Assembly: GCA_044892525.1 (NCBI GenBank)
Contig: CM097885.1
Coordinates: 1,924,001-1,988,000, forward strand
Length of the DNA: 64,000 bases
Origin: Schmidtea polychroa
Lineage: Eukaryota
Direction of reading: 5' to 3'
In this document: piece after piece, positions 1 through 64,000 of the stretch
How positions within the stretch are numbered: position 1 is the stretch's first letter
Layout: every line of letters begins with the position of its first letter
The notes under the pieces: model-generated
What the model was told of the DNA's origin: nothing
What the model saw: the letters and a program-made list of their open reading frames with translations, nothing else
The model's database searches: none
Program-made: the position numbers and the translations under genes

Positions 1-235
1 TATTCAATCTCAGTTCAGTGATCACAAGGGTATACCAATCCGGTCAAAGGTTCATCAGAGTTAGCTAGATGACAGCCATTCGGAATGCCATAGCACCAGC
101 GGTCGGTGCAACAACACAAATCAGTGTAAACAAATAATATTGACACAATAAGCATTATTTATGTAAATACACAAAAACATATAACAGCAATCTCGGCCAC
201 CTTGCTAATGATGACTCCCCTCCATCTATATCCAC

Positions 236-819
<584 letters not shown>

Positions 820-1012
820 AATAATAAGTAATATTGGCATCCAAATGGGCAAAGTACCCCTCAAACCCTTGCAATTAATTACACCTGCAGGGGAAAATGC
901 TGGATATATTAATCCAGGTCCAATCAATAGAAAAGTGCTTATTTGATGATAAACTACATTAATAATGTTGAAATAGAAATTTCAGTCGATGGATGTTGCA
1001 GGTAAAAGGTGC

Positions 1013-1060
1013 CCTCCCCACCGCTCCCCACCGCTCCCCACCGCTCCCCACCGCTCCCCA
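1013..1060 (-). repeat. 10-bp G-rich tandem repeat (GGGGAGCGGT) x4-5
   Basis: ccgctcccca repeated on the + strand at 1021-1060, with a partial unit before it. Confidence 0.9.
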
Positions 1061-1069
1061 GCTGTGACA

Positions 1070-1442
1070 TTTCCTGGACATTGCAACATTGGATAAATCA
1101 CAACAAACAATTAAGAGATAAAGATAACAAAGATAGAAACTTACCAAAATAATTGATATAGAATGATTCAGGTGCCTTCAATAACCTCTTCTTGTATGCG
1201 ATCTTGATAGATTGAATGTATAAATCTTGCGCACCAATCAGTAAGCAATAGGGCTTGAGATAACCTAGCAATTGGCAGTTCTCAATAACCTCCTTCAGGT
1301 TAAGATTCCAATAAAAGCAGCTGTTGGCAGCAATGAAGCGCTTGAATAGATCTTCACCAGTGATTGAACGGGAAATATTGGATTTGCGCTTGAAGGAAAT
1401 CGAGAGGCATTGAGGCAAAATGTCAAGTTTCCTTCTCTCCAT
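1070..1442 (-). pseudogene. Storkhead-box (STOX1/STOX2/knockout-like) gene 5' part: exon 1 1442-1145, apparent exon-2 remnant 1101-~1070; probably damaged
   Basis: LPQCLSISFKR..GEDLFKRFIAANSCFYWNLNL..LLGYLKPYCLLIG..IQSIKIAYKKRLLKAPESFYINYFG resembles the STOX1 N-terminus as I recall it (..[58 protein letters not shown]). A GTAAGT donor starts at 1144. GT-GAT-TTA-TCC-AAT-GTT-GCA-ATG (G-DLSNVAM, cf. GDVFPVQM) resumes at 1101, but no AG precedes it. Confidence 0.7.
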
Positions 1443-1889
1443 ACCAGCAGCAACCAACTCAATTGTTTACATTTCCACTCTTTCTCTAGCTTTCAATTAC
1501 GCGCTATCGGCATTAATTATTATTAGCAAATTTCAATTAATTGAATCAATTTTGCAATTTATTTACACTCAATTGGTTCATTTAAACAATTATCAATAAA
1601 TTATGAAATTAATGCTAATTTATGGCAAATCGACAGCAATTTATAATTTTAATAATAAATTCATTTTTATCAATTATTTATTAATATTATAGGAACTTTT
1701 GCAATTTTATTTGCCATTGCCATTATATTTATTAAATTTATTATTAATTTATTAACTTGAAACCAAATTAGAATTTATTATTTTTATCATAGAATAAATG
1801 GCAAAAATTATTTCTCAGCTGGCATTGATAAGAAATGCCTCAATTTCGCCAATAATATTATAAAGAAAATATATTATTATCCTGTTGGT

Positions 1890-4800
1890 TACCTAGGGGA
1901 AGAAGAGAAATATACACACGCTCAGGTAGAGTGCCCTTATGTGTAGCCGTGGTGATGTAACACGTTGGTATTGTACATGTAGGTCGGAATCTACCAGCAG
2001 GTGAGCTCCCATGGTAGAACTACTCCCGGTAGAATTCACAGTTCGGGTCCAAGATTGCCGTAGAAGGGCTTACCTCAATCATTTACACAAACCGACGTCC
2101 TGGTCCAAGGGACGTCTTTCTATAACTAAACTTCTCGATCATATCAACTCCTATGAACTCCAAACACAAATTCAGTATAATCAATCACAACTTGATAAAT
2201 TCAACGTCAATAAATTTTATTGGGTGACATCAAAATATACAATAGATCACAAGTGAGTAAATCATCAAGTAAAAACTGACAGCGTGCATTCATACATTTC
2301 ATTTGGAAATGAGAATCTTTGAACAGGGATTGATTTCATGTGACTTGGATAATAACGCATCAGATCATTTCGCCATCGGCTAACAGGGCGTCGATGTCCA
2401 CCTGTAGCCGGGCATCTTTTCTGATCTGAGATATCTCGGCAGAAATTATTCGGAAGTCCTCTCTCGGGGCGGATACTTTGGTCCTTGGGACTTGCTCCTT
2501 GGCAGACTGAGAAGCGAACAGGGATGCTTCGGGAGCAGCAGTAGCTTCTGGTTTTTCTCGGCCCGCGATGGGCGTTTTCGCTTCTTGATAGATGAGACGG
2601 GATGGTTAGCATTAAAAACAGGCATTGATGTAACAGTAGCTCCTGTAGGTTCCGTAGACGTGTTATTTACCATGGAGGACCCTGATAGAATTGGATCTAT
2701 TAAAGGTGGGAACTGGTTTCCGTGTCCGCCACAACTGGACTTTAATAACTGTGGTTCAACTTCTTGATGATGTACAAGGAATACGTTAGTCCATCTTTTA
2801 TTGGGTATTCCCGAACTCCCGCTGAATTTCCGCCTCTGAGTATACTTTATGTAGAGCCTCAGACTGGGCTTTTATTGTCAAACGTTGACATCGGCTTTTT
2901 TCTAGGAGGCTGTCTCGACAGTGCTCCAGCCGTAATATCTTAGTCTTCTCCTCCTTCATTTGGGAAGGGGAGAACCAGGTGCATTCATTGTGTTCGATCC
3001 GTTTTTTCAATGCTCCATTGTACTATTGAAGTTTCTTTATGTCAGCGCAGGAGTAGCATGGTTGAGGACCATTCGGTGGCAGATTTGGCTCGCACATTCT
3101 AAAGATGAAGTTTTTAAGAGAATTTATTGTAGTATTGTAACGCAACTAGTCGCCGAAGAGTTGGGGATGTTTATCATTTACGCCTTCCCTTCCATCATCC
3201 TACATTATTACCCACAACATTTATTGTATTTTTGGTCGTTAAAACCTTATTCTGCGGGCAAAGATTTGATCAATGTGAATATTTTTAATTAAATTTTTCG
3301 TCATCATTTCACTTTATTTGAAGGTTACGTGTGAAAATCAAGCTTTAGATTATTATTAACAGGGTGTATGGTGGATTTTATTGTGAAAGTTCGAAAATAT
3401 CAGATAGGGATAGGTAATCGTAGAATTATGTATGAATATCTTTAATCCAAATTATTCGAATTGAAGATTAATCGTTTGAAAATTTCTACTGTTTATCTAA
3501 TGTATAATGTTCACGTCGGTCGTATGATTTTCATTATGTTAATTAACTGACCTCTATAAACTATCTCTCTATACTACTCGAGATTTTATCGCGTCATCGG
3601 TGAATTCGCATTACTTCAGATTAATGTCACTATTTATATTGGCGTGGTATAACTTCCTGTCAACAAATGCGGAACTTTTAGCTAAACCAAGGAATCGATG
3701 AATTAGTTTATTTACGTCATTCTTAGCTTTATTTATGCAGAATCCAACAACCTCATGCGACGAAAATTCTATTCAGCGGATGTTTATTAAGATAAAATCA
3801 ATCGTCGTTGTCAACGAGCGAAAGTCTTTCGAACGGTAAATCGTGATCGCAATGGCTATATCGAAAAATCATAGAACAATAATGGATCTGACATGATGTC
3901 GAATGTTGGCTTTCTACTAGAATTATGCCCTCTTTAAATGTCGAATACGTTTCGATAAAAACTTATGGCCACAGACTTATCAGTACCTGATCTCAAGATA
4001 CCTATTTGATTTAAGACGTGAAGTTAGAAAAATTCTCTACGAACAGATGGATGCTGTATCTAAGTGCCGTCTCGGTGATACTTTCTCAAAAGGAATTCCC
4101 TCGTTTTCCACTGGAATTTTGATATTGGAAAACGAATTCATTGGAATTATGCGAGGTTTAAGATTCACTTGGATGATTATTTTCCCACAAAAGTGACACT
4201 GAACGCTGCTCGATGTGAACAGTTGTAAATTATTAATTCTTCCTACTCGCTCCGGTTTCATAGTTGGTTCCTCTACTTGCCAGGACCCACCTAGACACCA
4301 CCGTTATTGCTACCGACGGTCTCTAGACCGTCCTGATAGACAGATTCGCCAGATTTACATTATCGACATTAATCATAAAATAACATTGCATGAAATATAA
4401 CTATTATGAATTATTTCCTTTAATAATCAAATTCATAAACTGAAATAAATAATTTTTTACCCGGCGACCATGTCCTCTGAAATCCGAGTATGAGACGATA
4501 TAAACAAGGTTCCTTTATTAATCCTTTCGAAGGTAATTTTCCCGATGGTCTATCACAACTATTCTGATCTCGAAATCCATAAGATTCCTTAATTTCGCAT
4601 AAATCTGGAGTCATAATATTTGCAAATTATCATCATAATTCTTGAATCCTGCGATCACATATTGTTCATCATACTCAGGGTTTCCAGGCGACATCGTCAC
4701 CGGTTCCATGAAGTGAAAAGGCATAAGTTCAATTAAAACAAAATAATATTTTGGTTAGAATATATGTACCTTCTAAATATAGTTATCCATTCATAAAATA

Positions 4801-5555
4801 CCAACTAAATCATAAGTAAAATAATCAAATAATTACTTGTAGTCTTAAACGGTTAATATCTCGAAAACTGAATATGTTCCGTACTATGTAAATGCCCTTC
4901 AGTTAATAGTTCGGTGAGTAAATTGTTGATGATATCCCAGAATCCTCGAATGCGTGTTGCTAGTACTAAAATGTGGAATAGTGCTGCAATTTGCGGGTAA
5001 TCGAAATTCTCAATAATTGTAATAATAGGTTCCTTGTGATGTCTCTGTTCGCCTGCTTGAAGTTGAATTGCTGTTCCTAAGTTTCCCTGCGGAATTAATT
5101 TTTAGAAGTTGCTTAACTAACTTAGCGGCCGCCTTATATAGTAATTTTTAACCAATCATAATTAAGTCGGGTTATTTTTTGGTTATTTTTCTTTATTCTT
5201 TATTTTTTATTGTTTTTCTTATGTATTATTTTGTTTTATTTTGTTATTTTATTGTTTTATTAGCTTTCTTGTATCTTTGTGTAATTTCGCCTATTTTTGT
5301 TGGTTTTTGGGTGGGTAACGGCCTATTTTCAGTTTTTCTTTTTCTTTTATTTATTATTTCGTAATTTTATTTATGTTTTCCTATTTTCTTGTTTGGGTTT
5401 TATTTTCATATTCCTCATATTTTCTTATTTTTGTATTCTTATTCTATTTATTACTAAATTTAATTCTTTTATTTACTTTTTCTTTCCTGTTTTTTCTTCC
5501 TCCATTCAGTTCTCAGCCATTAACCGCCCAATAGCTATTTTTTCGTTCTATCAAT
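1890..5555 (-). mobile_element. Unclassified decayed repeat/LTR-like segment with a promoter and broken ORFs
   Basis: Higher GC than its flanks; purine-skewed A-rich head (5150-5550 on -); inverted CCAAT followed by TATATAAG at ~5133-5156; interrupted minus-strand ORF pieces (2446-3010, 4420-4710). No recognisable domain. Confidence 0.35.
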
Positions 5556-5589
5556 AACTATCAATAACCTTGATCATAAATCAACTCTT

Positions 5590-5992
5590 TCTAGATCATT
5601 AGAAGTTAGTAATGATGATAAAAATTTCATGATCTATCATACAATGACAGAGCTGTTAATGGGAAAGATTTTAAACGTTGTCTCAAAGAAATCAAAGAGG
5701 TCTGTCAAGCTTCTGGAATTCATACTTCATTTTTATGGTTGACAATGCTCGAATTCATTACTATAGGGGCTTGCATGAGGATGAGGAGATTTCCAATTAT
5801 CAAATTATATATTTCCCACCATACTCCCTTTCTCAATCCTATTTAAAATGTGTTTCTGTTTGGAAGAATGCTGTAGTAAGAAGCGCCACCACAAATGAAT
5901 CACAATTACGAGCTTTCATTACCTCAGATATTTGCGGCGGTTTTTATTGTAAAATGCCCAGATACCTGCAAAAGGCAGAGCTGGACAGATAA
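5590..5992 (+). mobile_element. Tc1/mariner-IS630 (DDE_3) transposase fragment, degenerate
   Basis: FIFMVDNARIHY..YQIIYFPPYS..VSVWKNAV matches the DNAxxH / LPPYSPxLNPIE pattern with a frameshift. Confidence 0.75.
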
Positions 5993-6065
5993 TTCTTGAA
6001 TAATTTATGAGTTGCTTTATTATCTTTGAATTATTAAATTGAGTGCAACATTTATTAAATAGATC

Positions 6066-6166
<101 letters not shown>

Positions 6167-6231
6167 AATCAAAAAAACGTGGCAATGATTTAATAATACA
6201 GAAACGCCAACTCAAAAAAATTCAACATAAA

Positions 6232-6272
6232 CGCGATATATTTCAATTGTACAACAATCTTCGTCAGGCCGC
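6232..6272 (-). ncRNA. Minimal type I hammerhead ribozyme-like motif (stem I damaged)
   Basis: Minus strand reads GCGGC-CUGACGA-A-GAUUGU-UGU-ACAAUU-GAAA-UAUA-UC-GCG: core CUGANGA, 6-bp stem II, GAAA, palindromic stem III, AUC triplet. Only 2 bp of stem I pair. Confidence 0.6.
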
Positions 6273-6782
6273 AATCTGGATAATCAATAATAAGACATAA
6301 AATATGCAATATCTAAACAAATTAACTAATAATAATCATCTCCAAACTGTATCAAAAATTTAAAAAAAAATATTTCAAAAAACCAAACCATATTTTACAT
6401 AGCCCCACATACATATTATTTTAAAATTAAATTTTAATTTAATAACATTTAACATTCAACATAAAATTAACAAATTTAAAAAATTACATAGTTTACAAAA
6501 CACAAACATAATTATACCACAAACACGACTCCCAACCTTCATCCTTCAATTACTTAAACACATTCAATTATAATTTAATTATAATTTTGATTAGTTTTGT
6601 AGATTGATTTTGTGTTTGGTAGAAATTTTGTAGAAATTATTGATTTGGTGGTTTTGTTTTACTGGTGAATTTTTGTTCTGGATTGATGGAATTTTGAATT
6701 GTCGGAAAGTTCTGGAATTGTTCTGGAATTCTTTGGAATTATAATAATCTGTTATTCAAAACCGGACGTCGGCAATAATTAA

Positions 6783-7497
6783 ATGAATCCAGAGTATGAC
6801 TGTTTATTCAAGTTTCTATTAATTGGAGATTCTGGTGTGGGAAAATCTTGTTTATTACTCAGACCTGCAGATGATTCTTATGCTGAAAGTTGCATAAGCA
6901 CAATTGGAGTTGACTTTAACATCAGAACTATTGAATTAGATGGTGGAGCTATGAAATTGCAAATATGGGACACAGCAGGTCAAGAAAGATTTAGAACTAT
7001 AACCTCGTCTTATTACAGAGGAGCTCATGGAATTATTGTTGTGTTTGATGTTACCGATCAAGATTCGTTTAAAAATGTTAAAAATTGGCTTAATGAAATC
7101 GATAGATATACACAAAGAAAAGTTCCAGATAAAATGATTGAGAAGAGTTCAGCCACAAGATTGTTTAATATTACTGAAAGTACTGGAGGTGTTATGACTG
7201 GTATGATCCCTGATTGTCGATCTCAAGTATGTTGTGTACAAGTGGAAGCAGCTCGATTTGAATCTAAAATTGGATATGCGATGCCTTGTGACATAATATG
7301 TCGTTCTATTGCGGATATTAATAAGCTCTATACCCAATCGGCTGAGATGCGACCATTAGGTCTTGATTTCATTCAATTTCGGTCAATGGTGGCATTATCT
7401 TATGATATTGAAATGGACAAACTGTTATTATTCAAAACTGATCCCCGTGGCACTGTGGATGCCAATAAAATTATTAATCTCTTTGTTGGATTTATTC

Positions 7498-7502
<5 letters not shown>
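6783..7502 (+). CDS. Chimeric ORF: Rab1 residues 1-109 fused in frame to the central part of proteasome subunit alpha type-6 (retro-chimera; function doubtful)
   Basis: 6783-7109 [47 protein letters not shown] is Rab1. 7110-7451 [45 protein letters not shown] is PSMA6/alpha1. No introns in the Rab part; the stop codon is the first TAA of the (AAT)n run. Confidence 0.85.

Positions 7503-7563
<61 letters not shown>
7498..7563. repeat. (AAT)n microsatellite closing chimera cassette 1
   Basis: Directly visible. Confidence 0.97.
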
Positions 7564-7564
<1 letters not shown>

Positions 7565-8329
7565 CGATTTGTGTTTATTTAAATTTAATATTGAATTTAG
7601 TGGAAATAAATAAATAATATTTCTAGCGTGAAAATTGATGAAATGAGCATGGACATATCCATTATAGAATTATTGATAACCGCTGCTATGGACAGCACTT
7701 ACCTCTGGCTGTCTGGTGGGGATTCTGGGAGAAATCGAAATGTTCCCCCTTGTCTAAGCTAGACCAATTCTATTAATAATCATTTCCACCGTAAGACCAA
7801 CTGCACAATAATTGCCAGTGAAAATTCTCTTATTATCAATGATTTGATTATAATTTGATAATATTTTCCCTGACCCAGTGGGATATGCTTCATGGGATAA
7901 TAGGGATAAATCCTTTATTAGCGCCTTTCTATGTTATATTGCACATATCCTATCCATATCAGTTCCCTATAAAGGACTGTTTACCACCCCATTACAATAG
8001 TTACCCAACATTTGAAGGTTTGCTTCATTCTCCAGTTCTCATTTATAATTAATACTCAATAATATTTCCCTCCTTTTCAATAATATTATAAACAAATAGG
8101 TAAATATTTGAGTACTGAATGCTACATTGATGGCCTAACCTTCAATGGTCTCACCTTTTGTGTCAAATCTTTCAAACGGTCTTGACTTGGCTTTACCAGG
8201 TCTTCCTACTATGGCACTAATGAAGGCCTATAAAGGTCAAAATGAAAGCTCTAACAATTCTAGAGCTGCCAGAATCTGTCACCGTAATGGTGCTGCTACC
8301 GGGGTCATATGAACTTGCATTTAATGAAA

Positions 8330-8725
8330 GCACAACAAAAGAACTAAAACAAAGGAGTTCTGAATAGATAATATTCAGCTGAATGTTGATGTATATTTCT
8401 GTTTATCTTTATCGCATAGATTTTCATTTGGACAATTATTTATCTTGTCAAAATATTTTAATAAATTTATTTATAGTTTATTTTTAACCAATCAGAGCCA
8501 GACTCAAATTTAACAAATTAAAAAAGCAAATGAAATTTTGAAAATTAAATCGATTTATTCAGATTTAAATTTTATTTTTGAAAAATAGTTTAATTTGTTT
8601 TAATTGGTAAGCCTTTCTGTATTTTAGAGTGACAAAGGCATATTTAGGTGGAAATGTTTCATTTTATGAATAAATACTGCTCATTGCTTAATTATTTACT
8701 GATATTATATTTTATTATTATTATT
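8330..8725 (+). mobile_element. Probable Penelope-like 3' end/pLTR remnant with a degenerate hammerhead at ~8626-8660
   Basis: GTGACAAAGGC..GGAAATGTTTC followed by tttcatt..taaatac..gcttaattat, similar to the tail after the hammerhead at 52030-52110. Ends in an ATT run. Confidence 0.35.
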
Positions 8726-8857
8726 GTTTCGACCAGTTAGAGGGGATTGCCTCTGACTGGCAGTTATTTGGAGTTTGTCTATCGCGTCTGTGTGCGTGGT
8801 CTGGTTAGACCGAATATTGTTGGTGTGCGCACACAGACGCGAGCAATGGAAGCTCGG
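8726..8857. other. Structured GC-rich head of chimera cassette 2: hairpins and a deleted antisense hammerhead
   Basis: Stem 8733-8743/8750-8760 (11 bp, one G-U), flanked by GTTTCGA and CAG. Perfect 15-bp inverted repeat 8782-8796/8828-8842. Small hairpins ggtct-ggtt-agacc and cgagc-aatggaa-gctcg. Confidence 0.7.
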
Positions 8858-9056
8858 TTGGTTTTAAGAGGTAATTGTTAATTGTAAATTTTTATTGATT
8901 GATTTTGGTTTTAAGAGAGGTTTTTAATAGAAATTCTGGATTGTTAATTAGAATTGATTTGTTTAGTTGGATAAAATTCGGTAAATTTTCGAAATTGGAA
9001 TTTTTTTGGAAGAGATTGAATTGTGTTTAAATTGGGATTTTAATTGCCTTGTCAAA

Positions 9057-9611
9057 ATGGCTTCAGGTGTTAAATGTGATCCTTCAGTTGATGTTACCAA
9101 TCAAGATTCGTTCAACAATGTTAAAAATTGGCTTAATGAAATCGATAGATATGAAAAGGGAAAAATTCCCGGTAAATTAATCGTATCGATTGTCACGGAA
9201 CTTTCACAGTTGTTGCCATCATTTTTCATGATTATGCATGGGATCGAGTCTTCTAAATTCACAGATAAGTTCGTCAATAAAAGCAACGATATTGTATTAT
9301 GTATTCGTGAGGAACTAATATTGAATCAGGCTATGTCGGATCTTTCAAATCGATTTGTTTGCAACACGGAAATCAGAAATTATTTAATTGAAGAATTATC
9401 TAACAGAATTTCTCAGTTGTCCGAATTAAAACATCAGGGTGCTTTGGCGTTTATTTCATGGATACCAGAAACAATGAAAATCAATCGTCGTATGATTATG
9501 GCTGCTTTAAAATCTGACGTTGGAATGGACGTGATCCCTGATTGTCGAGCGCAAGTTTATCGTGCACAAATGGAAGCAGCTCGATTAACATCTGAAATTG
9601 GACGTGACTGA
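9057..9611 (+). CDS. Six-segment mosaic ORF (184 aa from ATG 9057): cofilin N-term / Rab1 / PSMA6 / unknown / cofilin / PSMA6
   Basis: MASGVKCDPS (ADF/cofilin start, 9057-9086); [21 protein letters not shown] (Rab1, 9090-9152); KIPGKLI (PSMA6 KVPDKL, ~9153-9182); unknown 9183-9440; LAFISWIPETMKINRRMIMAALKS (cofilin FxxWxP..KMxYAxSK motif, 9441-9521); IPDCRAQVYRAQMEAAR (PSMA6, ~9531-9602). The DNA is visibly similar to 7046-7140 and 7203-7275. Confidence 0.8.
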   Translation: MASGVKCDPSVDVTNQDSFNNVKNWLNEIDRYEKGKIPGKLIVSIVTELSQLLPSFFMIMHGIESSKFTDKFVNKSNDIVLCIREELILNQAMSDLSNRFVCNTEIRNYLIEELSNRISQLSELKHQGALAFISWIPETMKINRRMIMAALKSDVGMDVIPDCRAQVYRAQMEAARLTSEIGRD

Positions 9612-9683
9612 AAATTGGACAAGACATTATCCACTGTCCTCTCAATCAAATAAATTTCTCATGCGTTCTTTTGAGCTGAAACA

Positions 9684-9876
<193 letters not shown>

Positions 9877-9989
9877 TGCTAATGGAGGGGGTAGAAAGTT
9901 ATTGAGAAAAGAGAAAAACAAAAGGTAAATTTCATAATATTTATCTCAGACTGTGCAGCATTACTACCAAGTGCGGGTCCACGAGGGCC

Positions 9990-11099
9990 TCATTCATTAC
10001 TTACAGTGAAAAATGAGACTGAAGAACGATTAACTTGAACTTCTTCATGAACGGTTGATTCAATATTTATCCAATTTTTCTTTTCCCAATAGGATATTTT
10101 TGTGACCCGATAAGCTCGTGTTCGTTCTGAATGCTTAAAGCAGCACATTGTCTCCCTACATCCCTGCCGGAAGCTTTTATGCATTTGGAAATAAAATATA
10201 GGCTTCTGAGTTGAGCTAATGAAGTAAGCTAACGAGATGCCCGGCAGGAAATTGTTCCATTGCGAGAAAATCGTCACGACCAAAACTGTGAACAGGGCCG
10301 ACATGATCAAAATATCGACAAGGGTAATTACCAGTAAAATCTTCAGCACTTGTATTTTTGCTTTCGGAAGGTAATTGAGAGTTCTTCGAATCATGATGCT
10401 GCGGATAGCGGCGGAATTGTGAGAGATTCTCCAAACGAGCAAAACGACTCCGATATAGAAAACAAAGACAATGAAACACGCAACAATATAAAACAGAAAC
10501 ACAAAAATAGCTAAATGAATTTTCAATGTCAGAGAATATGAATAATTTGATAGAGACTGACAGAGGGTTTTAGAAGGGGTTGTCGAATAGGAAATGTAGA
10601 CGACGCAAGGAACGGAGCACAGTACCCCAATCACGATACAGATTGCTACAGAAAATTTGATGTTAGAAAAATTGAACCGCCTATCTATTGGAGAGGCAAG
10701 GGCGTTATATCTATCTATACTGGTGGCCGCCAATGTTGCTTGGTTGCAAGCTATACAAGAAAGAAGGACCATCACCGATCCCCGACAAATAACATCCGAA
10801 GCGAGATCAGACAAACTAAATTCCAAAGCGATCAAACTGCCACCAACAAATAAAAGAAAAACAATTGATTGATAGGACAAAGAAATAATAAAATAATTCG
10901 TGGTTGACTGCATCCTTCTGCTCTGTGTGACCACAATGAGAATGAGGGACTGGATCATAACTCCACTAATGATACATAGGAAATAGATCGGGATCATGAT
11001 CCATGGTTCACTGTTGATTGCTTTCTCAATTGACTGGTTCATCTCTGATGCTAGGTAAACAAATTCAGATGCTAAACTAAAGCAAATATCAATTACCAT
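9990..11099 (-). CDS. GPR19: Rhodopsin-family orphan GPCR, GPR19-like, intronless
   Basis: Seven hydrophobic segments, DRY motif, and GPR19-type motifs SRRMQSTTNYF, RRTLNYLPKAK, SSTQKP (KP in place of NP), FRQGCRETMC, RAYRVT..KKNWI. Confidence 0.85.
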   Translation of the reverse strand: MVIDICFSLASEFVYLASEMNQSIEKAINSEPWIMIPIYFLCIISGVMIQSLILIVVTQSRRMQSTTNYFIISLSYQSIVFLLFVGGSLIALEFSLSDLASDVICRGSVMVLLSCIACNQATLAATSIDRYNALASPIDRRFNFSNIKFSVAICIVIGVLCSVPCVVYISYSTTPSKTLCQSLSNYSYSLTLKIHLAIFVFLFYIVACFIVFVFYIGVVLLVWRISHNSAAIRSIMIRRTLNYLPKAKIQVLKILLVITLVDILIMSALFTVLVVTIFSQWNNFLPGISLAYFISSTQKPIFYFQMHKSFRQGCRETMCCFKHSERTRAYRVTKISYWEKKNWINIESTVHEEVQVNRSSVSFFTVSNE

Positions 11100-11824
11100 G
11101 GCAACAGAATTTGTTTTATTTTTAACAAGATGAGTAGAAAGGAGAGAAATACGAAAGAGACAAAATCAAAAATTATTTCCCATTTCTAAATTTAGCATAC
11201 AAAATAATGAAATGTACTCGGGCAGCTCGCGGTTTTCCTTAGTTGAACGCAGCGCTTGGAAACTGTGACGAGATGGGATTTAATTGCTTCCTCGTTCTGG
11301 GGGCATTTCTCACGTATCCATCATTACCTCCCCTTCCTTCTCATCTCCTAGGAATATAATAATAGCGATGCAAATCTTGTGACCCTGATTATATATGACT
11401 AGTTATAAAAATGGAGGGCAGCCCCTTGTAATACATTTTGATATTCATAATTGTTTCATATCTAAGCATTACTACTCAATGTGGAAACCTTGACACAAAT
11501 GGCCGCTGATGCTGCCCAAATGGAAACCTTCAAATTACTTACAAAATAGATGAAAATGGGCCCTGCAAGCCTGGCTCTATATTTAGTCTGTAACTCCATT
11601 TTAATTGCAACCAAATCCATTCATAGCTACCTTAGCCAACCCTTCGTTGTCTCTCATTGTCTGTTACATTTTGTAACTCGGGAGACAAAGTTCTGTAATC
11701 AGATAGGAGCTCAATTAGTTAAGGTTTCCACTCTAATCCTGATCTTGGAGGAGCCTTCCTATTCATACATCATTATCATTCCTTTGCTGGTGTGTTCATA
11801 CGGTGCATTCAGAAGTTCTTGATC

Positions 11825-12060
11825 TACGTAAGAAAGAGAATTTATATTTTACTATCACAAAGCATAAAGCAAAGTAAAGTGAAAAATTACAAATTATCAA
11901 AAGCAATTAAAAATTAATTAAAATTCGAAAAATTAAAAATCAATAATTTTCGGAAGAGGGAAGCGGTAACCGGTGGCAAATAAATCATTTCAATCAATGA
12001 GAGGTTCCTAGAAGGAGCAGGAAGCAGAAATTAATTAATTAATTGATATTTAAGGCAAAT
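11825..12060 (+). mobile_element. LTR-like 5' fragment preceding the 43-bp array
   Basis: A-rich head with gagggaagcggtaaccggt (cf. gagggagtggtaaccggt at ~59468) and aattaattaattaattg, as at 22985 and 41030. Confidence 0.4.
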
Positions 12061-12325
12061 CAATAAATCATGGAAAATCCATCCGAGGGTGAATTCTATT
12101 GGCCAATAAATCATGGAGAATCCATCCGAGGGTGAATTCTATTGGCCAATAAGTCATGGAGAATCCATCCGAGGGTGAATTCTATTGGCCAATAAGTCAT
12201 GGAGAATCCATCCGAGGGTGAATTCAATTGGCCACTAAATCATGGAGAATCCATCCGAGGGTGAATTCTATTGGCCAATAAATCATGGAGAATCCATCCG
12301 AGGGTGAATTCAATTGGCCAATAAA
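12061..12325. repeat. 43-bp minisatellite, ~6 copies
   Basis: Unit ccaataaatcatggagaatccatccgagggtgaattctattgg; junctions form the palindrome ATTGGCCAAT. Confidence 0.95.
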
Positions 12326-13261
12326 TAACATCGGGGAAAACAAATATCTTAGTGGATAATTAATTATATATTCAAATTAGATCCAATATGATATGGCCAA
12401 CAGAGAGGACCCTTTCACCATGTCATATTGGATGATCCTTATCTGAAAATTGACTGCCTCAACAATTGAATATTTATTTAAATTAATGGTAAATAAAAAA
12501 TACAAAATGATTTTAATTTAAAAATCTTTTTGAGGGGGTTCTGAGGTTGCGGCAGGATTTATATGAAAGGTATATTTATTTTATATAGGTAAGAGGTGAC
12601 ATATTGCATGAGGGACACAACAGATTAGTTGGGATCCATGAGCTTGACACAAATTAGGACTAATCCTCGTGTTGGAAAGGTTAAAAAGTCTTAGTTTACA
12701 GGATGATTGAGGAGAATAAGACGAGATTAGAAACTTGACACTCCAAGGAAAGTTCCTAACTCAATGTCCAATGTAAAGGAGTGATCTCCATGACTTGATG
12801 TGGCAACTAATGAATACAATTTGAGAAAATCTACAAATATAAATGCTTGCAAATTTGTCATAGTAAATACAAACAGAAATTATTTGATATCCGTCTCGAG
12901 CGCCCTGATTGCCATAAATTACAATCAGCTCCCTTGATACATTTACCAAATATAACATTTCCCCTCCCGCCGCCTCTGAGGCCTTATTTTATGTCAGCAA
13001 TGAGATATTTTGTACGACTTCATTCGGTTGTGGATATTGAACATTACAAGTGCAATATCAATCATGTAATTGCAAGGGGAGGGGGGGGGTATGTGAAGTT
13101 TGAGAAACCAAATGCGCATTTATTATGTTATTGAGAAATTATTTATTATCATATCAACATGGTTACATTACTGAAAATTCAGGGATATACATCATTTCGT
13201 TAGCAACGGGAGGGGGGACACAAATGGATGTTTTGAGATTACTAGTATCATTATTCACTTT

Positions 13262-13262
13262 A

Positions 13263-13322
<60 letters not shown>

Positions 13323-13327
13323 CATTA

Positions 13328-13406
<79 letters not shown>

Positions 13407-13409
13407 TTA
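13262..13409. repeat. (ATT)n microsatellite
   Basis: Directly visible. Confidence 0.97.
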
Positions 13410-14043
13410 TAGCCACAATAACGGATTTAAATGATTACCAGTTTATTAATAATTACATAATTAAATGTGTGGAATCCAATAAAATTTATTAATCCTGATA
13501 AAATTAATTAAGCACTGAAAATGTTAATGTTTACTGCATTGTGTATGCTGATTTTGGGGTTAAATTATTTGATAATTAATGCTTCACAAGTGATTCATTC
13601 ACAATGATTTTGGAACCCTTTAGATAAAACTTCGAAATTGTAAATGTCTATTTTTAATTTGCATGTCTTATTATGTTCAATAATATAACTGTTTCAATCA
13701 GTTGGACATGCTCTCAGAAATGACAGGTAGTCTCTTCAATGTATGTGGCATTACACCTATTACAAGTAAATCGATATACGAGATCAAAACATAGATGAAA
13801 CGGCGTTATAGGTTTATTATTGAACATATAACTAACTTTACAAAACTTTGAAATAATTTAATCATTGACACTTCCAATATATCTTAGAATGTTTAAAACA
13901 CTTAGAAATCGGTAAAACTGTCAAACAAAACTCTCATTTGTTTAACCAGATTTAGTATTATTGGTATCAGTGTTATCCAATTGAGCGTCATCAATAACAT
14001 CCATTACATTACCTTTCGTATTGATCAAAGGGACACTCTTAGT

Positions 14044-15531
14044 TAGCGTGACCATTTGCTCATATTTACCCGGGAACGTCCCGTATTTTGAGAATTTGTC
14101 CAGCGTCCCGTAAGGGACAGCATTTGTCCCGTGTTTCAAAAATTTCTATTAAAGTTTTTAAAAGTTATCAAATTGAAGCAAACCCCTTTATGCAACATTT
14201 TGATAACCTCAATATTTCGCTACTTTGCGAAATTAAAATTTACAATTATCTGCAAATTGATTTATGATTTAAAAGCGTTATTGGATAAAGAAATCATCAT
14301 AACTGTTATTGTAAGTAATGCCATTGCTGATTTCGTTCATAAATGTCTCTAGCAAATCAATTTGTTTAATTCAGATGAGCACAAGCAAGAAAAGAAAGAC
14401 TTCCTATAACGACAGTTATGCCACAGAGTTTGGATTCATCAAGAGATATCCATCAGACGACAGCAAAGCATTCTGTATAGTTTGCTCATCAGCATTCTCA
14501 ATAAGCCACGGTGGTCGATCGGATATTGTTCAACATGTTGGAACTACTCGTCACAAAAATTCAATAGAAGTTGGAGCCTAAAGTAAGAAAGTAAGCGACT
14601 TTTTTAAAGAAAGATTTCGGCAACAAAGGAAGAATTAAATATTAGCGCTAAGGAAGCAGTAATTGCATATCATACTTGAAGGTACAACTTTTCTTTTCGT
14701 TTTAATGATTGGACATCCGAACTCATTCAAGCATGTTTTGAAAGGAAAATTTACATTAGGAAGAACAAAAACAGCTGCGATCATAAAGAAAGTTATTGCA
14801 CCATACATTGATGAAAAGATCCAGCAAGATATAAAGAAGGTTAATTAACATCTAACCACAAAAAACTGAAATTATTTTAATCCTTTTGTTGGAATTGTTA
14901 GCAAGAAAATCGGACTTGTGTCGATTCCAAACGAAGAGTCAAAAAATTGCTGATGAGCTCTCCAAAATTAGCGAGGAACAACATTTGCAGGAGAAAGTTA
15001 TAGCATTTGGAGGAGACAATACAAATCAATACAACCTATGGAAACATCTTCAAACTTTTCTTCGTTGACTAATAAGGGGAAATGGATGTGTAACTCATAT
15101 TGCTCATAACGCATCAAAGGCTGGATGTGAAGTTCTTGACCTTGACATGGAAGCTCTTGTTGTTAAGATTAAGAATCATTTCAGTTTATATACGGTTCTA
15201 ACAGAAACCTTTAAGGCTTTCTCTGAAGCAATGGATAAAAGTTACATTCATCAGATTTCTGACATTAGAGCCGGCTATTAATCGATTGATTGAGCTTGAT
15301 GATCCTTTGAAGCAGTACCTTTTGTCATTAAAACAATGCCCTCCAACAGTTTTACGATTCTTCAAGGATCCAACTGGAAAATTGTGGATTTTTTTCGTTG
15401 TAAATCAGCTGACAAAATTTAATTCTACGATTTTTTTTACGCGGACCACATCTTTCGAAGCTGCTAATGAAATGACAAGATTAAAGGGAAAGATGCAGAA
15501 TAGAAAGGATTTGTCAGTATTGGTCACACTA
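14044..15531 (+). mobile_element. Degenerate hAT transposon (Blackjack-like TIR) with transposase pseudogene
   Basis: Left end TAGCGTGACCA (14044) and right end TGGTCACACTA (15521-15531); subterminal GTCCCG/GGGAC motifs; BED-like AFCIVC..FSISHGGRSDIVQH..H, GRTKTAAI, DNTN and GCxxH fragments with stops and frameshifts. Confidence 0.8.
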
Positions 15532-16357
15532 TGATGAAGGATTGATAAGTAGAGCGCACGCTATGATGAAGGATTGGTCAGTATAGCTCACGCGATGATG
15601 AATGATTGGTCAGTATAGCTCACCCGATGATGAAGGATTGGTCAGTATAGGTCACGCTATGATGAAGGATTGGTCAGTAGAGCGCACTTTATGATAAAGG
15701 ATTGGTCAGTAGAGAGCACGCTATGATAAAGGATTGGTCAGTAGAGCGCACGCTATGCTGAAGGATTGGTCAGTATAGTTCACGCTATGATGAATGATTG
15801 GTCAGTATAGCTCACCCGATGATGAAGGATTGGTCAGTATAGGTCACGCTATGATGAAGGATTGGTCAGTAGAGCGCACTCTATGATAAAGGATTGGTCA
15901 GTAGAGCGCACTCTATGATGAAGGATTGGTCAATATAGCTCACGCGATGATGAAGGATTGGTCAGTATAGTTCACGCTTAGATGAAGGATTGGTCAGTAG
16001 AGCGCACGCTATGATAAAGGATTGGTCAGTAGAGCGCACGCTATGATAAAGGATTGGTCAGTAGAGCGCACTCTATGATGAAGGATTGGTCAATATAGCT
16101 CACGCGATGATGAAGGATTGGTCAGTATAGTTCACGCTATGATGAAGGATTGGTCAGTAGAGCGCACGCTATGATAAAGGATTGGTCAGTAGAGCGCACG
16201 CTATGATAAAGGATTGGTCAGTAGAGTGCACGCTATGATAAAGGATTGGTCAGTAGAGCGCACTTTATGATAAAGGATTGGTCAGTAGAGCGCACGCTAT
16301 GATGAAGGATTGGTCAGTATAGTTCACGCTATGATGAAGAATTGGTCAGTAGAGCAC
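15506..16357. repeat. 32-bp minisatellite, ~26 copies, overlapping the hAT right end
   Basis: Unit tatgatgaaggattggtcagtagagcgcacgc with recurrent variants (tatagctcacgcg, tataggtcacgct, tatagttcacgct). Confidence 0.95.
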
Positions 16358-17069
16358 TTGCTTTAGTAGCCCTTTCACAATTAACCTTTTGCTAAGATTT
16401 ATGCAAACAACATTCTGTAAAGGAAATCCTCGAGACATTTTCTGTCAACTTCCTTAAAGATTGTTGATAAAATATCTTGGTAGAAATTTTGATATAAAAT
16501 TGAGCAATTCTACCAAAGCTGCAATTGATTCAATCAAACAAATTACGGATTTCCTACTAATTCCCATAATTGATATCTAAGACATTCAAAGATTAGAATT
16601 ACCAATGAAGGACAATTTCACCTTCTCATCGGATTAAATTTGTATTTCCCAAATTGGATGTTCTGCGCAAGATGCCCCTTTGGATTAGACTTTCTTTTCC
16701 TTTTCATATCACTTAGCTTTGCTGCCTGTTTGTCACTGAATTGGACTCACAAAATGCCCTCATATATATCCAAATTAATGTCACCCAGCCCCTCCCCCCC
16801 CTGTATACTACCGCAATTGATTAATAATCCTAATTAGAGTTTCAGAAATTTTGTTTAAATTTGTTAGTTGCGTAATGAATTGGAATCACGAAAGGATGAT
16901 ATCATACAGCATCAAGACCCCTCTAAGATGCCCCACCAGGCGTAGGTAAGAACAGATGGGAATTTGATAATGATATTGTTTTAATGAAGCGGAATTATAA
17001 TATAATCATTGAAATTAGTTTTATACACAATTTTATTATTTAATTATTTATTTACACAATATAAATATT

Positions 17070-17079
17070 TATTATTATA

Positions 17080-17126
<47 letters not shown>

Positions 17127-17142
17127 GATTATTATTATTATG

Positions 17143-17189
<47 letters not shown>

Positions 17190-17205
17190 GATTATTATTA
17201 TTATG

Positions 17206-17293
<88 letters not shown>

Positions 17294-17304
17294 TTATTAT
17301 TATA

Positions 17305-17370
<66 letters not shown>
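17070..17370. repeat. (ATT)n microsatellite
   Basis: Directly visible. Confidence 0.97.
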
Positions 17371-17371
<1 letters not shown>

Positions 17372-17483
17372 GTGTGTTTGGGTCATTCTATCGCCTATCA
17401 CTAGCAAGGAAGCATTTGATTGGCCATTTGATTTTCACTTTCCATTTGATACAAATATTTTTTGTAATTTTTTACTATTTTAT

Positions 17484-33737
<16,254 letters not shown>

Positions 33738-34304
33738 GCCATAACCTCTTTTAAGAGGCTATGTGCAATTGAATTGTTGATTTGGTTCCCTATCAACGCT
33801 GACAGAGGTCTACTCTGACTATGTACCGGAATGAATGAGAGCTATCTGGATCATTATATTAATTTAGGATCATAAATGTACTATAATAAACCACGATTTG
33901 ATTGTGTTGTATTTTGTGTTTTTATTTAACTTTGTTAGTGAATAGCGTATAAACATTGTCAAGGGCCTTTACTCAAGTAATGGGAGGGAGGGGAGGTCAT
34001 ATAATTTGCTATTCAAAATTAAGCTGGAATTCGGAGAATTGAAGTCTGTGATAATCCTGATCAAAATATCTGTATCCTTAAATCTTCGCCTCATTCTAAT
34101 AATTTAAAGGTTATCTATAAAGTTAATGCTTTAGCTCGTTGCAAAGATAAGAAATATAAAGAAGCAATGAGAAGATCTAGAAATGTTGTGATCTGGTCAC
34201 TGGATTTGATCCTGAATGAAATTGAGTTTCTTACATGATACTGATAAGAGCCAAGTATGTGTTAAACTGGTCTACCATAATAAATTGCATTGAATATTAT
34301 CGCA

Positions 34305-34509
34305 TTAACCCTTTCCAGTCCAGCGATTCCAAATCGAATCATTAATTCAAATTCAGTCATTTGAATATACAAAATGTTGGCAGCAGCTAATGTTGAATAC
34401 GTATGAAAGTTGTATCAGATGACAGAAAACAATTGTATTTACCATCGTGCTGTCTCACATGACCTATACTGTGTGCACATGGATAATAAATTGGGCTGGA
34501 AAGGATTAA
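34305..34509. mobile_element. piggyBac-type MITE
   Basis: TTAA-CCCTTTCCAGTCCA ... TGGGCTGGAAAGGA-TTAA: imperfect TIRs with TTAA target duplication. Confidence 0.7.
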
Positions 34510-34659
34510 ACAATTTTAATTAGCAAATTAGTTTTGGCTTTCCTTATTCTGAGTAATATGAAGTGAAGACTCCAACTCACTTTAATCTCAATGTATCTTA
34601 ATCATTATCTCACTTATACAATGTCACAAAAAGTAAGTCGAGGTTATCATAACATAAGT

Positions 34660-36110
34660 TACCCTAACTCTCTAAGCCAGAGACCAAAAATCATACGAAT
34701 TTTTAAAATAAAAATCCTAACATCGATAAGCCGGACTCATGGATAAGTCGAATGTACTATAACTAATAGGAAGGAGGTCAGTGGTCTCACTCGCACTTAT
34801 TTCATTTCTTTATTAGGGGAAAGTGTGTAGATATTGGCATTCCTCTCACTTCCAGTATGGATTGGCCGGAACGTGTTTTTTCTGCACTGGGCCTTGCCGA
34901 GTGAACACACGCGCGGGCGGCTGAATAAACTTTCATTATTCGTTACGCGGCGTTGCTAAATTATTAAATTCTCCCGCCACATAACCTGATATCTTACAGT
35001 TTTTCAGTCTTTATATTTAAAGTCATTTAAATAGTGATACGTTAGTCGTGTCCAATTATATAATGGGACACGCCTTTTGTTAAATGGATTTAAATTGTGA
35101 TAATGGAAAGAAAACTCGGAAATCTTATCCTAATCATCGAAACCTTGAAGCGGTGAGCTATGCCGAAACGTATGGCAATGCGGCGGTGGCTAACGAGTCC
35201 GGAACAGACGAGCAGCGATGGAAAAAACAAAAACCTGTTATTATCGCAATGCATCTGAAAAAGCGCTGCGGTCGGTCCCAAAAAGAATTTTGGCCAGATT
35301 CGGAGTCACAAATGAAGGCATGGATTATCTCCAGACGCAATGAAAATAAAGACTTTCAACCACTGGAATTCGTCTGAAATCGAAATAATTGGCTAAACAT
35401 TTCAAAATCAATGACTTGAAAGGTAGCAAATAACTTATCTGTAAGAGCAGAAGGACAGACGTTTCCAGAGGAGTGGGAAGAGAAAGTCGCTGTCTTTGGG
35501 GTTTTTGTCAAAAATGCAATCGATGGAGTCAATTTCGAACACATCGGGAAAATGGATGAAGTTTCCATCAGTTTCGATATGCCCAGTGGTTTCACAGTTG
35601 AGACAAAGGGATCAACGGAGGTTAGAATCACTACCAATGACAATGCAAACATTTAGTAATTTTCAAACGGAAAACCATTCCTAAATATGTCTTCCCTAAA
35701 GGAGTTATTGTCACAGCAAACGGAAAGGGATGAGTTGATGCGGATATGGCCAGATGATGGTTAGAAAACAATTGGCGTAAACACAAGAATTCATTTTTTG
35801 CCAGAAATCAGTTTTAATATATGATTCGGAACGACCTCACATCACAGAAGAAGTCAAAGGAAAGGTGAGAAAGTATTCATAATTGGCTGTTATTCCTGAA
35901 GGACTGACACCTACATTACAACCACTGGATCAAAGCGTTATTAAATCTTCTAAAATCAGAATACGAGTGAAATGGGAAGACTGAAAGGTCAATGGTTACC
36001 ATTGTTGCACTAAGTCTGGATCAATCAAAAGACCCCCTTATGCCGAAGTATATCAATGGATCGACAAATGTTGGTGTGAAGTATCCGCGGATTCCATTTG
36101 GCAACTTTCA
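34660..36110 (+). mobile_element. Degenerate pogo-family transposon (Brinker DBD / CENP-B HTH / DDE_1)
   Basis: RKSY..LEAVSYAETYGNAAVA, WPDSE..AWI, IGKMDEVSISFDMP..TVETKGS.EV.I.T, YDS.RPH, IPEGLT..LQPLD fragments with stops; ATAAGCCG/ATAAGTCG subterminal motifs near 34660-34750. Confidence 0.8.
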
Positions 36111-37250
36111 TAACAAATATAAATATTATAAGAACTTTTTTCTAATTTCAGCACTGATTTCTTTTCAATTGGTATTGGCTTGCAAATGTTAGTATATATA
36201 TTTAATGCAAATTAATTACATAACTTAGTGCAAGCAGGACAGATTTATACACCAACCGAATATTTCACCTACATTTTGTTTGCTTTTATCTTTACTTAAG
36301 CATATAAAAGTATTGCAAAAGATAGATGCTTCATATCTTATAATAAATTGTTAGGAGACATAGTACTTAAGCTGTATAAATGGGTGCCTCTCCCCCCCTT
36401 CTGTCAGTATGATGGTAAGATTTATTATCGGGAAGCTTGCATTCATTCTAAAAACGAAAAAATAGCTTGCAAAGTCCCCTTGTACATGCCACTGTCAATT
36501 TATAAACCTAACAATAGGCAACACCGAAGAACGATGCACTTCCTCACAGTTTTATCCTCGATTATGATGAATCATTTATTTCCAGTTTCTATCGACAGTC
36601 CCGGAAGTAGAGAAATATCAAAGCAAAGCTAATGAATCAAGCAAAACCACCGGCAAAAGATATGGGCAGCCTACGCCTACGGATTATGCCTATGGCTTAT
36701 CAGGTATGTATATGAGACTGTAGACGGAGCAAAAGACTATTGGTAAGGGATATGGCAGTTGCGTTGCTGTGAGGATACGTGGCGATCTGTGAATGCGATG
36801 AGTAGAATTCTTACAAATTTCGTTCAAATCAAATGTGGAAATATATTTTATTCCCGTCAGCCGGTGAGACAAAAAAGAAATATTTTTCTGCTATCAATTG
36901 AAACATTTTCACTCATTTGTATTAAATCTTCATCTAAATAAATAATTTTGTTTAAATCAACTGCTGCCCAAATTTTTCTATTGGTTAATTTTTTTTCAGA
37001 GATCAAAATGTCTCATGCAATAGAAATGATGACGAATAATATTTTCTCATACGAACTTCTCGCCCACCACCCGTAAAATTTCCCTTTGTATTTATCTCTC
37101 GTGAAATCCAAAAGGCCGGAACATTTTAAATAACAAAAGATCCATCTTTAACAAGGATTCCTATACTAAACAAATTCATTAATCAGGGTAGACCAGAAAG
37201 GTTACTTTCAAATAAAAGACAAGCTTAATAATTATTTATTTATCCTCTTA

Positions 37251-37445
37251 ATAGCGAGATTCTTGTATTGCTAACGCATGAATTATGGGGAGGTTATAAA
37301 TAGTGACAAGCTCTAGGAATTCGCCAAAGAACTCTAGTAAGCCCAGCTGGTCACCTCTCTTGATAGCGAAATTCTCGTATTGCTAATGCATGAATTATGG
37401 GGAGGTTCGCCAATGAACTCTAGAAAGCCCGGCAGCTCACCTCTG
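37251..37445. repeat. Imperfect direct duplication (two copies ~110 bp apart)
   Basis: atagcga.attct.gtattgctaa.gcatgaattatggggaggtt..cgccaa.gaactctag.aagccc occurs twice. Confidence 0.8.
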
Positions 37446-40400
37446 ATCATACAGGTATTTATTTAAAATAATACCTATTATTAATCAAATATATAAATAC
37501 GACTGATTTCATTATATTATAATCAAAATGTACATGATATCCAAACCTTGTTGAGCGTCAACTCAATCTAGCCAATCAATGCTTGAACATTTCTTATTTC
37601 ATGGCCACATTTATGAGGTTAAATTATGTTCTTAAAAGGTTAATAATGAGCTTGCACGAGCCTAAGCGAGCTTATCACAGCTCACAACGGGAGGACCTAT
37701 GAAATTGAAGATATTTATTGAAAACGATCGTTTCAAAGCTAGATGATAGACATATTTATCAGGGAGGGGTTGAGGAGGACGGGTTTTATGATTCCTAGTT
37801 ACTTTTGCCTTTCTGAAATTCATTAATTTTAAATTAATTTATTTTATTAGGCATTAGAAATTTTTAACTCTTATAAATGTCTACGTACAGGAATTATACA
37901 CCAATGACCATAAATTACAAGAAATTTAGCATTTGTTATAGGAAAGCAGTTAATAATTTGAGTGAGAAAAATAAAATGCAAATACACATACAATACTCAC
38001 ATAGAAACATACATGTAATACACACATACAATACACACATACGGATGCGTACGCAATACACACAATACAAACATACAATACACCCGTTTGCACTCAATAA
38101 ACGCACCTATAATATAAAACAAAAAATCAATATGTGTATATTATATAAACATACAAACTTACCTATGTGTTGATTTTTATCGTTGCAATGAATAAACGCA
38201 TTTAATATAGAAAGTGAGAAAGTGGTAGAAAAAATAAACTGACACACACAAACACAACACATAGTAAAAAATGCATGCAAATTTTATATATATATATATA
38301 TTCGTTGCAATGAATAAACGCACTATAATAAATCATTTACAGACATTTTTAGAATTTTTTAGAAAAAAATAAATGAAAAAATTGCTAACGAAAATTCCGA
38401 AAACTCAACTTTGAGTTCTATAGATAATGAAAACATTATTTCGTAAGATTTATCTTAAGTTTTTATAGAATTTAATAGTTTTTTAGTATTTCACATTGCC
38501 CTGAAATCTCAACTTTGCCGTCCGATGTTGGGAATAAACTAGAAAATCGTAAATTTTATTAACTTAAATTTAAAAATTAATATTTCTTTAGAATTTCAGA
38601 ACTTGACAAACTTTTTGGCGATTAATAAATTGTATTTCTTACTTAATTACTTAATAAAATAATAATAAAACTCACATTATATTGAAATAATTCCAAATAA
38701 TAATAATAACATCTAAAATTCCTGAAAAATTAATTAAAAATAATTTATAATAAAAAAAATGTTGATAAAAAGAATCACTTAAGAGCTTGAATAATGATCT
38801 CATATCTATATGGATCAATATTCAAACCTTAATGTTTACTTTAAATAAAAAAATTACTTGAAAGCCATTTCTAAAATTTGTATTCTTTATTCTTTCTCTT
38901 CTCATCAAGTACAATAGTGAGCCCTTAATCTTTCTCAATGTTTATTCTTTAATATCTTCCTTCTTCTACTTTTCTGAGCCTGATTCTTATTTTCCTCTAT
39001 ATTCCCTATATCCCTCCCTCTATATTCCCTCTATATTCCTTCTATATCCCGCTATATTCAGTTTTATACTTTATTTTATTTTCACTTAATTATTGATTTA
39101 ATTTTTATTTAATAATTTTTCATATTGCGTGTTTACACAATTTTGCTTTGATAAAACAAGAAAACTTGACAACGATAAAAAAGGAATTTTACATAAAAAA
39201 GAGTTGATTACAATGGCATTTCTAATAGAATTCCGCCTATTTTTAAGAAAATACATTAATAGGAACCCAAAAAGTAGAAGTGCCTAGGGCCTACAAAGAG
39301 GTTCATTGAGCCTGCCCGAACGGCATGATAACAGTTATAATGAAATTCAATCATCCAGATCGAAATGTTAATTGAGAAGCACCGAGATAAATAAATAATT
39401 GATTAAATAAAAGGTTAAATGCCTCAAGCATAATTTTAAACATATTAATTAAATATATTAATTTATAAAATTATATTAAATACGTTAATTTATGATATAA
39501 TATTAAAAATATTAATTTACAAATAATAATTTTTTAAAGAATTTTAAAAAATAAAAAAATTATGTTTGTTGAAAATTGTTTTTGAAAATAATTATTTAAA
39601 ATTGTTATTTATAATTTAAAAATTTATAGATTTAATAATTTGTTTATAAATTATCAATATTGTATAATTATTCATGTAGGTAACCTGGTGATGATAGTGA
39701 TGATATGTATATAGTGATATGTATATAGTGAAATGTATATAGTACGAATGGCGATTTTTATTAATAAAGTCCTTACCGTGTTTATTTAAGTATTTAAAAT
39801 ATTATATTAAATGATTATAAGAACCGCGTTGCGTGGAAGACCTCCTGGAAGACCTTATGAAAGGCTAGAATAACAATAATAGAAATGAAATACAAAATCC
39901 TGTCGGCCAGAATTTTCATGAACCATTTTGAACGAATGATAAAATATTTATTATTCAATTTTCTTTATCAACATTTTATTTTTACCTATCGATCAATATT
40001 TTGTTTTATATTCAGCACGAATTTTTAGCTTTACAATAAATAATTTATTCATCACCCTTTGTAAGCATGTATAAAATATAAATATAAATGAATAAATTGA
40101 ATATTAATATTATTATTGTAATAACAATAGGAAACCCTAACAAACGATAACAACAAACAACAACAATCCGAGAGAAAGTAAAGATTTCCTTCTTGCATTT
40201 CCCCATTAAATTACAGCAATAAAAATGTTAATCGGAAAATTTTAGTAAAATTATGTTTAGTTTTAATTAACTTTTTTCTGTGAATTCTTTTTGTCAACCG
40301 CGATGCTCCGTCCAGCTGGAATTGATAATTAATTTCCCAAGATGCAGCCTTCAATGAATCTCTACACAATTCCAATAGCTAACTATGGCAGCAACTTTAT

Positions 40401-40591
40401 CCTAGCTACCTTGCTACTAACTTTTTACATTTTCCATAATCATCGGAAGGACATTATTACAAACGGAGACGCCTTTCCATTAAATACAGATAAACGCAGT
40501 GATATGAGACATGTATTAATTGTCCATTAAATTATCCAGATCTCGGGGGACATGGGCAATATATTATAATTGCGATACCCATACATTTCAA

Positions 40592-40817
<226 letters not shown>

Positions 40818-41075
40818 GGGGTAAGCACAAAAACCACAACTTCATAGATAAAAGAAAAGCATAACAAATAATGGTAAAATCAATAAAAGTGCAAAATTAA
40901 TTAAAATTTACTTAAAATCAAAATCAATATTGAACGGGGGATGGTTGAACGCCAAATTGATAGACTAGTTCAGAAATTATATTCAAAATTTAATAAGGTG
41001 TTCGCAGGCAAAGTTAATGCTAAAAAACAAATTAATTAATTGGTAATGGAAAAACCCGAGCCAATGGGAAGCCCG

Positions 41076-41163
41076 AGTAATATATACGAATTCTTATATC
41101 CCACAAGCATAAAAATCTTTTTCGCTCACTCCCACAGGATATAAGAATTCGCATGTAACTACT
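41076..41163. mobile_element. 88-bp mini-element/hairpin with Polinton-like AGT...ACTACT termini
   Basis: agtaatatatacgaattcttatatcc / ggatataagaattcgcatgtaactact form an inverted repeat with a perfect 15-bp core. Confidence 0.55.
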
Positions 41164-41568
41164 AGGAAAATAAAAAAATATAAAATTTCGTACGCGGTAA
41201 AATTAGGCACTTTTAATTAGCCATCTAAAATATAAATAAAAATAAAAATATTTTTTACACTAATAATTTTATACCCCACATAAAAAAATAAAAAACACAA
41301 AATTATGAACCCGCCAAAATGAGCACTTGTATATTTACAATCTCGTATACTCGACAAAACATAAATTCTATGCTTGCGAATATACAACATACACAATTTT
41401 AATATATAAAAATGGAAAAGAAAAAAGCAAAACCTGTTCCTAAGCCTAGGAAAGAATAAATTGAAAACTTGTACAAGATGTCATAAAAAGTATTCATACT
41501 AAAGAAGATTGTTTTTCTGGTTTACCATTTTTAATACATATATATGATCCTGTTGAAGCCCTTGTAAC

Positions 41569-41947
41569 CCTATGTACCAATGAGCCTATGCACCAATGAG
41601 CCTATGCACCAATGAACCTATGCACCAGTGAACCTATGCACCAATGAACCTATGCATCAATGAACCTATGCACCAATGAACCTATGCACCAATGAACCTA
41701 TGCACCAATGAACCTATGCACCAATGAACCTATGCACCAATGAACCTATGCACCAATGAACCTATGCACCAATGAACCTATGCACCAATGAACCTATGCA
41801 CCAATGAACCTATGCACCAATGAACCTATGCACCAATGAGCCTATGCACCAGTGAACCTATGCACCAATGAGCCTATGCACCAGTGAACCTATGCACCAA
41901 TGAACCTATGCACCAATGAGCCTATGCACCAATGAACCTATGCACCA
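41569..41947. repeat. 16-bp minisatellite, ~23 copies
   Basis: Unit tgcaccaatgaaccta. Confidence 0.96.
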
Positions 41948-42279
41948 TTATGTACATATGAAAAATGGTTAGAAAAATAATAATGAAAAATGTTATTGCA
42001 ATCCATGCTCCAAATATTTCACATAAGCAAGCAAGCCTTGTCATTTCAAAACTAGAAAACATTTGAATAATTCAGAAAGAATTGGAGGTGATTTACAATC
42101 ATCAAAAATGGCATCTATATTATTCAAACCTTTTAGAACTGAAAAATATCCAGGTGAAAGACACCTAAAAAATAATAATTTTGTGGGGCCCAACACGCGT
42201 TTAGATATAAGATTAAATGAAAATGATATTGCAAAATCTGGGGAAGAATCCATTAATCGTGTTGATCAACGGCATATAG

Positions 42280-42990
42280 CAACGGTGGGCAAATGGGGCT
42301 CTTAGAGCCGCATGCGGCTCTTCGTTGAGTAAACTGCGGCTCATTGATAATTGAATTCTTGATAATCGAATTCGATTTTATAAATCTACATTTGCATTTT
42401 TTGTGAACCCATTTATTTGTGATATTATTGAAGATGGATTTCCAATTTCTGAAGTAATACTTGTTAAAAAAGCGGTTGGGGAATTGGAGTTATTAGATAT
42501 GAAAGAGGACCAGGCTTTGCAAATGCACCATAAATCTACTTCTATAGTTGAATTTTGGAAAGTCGTACCAGAGGCAAAATATCCACACTTAAAACAAGCT
42601 GCTTGCCGTCTAATTTCAATTTTTGGTACAACATATTGTTGTGAATCTTTGTACTCCACAATGAAGTTCGTAAAGTCGAAATATCGTTCACAGTTGACCA
42701 ATCAGCATCTTACAGAATTGCTGCGAACAGCTTTAACAAAGTATACACCAAATTTCAAAGATTTGACCAAAATTCTTCGTTAATTCAAGAAATTTTATTA
42801 CTTTTTATTAATGGATTTTTATGTTTGTTACTTAATGTTTGAAATAATTATTTTGTTTTTTTTAATAGCGTTTAAGTCTCTTTGATCAAATTAATGAAAT
42901 AAAAAAAAATATGTACTTTACTATGGTGGCTCTGTAAAAAATAAATTTTCGGAAAATGGCTCTTATTGAACCCATGCGTGCCCACCCTTG
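42280..42990 (+). mobile_element. Internally deleted hAT (Charlie/SPIN/GTF2IRD2-like) element keeping the C-terminal dimerisation domain
   Basis: TIRs CAACGGTGGGCA / TGCCCACCCTTG (11/12); perfect 8-bp TSD GCATATAG at 42272-42279 and 42991-42998; ORF EFWK..YPHLK..FGTTYCCESLYSTMK..KSKYRSQLT. Confidence 0.92.
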
Positions 42991-43465
42991 GCATATAGTC
43001 ATGATATTGCCTATCGCCAACAAGATATTAGATCAAGACCAAAGGCTGATCATTGATCTCAATCAAGACTTGAATGAAATTCCAAATCCAACTTTCCGTA
43101 AAATATAAGATAAAGCCATTGTAAAAACAGAATGATAGCAACAATTATTTTAGGTGGAGGACACGGGAGGGGTTGAGAATAATGAGTATATCAATGAACT
43201 AGAACAGCGCGAGGCGCTTGCAAACGAGTTATATAAAGAATTCAGAAAGCCAAAAAATGATTTAAAAATAAAAGCTTTTAAGAAAGATGATATTTGGTTA
43301 GCAGATTTCATTGAAATTGTCAATCTTAAAAACAATGAAAATAACAAATATATTTTAATAGTAATAGATTTGTATACAAGATATGTTTGGGCTCGACCAT
43401 TAAAAACCAAAACAGCAATTTCAATTAAAGTTGAATTTGAATTTTTATTTGAAGAAACCCTAGAG

Positions 43466-43889
43466 CAGGGGCCCTCAAACTGTTTTAAATAGGGACCCAC
43501 TAGCCAGAAGCCAGAAACTTGGCGACCCAATACAAAATTTTTTCCTTCCTTTGCAATCAACTTTATATTTACCAACTCCGACTAAAATATTTTCCCATTA
43601 AACGTATTTTAATTCCTTCAAAATTTTGCTAACAAACCCTTAATTCTTAAAGATAATTATTACAATTAATTATTCGAAATAAAAGAATAAATTTAAAAAA
43701 CACAGTTGCATTCTCGCATAAATTTAGCATATTAATGAGATGGGTGAGCTTGCATATTGCTGACTAGTTCGTTTAGTTTGTAGCAGATTGTGACGTAGTT
43801 TGTTTCATTTTTTTACAAATAGCATCCTCGCGACCCACCTGGGAAGTTTCCACGACCCACATGCGGGACCCATGGTTTGAGAATAGATG
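43466..43889 (+). mobile_element. hAT-type MITE inserted in the Polinton integrase
   Basis: Ends CAGGGGCCCTCAAAC / GTTTGAGAATAGATG; TSD CCCTAGAG / CCCTAGAT (7/8); GACCCAC subterminal repeats; the integrase resumes after it. Confidence 0.8.
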
Positions 43890-43987
43890 CCCTAGATGGA
43901 ATCCCTCGTAAATTATATGTCATAATGGCAAAGAATTTAAAATAAAATATTTGATGAATTTAGGCAAGAAAACGATATTGAAATGTA

Positions 43988-44116
43988 TTCAACATATTCA
44001 AGGTCAACATATTCAAGGTCAACATATTCAAGGTCAACATATTCAAGGTCAACATATTCAAGGTCAACATATTCAAGGTCAAAATATTCAAGGTCAACAT
44101 ATTCAAGGTCAAAATA
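43988..44116. repeat. 15-bp minisatellite (~8 copies) inside the integrase remnant
   Basis: Unit attcaaggtcaacat. Confidence 0.95.
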
Positions 44117-44769
44117 TGGTTCACATAATCCTATTGTTTAAAGATTTAATAGAACATTAAAAATTGGATGTATAAAAAAATTTACAGAACGAGCAAATAA
44201 AATCTGAATAGATGTATTACCAGAATTAATTAATAAATACAATATTAAAATTCATAGACCAATAGGAGTTACACCAAAAGAAGCAAGTGACAATCCCGAT
44301 TTAATACAGGAAATTACATATGAAAATAATAATGCTAATAATAACTTACAAGTAAAAGGAAAATGCAAAATTGATGAGAGAGTTCGAATATATAAATGGA
44401 AAAATAAATTTGAAAAAGGTGCAACACGTAAATGGAGAAGAGAAATTTTATAATTTCAGAAATATATACAACAAAACCAATAACCTACAAAATACAAGAT
44501 AGAAGTGGTGAGGAAATTCTAAGTAAATTTTATCAAAACAAATTACAATCAAATATATTTTAATAAAATTCTCCATAAAAAAGGAGAGTTGCTCCGGAAG
44601 AAAATAAATAACAACAGGGAAACCAGAATCTATTGCATACAATAATCCACCTATATGCCAGTATTAGGCCCGTTAAAGCAATCATAAGAGCATGAAGAAA
44701 CTTCATTGTTAAAGTCATTTCACTTCACCCTGCTGGTCAGCCAGCTAGTCTACTGAAATGCCTGGGCAC

Positions 44770-45405
44770 TCTCAAAGATTCATATCATAATTCATAAAGA
44801 TATGGAAAAAAAGAAAAATCATTAACCGAAAAATGTAACTGAGCAGTAACTGATAAAAGATAAACAAACTGACCTTACCGTTGAATTAAAATAATCAGTT
44901 TAAACAAATGTCAAAATTGGGTTATGTCCTCTGTTGAAACGCGCTTTTATATAGTAATTTGTTTTTCAACCTGATCAGCGGGGTCGGGCGCGTCTCCTTA
45001 GTTGCTGTTATTCCTGTTTATTAAGGTATTCCCGTCCTGATTGAATAATTTTTGTGTTTAATTTTATTTATTTATTTATTTTCTTAATTAATTTTTAATA
45101 TTTCTTTTGTCTTGGTTGGTCTTGCTCTTGTCAATATTTTTAGGCGGACGTTTTTTATTGCTTTCTTTTTTTTTAGCTAATTCTGAGTATTTTACTTTTA
45201 TTTTAATAACTGTCTTTTTTATTCTGTGTAGGTCTCATTTCGATAGATTTCGGGAGTTTCTTCATTCTATTTCCGGGTTGCTTACTAATTTTACTATTTG
45301 GTGTTTGACCATAGATTTTGATTCGACTTGGCGCGGTTTACCTGCTATGCATTTCTAACGCATTTAATTAACTTCTTCATTTATCGCCTTTAGCCCAACA
45401 TTACT
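44770..45405 (-). mobile_element. Solo LTR-like fragment with TATA box and downstream splice donor
   Basis: Minus strand cccgac...aattactatataaaagcgcg resembles the promoter at 5130-5170 (cccgac...aattactatataaggcgg); G|GTAAGG at ~44878. Confidence 0.45.
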
Positions 45406-46199
45406 CTATTAGTGAAAGGATTAAAATTTGTTATGTTGGAATTCTTATATTAAATGCGCAAATCAATAACATTCTAAAACTTATAAAAATCCAAAATTAA
45501 TAAAAATTTGAAAATCAAAATTATATATTCCGGGGGAAATTGGTATGTACGGATAGCAAACGTTGAAACGAACACAGATATAATAATATGAAACCGATGT
45601 GAGGACCCCAGAAAAGATATTTTATAAATACAAATTATTAAAAATAAATAAATAATTTATTGGTTATGTGGGAAACCCGAGGAGCAAATGAGAGGATAAT
45701 GAAATTCAGCCTCTGTTCAAAATCAATAACGATGATTAGTTTGAATTAGCGAAACGAGATCTTTGGACCAAGACGAAAGAGCGCCCGTTCCATTATATTG
45801 TTTTCCAAATTTTGTTCGATAACTAATTCAATTATCCAATGAAGTGGGATGAACAATATAAAAGTAAATGACGCAGTTGGGCAAATGCCAGTTCGTTGAA
45901 AATAGGAAACTACCATATCATGATTAAAGAGTAAAAATCATATAAAGTGTTCAAATGGATAAGAGAAAAGGCATTGTCAAATCTGATAAAAGCGGTCTCC
46001 CTTAGGGTCACCTGATTCGATTTTTATTAATTATTGACATTTAATAAAGTGTTTTGCGTTGGGTCTTATATTATTAATTGAGACAAAGAACACGTGGAGT
46101 CTGTCAGGTGTTTTCAATTGAGAGTTGAATATTTCAAAAAATTTAAGATAATTTTAAATGATAAATAATTGACTATTTAAAATAACTTTGAAAATAATT

Positions 46200-47400
46200 T
46201 TTAAAATTTTAAATTAAACAAGCTTCACAACCGGATCATTTTTAAATAAATATATTTTAAATATCGAAATTTTAATAAATTGTTTTTTTGAAATATTTTA
46301 TTCAACGCTGAAAAATTGTTTGGAAATTATACAATATTTCAGTAAATAAGTACTTGGAATTATGACGTTAACTTTTGAACCGGATTTAAAAAATAATTTA
46401 GAAGATGTTTTAGCAGTTTCTAATAGAGTCAAAGTCAGTATCGACTTAATCAATAATAACTCAACAGTTAGTTCAAAACTTGTTTCTATTTCAATATTTT
46501 ATTATTATTGTTCGTAATAAATTGTAGGGTATATTTCCTCGTTAATTTTGTTGGCAAGTGTTTCGATATCATCATTACTACTAGCGACTAGAATGCGTCT
46601 GATTTCCGGTGGCACCTCACGCATGAAGAATTCCTTAAAGAATTCGTTTGACCCGGAGTTTGTTATGTTTGGTTGTAAATACTCCAATTTTTGTTTTAAT
46701 TGTCGTAGGAAATCTGTGGACTTGTTGTCCCCTAACTGTGTATTTGCCTTCTTTTGACTTTGTTTTTGTAAGTGAGGGTGTTCCACAGTTTTACGAAAGG
46801 GTCGTCACCTTTTGATATCTCCTCTATTTGATCGGTGATTTCGTTTAGTTTGTTGGTAGGGAATGCTGCTATTATGATGGAGCATAGAGATTTTGTTGAT
46901 TTGACATAGGATAGCGCTAAGGTTAGTTTTGCGAATTCTAACCATTTCGCGGCGTTCCGTTATCGTCTGTAAAGTAGTTGTGGATATTTCTTAATGTCGT
47001 TGTTTAATGTTCTTTGTTATGCTGAAAAAATTAAGTTTATTCAATGAGTATTCTTTACTGTGTTCGCCAAAAGAGTCACTATCCTTTATAGTTCTGAAAG
47101 GCGTTTATGTCTTTCGAATTTATGTGTGTGATGAAGAAGTTTGAAGGACCCGGTAGTCACCAGTAAAAAGTGTGCGGACAACCTGGGTGCTTGTATGTAA
47201 GATGTTAGAAAAGATATGACATAACAACCAATAAAAATTACAAATTTATAAACTAAAAAATAAAACGAAGTGTGCTGCGATATAGAGTAGATGTAATATT
47301 GATATTTAGAAGAACTGAAAAAATTAAGTAAAAAATTAAAAAAAAATTAACAACATTTCGACACAACACGTTACAAATTGAGGTGGAGGATTCGATAAAG
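46200..47400 (-). mobile_element. Gypsy-type gag remnant with PBS-like TGGTGAC and adjacent LTR-like sequence
   Basis: LGDNKSTDFLRQLK..FFMREVPPEIRRILVAS..IETLANK matches the LGDxKPS..LPxxVRxIL..LA gag motif; TGGTGACTACCG on - at ~47152-47163. Confidence 0.65.
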
Positions 47401-48770
47401 AATCTTGAGCTAGAAACTTCTCCGATTAATCTTCGGAGAAATTTACCTTGGGTAAAAATCGATCTTTTGTCTTAGGATCCTTAGACTTTTAAATCTTTTT
47501 CTTGGTTATTTTTTTCTTTAGCTTTGTAATTTTTAATTCAAACACTTTCCGGGTTATATTAATTTTCTTTTAGCTTTTTATTTGTAATTTTTAATTCTTT
47601 TATTATTGATTTTTTCATATTTGTAATTTCTCTATAGGAAATTATTACTATAGAGAATTACTATATATAGTTCCTTTTATTGGTCTACTAAAAATACGTC
47701 CCGGAAAAAAAAAACGATTGTAAATTGTAATTACAAAAAATTACAGTCAATAAATTTACGCTACACCACACCTGGTATTGATTGGATGTCACTAATGCGC
47801 GTGCGTGTCTGTGTGTCTCCATACGCGCATTGTTAGCGTACACATTTATCTGCTTATATCGGATTGAATTTGCAAACGGTTTATTACGTCACTCTTTTAT
47901 CATATTTGACTAATCCGAATTTAAATGGCAGATTTATAGACTGATACTGTAGATTTTTTAATTTATTAAGATATGTTGAGGCTTGTGATGTTCCAATGAA
48001 GGCATTGAGCAGTTATCTTATAAAGAGAAAAATAAAACTTACATTGGACATTTTTAAAAAATTAATATCAAAGTAAAAAACAATAAAAAATGGATTTACA
48101 ACAACCGAAAGCGAATGAAAGCGGACAAATTGAAAGTTCTAACAATAATAGATCCGTTCTACAAAGCATCCGATTATTGGGCAAAGTCGTATTTGCCGTT
48201 TAGTTACAAAAATATCTTCGGTTTGAAATCTAAAAACATTGAGCATGGACACTCGGGAGCAAAAAGAAGTCAATATTAATAAAGAGAACATGTAAGCTCG
48301 ATCACAACCACCTGTTGATGGATATCTTAGCATCAAAACGGACCTTCATTGCACCTCTTAACCATCAATCCAATGGTATCATTCACCTTCTCCAATAGTG
48401 ACATAACATCCGTGCAATAAATTGAATTCCTTCCCAGAATCATGCACAACAATGTCTCTGCCTGCACCAACTCTCTGAAGTGCGGAATGATCTAAATAAA
48501 AGCATGACATATAAATATGAGATCATCTGTACGTCACTTGAGACCGGATATTAATGTATTCACTCAAAAAGTACTTTCTAAATTCAACTTTTCACTCTAT
48601 AACCCGGCGAAATTACACAACGGAACCCCCAATGACTGAGCATGTTGTTAAATGAGGAAAACATTACATGAAGAATAAATACTTCAATGTTAACAATTTC
48701 CAAAAAGGGATTCAATCAAGCTGCTGATCACTATCAACTGCCTGTTGTTAGATCCCTTTGAAGGATTAGT

Positions 48771-48914
48771 TACCATATATACTCGCGTATAAGCCGAGTA
48801 AATTTTAAGAGGTTTTTAAGTCCTAAATTTGAAACCCACGTATAAGTCGAAGTGGCTATTTTGACTTAAAAATTTGACGTAAATTTCTCGACTTATACGC
48901 CAGTATATACGCTA
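48771..48914. mobile_element. pogo/Tigger-type MITE
   Basis: TA-CCATATATACTCGCGTATAAGCCGAG ... CTCGACTTATACGCCAGTATATACGC-TA terminal inverted repeats. Confidence 0.8.
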
Positions 48915-50146
48915 AATATGCTGTGTTAATAAGGGTTATTCGCAGGAGTTGTGCAATGAAGCTTACAAATTCAATCCTCTGGACCGTTGAATAACGAGAG
49001 TCATGCGTCACTACGTTTGACCTTAATAAATGTGCTGAACATTGATTTTAAAGATGCTAGTTAAATTAAAACAATGTTGAGAAATTACGAATCATTTGTT
49101 AAAAGCTTATGAAAGCTTAACTTTGTTGATATAGATTCTGTTGATTGAGAACTTCTTCAAAGACTTTGAAAATGAAGAAAACAAAAACAAAAGCAATTTG
49201 GAAATCGAAATCTCTTATCTTAAGAGTTACAGGAGATAATAAATGAACAGTCGGTAAAACAAAAAAGAAAAAACGAAATGAAATTATATATTTTGACAGA
49301 TGTCAGAGATAATGTGGGAATTAGGAATGTCCAAGGGAATATGCGTGAAAGCAAGATTATTATTCATAAGTGTCAGGAAATGGCAGGGTATAAAAGAAAG
49401 CCACTAATTGCAAACTTCAGAAGAAAAATTATTTCGAGAAGTAGAATTAGAGAGGAGATTATACAAGACCGAATATTGAGAATTAGAAAATAAAAGTGAA
49501 ATAGAAACCGTATTTGAAAAAAGTTAAAACGAAACAGCAAAGGAGAAATAGAAAATGGAATATAATCGTTAAGGCAATAATCAAATTAAGAAGCAGAAAT
49601 TCTTAAAGGTCTAAGTTAAGCCAGGAAAGCAACGGGATCAATTATGTGAGATGTCAGCCACTAGCTGTAGTTAAGTGCTCATATAATTAAAGTTTCCAAA
49701 AGTGCTATTCCTCCCGAAGAGTTTGAGTTGTATTGAGTAATTGGTATCAGTGTAATCGTTATAACCATCTGTGGTATTCAATAAAGTGATATCAAATTAA
49801 ATAAATTAAATTATATATTACAGAAAATATTATTATTTTAAATTAATTTTAAATTAAAGTTATAAAGTAAAAATTTATTTTATCTAAAAAGTAATCAAAG
49901 AAAGACGTAAAAAACCTTCGAATAAAATAAATATATATATATATATAAAATAAGTCTGTAATCTTATTATATAAATGATTTCAAATATTAATATCTATAT
50001 AAATCAATTCTAATATTTAACAATAAACATAAAAATAAAAAGTATTTCAAAATTATAAAATTTAAGAAAAGAAAATTTGAACATACAAAATGTTTGAAAA
50101 TAAATTCAAGGCACAAAATAGAAATTTTTTATTTTAAAAAACTAAA

Positions 50147-50992
50147 TACAGAAATACCTCGCATAGTACGGTTTCGATCAGTACGGTTTCTCTATAGTAC
50201 GGTTTTGAAACTTTCAAAATATGATTGGATTTGAAGATCTAGATTCCGTAAACGTAATGGAATGCATTCAATCTAGCACGAAAGATCTCGATAATGAAAC
50301 ACGTATGAAAATAGACGAACAACAAGCTTATAAAGAGCTGGACGAAGACTCAGAAAACGATGAAATTGTTGAACCCCCTGCTAAAGATTTAACTGCTGAA
50401 CAGCTCAAAGAAATCATTGAAATGATCGAAAAAGTTTCGGATCATATAATGGAAGTCTAATATAGAACGCCGCATTACAATTCGTCGAACGCAATTCATT
50501 GCTACAAAGAATTGTATGAGAAGAAACGACCAAAAAAAGTTCAGACATCGTTATTGAAATTTTTAAACAATAAAAAATGAATCTAAACATTAGAATTTAA
50601 GTGAATTGCGTTTGTTAATCTTTTTTAAATTAAATTGTTGTGTTTATTTAATTTTATTTACTTGTTTTTCATCAGCTATTTTTAAAATAAATAAATTCTT
50701 TTTTTGATTTAGTTGCAATGAATTGGTATTGCCGGCTTATAAATTTCAATAAATATATATTTAAATGTACAACTGTGTTAAATATGCTTGTTTTGCTCTT
50801 GAATATCAGAAAAATAAAAATACATAACAAAATATTTTTTGTTTACTAGATTATAATCACGATTTTTAAATTTCTTAATAGGGGTCCTAAGCCGTAAATA
50901 TATTAGCGCCAGAATGCCTCGAATAGTCCGGTTTCAAATAGTACGGCTAAATTCCAGAACCGATTAACCGTACTGTTTGAGGTATTCCTGTA
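50147..50992 (+). mobile_element. Tigger/pogo-derived deleted element keeping the transposase acidic C-terminus
   Basis: TA-CAGAAATACCTCGCATAGTACGGTT ... AACCGTACTGTTTGAGGTATTCCTG-TA; ORF GFEDLDSVNVMECIQS..LDNE..; C-terminal KKVQTSLLKFL. Confidence 0.8.
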
Positions 50993-51128
50993 TTTAGAAA
51001 AATAAAAAACCCATTCCTTCAAGGAGATGTAATCTGGAAATTTGATTTAAAAAAGTAATAATTGTAATAAATTATTTATTTAATTATTTATTTTTTCATG
51101 TAAAATGTGGATTCGACAATTATTATTG

Positions 51129-51202
<74 letters not shown>

Positions 51203-51203
51203 C

Positions 51204-51283
<80 letters not shown>

Positions 51284-51284
51284 C

Positions 51285-51376
<92 letters not shown>

Positions 51377-51386
51377 TAATAATAAT
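51129..51386. repeat. (AAT)n microsatellite, left flank of the Penelope-like fragment
   Basis: Directly visible. Confidence 0.97.
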
Positions 51387-52119
51387 CAGGACATTTCACC
51401 AAAGAGTTAAAGAACATCTAGATCCTGGTGGAACATCCTCGTTGGGCAGACATCTCCGGCAGTGTCAGCCAACAGAAGAAAGAAAAAATATTTCAATAGA
51501 AATCATAGCTAATGGAAACATCCAAAAGAAAAATGTCAGAATCAAAGAAGCAATTCTCATCATAAACAGACAGCCAAAGATCAACACTAAAGAAGAAATC
51601 AATGAAATCATGAATTTGATCTGTTGTCATTGACTTTGACAATAACTGACAATATATAAAGAAATTAAAAAAAATAGAATAAATTAAAAAGTAATAATTA
51701 GAATAATATAAAAAAAAAATTTTAAAAAATAGGGTTTGAAAATCAAAATTGACACATTTATTGAAATATTTAAATAGCATATATAAGTAGTTATTGGAGG
51801 CTTTATTTAGAATATTTTCAAATATTTTATTAGGCTTCTAGAAGCTAATTATAGAAGCTGTAAAAAATTTAAAAATTTTTAGTTTGTGTCATTTTGAAAT
51901 TTTAAATGTAAAAATTTTAAAAGTTTTTAGTAAAACAATTCATTATATTTACAACCAATGAGAATTAAGAGAAAGGAAATAAAAGAAAGATTGAAAGGTA
52001 TTTTGGGGAAGAACATTGCTAAATTCCAGGAGATTGACAAGGACTATCGTATAGTCGAAAATTCTTTCATTAAATACATTATTTGCAGCAAAAGGCTTAA
52101 ATTATCATTTTATTGTTTT
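51387..52119 (+). mobile_element. 5'-truncated Penelope-like retroelement: GIY-YIG endonuclease C-terminus plus 3' pLTR, inserted in (AAT)n
   Basis: RTFHQRVKEH..SSLGRHLRQC..IEII..RIKEAILI..QPKINTKEE matches the PLE GIY-YIG C-half (R.KEH..S...H..EA..I..P.LN). AAT runs on both sides. Confidence 0.8.
52030..52068 (+). ncRNA. Hammerhead ribozyme candidate with a U3-A8 variant core
   Basis: GAGA-UUGACAA-G-GACUAU-CGU-AUAGUC-GAAA-AUUC-UUUC: compensated 3-8 pair, perfect 6-bp stem II, minimal palindromic stem III, at the position expected in a PLE pLTR. Confidence 0.55.
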
Positions 52120-52120
52120 A

Positions 52121-52204
<84 letters not shown>

Positions 52205-52205
52205 C

Positions 52206-52298
<93 letters not shown>
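52120..52298. repeat. (AAT)n microsatellite, right flank
   Basis: Directly visible. Confidence 0.97.
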
Positions 52299-52569
52299 TA
52301 AAACGAAGATTCATTGGTAGTAAAATAATTAAATTAATAAATAATGTACTAAGTTTTTATTGCAAGTTTCTTATTTAATTAAAAACAAAAATGAGAATTT
52401 TCGACTATGAAATAAACTTATTTATTATAATATTGAAAAGTATATAATAAAATTCCACGACTGGTCAATGTAGGCAAGGTGATTGCTCGCCATATATTCT
52501 CATGAAATGGCCATACTTTGTATTTCGATGGACATGAAGGACATTTTGTATTAGACTATTGCAATCAGT

Positions 52570-55500
52570 TCAGATAAGTTCCTTGGCTAAATAACTGGAT
52601 AGCTTGCTCGACTTAAGGTAATATTTTATAGAGATTACACGTGTCAGTTGCCTGAAAGATGAAGAAGCATCCTAGAAGATAACGAAATTACTATGGTGAC
52701 CACTGATATTTTTTCTGATGAACTTATTTATTCCTTCACTCAACAATGAGAATAAATAAAAAATTTAACATTATACCATTGTCGTATCTAATTCTTTACT
52801 GATTCTTCTCAACCATGTAGAGGAGCTATTAAAAGCTTGGTCAGACCACGTGGCAATACTGATGCTTATTTCGGAAAAGACTGTCAAATCATCTTCATTG
52901 CCCTCATAAACATTACACAAATGCACTAAGTCTGGGACACATTTCTCGATATCCGTTCTGAGTAAGCATCCGTTTTTTACAGCTTCTTTCATGCATGCCA
53001 TCCGATATGTCAGTGTAGGATCTTGTCTGTGTACAAGTTTCCACACCTTCAAATTGAGGATCTAGAAAGGATAAAATCAAATCCTCTCAAATCGTAATTA
53101 ATTCATATTCATACACATCATAGGTAATACTTAGCTAAATATTCTATGCGAATGATTCTCCCTTTCCTTATTCTGACGTTTCTAGCCTATGCAATTATAT
53201 TTGTGTCATTGGTGATAAAATCTGTGGCCCCGTTCCCTCCATTTACCATGTCAGTTAGTGTCAAATGCTTTATTCTTAATGGCATAAAATCCTTCATTTA
53301 ATAAAATATTGAAGACTAAATAAAATAAGCGTTTGCACTAACGCCTTGTGATCTATACCATCAACTTTTAAGATGACCACGATTACTGTGAAACGTCATC
53401 GGAATGGTCCTGCCTATCGGTCCATTGTGTCCATTAATTTGATTAATTTTAAAACAAAATAAAACAATTGTCTGATTTATTGCTGAATCCGCTGTGACCG
53501 AATTCTGTGCCACACCTATGCACATGTATTCATGCATCCATACACACACATCCACCAGCACATGCACCAGCACAGTGAACGGCAATACGATTGGATAGAA
53601 TCAATTACAATTACGTGTCAATTAGGCCCTCCACTGATCACAGATTTCATAAAATCATACACAAATTCGTTACAACTTAATTTTTATTGTGTCAAATCTG
53701 ATCCAATTTATCAGTTTTGCTTGTGCATTTGACATTTTATCATTGCACATTTGACACAATAAAATGTGAATGTCAATATCTGGCTCACAGGAAACTGGTA
53801 CACATCAGGAAATGTGAGACAAATAAATGACAATAATCCATTGCACATATTTGTGTTGATTTCAGGCTTTTAATGGATAATTATGTGTCAGCTCAGAGGG
53901 GCTAATACTTTTCAATATAACATTAGAATACTTTAACTGGAAAAAACTTGTATCAAATGCTTTTTTTCATTAAACATTGTTTATATTATTTTTCTCTTAA
54001 AGAATTGATGTAAATAAGCTATATATTTGCCTCGGCCGAATTTAATGTTTCGAAATTACACATTTTGTATTACAACCTTACCCCCATAAATGAGCTTATA
54101 CGAATGATTTTGTTTTACTCGAAATCTTATTTCAAAGTTTATGAACCAACCGAAGATGATTAAATTACATATAGTTATTAATTTAGCCAATGTTAGATAT
54201 AAAATGCCAGCAAAAATAACGGGGAGGCAATAAAATTAGCAAATTCACCAGGATTAAAATTTGGTTGTTACAAGCAATTATGATCAAGCTTTCAAGCGAA
54301 ATGAGCAGCCAGCATTTCAGTAAATCTCACTTGCTCAGAAAATATAGCCGTGAAAACTGCCCTGAAGTGGTACATGTCTTGGACGTGGGTTAAAAGGTAG
54401 TCAGCGCACTTTATCCAGAAGAAAATCAAATTGATTCGCTTCTCAGTTGATGGGGTGCTGACAATAGTGGCCATGATGAAGAGAGTTAGAGCAGTCTGTC
54501 TAATATGAAAAAAATAGATAAAAACGAACAATAAAATATATAGAAAGTTTTGTTAATGAAATGAAATTATATAGCAAATATAAAAGAGCGAGTTACAAAA
54601 CACAATAATTATATGAAAAGTGAACTGGCAAAGTTCATAATCAATAAAATCTTTTATCCCTTTTACCATTGGTCTATTTTTATTTTCCAATCAGAATACG
54701 AAATAGAAAGAGAACATGATTTGAAAATCCGACAAGTGTCGCTCACCTGATTGACAAATCACGCTGAAACACATTCGAACCCGCCAGGAAAACCGATCGA
54801 TATCCGATTTGCCAACCGGGCACCGCTGTGGAACCGATTGCAAAACACCGAATCAATTCATCGAGCAAATGCTTGCAAAACACCAAATTGTGATTGGGAC
54901 TCGACAACAGAAAACCCGCAGCCCGATTGATTGCCAATTTGTCGAATTCGTTTTGGATTTGTCCAATGTTCGGCATTTGATGATTTGCCAATGAGGCCAA
55001 CTTGATGAAACTGACCAATCCGATCGATTTCATCGCCACCAACGGCGCAGGAGTCCTGACTAATCGACCGGATTGGTCATCAAGACTGTCCAGCCCGTAG
55101 ATATCGAACCCCCGGTTGCCAGTCGAAGTATTGGGCGTGTTAGCTGTCAATGTTGCCGTGGAGTCGCGCTCTTCACTAGCAGGGAAAAATCGATTGTCCA
55201 TCGGTCGCGTCACAATTGCATTTATCGGATCTGAACGGCTTTCAAATTCAATGTATTCTGATTGGGTGACTCGCTGATTGGCCAATGATTGGCCAGTTAG
55301 CTGATTGGCCAATGATTGGCCGGTTAGCTGATTGGCCAATGCCTGACTTGCTGATTCATCCAATGAGTATTTCTTGCCACTCAAATCCACCGAGGACGCC
55401 AAATTGAGTCCAAAGAGGCTCGGCGAGCGATTTTCCGCGCTGAATCCCCTGCGTAACTGCTCGCGTTTCAGCGCCCCGTCGGTGTCCTTGACCTGGCCGT

Positions 55501-56245
55501 AATCGCTGTAATCCCCGGCTTCTTTGTACAGCTTTTTGTTGCGGATCTTGATGTTGCTCGGCCGCAGCTTCAAAAGCAAATGTTTGCTGCTTAGCAACTT
55601 GAAGCTGGGCTTCCTCGGTTTGTGGGGAGCATCGGAATCGTTCTGGTGGAGATTCGTCAGGCTTTTATTCATTTGCGAGAAATCTGCATCGGAAAATCGC
55701 TGATTGGTCAGATAAGTTTCGCTGCCGCAGCGAGGAATCGTCGGTTTCTTTTCTGTGTGCTTTCGGAACATGTTGGTGCTTTTCCGGAACTTCGACTCTC
55801 TCTGATTGGTCAGACTCGACAATCCGTTGCTTTTTACGTGGTTCGGATCGACAGCCTTGTACAGGACCGCCTCGGACGTGTCGGAGAGGGGAAACTGATT
55901 TTCCTTGTGGAACGATATCAACTTGTAAACGGTTGGAAATTTGAATTTAGAATTTATAAAATACACCAAGCAATTTTTAGTATTATCGATGTCAGTTTGA
56001 ATAATTATATGGATATATTTCCCATTCCATTTAGACGAGACGACGAATTTATTAGTTTTATCTTCGGAGAATCTGACTAGAAATTCTCCATTGTTAATAA
56101 TACGACTTTCAGCTTCAGTTCGTCCAATAACCCCATGAAACCACATTGAATATTTTAATAAGTCCATTTGCTTTTTGATTTCATTATCCAAAAGCAATTT
56201 TGGATCAATTTGATGATGATTATCAAATTCATAAATTTCTCCCAT
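52570..56245 (-). CDS. BCAR3/SH2D3 (NSP-family) adaptor, SH2 + Cdc25/RasGEF-like domain; exons 56245-54747, 54499-54331, 53061-52777 and (less certain) 52671-52570
   Basis: SH2: SMWFHGVIGRTEAE..NGEFLVRFS..FVVSSKW..F.TV..LI.FH..PLSDTSEAVL. Exon 2 R-QTALTLFIMATIV..DMYHFRAVFTAIFSEQ joined to exon 3 ILNLKVW resembles BCAR3 (GDLYSFSALMKALEMPQ-ITRLEKTW). All introns are GT-AG with compatible phases. Confidence 0.82.
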
Positions 56246-57539
56246 ATTTCGTTTAGATTTCCAACAATCGATTAAACATCTACAATTTTTATTTTATTTT
56301 AATATATTATTCATGGAAAAATTTAATTAGAAATAATCAAAACTAAATTAGAATTAATAAAATAGTAAAATTTTTAAAAATATATATTTATGATTTACTA
56401 GATTATTTAAATTGACGTATTAAAATAAAGTTAATTGATTACATTAATATCTAAATTTGATAATTTGGATTTTATTTTGATTGGAAAAATGTATATATAA
56501 ATCATTTACAATTATTATTAAAAATAAATTCAATATTGAAAAATACAAACTTTGTCAAATTACGTAAATTTTTATGTATCTTCATTTTTTTGATTAATGT
56601 CTAAGATAAATAGAAAATGAAACAAATTAATAATCTTCATTAAAAACTTGTTTTAATTTGACAACATTTACTGAAGTTCCTGCTAATATTTTAAACCCAA
56701 ACCGATCTTTTATTTTTATTAAATTATTGAGTGACCATTCATCCTTTCCAAACACTTCTCCCGCAATCCACATGACAAAAAATGTCACCATATGACAACC
56801 TTTGCTAAGCAATGTTGGTAGGTGTGCCAAATTAGCGATTGTCAGCAAAAGATAAAACGATTAATGCCCTGATAATACATGGGTTCGCGAACTACCGATA
56901 GATAGTTTTCTACCGAGCTTGAATCTACTTTTTCAAACACTTTCTATTCTCGTCTCTCGCCATAGTTTTATGATCTTATCTTTTACCTTTCATTCTTTAC
57001 CCTAGGAATGGGAAAATCAAAATTGTCATTATTATTACTGAACATCAAATCATGTTGGCATGTGGATAGTCAAAATAGTCGTGTCAGAGTTATCGGAAGG
57101 TTCAGAATGATGAATTGTATAGCTTTCCTTGTCTAGCTGATATTGTGTATCTCTTTCTTCCGACGTTACTGGATTCACTCAATTTCCCCCGCTTAAACTT
57201 TGATTTTCCTCATGACACTACATTTATTACTTGGATTTTCTGTGCTTCTGGTTGAGGGACCTCGCCCTTTTGATGTTTTTTGGGTGCAATCAACTAAAAG
57301 CTAATTCGTTGTTCGCCAGCCTAGTAATCTCGGTTTCCAACTTAGATATTTTGTAAAGTCTATTTGCTCTTGCAGGACTTAAATCACTCACCTAGCTTTT
57401 TCATGTTCTCGGGCCTGAACTAAGTGTTCTAGAACTCTACACACCTAAGTTTTAGGCGTTCAGAATTTTTCATTTGTAAATCATTTGTATGAAAAAAACA
57501 TTGTGTACTTCTTGTCAGAATAGTGTTTCTCTCTCTGTA

Positions 57540-58030
57540 TTAACACGTTGACGACCATATGAGTCACATATGTATCACATTCTCAGACCTTCTTTATTTG
57601 AACTTTTGAATTTTTTATGGTTTATTTAACTTTATTAAAACCCTAAGTATCTCCCACAAACCATTCTCCCAAGAATAATTTTATTTCAACAACATTTTAT
57701 TGAACAAAAAAATTTAGATCAAAAATAAATTTAATTGAAAAAATTTACTACACTTTTTATGAGGCCTATTGAAGCATTCAATATGGTAATGGTTTAAGCA
57801 TTTGCTGTAAATATTGTTAGCCTGTTTTGTTCAATTTGCGTCAATAGTAAGTCGATGTACCTTGCTTAACTTCTTGTAACACACCACGAACCGTCTTCTT
57901 TAATTAGATTTTGTCCCAAAAAGCAAAAATAAAAAAAATCGAATTCTTAACAAATTCAATTAAAAATAAAAAACTATTTTTATAGTTTTTACTTGGGTCA
58001 TTTTGACCCAGCAGCGTCTTTTTTGTTATA
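57540..58030 (-). mobile_element. Possible piggyBac 3'-end remnant
   Basis: TTAA-CACGTTGACGACC terminus, GGGTCATTTTGACCC palindrome, and a decayed Cys/His-rich tail on the minus strand. Confidence 0.4.
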
Positions 58031-58096
58031 AATTAAACATTAAGATTTAAAAGAAAATTCAAAAATAAAATTAACAAATTTAAATAACACTTTAAC

Positions 58097-58199
<103 letters not shown>

Positions 58200-58419
58200 A
58201 TATTGAATAAAATGGAGTGTAAGAGATCCGACAAAAAAAATTTTACACCATTACTTTATATTAACTTAAAAATAATAGATTTTGGAACAAATTTATTAAT
58301 TATATCATTTTTAATGAAAAATTTTTTAAATTATAAAAATTATAATTTTAAATAATAAATCATTTTTTATTTGTAGCAAAAAACAGGAAATTTTAAAATT
58401 AATTTAATAATAATACTCT

Positions 58420-58860
58420 TATCCCTCAGCTCATTCTCTACTTCAAAATAATAATTCAAACAGTTGTACAAAAATACCAACTTAATATTTGGATGGTGTA
58501 GTACAGGATGGCTGGGTGCATTATCAACGAGTAAGAGTACTTTGAATTGAAGACCCTTTTATTCCATATATTTTTGAACTTCAGGAACGAAGCATTCTTG
58601 GAACCATTTTGTCGTCTGTTATCCACGTCTTTCTATTAGCCATCTAATGGACTAGCAGCTGTTTAATATTCTTGCCTCTCAAAGCTCGTGGCATTAATGA
58701 CCTGTTGATTAACATTTTTTTATGGTTCTGATAGTCGCTTCACTTAAACTAAAATCTTTGATAATAGATGTGGGACCTACGCCTCTCTCAAGACTGTCTA
58801 AGATTTTTATTTTAGTTTCCAAAGAAATCGCTTGTCGCGTCCGATTATTTTTCGTTTTTT
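58420..58860 (-). mobile_element. Tigger/pogo transposase remnant (psq-HTH and DDE_1 pieces)
   Basis: Minus-strand AISLETKIKILDSLERG..FSLSEATIRTIKK and WFQECFVPEVQKY..FKVLLLVDNAPSHP. Confidence 0.8.
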
Positions 58861-58997
58861 TGGAAATAGTGTTAAACCGAATATTTCGTGCAAATAAAGA
58901 AGATTTGTTACTTTTTTGTGGACCGTGTTATTTCAAAATCGCGTAAAAAAAGAGTTGGGTGTACTTTTCACTTTGGTTTTTGATGATTTATTATAAG

Positions 58998-59217
58998 TAC
59001 CGTATTTTAGCGCATATAACGCGCGCGTTCTACGGGTTTTTACAAACCGTGCACCCCCCATGCGCGGTATCTGTGGGTGCGCGCTTTATGATTTATATTT
59101 TACACGTGGCGGCATTGCCAGTGGAAATATTTTTATGATGTGACAGTAACCCTACCATCGGTTTTATTGTTTATTGTAATCAGATACCGCGCGCGTTATA
59201 TGTGCTAAAATACGGTA
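58998..59217. mobile_element. pogo-type MITE
   Basis: TA-CCGTATTTTAGCGCATATAACGCGCGCG ... CGCGCGCGTTATATGTGCTAAAATACGG-TA; TIRs with one mismatch. Confidence 0.9.
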
Positions 59218-59831
59218 GATACGATTTTGTGATTATTACGAAATCAAAGAAAATTCACACTTGATCATCAAATTTCAAATGGATTATGTAATCATATATA
59301 ATCAACCTTTCTAGCAATCTGTCAACATATTACCTCAATTTAAACCTCTTCAAAATCGTATTTTCCAAAATGTTTCTGCAGAAAATATGAAGAAAAATCG
59401 AAAATTATTACAAATAAATTAAAAACTAATTAAATATTCAAAAAAGTAAAAATCATTATTTTTGGGTGAGGGAGTGGTAACCGGTTAGAAGTTGAGAAAC
59501 CCTTTAATTACTGAAGAATATAAGAGAATGTCAACCAAAGTGAATTGTAAAAGGGAGATTTGATCGAAACATTGCGTGGTTACCTCGAGAAACGAAACCA
59601 GTTAAATAAGGAGAAAATAGTCCCAGTATTACATGGGCATCTGGTATAGCGAGATTACAAATCCCATTAAAGGAAAATGATCAACGTGGAAAATCTATTG
59701 AAATGCAACTGATAAAATTTAGAATATCCTTACTGAGCTTGTTAAGCAAGAAAAGACGAAATTGAAAGCGATTTATTCGAATAAAATTAGTCAAACGAGA
59801 TTTTTGTGTTGAATGGATCATATCCATAGGT

Positions 59832-60195
59832 CAAAGCTTTCCAACCGGTGTGTCGCGACACTTTAGTGTGTCGGCAGCGCTGCATAGGTATGTCGCGTAA
59901 ACATAATGAAAAGTCACAGGGTCCTTTAATTTTATAAACTTTTTAACGATTGTTAGACTGAAATACAATACACATATATAGTCCGTCATGTTTTAGCTGC
60001 AAGAACGCTTGATTACCCTATTTATTAGTTAATCGTTGGAATTCGATATATATGTTTCATTGTCTCTTGTATAACGGTTTACCATATGGCGCAAGTTGTA
60101 TGACGTCTGGTTTTCTGGTAAAACTGATTTGCTGTGTTGCGAAATGATGGAAGTTAAAAAGTGTGTCACAAGCATGAAAAGGTTGGAAAGCACTG
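59832..60195. mobile_element. hAT (Charlie-like) MITE
   Basis: Ends CAAAGCTTTCCAACC / GGTTGGAAAGCACTG; GTGTCGCG subterminal repeats; imperfect TSD ccataggt / ccattgga. Confidence 0.7.
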
Positions 60196-60577
60196 CCATT
60201 GGATGTCTACCCTATCATTCGCTTATTGCTGAAAGGTCAAAATTTGTATTTGAATAAAAGTTATTTTGTTGGAAGTCGATTATGGAGTGAACACGAGGAG
60301 CCAAATTGAGACAAAATTCCTATCAATAATTTGCTTATATCCAAATACAATTTCCATGCACCAGTGTTTGTGATTGCACGTTATGAAACATTTATGCTGC
60401 ACTCTTCACTTGCTCATGATCCAATTTGTTGACTCCTTTATGTTCCTCTCGCTGCGCAAATTACCTCTTAGATAACCTCAACAATTCTGTGCGTAAATTA
60501 ATTGTGATATTTACTTTGTAATATTGTTATCGATAATATCATTGAAAGAGGAACGAAAGAATAACTATAAATCCCCC

Positions 60578-60795
60578 CAGAGCCGTAGCTAGGGAAAATG
60601 GCGCCCTGGTGCCAAAAGAATCCACCACTCCCATTAATTATGTACTTACATGAATGGAATTGGTCTTGAAGAGTCAAATTAAGATGCAAACCCTAACCCT
60701 AACCCTAAGTTCAGAGTTGTGATCATTAAGGTTCCTATCATAACATATTTGACTCGGCGCGGCCGCCCCATTCGACCCCCCTAGCTACGGCTCTG
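60578..60795. mobile_element. MITE with perfect 17-bp TIRs enclosing (CCCTAA)3
   Basis: CAGAGCCGTAGCTAGGG / CCCTAGCTACGGCTCTG; ccctaaccctaaccctaa at 60691-60708. Confidence 0.8.
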
Positions 60796-62469
60796 CATCT
60801 CCACATGACTAATAGAATGATTCCAAGACTCACCAGACTTCATCATTTGGCAGCCTTCCAAGGGCGATCATGTCAGTCATAATCAATATCGTCCAAATGT
60901 CAAACTTATTATTAAGCTTCATTGTCACAAGCTGCTATATAGAAAGTTCCACAATACAGACAAAGGATGAATATGACAAAAGCTTGAGGAGCATTGCAAT
61001 AAAGGCATCAGACCAAATAAAAACATTTAATCACAATTGTAAATTATAAATGCAAAAATAAAAGGCCATTTAATATTAACAAAATTAATTAGTTTGTCCT
61101 TTTAACGGAGGACTCACAAGAATAACGCCATCGCCACGAACGAATAGCATAGGAATAGATCTTTTGGTTGTCTAAATTTATTTCAATTAAATATAAATTC
61201 AGTTCACTTTGTTACTTTGTGAATTTCTTCCAGGGTTTCATCATCGATTTCCAAAGTGGTAATAGTTTCTTCGACATCACTAAGAGCCATGTTTAAATGA
61301 GAATCAAAAGCCTACTCCATAAAATTATAGCGTTACAATGATGCATATTTACATTTAATTTGCCTCTTAATTCTCTGTCATTCTTCATTTTAACATAAAT
61401 TCTTTCATTTAAACTTAGCCTGATAAGATCTAGTGGTTCGTCGATTACAGAAGCATCGGCCTTGGGGACAAATACAATTTAAAATATCATTCAAATGAAA
61501 ATTACATGTAAATTGTCTCCAGCAGAAGAATCCATTTTATTGTAAATTTTATATTATTTAAACAAAAGCAAAAATTAGGTCAAATGAAATATTTTTTTTT
61601 TAAAAAATTAAATTTAATTGAATCAAATTTTTAATTAATTATGGAATGAAAATTTTAAATAAATATTTTCAAATATAATCTTAATCTTATCATTTCAACT
61701 TTTTAATTCTTTAATATTTATAAAACAATTTTTTATTCAACAGATACTGAGGGATATCCTCATCATTTGCTAAAATATGACAAATTTTCATATTTATTTA
61801 AGTTTTAGGCAAAAATTCAATATCTGATTTTGTATCATTATCACAGAGAGCTGTCATGGAGTCTCTTCCTACTATAGCTGGATTCCGGTATTTGATGCAG
61901 TTATAGTCAGCGATACCGTTTACTACAGAAAAACTCAAAATTCGATATCCAGGTGGTCCCCGCTTTGAAGTGATATTGGTAATACGCAATTAGTTGAACA
62001 CTAAATAAATTTTATTTGACAAAGGATTATAGAACGGGACCCAACAAATATAAAGTCAAGATTTACGCAGAAAGGAACCTCAATAATACGTGCTAATGTT
62101 GTGACAAAAGATGATAAAATAAATTCCAAATTCTCACCATCCTGTGGTATTTAATAGAATCTTAATTAATTTATATTTGACATCTTCCAGTTTTACTCTT
62201 ACAATTTCATCTTATTAATTTTCTGAAAAACTTTATATATTTTTTCTGTTTAATTTTTTACTTTTTATTTACTTATTTTGAGGTTGTAAAAGTAAATTAT
62301 TCTTAAGTGAGGTTGAAAAATTAAATTATGTTAAATTGAATAGTTTCGAGTAAAATTAAAACCGAAATTGAACGAAATAGAATGGCGATTAAGCAGAGAA
62401 TTAATAAAATTATTTGCCCATAATAAGCTTTAAGCCTTTAAATTTTCTAGGCATCTCCAGTCTTTCTTG

Positions 62470-62945
62470 GAGTTGATAAGCCGATTGAGCATCTCACCGA
62501 CATGGAAATGTATAATTTCTTTGAAGGTGGGATTAGAGGTGGGATAACCTTTGTGAATAAGCATTTTGTTCTTAGTGATGAAAATACGGAGTTGTTGTAC
62601 ATTGACATCAACAACTTGTATAGATGGGCTTTATCACAAAAGCTTTCCGACGGTGGTTTTGAATGGGTAATTGATGATACTGTTTTAGAGAGATTATTAA
62701 TTAAGTACACAACGGTAAATTTAAATATGCTTGATAGAAGTAGATTTAAAAATACCGAAATCTGTCCATGACAAACTGGTTGATTTTCCGGTAGCTCAAG
62801 GAAAGATGTGTCCACCTTTTTCTAAAGTGGAGAAGTTGTTACTTTCACACGATCTGAAAACACACTATGTTCTCCATTGGCGACTTCTCCAAATCTTTCT
62901 TGAGTTAGGTGTTGTTGTTACCAAGGTACATAGTGTTGGCGCTTA
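62470..62945 (+). mobile_element. Protein-primed family B DNA polymerase fragment (Polinton type), frameshifted
   Basis: HLTDMEMYNFFEGGIRGG..LLYIDINNLY.WALSQ.L..GGFEW, then in another frame IEVDLKIPKSVHDKL.DFPVA..EKLL..K..YVLHWRLLQ..LELG.VVTKVH. Confidence 0.88.
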
Positions 62946-64000
62946 GGAATGTGTCATTTAAATGTTCTAGAGTTACTTAGGGATTTTCAATCGACTCCTT
63001 CCTAAATGCCTTCATGACTATTTTACTTGATACCATCTGCGTACCAATGTTAGCAACCATGTTACTGATTTACACAATGGTGAAAATCAATGAGCAGGTG
63101 AGTTGTACTGCTAGAGCTACTCCTTATTGTATTTTCATTTTCGGGTTCTGGACTGCCAATAGAAGGTCTTACGTCACTGCTCATTATCTATTTCTTTCTT
63201 AGATTATTGACATTCATTTATTCGTTTAATTATGGTCCTCATTTCTTGATGTTATTCAATGTTATTTTCGAAAATTTTGCGCAGAGATTCCACCTTATTT
63301 ACCAGTTCATAAATGTTGTGCTACATTTTCTACAATAATTGAGGTTATTCGGTTTGCTCTTCGAAAATTTAAGCAGGGATCTGCCTATATTTCTTATTCT
63401 GACGTAAATTAATTTTAATTACTAGAGAATTTTCTAATTCCACCTATAAACTAAGTCTTCTCTATGTTTTCTCAAAATCTATCTCCTTTTTATTATTATC
63501 AACCTATTATTCCCCTTTGCCCTTGACATGGCGTAATTCTCAGTTTATTAAAAAATTTTTAAAATCATATTAAATTTACTTGAATAAAATTTAGAAATAG
63601 ATAATAAAAAGAACAACAAAAAAATAAATGATTTATTATCTTGTTTACATGATATTTTTCAAGCACAATAGAAACTATTATTAGCGTATATTTTCAAAAA
63701 AAATACTAGAAAAACCGAATTTAAACCAAAAATCGTAAGTATTCACCCATACGATACATTACCAATGACTGTAGGATGAAATAGTAAACCATTGTATCTT
63801 GGGTTGCGTCGGAAACGACACGAAAGGGTAAAATGTAAATTACCTGAGATCCCCCACATTAAAAAAATTTTTTTATTTTGTCAATAACTTTGAAAATAAA
63901 GATTAACAGCATTATAATTATTTTTTGTAATCAAATTTCAGGCATTATAGAGGTAATTATGATGTTTATTCCTCAACACGATTTATACTTTATTTTTGTT

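Follow-up and report, generated by a model that had tools for sequence, protein, structure and literature searches.

In the yeast element Ty1 the Gag open reading frame (ORF) begins inside the 5′ long terminal repeat (LTR) and contains the primer binding site (PBS), the LTR codons being few and the element's own. The sag ORF of MMTV is likewise in the LTR, but it lies in U3 and has its own stop codon. Acutely transforming retroviruses transduce host sequence by template switching, which results in in-frame Gag-onc fusions where the oncogene is situated downstream and is selected for its function. In cytopathogenic pestiviruses and in cellular ubiquitin-fusion genes, a captured ubiquitin stands directly before a protein, whose N-terminus is then created by host deubiquitinases.

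LTR-mediated retroposition, in the passages available from Tan et al. (2016; PMC5131818), yields partial intronless mRNA pieces, sometimes from two genes, joined by template switching; in the same passages, these chimeric retrocopies are transcribed together with the element, frequently in frame, and may undergo further retroposition, and maize Bs1 is cited. Two BEL/Pao families designated Flow, with 21 copies, are described from a planarian in the available part of de la Chaux and Wagner (2011; PMC3118150), a text where the word ubiquitin does not occur. Here we describe an LTR retrotransposon whose coding frame is begun in the LTR by host sequence and reaches Gag via the PBS and a captured ubiquitin. 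Neither a ubiquitin-Gag frame in an LTR retrotransposon, nor an LTR-started, host-derived frame reaching Gag by this route, was found in the literature searched.

The window (the whole stretch of 64,000 nt that was analysed, to which all unqualified positions refer) contains an ATG-to-TAA frame of 239 codons on the forward strand (6783..7502), which had been described from the letters alone as an in-frame fusion of Rab1 and the proteasome subunit alpha-6 (PSMA6). The fusion is real, with Pfam domains Ras (aa 10–116; profile positions 1–107 of 162; E 1.4e-41) and Proteasome (aa 111–229; profile positions 21–133 of 189; E 8.6e-16) in a single frame. An open frame of this length in DNA of 69 % A+T is far beyond chance, and the equivalent stretch of five related copies has 17–44 stops in the other two frames. 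Both domains are cut off inside their folds, and the profile limits agree with the truncations originally noted. Because the Ras profile is matched only up to position 107, G1–G3 are present, together with both switch regions, whereas the features of a functional Rab1 G4 (NKxD), G5 (SAK) and the C-terminal prenylation motif are missing. Also missing are the N-terminal alpha signature and the full-length fold of a proteasome alpha subunit, with the N-terminal 51 and the C-terminal ca. 80 residues of parental PSMA6. Parental Rab1 has RFADDTYTESYIS and EYDY where the window has RPAD, ESC and EYDC, so these residues are true departures, as had been proposed. A protein homology search with the whole ORF returned Rab proteins only, covering at most 73 % of it, and is uninformative about the fusion elsewhere.

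The switch between both genes occurs exactly where the sequence-only reading had placed it. Contigs from public runs that carry parental sequence diverge from the window at 7109/7110, one set running leftward as parental PSMA6 and the other rightward as parental Rab1, and the parental genes of the same genome position the breakpoint identically. At this point parental Rab1 continues as ...ANENVNKLLVGNK. Microsimilarity at the fusion point, a trait of LTR-mediated chimeric retrocopies, amounts here to 1–3 nt at most between the parents. The residues TQRK that follow the junction in the window are AKRK in most copies and TKRK in L041, a pattern that fits later substitutions. No sequencing run on record as RNA was found to contain the stretch and, in three runs guessed to be RNA (X1–X3; window 6170–7505), no listed contig piece spans 7109/7110 with 31 nt on each side.

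Both halves of the fusion derive from spliced host mRNAs, and capture at the RNA level, previously suggested from the lack of introns, is borne out by alignment to the parental genes. Within the captured stretches, the Rab1 parent (contig 2) has four introns and the PSMA6 parent (contig 1) has one, all of them absent from the LTRs; positions 7109–7451 align to 1817–2184 of the PSMA6 gene locus (L068) with a 40-bp intron missing. About 60 nt of the Rab1 5′UTR were captured along with the coding part: positions 6747–6796 show 88 % identity to Rab1 exon 1 (3788–3838 of L066), and better-kept copies retain 64–72 nt of this exon, with 58 nt upstream of the ATG, at 98–100 %. Well-kept copies are 94–100 % identical to the parents, the window copy about 89 %, and the best database relatives of the PSMA6 piece are flatworm alpha-6 subunits. 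As in a chimeric retrocopy, these intronless pieces of host mRNA are flanked by LTR-element sequence.

Table 1. Features at and around the window ORF, in window coordinates.
Feature	Position	Strand	Basis
(AAT)n microsatellite, outer 5′ side	6060..6165	.	read directly
Unrelated 398-bp repeat, which abuts the LTR and replaces its first ca. 215 nt	6170..6567	+	genome matches
5′-truncated solo LTR holding the ORF	about 6568..7498	+	similarity limits and family structure
Piece of parental Rab1 5′UTR (exon 1)	6747..6782	+	match to the Rab1 gene
Rab1 codons 1–109, intronless	6783..7109	+	Pfam Ras; four parental introns absent
PSMA6 piece, from parental ...TQRKVPDK to ...DPxG, intronless	7110..7451	+	Pfam Proteasome; parental alignment
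Remnant of an older LTR 3′ end within the ORF, translated as LDFIQ; a re-copied stretch of PSMA6 comes after it	7362..7375	+	copy comparison
Shared LTR 3′ module, poly(A) signal and U5 (the "16-aa tail")	7452..7498	+	homologous tails
AATAAA, 29 nt before the LTR end	7464..7469	+	read directly
(TAA)n flank, source of the final base of codon 239 and of the stop (7500–7502)	7499..7563	.	
Second, complete solo LTR of the same family	8725..9683	+	repeats D8, D9; Pfam

The window ORF is not a gene but sits in a 5′-truncated solo LTR of an LTR retrotransposon (Table 1). Similarity of this unit to other genomic copies starts at about 6574–6715 and ends at 7361–7564; the unit itself closes with ...TTCA, after which there is microsatellite and no PBS. 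Since the unit ends there, the stop codon lies in the (TAA)n flank, and the claim that it is supplied by the microsatellite stands. A third donor had been envisaged for the last 16 residues, which instead correspond to the 3′ module of the LTR: homologous tails, in every case abutting the PBS, close LTRs whose cargo is PSMA6, MsrB, adaptin-like or phosphatase, and are thus common to LTRs with quite different contents. The full internal duplicate, comprising the older 3′ end and the re-copied PSMA6 stretch, is seen in four copies (L003–L006), and two shorter LTRs (L034 and L045) stop exactly at the LDFIQ-coding motif and have target duplications. The second solo LTR shows a 5-bp target duplication (ATTAT), with (ATT)n at both flanks, and its mosaic ORF (8985–9611) is composed of cofilin-like, Rab1 (last 29 aa) and PSMA6 pieces. 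The window copy is a dead relic, without the LTR 5′ part or an internal region and with a frame that runs out into a microsatellite. ORFs of this type form the opening, LTR-borne section of a longer frame consisting of cargo, PBS, ubiquitin and Gag, a context that the first reading had missed.

The repeat upstream of the truncated LTR gave 48 matches, mostly with 94–98 % identity, to its positions 1–398 only (40 of 614 first-look candidates were scored). Several of these matches occur in inverted pairs.

The family is very abundant, and candidate LTR loci at first look number 1487–1590 across the 781-Mb, flatworm-like genome; the search with the repeat unit gave 41 matches, with 40 of 1487 first-look candidates scored, and that with the 5′ 296 bp of the unit also gave 41, with 40 of 1590 scored. 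Copies were found in both orientations. The unit is only 1.0–1.3 kb long, with a sharp start (TGTTTCGACC...) and TG...CA termini, and each of the four 3′ variants has AATAAA ca. 25–35 nt ahead of the end of the LTR. A perfect 5-bp target duplication was identified for 22 of 42 LTR starts, at a ...CA end 12–60 nt past AATAAA, and 13 of these 22 are in non-microsatellite sequence; A+T microsatellites adjoin half of the examined copies. Element A (L051) contains two direct LTRs, a 1155-bp 5′ LTR (258–1412 of that locus) and a 3′ LTR (4658–5295), which are 97–99 % identical where both are present. They enclose an internal part of 3.2 kb that begins with TGGTAGCAGAG... after the 5′ LTR and, in this one element checked, ends with a polypurine tract (AAAAGGAGGGGGGGAAA) immediately before the 3′ LTR. 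Likewise, L070 contains LTR ORFs at 356... and at 4273–4884. The motif TGGTAGCAGAG... directly follows the LTR in all 11 junctions; it presumably functions as the PBS, given its resemblance to the 3′ end of initiator tRNA, and no tRNA was found within the 64-kb window. A cargo-less LTR of 195 bp also exists (L059), and therefore the cargo is an insertion between the LTR 5′ part and the PBS. The 5′ part is short, with hairpin- and TATA-like sequences, and host mRNA pieces lie downstream of it and upstream of the PBS. The family is a gag-only, non-autonomous LTR retrotransposon with a BEL/Pao-type Gag.

The LTR carries no stop codon of its own in the cargo frame. From the 5′ LTR this frame crosses the PBS (..H-GSRAWFRLASR..), a linker of ca. 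50–125 codons and one or two ubiquitin or ubiquitin-like units ending in GG, and runs directly into Gag. Eight of the 11 distinct LTR-PBS junctions, with five different cargos, stay free of stops in the PBS frame over 140 codons or more on their upstream side, and the junctions of L070 and L071 are likewise open. Between the ORF start and ubiquitin, five copies contain no stops in frame versus 17–29 and 30–44 in the other frames; for the linker between PBS and ubiquitin alone, the figures are 0 versus 3–12 and 6–19. Pfam identified Ras, Proteasome and two ubiquitin units in one open frame of 490 aa, and EAP30, Proteasome, ubiquitin and DUF1759 in one ORF of 1153 aa. Open frames of at least 1148 aa are listed at 24 genomic places, and in both copies read of these 24, from the EAP30 subfamily, the ORF of 1148–1153 aa is intact. 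In contrast, Gag is broken somewhere in every full-length Rab1-type copy read (A, B, D, L062 and L065). Cleavage after ubiquitin is uncertain in the Rab1-type elements, because the unit adjoining Gag ends in LGLAGG and not in LRLRGG.

Gag contains DUF1759 (PF03564), above the cut-off in two ORFs (E 7e-8 and E 2e-12), as well as CCHC knuckles; in the atlas it neighbours clusters of DUF1759, at a score of 0.80 that serves only as a lead. The Pfam analysis of the 911-aa and 1153-aa ORFs revealed no Pao peptidase, RT/RNase H or integrase, and the copies read are therefore non-autonomous. Among 45 more distant Gag relatives scanned, Pao peptidase (Peptidase_A17) was present in four and RVT_1 in eight, with Integrase_H2C2 and DUF5641 also occurring; relatives bearing Pol domains show 32–35 % identity. 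Ubiquitin precedes DUF1759 in five of these 45 relatives, four of which have it ending in GG, and one of the ubiquitin-Gag relatives has a piece of Hsp90 ahead of ubiquitin. The retention of ubiquitin in Gag relatives that are only 28–46 % identical suggests that it is functional. A homology search with the ubiquitin-Gag region returned only polyubiquitins and is uninformative about this fusion elsewhere. A gag at L048/L055 was discarded as belonging to another element, as it has neither the PBS motif nor a Pfam match.

PSMA6 is the piece common to most LTR variants, the other cargo pieces being Rab1, MsrB, ESCRT-II/EAP30, adaptin/coatomer-like, dual-specificity phosphatase and cofilin; all read in the sense direction, keep their native frames and share one phase. 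Cargo dN/dS had a median of 0.92 over 698 pairs from 38 copies, a sample that was partly picked by similarity to the window ORF (L001–L030) and that left out 19 copies covered over less than 520 nt as well as one member of each of two duplicate pairs. Cargo variants are distributed over the three codon positions as 20/20/17 when shared and 65/77/63 when singletons, and shared variants comprise 47 non-synonymous versus 10 synonymous changes. The two intact copies differ by 10 synonymous versus 1 non-synonymous changes in the N-terminal part of Gag plus DUF1759, and both cargo indels are in frame, in a within-subfamily comparison that consists of these two copies and includes two substitutions in the cargo. 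Evolution is neutral in the cargo (dN/dS about 0.9) and constrained in Gag. The sequence-only reading had offered three options for the fusion (neutral cargo kept open, a source of small RNAs, or a dominant-negative protein or decoy); the first of them fits best with this ratio and with changes spread evenly over codon positions, whereas the last conflicts with neutral change at the amino-acid level and with the repeated replacement of cargo.

The cargo is probably a tolerated in-frame leader, which would stay open because it is translated ahead of ubiquitin-Gag. Transcription would start upstream of the cargo, placing it in R/U5, and translation at the cargo AUG, which in the Rab1 type would be that of Rab1 itself with its own 5′UTR. 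New cargo would be acquired by template switching of the reverse transcriptase onto co-packaged host mRNAs, with only in-frame, stop-free insertions surviving because any other would block the translation of Gag. Host deubiquitinases would cut past the GG of ubiquitin and free Gag regardless of what lies upstream, so that the cargo could drift neutrally and be often exchanged.

Alternatively, the cargo might matter as nucleic acid, with more than 1000 LTR copies yielding antisense piRNAs that would act on Rab1, PSMA6 and other housekeeping mRNAs or, in a variant, with the cargo shielding the 5′ end of the element, as piRNAs against it would hit essential genes. This would agree with the high identity to parental mRNAs, which extends over about 400 nt for Rab1 and about 340 nt for PSMA6, with the large number of candidate copies in both orientations, and with the equal drift at three codon positions, which an RNA-level role and the lack of any function also predict. 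There is also a precedent in planarian SMEDWI-3, which antisense piRNAs direct to coding mRNAs (Kim et al., 2019; PMC6824462), but the available passages of that paper, with no occurrences of proteasome and one of rab, name neither gene as a target; moreover, a role as nucleic acid does not need the in-phase joining of all cargo pieces, and we regard it as unlikely. Such a role is compatible with a translated leader. That the open LTR-PBS frame is a by-product, with translation from a Met in the linker and the cargo being an untranslated leader or U3, appears quite unlikely. Initiation inside the linker is possible, because the first in-frame Met of the cargo-less L059 is about 19 codons past the PBS, and linker Met codons are present in all copies; the cargo AUGs would, however, then act as upstream ORFs. 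This possibility also has to face the fact that all cargo types are in phase, with no stops up to ubiquitin versus 17–44 in other frames, that eight of 11 junctions are open, and that the two indels separating the intact copies preserve the frame.

The fusion protein could itself have a sequence-specific role favourable to the element, such as a dominant-negative Rab1 or a proteasome decoy; G1–G3 and both switch regions are retained, and Rab1, adaptin/coatomer-like, ESCRT-II, PSMA6 and ubiquitin all touch membrane traffic or protein turnover. Nevertheless, a dN/dS of about 0.9, the excess of non-synonymous shared variants (47 versus 10), the loss of conserved Rab residues, the truncation of both domains inside their folds and the free swapping of cargo between subfamilies make it very unlikely. 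Many intact ORFs of equal length and purifying selection on Gag would also be expected from a domesticated, immobile family of Gag-derived host genes, but this is rendered highly improbable by the paired and solo LTRs, the PBS and polypurine tract, the 5-bp duplications found at numerous unrelated sites, and a candidate copy number in the hundreds to thousands. Finally, the mosaic composition from pieces of genes, and an (AAT)n run past the unit that resembles some LINE tails, might suggest capture at the DNA level (Pack-type or Helitron) or chimeric retrocopies mediated by LINEs. We consider this extremely improbable, in view of the absence of introns, the TG...CA ends, 5-bp duplications, PBS, polypurine tract and Gag, and of the microsatellite on both flanks, which is the target and not a tail. 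Several specific candidates were likewise abandoned in the light of the LTR pairs, the PBS and polypurine tract, the Gag and the loss of introns: Helitron, Ginger and Transib, a Pack-type DNA transposon, and a retrocopy borne by a SINE or LINE and tailed by (TAA)n.

If ubiquitin truly frees Gag, a translated leader of this kind would constitute a natural platform for exon shuffling and would explain the build-up of more than 1000 near-copies of fragments of essential genes. We also entertain a broader reading, doubtful at present, where, in a clade of retrotransposons, ubiquitin before Gag would be a built-in insulator and the LTR leader an open slot, so that whatever in-frame piece of a co-packaged host mRNA enters it could be transported, expressed and amplified a thousandfold. 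The near-identical fragments of essential genes generated in this way (Rab1, PSMA6, ESCRT-II, coatomer-like and, in a relative, Hsp90) might feed into the planarian piRNA system, which is known to act on coding mRNAs, or shield the element from it. In practical terms, these LTRs are prone to mis-annotation as Rab, proteasome, MsrB, phosphatase or ESCRT genes, and will draw multi-mapping RNA-seq and small-RNA reads from the real genes in a regeneration model animal.

As in Ty1, the frame begins in the LTR and crosses the PBS, but here it includes 190–255 LTR codons of host origin. Unlike Gag-onc fusions and sag, the cargo precedes Gag, is not closed by a stop codon and is under no amino-acid constraint. 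The placement of ubiquitin directly before a protein is that of pestiviruses and ubiquitin-fusion genes, which are RNA viruses or host genes. With the BEL/Pao elements, as far as these are described in the available part of de la Chaux and Wagner (2011), the family shares a DUF1759 Gag with CCHC knuckles, TG...CA LTRs and short target duplications; it differs in that the copies read have no protease, RT or integrase detectable by Pfam. Partial, intronless pieces of host mRNA joined to LTR-retrotransposon sequence are also what characterizes the chimeric retrocopies of Tan et al. (2016). However, whereas those replace internal sequence of the element and exist in one or few copies, according to the passages available (PMC5131818), in the family described here the pieces reside inside the LTR, in phase with Gag and with ubiquitin between cargo and Gag, and occur in many exchangeable versions at more than 1000 candidate loci.

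The frame at 6783–7502 (+) extends from ATG to TAA over 239 open codons, with matches to Pfam Ras (residues 10–116; profile 1–107 of 162, E 1.4e-41) and Proteasome (residues 111–229; profile 21–133 of 189, E 8.6e-16). For its second half, the closest database relatives are flatworm proteasome alpha-6 subunits (52–62% identity). Reading of the frame and the Pfam matches bore out the sequence-only reading of this ORF as a Rab1::PSMA6 fusion, including the parts of both proteins described as kept and as missing. A search of its own 781-Mb assembly with these 720 bases retrieved 41 matches, 40 of them at 88–96% identity (40 of 1487 first-look candidates, i.e. loci of the genome search before scoring, were scored), and the likeness between copies spans just 1.0–1.3 kb.

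The repeat in which the ORF lies is an LTR. Alignment of 30 copies revealed a sharp common start (TGTTTCGACC...) ca. 300 nt 5′ of the ATG, with two perfect hairpins, and four kinds of 3′ part, each ending in ...CA soon after AATAAA; the 5′ 296 nt of the unit, searched alone, gave 1590 first-look candidates. At 22 of 42 unit starts, the last 5 bp of the upstream flank recur without mismatch right behind the ...CA end; 13 of these duplications are ordinary, non-microsatellite sequence. In some copies, ...CA is followed directly by TGGTAGCAGAGCG..., a motif resembling a primer binding site (PBS). In the full-length copy L051, a 1155-bp 5′ LTR is followed by this PBS-like motif, an internal region of 3.2 kb, a polypurine tract (AAAAGGAGGGGGGGAAA) and another LTR, and the whole element sits inside an (AAT)n microsatellite. 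Compared with its 5′ LTR (258–1412), the 3′ LTR of this copy (4658–5295) is devoid of LTR positions 237–751, a gap that begins approximately at the Rab1 5′UTR piece and stops within PSMA6; the shared parts are 97–99% identical.

The internal ORF codes for DUF1759, the Gag domain of BEL/Pao elements, and CCHC knuckles, and no protease, reverse transcriptase or integrase was found in the internal ORFs read. Gag relatives at 32–35% identity, from a library of 1.8 billion proteins, do carry Pao peptidase, reverse transcriptase, integrase and DUF5641. On these domains, the family is a BEL/Pao relative that is non-autonomous and has gag only. The genome search yielded 474 first-look candidates with the PBS-to-Gag stretch as query and 872 with the C-terminal part of Gag.

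Family likeness in the window copy starts at ca. 6568–6574 and ends at 7498; ca. 215 nt of the LTR start are missing, no PBS follows the 3′ end, and the outer flanks on both sides are (AAT)n. This copy is a truncated solo LTR, and the ORF itself is a dead fragment that takes the final base of codon 239 and its stop from the flank. The 16-residue tail, previously ascribed to a possible third donor, corresponds instead to an AATAAA-plus-U5 module common to LTRs with differing cargo, as we designate the host-mRNA pieces inside the LTR. A second solo LTR, this one complete, has a mosaic ORF: it opens with a cofilin-like start, continues with the final 29 residues of Rab1 and the same junction region, and reaches PSMA6 after a stretch of unknown sequence. 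The repeat adjoining the first copy belongs to a separate family (614 first-look candidates, 94–98% identity), several genomic copies of which are close inverted pairs resembling the arms of a long-TIR or foldback element.

An (AAT)n/(AT)n-type run occurs in the upstream 40 nt of 21 of 42 LTR copies, far above the 12.8% of random 40-nt windows within the 64-kb window, suggesting an integration preference for A+T microsatellites. The same microsatellite frequently resumes in the far flank, and microsatellite flanks were recorded, besides the window, at loci L002, L003, L008, L017, L028, L030, L050 and L051. Elsewhere in the assembly, at least 23 tRNA genes of equal score lie in tandem on contig 4 (76658343–76669437), mostly at 424 bp spacing, and small contigs have similar tRNA arrays.

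Features located in the window, with their coordinates
Feature	Position	Strand	Remarks
Microsatellite flanks of LTR copies	6060–6165, 7499–7563, 8690–8724, 9684–9880		
Unrelated 398-bp repeat	6170–6567		Adjoins 5′ edge of window LTR copy
Second, complete solo LTR	8725–9683		Target duplication ATTAT
Intronless rhodopsin-family receptor frame	9993–11165	-	7tm_1, E 4e-19
Intronless rhodopsin-family receptor frame	17373–17900	+	7tm_1, E 6e-15; interrupted by microsatellite
Inverted repeat, 276 nt	29807–30082 and 30582–30857		96% complementary, arms 499 nt apart; probably the ends of a small DNA transposon
Intronless rhodopsin-family receptor frame	32973–33734	+	7tm_1, E 7e-21
hAT-transposase dimerisation-domain remnant	42355–42780	+	E 6e-10
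516-codon frame with SH2 domain	54746–56293	-	E 3e-14

The parental Rab1 gene is on contig 2 (L066) and reads RFADDTYTESYIS and ...NEIDRYANENVNKLL; a paralogue on contig 1 was rejected as donor, reading EIERY. None of the four short introns within codons 1–109 of the parent is present in the LTRs, which include Rab1 exon 1 with ca. 60 nt of its 5′UTR (72/72 matches in copy L038). Likewise, the LTR piece of PSMA6, whose parental gene is on contig 1 (L068), crosses the site of a 40-bp intron that is absent from it; identity to this parent, computed from alignment lengths with the intron gap discounted, is ca. 94–96% for well-kept copies and ca. 89% for the window copy. In contigs from public runs that carry the parental sequences, likeness to the window breaks off precisely at 7109/7110, on one side of it in one set and on the other side in the second, confirming the junction proposed earlier. 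The absent introns and the included 5′UTR show that Rab1 and PSMA6 were captured from spliced mRNA, in agreement with the RNA-level capture anticipated in the sequence-only reading. The window keeps the parental PSMA6 residues TQRK at the junction; AKRK, in most copies, and TKRK, in one, fit later substitutions. PSMA6 is probably the older passenger, because it also occurs beside EAP30, MsrB and cofilin cargo; in two LTRs (L050, L063) it includes its own N-terminal part, with no Rab1. In five loci (L032, L037, L042, L044, L048) Rab1 codons 44–109 are swapped for ca. 50 codons of unknown origin, in frame with PSMA6. A second PSMA6-like stretch on contig 3 (L069, 79620700–79623200) has in-frame stops and covers more of the C-terminal half than the LTR pieces do; it may represent a pseudogene or a further capture.

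Host mRNA pieces are found inside the LTR, between the 5′ hairpin part and the PBS, and the cargo is strictly in phase and open up to ubiquitin-Gag. No LTR variant has a stop codon of its own. In full-length elements, the frame of the 5′ LTR reads the PBS as ..H-GSRAWFRLASR.., followed by a linker and by one or two ubiquitin units with their own Met replaced; the unit adjoining Gag ends in GG (LGLAGG in Rab1-type elements), and Gag follows directly. At eight of the 11 distinct LTR-PBS junctions, the PBS frame stays open over 140 or more codons on the upstream side: four with Rab1::PSMA6 and one each with PSMA6::MsrB, PSMA6 alone, an Adaptin_N piece (E 4e-26), and a cofilin start plus dual-specificity phosphatase (phosphatase E 8e-14). 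The remaining three have 34 open codons (the cargo-less L059), 54 (L061), or a stop lying three codons ahead of the LTR end (L060). L059, on the reverse strand, is a short LTR of the family, 195 bp before the PBS, with two hairpins, a TATA-like run where cargo sits in other LTRs, no AATAAA, and an end ...ACATTA directly ahead of TGGTAGCAGAG.

Five copies are free of in-frame stops between ORF start and ubiquitin, against 17–29 and 30–44 stops in the other two frames; for the non-host linker by itself, the counts are zero in frame and 3–12 and 6–19 out of frame. No copy intact through Gag was found among the Rab1-type full-length copies read. Two copies of the related EAP30 subfamily (L070, L071) each have one ORF, 1153 and 1148 codons long respectively, comprising an EAP30/ESCRT-II piece, a PSMA6 piece, PBS, linker, a ubiquitin-like unit (...CGG), DUF1759 Gag, knuckles, and a further ca. 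400 residues; they are the two read of 24 places listing open frames of at least 1148 codons.

The cargo drifts neutrally and is often exchanged, whereas Gag is constrained. We compared codons 1–193 in 38 copies (58 projected, minus 19 with less than 520 nt cover and one from each of two duplicate pairs), obtaining pairwise medians of dN 0.035, dS 0.040 and dN/dS 0.92. Variants in at least two copies were 47 non-synonymous to 10 synonymous, compared with 157 to 48 for singletons (Fisher p = 0.37) and a neutral expectation of 3.7 to 1, and changes were even across the three codon positions. There is no sign of amino-acid constraint on the cargo, either in spreading lineages or after insertion; the suggestion of neutral cargo therefore holds, and that of a dominant-negative product fails. 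Between L070 and L071, the N-terminal part of Gag plus DUF1759 shows ten synonymous changes and one non-synonymous, versus one of each and two in-frame indels in the cargo.

The cargo probably lies in R/U5 and would be translated first, and captures out of phase or with a stop would abolish Gag synthesis, so that they would never spread. Host enzymes would cut behind the ubiquitin GG, making cargo identity irrelevant. The LGLAGG ending in Rab1-type elements and the broken Gag of the Rab1-type full-length copies read weaken this interpretation, and translation might alternatively start within the linker. Several cargos are mRNA 5′ ends, for example Rab1 (with UTR and AUG), the start of cofilin, and Adaptin_N (profile positions 2–154); this would fit a reverse transcriptase that, ahead of the first strand transfer, reaches the 5′ end of a co-packaged mRNA and runs off it.

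The search for Gag relatives gave 4523 hits at E up to 0.001. Among the best 150 listed, the 45 with most N-terminal room were scanned, and five, 28–46% identical in Gag, have ubiquitin ahead of DUF1759, four of them with GG at the boundary; one shows an Hsp90 piece ahead of ubiquitin, together with a GSRA motif close to its start. Across deep divergence in this clade, ubiquitin has therefore been retained. Parallels are offered by Ty1, by ubiquitin insertions in pestiviruses, by Gag-onc fusions and by MMTV sag. Full-text literature searches yielded no description of ubiquitin-Gag frames, nor of LTRs with host-gene cargo in flatworms; the family is an unusual variant of LTR-mediated gene capture, apparently not described before. 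The word ubiquitin is absent from a BEL/Pao survey that includes a planarian (PMC3118150). The nearest printed description is LTR-mediated retroposition with chimeric retrocopies (PMC5131818); here, in contrast, the cargo lies inside the LTR, in phase with Gag and with a ubiquitin spacer, there are many exchangeable cargos, and the copy number differs too.

What the first reader, a model, noticed from the sequence alone, without database searches (positions are those of the whole stretch)
9057..9611. Six-part interleaved mosaic of cofilin, Rab1, PSMA6 and an unknown gene, all in one open frame
Seen: the order is cofilin N-term (10 aa), Rab1 (21 aa), PSMA6 (~10 aa), unknown (~86 aa), cofilin actin-binding segment (~27 aa), PSMA6 (~24 aa). 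Pieces from each donor keep their native order but are interleaved, and every recognisable piece is sense and in its native frame. It shares the Rab1>PSMA6 breakpoint with the 6783 ORF, so both descend from one earlier chimera that was then reshuffled. Inference: repeated template switching between abundant mRNAs or earlier chimeras. Frame retention at all junctions suggests selection for an open frame, for example to escape nonsense-mediated decay or because the product is used.
Basis: partly seen in the sequence, partly recalled or inferred. Interest (0 to 1): 0.85.

Follow-up and report, generated by a model that had tools for sequence, protein, structure and literature searches.

The report
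Host-gene mosaic inside a retrotransposon LTR
The patchwork reading frame is real, but it sits inside the long terminal repeat of an abundant retrotransposon whose repeats carry spliced pieces of host genes kept in frame with the element's own ubiquitin-Gag protein.

Summary
The six-part mosaic is confirmed. Both cofilin pieces match a host cofilin gene at 92-100% DNA identity with its intron spliced out. The Rab1 piece matches contigs that run on into Rab1 sequence. The PSMA6 pieces align with the neighbouring 6783 ORF.

It is not a free-standing retrogene. Window 8725-9683 is a solo LTR: TG...CA ends and a 5-bp duplication (ATTAT). Its family has at least 576 copies of the LTR's first 38 bases in this 781-Mb genome.

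Full copies have these features:
- LTR pairs 99.7-99.9% identical.
- An 18-nt primer-binding site complementary to the genome's own initiator tRNA-Met.
- A polypurine tract.
- One frame of about 1,377 codons. It starts in the 5' LTR, crosses the primer-binding site, and continues through two ubiquitins, a Gag (DUF1759) and a weak protease-like region.
- No RT or integrase in the copy read.

Different LTRs carry different in-frame combinations of cofilin, Rab1, PSMA6, CCT, LIM, DUSP and AAA-ATPase fragments. The frame stays open to the LTR end in 26 of 30 units.

The frame retention is best explained by selection for read-through into Gag. Capture by reverse-transcriptase template switching is inferred from the spliced inserts and 2-7 nt microhomologies. 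This is a new variant of known retroelement gene capture (maize Bs1, gag-onc retroviruses).

The parts
8720..8724 (.). Target-site duplication, left copy (ATTAT), within a short ATT run
   Evidence: the 5 bases before TG equal the 5 bases after CA. This copy lies in a microsatellite, so on its own the match is weak evidence.
8725..9683 (+). Solo LTR (959 bp) of a non-autonomous Bel/Pao-like LTR retrotransposon family. It starts TG and ends CA. There is no primer-binding site after it and no polypurine tract before it.
   Evidence: Searches give the sharp shared ends. One search finds 576 genome matches to the 38-base start (control 0). Searches show the same unit as paired LTRs of full copies.
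8733..8760 (+). First terminal hairpin of the LTR (11-bp stem)
   Evidence: fold of 8725-8850 gives MFE -57 kcal/mol, z -5.8, with 0 of 200 shuffles folding as well. The hairpin is conserved across copies.
8782..8842 (+). Second, longer hairpin of the LTR start region
   Evidence: This region is 88-98% identical among 8 LTRs compared.
8845..9035 (+). Hypervariable G+T-rich leader between the conserved LTR start and the start codon
   Evidence: 28-85% identity in 60-nt bins here, against 93-100% in the bins of shared coding modules, in the same 8 LTRs.
9057..9091 (+). Start codon plus the first cofilin codons, from host cofilin mRNA
   Evidence: 9059-9091 is 100% identical to L061 1464-1496. 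A relative (L063) also carries 21 nt of the host's upstream exon, up to and including the ATG.
9089..9157 (+). Rab1 fragment. It overlaps the cofilin piece by 3 shared letters (9089-9091).
9158..9176 (+). Short PSMA6-derived piece, identified only through the 6783 ORF
9173..9434 (+). Piece of unknown origin. Contigs of run X2 continue it on both sides with other sequence that stays open in the same frame.
   Evidence: Searches found no homologue. One search shows loose ends at 9173 and 9434, including a 1,643-nt contig.
9433..9517 (+). Second cofilin fragment, spliced across the host intron site at 9461/9462
9518..9531 (+). 14 nt that could not be assigned to a donor
   Evidence: Read directly. 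No significant alignment to either neighbouring donor.
9532..9602 (+). Second PSMA6 fragment
   Evidence: 84.5% to 7204-7274, which lies inside the Pfam Proteasome match of the 6783 ORF. In one search, X4 contigs diverge at 9586 into sequence that I read as PSMA6-like (KYKNGYEIP).
9609..9611 (+). Premature stop of this copy; relatives read on to the LTR end
9612..9683 (+). Decayed 3' tail of the LTR, shared family-wide. AATAAA lies at 9649-9654, 29 nt before the LTR end. This copy has small deletions compared with its relatives.
   Evidence: table 5c.
9684..9688 (.). Target-site duplication, right copy (ATTAT), followed by a long (ATT)n run
6574..7498 (+). Related, older LTR type carrying Rab1 (from its own start codon) joined to a longer PSMA6 piece (ORF 6783-7502). 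This copy lacks the conserved LTR start.
   Evidence: 2,060 first-look candidates, 40 scored at 87-94% identity, with homology beginning at query position 425-572.

Best explanation
Window 8725-9683 is a solo LTR of a very abundant, recently active, non-autonomous Bel/Pao-like LTR retrotransposon. In this family the polyprotein frame does not begin in the internal region. It begins about 210-330 nt into the LTR in most copies read and runs open through the rest of the LTR and the tRNA primer-binding site. It then passes through two ubiquitin copies, Gag, and a weak protease-like region.

The LTR-borne part of the frame is a cassette of spliced host-mRNA fragments, which differ from one LTR lineage to the next.

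Inferred steps:
1. The fragments were captured as RNA. Reverse transcriptase switched templates between the element's RNA and other RNAs, host mRNAs or other family members, at short microhomologies.
2. Only variants that keep an open frame from the LTR start codon into ubiquitin-Gag make Gag and multiply. This explains why every joint is in frame. In AT-rich DNA only sense, native-frame coding pieces stay open, which explains why every recognisable piece is sense and in its native frame.
3. The ubiquitin copies probably let host deubiquitinases cut Gag free. If so, the upstream peptide is free to vary.
4. The cassette lies in the stretch copied first from the primer-binding site (R/U5). Strand transfer there could make module swapping frequent.
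For: Shown, LTR anatomy:
- Sharp common ends, TG...CA.
- Identical 5-mers at the ends in 5 of 8 units whose flanks are both non-repetitive. Two more fit when the LTR end is moved by 1 or 6 nt.
- 576 matches to the 38-base LTR start, control 0, many as same-strand pairs about 4.4 kb apart.
- Two LTR pairs 99.9% (1,026 nt) and 99.7% (1,055 nt) identical, each pair with the same mosaic.
- The 18 nt directly after the LTR are complementary to the 3' end plus CCA of a tRNA-Met (CAT) gene in the same genome.
- A polypurine tract lies directly before the 3' LTR.

Shown, the coding frame:
- One 1,377-codon frame runs from the 5' LTR to just before the polypurine tract.
- Pfam finds ubiquitin twice (E 4e-52), DUF1759 (E 2.5e-9), Cpn60_TCP1 (E 7e-40) and Ras in that frame.
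- Eight further copies have uninterrupted frames of 1,335-1,395 codons around Gag. That is longer than the roughly 1,147 codons between the primer-binding site and the stop. Four of the eight share the same length and score and may be duplicates.
- The frame is open to the LTR end in 26 of 30 units with recognisable ends.
- Host fragments seen in frame are Cofilin, Ras, Proteasome, Cpn60_TCP1, LIM, DSPc and AAA.
- Of 139 representative open segments in other frames (from 378), only 2 had Pfam hits. Both are sense-strand continuations of frameshifted copies; none was antisense.

Shown, origin of the pieces:
- cDNA origin of the cofilin pieces.
- Shared letters at the joints: 3 nt (9089-9091), 2 nt (9433-9434) and up to 7 nt at 9172/9173.
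- Coding modules are 93-100% identical among LTRs whose leaders are only 28-85% identical, which fits module exchange.
Against: - No transcript start or poly(A) site could be mapped, so the U3/R/U5 layout and use of the LTR start codon are inferred. Only contigs were available and no run is on record as RNA.
- Translation could also start at a later ATG. The second ubiquitin begins with M, and there is an M between the primer-binding site and the first ubiquitin.
- The one full copy read end to end has two LTRs with different mosaics. A fresh insertion should not, so later recombination must be invoked.
- One solo LTR (L002) has no 5-bp duplication. Instead about 70 bp of its left flank recur about 75 nt beyond its end.
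- The protease-like region is only weakly supported: Asp_protease_2 E 0.004 and DUF1758 E 0.15, both below cut-off.
- No RT-bearing partner was identified.
- pN/pS of 0.57 is below 1, so some constraint on the peptide is not excluded.
- The sample is about 50 LTRs out of thousands. It was chosen by similarity to this window's ORF, its leader or cofilin.
Confidence: 0.75

Rival explanations
1. A free-standing chimeric retrogene or pseudogene family made by LINE reverse transcriptase switching between abundant mRNAs, then amplified.
For: The inserts are spliced cDNA. Joints have microhomology. The copies are dispersed. LINE-driven bipartite and tripartite chimeras are known; I saw the abstract of PMC2104539 in the listing.
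Against: - No poly(A) tail: microsatellites flank both sides and in either orientation.
- A fixed 5-bp duplication and TG...CA ends.
- The same unit occurs as paired LTRs with a primer-binding site and a polypurine tract around Gag.
- Full-length 5' ends are the rule in the copies read.
Confidence: 0.04
2. The patchwork protein itself is the selected product, for example a decoy or dominant-negative made of cofilin, Rab1 and proteasome fragments, or a domesticated host gene family.
For: The frames are kept open. pN/pS is 0.57, below 1. The coding modules are better conserved than the leader.
Against: - The fragments are partial domains: 27 of 125 Cofilin profile positions and 30 of 162 Ras positions.
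- Architectures differ widely between LTR lineages.
- Variable sites are spread 23/10/16 over codon positions.
- 2 of 15 distinct module copies and 4 of 30 units carry stops.
- The ubiquitins placed before Gag suggest the upstream peptide is cut off.
Confidence: 0.1
3. DNA-level capture by a cut-and-paste or rolling-circle transposon (Pack-type or Helitron-like).
For: The ends are sharp without a poly(A) tail, insertions prefer AT-rich repeats, and hairpins sit near one end.
Against: - The host intron is absent from the insert.
- I saw no terminal inverted repeats in the ends read.
- The primer-binding site, polypurine tract, Gag and paired direct repeats point to reverse transcription.
Confidence: 0.02
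4. The frame is open because the copies are young and not because of selection. The joints happened to be in frame in one ancestor and were inherited.
For: Copies are 94-98% identical. Many architectures share blocks, so not all joints are independent events.
Against: - At least 7 different joints between two identified donors are all in frame: cofilin|Rab1, Rab1|PSMA6, cofilin|PSMA6, LIM|Rab1, Rab1|CCT, cofilin|DUSP and DUSP|AAA. Chance would give about (1/3)^7.
- No antisense piece was found.
- Deletion variants also keep the frame.
Confidence: 0.07

Closest known systems
Bs1 LTR retrotransposon of maize (host-gene transduction forming a hybrid ORF)
   Same: It is an LTR retroelement that picked up segments of three host genes, which form a chimeric ORF that is transcribed and translated. 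I read passages of the review PMC13317346. That review also describes abnormal template switching between RNAs packaged together as a capture route (Veju, BARE-2).
   Different: In this family the captured pieces lie inside the LTR and not in the internal region. They are reshuffled into many architectures (about 15 by my reading of about 50 LTRs). They are read through the primer-binding site into ubiquitin-Gag, and the family has hundreds to thousands of copies.
Acutely transforming retroviruses with gag-onc fusions (recalled, no call)
   Same: Spliced host mRNA sequence is captured by a retroelement through reverse-transcriptase recombination. It is kept in frame with Gag because only in-frame fusions are expressed.
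   Different: Those insertions replace internal viral genes, sit downstream of the gag start and are selected for the host protein's activity. The host pieces in this family are short non-functional fragments upstream of Gag, within the LTR.
Cytopathic pestiviruses with host ubiquitin insertions (recalled, no call)
   Same: Host ubiquitin coding sequence is captured in frame in a viral polyprotein, so that cellular ubiquitin hydrolases cut the polyprotein at a new site.
   Different: That is an RNA virus and an occasional variant. In this family two ubiquitin copies precede Gag in all 3 copies read far enough (L024, L058, L059). Cleavage has not been shown.
Ty1 of yeast, whose GAG start codon lies in the 5' LTR, and MMTV, whose LTR holds the sag ORF (both recalled, no call)
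   Same: Coding sequence inside an LTR. In Ty1, translation of Gag begins within the LTR.
   Different: In Ty1 only a few codons lie in the LTR, and the MMTV sag ORF is not read into gag. In this family about 140-260 LTR codons, made of host fragments, precede Gag.
LINE-mediated chimeric retrogenes made by template switching
   Same: Direct fusion of cDNA copies of different cellular RNAs, with microhomology at the joints. I saw the abstract of PMC2104539 in the listing.
   Different: Those have poly(A) or LINE tails and variable duplications, and are usually single dead copies. The unit in this window is a replicating LTR.

Membership tests
LTR retrotransposon | Two direct long terminal repeats flanking an internal region, near-identical in young copies | tested here: met
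   pairs 99.9% (1,026 nt) and 99.7% (1,055 nt) identical. LTR-internal-LTR layout; many same-strand pairs about 4.4 kb apart.
LTR retrotransposon | LTR termini 5'-TG...CA-3' | tested here: met
   The window LTR is 8725 (TG) to 9683 (CA).
LTR retrotransposon | Short target-site duplication of fixed length | tested here: met
   of 8 solo-like units with non-repetitive flanks, 5 have identical 5-mers in register and 2 more after shifting the LTR end by 1 or 6 nt. One (L002) has none.
LTR retrotransposon | Primer-binding site complementary to a tRNA 3' end, directly after the 5' LTR | tested here: met
   Searches place the site directly after CA. Searches find a tRNA-Met (CAT) gene in the same genome whose 3' end plus CCA is complementary over 18 nt.
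LTR retrotransposon | Polypurine tract directly before the 3' LTR | tested here: met
   L038, L046, L049, L054; L072, L073.
LTR retrotransposon | Gag-like protein | tested here: met
   DUF1759, E 2.5e-9, 37.7 bits against a cut-off of 25.4. Two Cys-His knuckle-like motifs were seen by eye in the translation.
LTR retrotransposon (autonomous) | Reverse transcriptase, RNase H and integrase | tested here: not met
   the single frame ends before the polypurine tract and has no such domain. The largest frame around Gag in 108 matches is 1,423 codons. The family is therefore filed as non-autonomous.
LTR retrotransposon | Aspartic protease | tested here: inconclusive
   Asp_protease_2 E 0.004 (18.2 bits, cut-off 24.3) and DUF1758 E 0.15.
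Bel/Pao superfamily | Placement by RT/integrase phylogeny | not testable with these tools
   There is no RT in the element. The assignment rests on the DUF1759 Gag domain and a weak DUF1758 hit. That these two Pfam families are linked to Bel/Pao is recalled, not tested. PMC3118150 (passages) reports Bel/Pao families in a planarian but says nothing on coding LTRs.
LINE-mediated chimeric retrogene | Poly(A) or LINE-type 3' tail, variable-length duplications, frequent 5' truncation | tested here: not met
Helitron / Pack-type DNA transposon capture | Genomic (intron-containing) captured fragments; terminal inverted repeats or Helitron-type ends | tested here: not met
   intron absent; ends.

The most novel reading that the evidence does not exclude
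The host-mRNA cassette in the LTR is not only tolerated but useful to the element, or has been co-opted by the host, through small RNAs. Thousands of copies, in both orientations, carry near-exact stretches of essential host mRNAs (cofilin, Rab1, proteasome, chaperonin, ubiquitin). They could make piRNA silencing of the element costly, a 'hostage' effect. They could also be a source of the antisense piRNAs that guide PIWI proteins to host coding sequences in flatworm stem cells.

Only a lead was found. Kim et al. 2019 (PMC6824462) report piRNA-guided turnover of neoblast mRNAs (abstract and passages). Their Table S1 lists a cofilin homologue and a polyubiquitin gene among genes with piRNA counts. 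My term searches found no row for Rab1, a proteasome alpha subunit, a chaperonin/TCP or a dual-specificity phosphatase. I did not show that the window's organism is the species of that paper.
Probability: 0.12. Interest if true: 0.9.

Novelty: new variant of a known kind. Interest (0 to 1): 0.72.

Why it matters
It turns an odd ORF into a tractable system. The family is abundant and young, and its LTRs act as an open-frame cassette that keeps capturing and reshuffling spliced host-mRNA pieces.

- It offers a natural record of many reverse-transcriptase template switches, with a clear selective filter: staying in frame with Gag.
- It shows coding sequence that crosses a primer-binding site.
- The ubiquitin-before-Gag layout suggests how an element can free its structural protein from whatever lies upstream.
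- Gene annotation of this genome is probably inflated by the family. At least 108 cofilin-like matches and thousands of Rab1/PSMA6-like candidates are likely LTR pieces and not genes.
- Near-exact host-mRNA stretches in thousands of repeats could confound RNA-seq, RNAi and small-RNA mapping for these housekeeping genes.

In four full-text searches I found no description of such coding LTRs.

Tried and rejected
- SINE or LINE-tail model. I first read the (ATT)n run as a retroposon tail. I rejected this because microsatellites of either orientation lie on both sides of many copies, so they are insertion targets.
- Helitron or DNA-transposon model. Rejected.
- Structured-RNA families. Rfam (E up to 1) and ARAGORN found nothing in 5800-10000.
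- LINE partner. L042/L043 show the LTR start followed by an RT-like fragment. The 9.9-kb region fetched (L067) is a jumble that includes a separate LINE-like element, and it gave no partner.
- Donor of the unknown piece. No credible homologue was found. The own-genome search is swamped by family copies.
- Expression. No RNA holder is listed. The runs laid were contigs only and gave no transcript starts or ends.
- Protease. Pfam support is only weak.
- Earlier notes of this scan. Nothing was returned.
- piRNA link. Cofilin and polyubiquitin are present in one published table; four other donors were not found. Supplement files 1 and 2 of that paper could not be searched.
- Host Rab1 and PSMA6 genes were not located in the genome. 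Their identity rests on contigs and Pfam.
- A wider census was not possible.
- No structure or complex prediction was run.
Full report
**The observation**

Window 9057-9611 is a 184-codon open frame in DNA of about 30% G+C. My estimate is that a frame this long arises there by chance at about 2e-7.

- Pfam finds a Cofilin_ADF piece (aa 129-155, E 6e-4) and a Ras piece (aa 12-41, E 0.0017). Both are short and below the curated cut-offs.
- The neighbouring ORF 6783-7502 has Ras (aa 10-116, E 1e-41) and Proteasome (aa 111-229, E 9e-16) in one frame.
- Two stretches of the 9057 ORF align without gaps to the 6783 ORF: 9088-9176 = 7045-7133 (87.6%) and 9532-9602 = 7204-7274 (84.5%). The first crosses the Rab1/PSMA6 joint.

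**Donors at DNA level**

A Pfam Cofilin search of the window's own assembly (781 Mb, 1,012 contigs) gave 108 matches. The best, L061, looks like the host gene. It has an exon beginning with the codons that follow the start codon, a short GT..AG intron, and a further exon.

- The window matches L061 at 9059-9091 (100%, 33 nt), 9433-9461 (96.6%) and 9460-9525 (92.4%). The intron is absent from the window.
- A relative (L063) also carries 21 nt of the host's upstream exon, ending in the ATG.

Contigs of public runs were laid on the LTR. Their kind is not on record; 'RNA?' is a guess.

- They run on into Rab1-type sequence on both sides of 9089-9157.
- They run on into native cofilin on both sides of 9433-9517.
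- They run on into other sequence, open in frame, on both sides of the unknown piece (9173 and 9434).
- They run on into PSMA6-like sequence after 9586.

These contigs place the joints at 9088/9089, 9157/9158, 9172/9173, 9432/9433 and 9517/9518. The shared letters are 3 nt at the first joint, 2 nt at the fourth, and up to 7 nt at the third if the ancestral codon kept in relatives is used. The second is ambiguous within about 6 nt, and 9518-9531 is unassigned.

The unknown 88 residues have no credible homologue.

**What the unit is**

The ORF is one copy of a dispersed family. A DNA search gave 1,634 first-look candidates, of which the 40 scored gave 43 matches, the long ones at 94-100% identity. 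Different subsets of the ORF are present in different copies.

- Homology extends from a sharply defined start about 330 nt upstream of the ATG to a sharply defined end about 70 nt past the stop.
- The unit starts TG and ends CA.
- Flanks are unrelated between copies. They are either unique sequence or microsatellites of either orientation on both sides.
- Of 26 distinct units with recognisable ends, 21 have neither a primer-binding site after them nor a polypurine tract before them. Of those 21, 8 have non-repetitive flanks. Five of the 8 carry identical 5-mers exactly at the two ends (CCCAT, CACGG, ACATC, CCATC, AATAA). Two more do so once the LTR end is moved by 1 or 6 nt. One (L002) does not.
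- The window copy has ATTAT on both sides, but it lies in an ATT repeat.
- The first 38 bases of the unit occur 576 times in the genome at up to 2 mismatches (control 0). Many occurrences form same-strand pairs about 4.4 kb apart.

**Full copies**

I read one such pair through on contig C2. Its layout is:

1. The unit.
2. Directly after it, an 18-nt stretch complementary to the 3' end plus CCA of a tRNA-Met (CAT) gene found in the same genome.
3. A single 1,377-codon frame.
4. A polypurine tract.
5. The unit again.

The frame starts inside the first unit. It runs on through the rest of it, then through the primer-binding site, two ubiquitin copies (Pfam E 4e-52, two stretches), a DUF1759 Gag domain (E 2.5e-9), two knuckle-like Cys-His motifs (seen by eye), a weakly protease-like region and an acidic tail. 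There is no reverse transcriptase or integrase.

Two further pairs of units are 99.9% and 99.7% identical within each pair, and each pair carries the same mosaic.

A search with the Gag region gave 977 first-look candidates and 108 matches. Nine lie in uninterrupted frames of 1,335-1,395 codons: the copy read above, plus eight more. That is longer than the roughly 1,147 codons between the primer-binding site and the stop, so in those copies too the frame continues into the LTR. Four of the nine share the same length and score and may be duplicates.

The unit is therefore an LTR. The family is a non-autonomous LTR retrotransposon with a Bel/Pao-type Gag domain; that link is recalled, not tested. 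The window copy is a solo LTR.

**The cassette across the family**

- Among 43 distinct units that carry the LTR start, 30 have a recognisable end. In 26 of those 30 the frame is open to the last base of the LTR. Four, including the window copy, have premature stops.
- The frame content differs widely. Examples are cofilin(1-~100)-PSMA6; cofilin-Rab1-PSMA6-unknown-cofilin-PSMA6 (the window type); LIM-Rab1-...; Rab1-CCT-cofilin; cofilin-DUSP; DUSP-AAA ATPase; and Rab1(1-116)-PSMA6 (the 6783 type). By my reading there are about 15 architectures in about 50 LTRs.
- Several use the captured gene's own start codon. This holds for cofilin, together with part of its 5' UTR, and for Rab1 in the 6783 type.
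- At least 7 different joints have both sides identified by Pfam or by the host gene, and all 7 are in frame.
- As a control, 139 representatives of the 378 open segments of 40 or more codons in the other five frames were scanned. Two had hits, both sense-strand continuations in frameshifted copies. None was antisense.
- A module shared by 15 distinct copies has pN/pS 0.57 and variable sites 23/10/16 by codon position. Two copies carry stops. This shows little constraint on the peptide.
- Along the LTR, the start region is 88-98% identical and the G+T-rich leader 28-85%. The bins of shared coding modules are 93-100% identical in the same 8 comparisons. This fits exchange of modules between lineages better than uniform decay.

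**How it most likely works**

Shown: the LTR anatomy, the read-through frame, the cDNA nature of the cofilin pieces, the in-frame rule and the microhomologies.

Inferred:

1. Capture and reshuffling happen during reverse transcription, by template switching between the element's RNA and other RNAs.
2. The cassette is in the part of the LTR that is transcribed at the 5' end (R/U5). That part is copied first from the tRNA primer and must transfer strands, so it may be especially prone to switching. The family-wide AATAAA about 30 nt before the LTR end would then mark the R/U5 border.
3. Selection for translation from the LTR start codon into Gag removes out-of-frame, antisense or stop-containing variants.
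4. The ubiquitins let cellular hydrolases release Gag, which makes the upstream peptide free to vary.

None of points 1-4 could be tested here, because no transcript ends or protein data were available.

**Results against, or unexplained**

- The full copy on C2 has different mosaics in its two LTRs and sits in a local duplication.
- L002 lacks the 5-bp duplication.
- The protease is doubtful.
- No helper element was found.
- A later start codon for Gag cannot be excluded.
- The sample is small and similarity-selected.

**Comparison with known systems**

The closest case in print that I read is maize Bs1. It is an LTR element with three transduced host fragments forming a hybrid, expressed ORF. 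The same review covers abnormal template switching in LTR elements (passages of PMC13317346).

Gag-onc retroviruses, ubiquitin insertions in pestiviruses, the Ty1 GAG start in the LTR and the MMTV LTR ORF are recalled parallels.

Bel/Pao families were reported in a planarian (passages of PMC3118150), with no mention of coding LTRs. Four full-text searches turned up no description of LTR-borne host-mRNA cassettes read into ubiquitin-Gag.

I rate this as a new variant of a known kind. The genome size, base composition and the paper hits merely suggest a flatworm, which is my inference.

Noticed in passing
L069 (G000:C1:79326060-79326580) and the surrounding array: The initiator-type tRNA-Met (CAT) gene that matches the element's primer-binding site sits in a huge tandem array with a 454-bp period. 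The 16-base 3'-end pattern occurs 1,257 times in the genome (435 + 822, control 0), mostly in this array.
   Followed up: partly
window 6300-7502: The 6783 ORF belongs to an older, even larger LTR type (2,060 first-look candidates; copies 87-94% identical). This copy lacks the conserved LTR start. It is preceded by an A+C-rich stretch (6300-6570) that looks like the reverse complement of a G+T-rich leader.
   Followed up: partly
loci L009, L011, L012, L015, L021, L023 and others; window 8710-8724 and 9684-9870: 13 of 21 solo-like LTRs lie inside microsatellites, (AAT)n, (ATT)n or (TA)n, with the repeat on both sides. This suggests an insertion preference for AT-rich simple repeats.
   Followed up: partly
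L002 (G000:C3:59110714-59114265): This solo LTR has no 5-bp duplication. About 70 bp of its left flank recur about 75 nt beyond its right end.
   Followed up: no
G000:C2:154145668-154155397 (L047, L046, L068, L058): The full element has a 5' LTR (Rab1-CCT-cofilin) and a 3' LTR (Rab1-unknown-cofilin) with different mosaics. It is followed by a 2,022-bp local duplication that repeats the end of the internal region, the polypurine tract and the LTR.
   Followed up: partly
L067 (G000:C1:269501500-269511400); L042, L043: An LTR start is followed by an RT-like fragment in broken frames. Nearby is a large LINE-like element with a 1,042-codon frame and an RT-like frame.
   Followed up: partly
window 9990-11099 (-), 17484-18029 (+), 33015-33737 (+): Intronless rhodopsin-type receptor-like ORFs. 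The first has a Pfam 7tm_1 hit, E 4e-19. The other two were judged by eye only.
   Followed up: partly
window 42403-42783 (+) and 54743-56245 (-): A hAT transposase dimerisation-domain fragment (E 4e-10) and a 500-codon ORF with an SH2 domain (E 3e-14).
   Followed up: no
G000, genome-wide: At least 108 intronless cofilin-like matches, many in open frames of 140-250 codons. The five I read include the host gene (L061), two LTR cassettes (L063, L065) and a more distant ADF-like gene (L062). Gene counts for cofilin, Rab1 and PSMA6 in this genome are probably inflated.
   Followed up: partly
L073/L074 (G000:C1:18605080-18610730): An LTR pair carries a longer cassette, cofilin start-DUSP-like followed by about 200 codons of further unidentified sequence. 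This shows donors beyond those named here.
   Followed up: no
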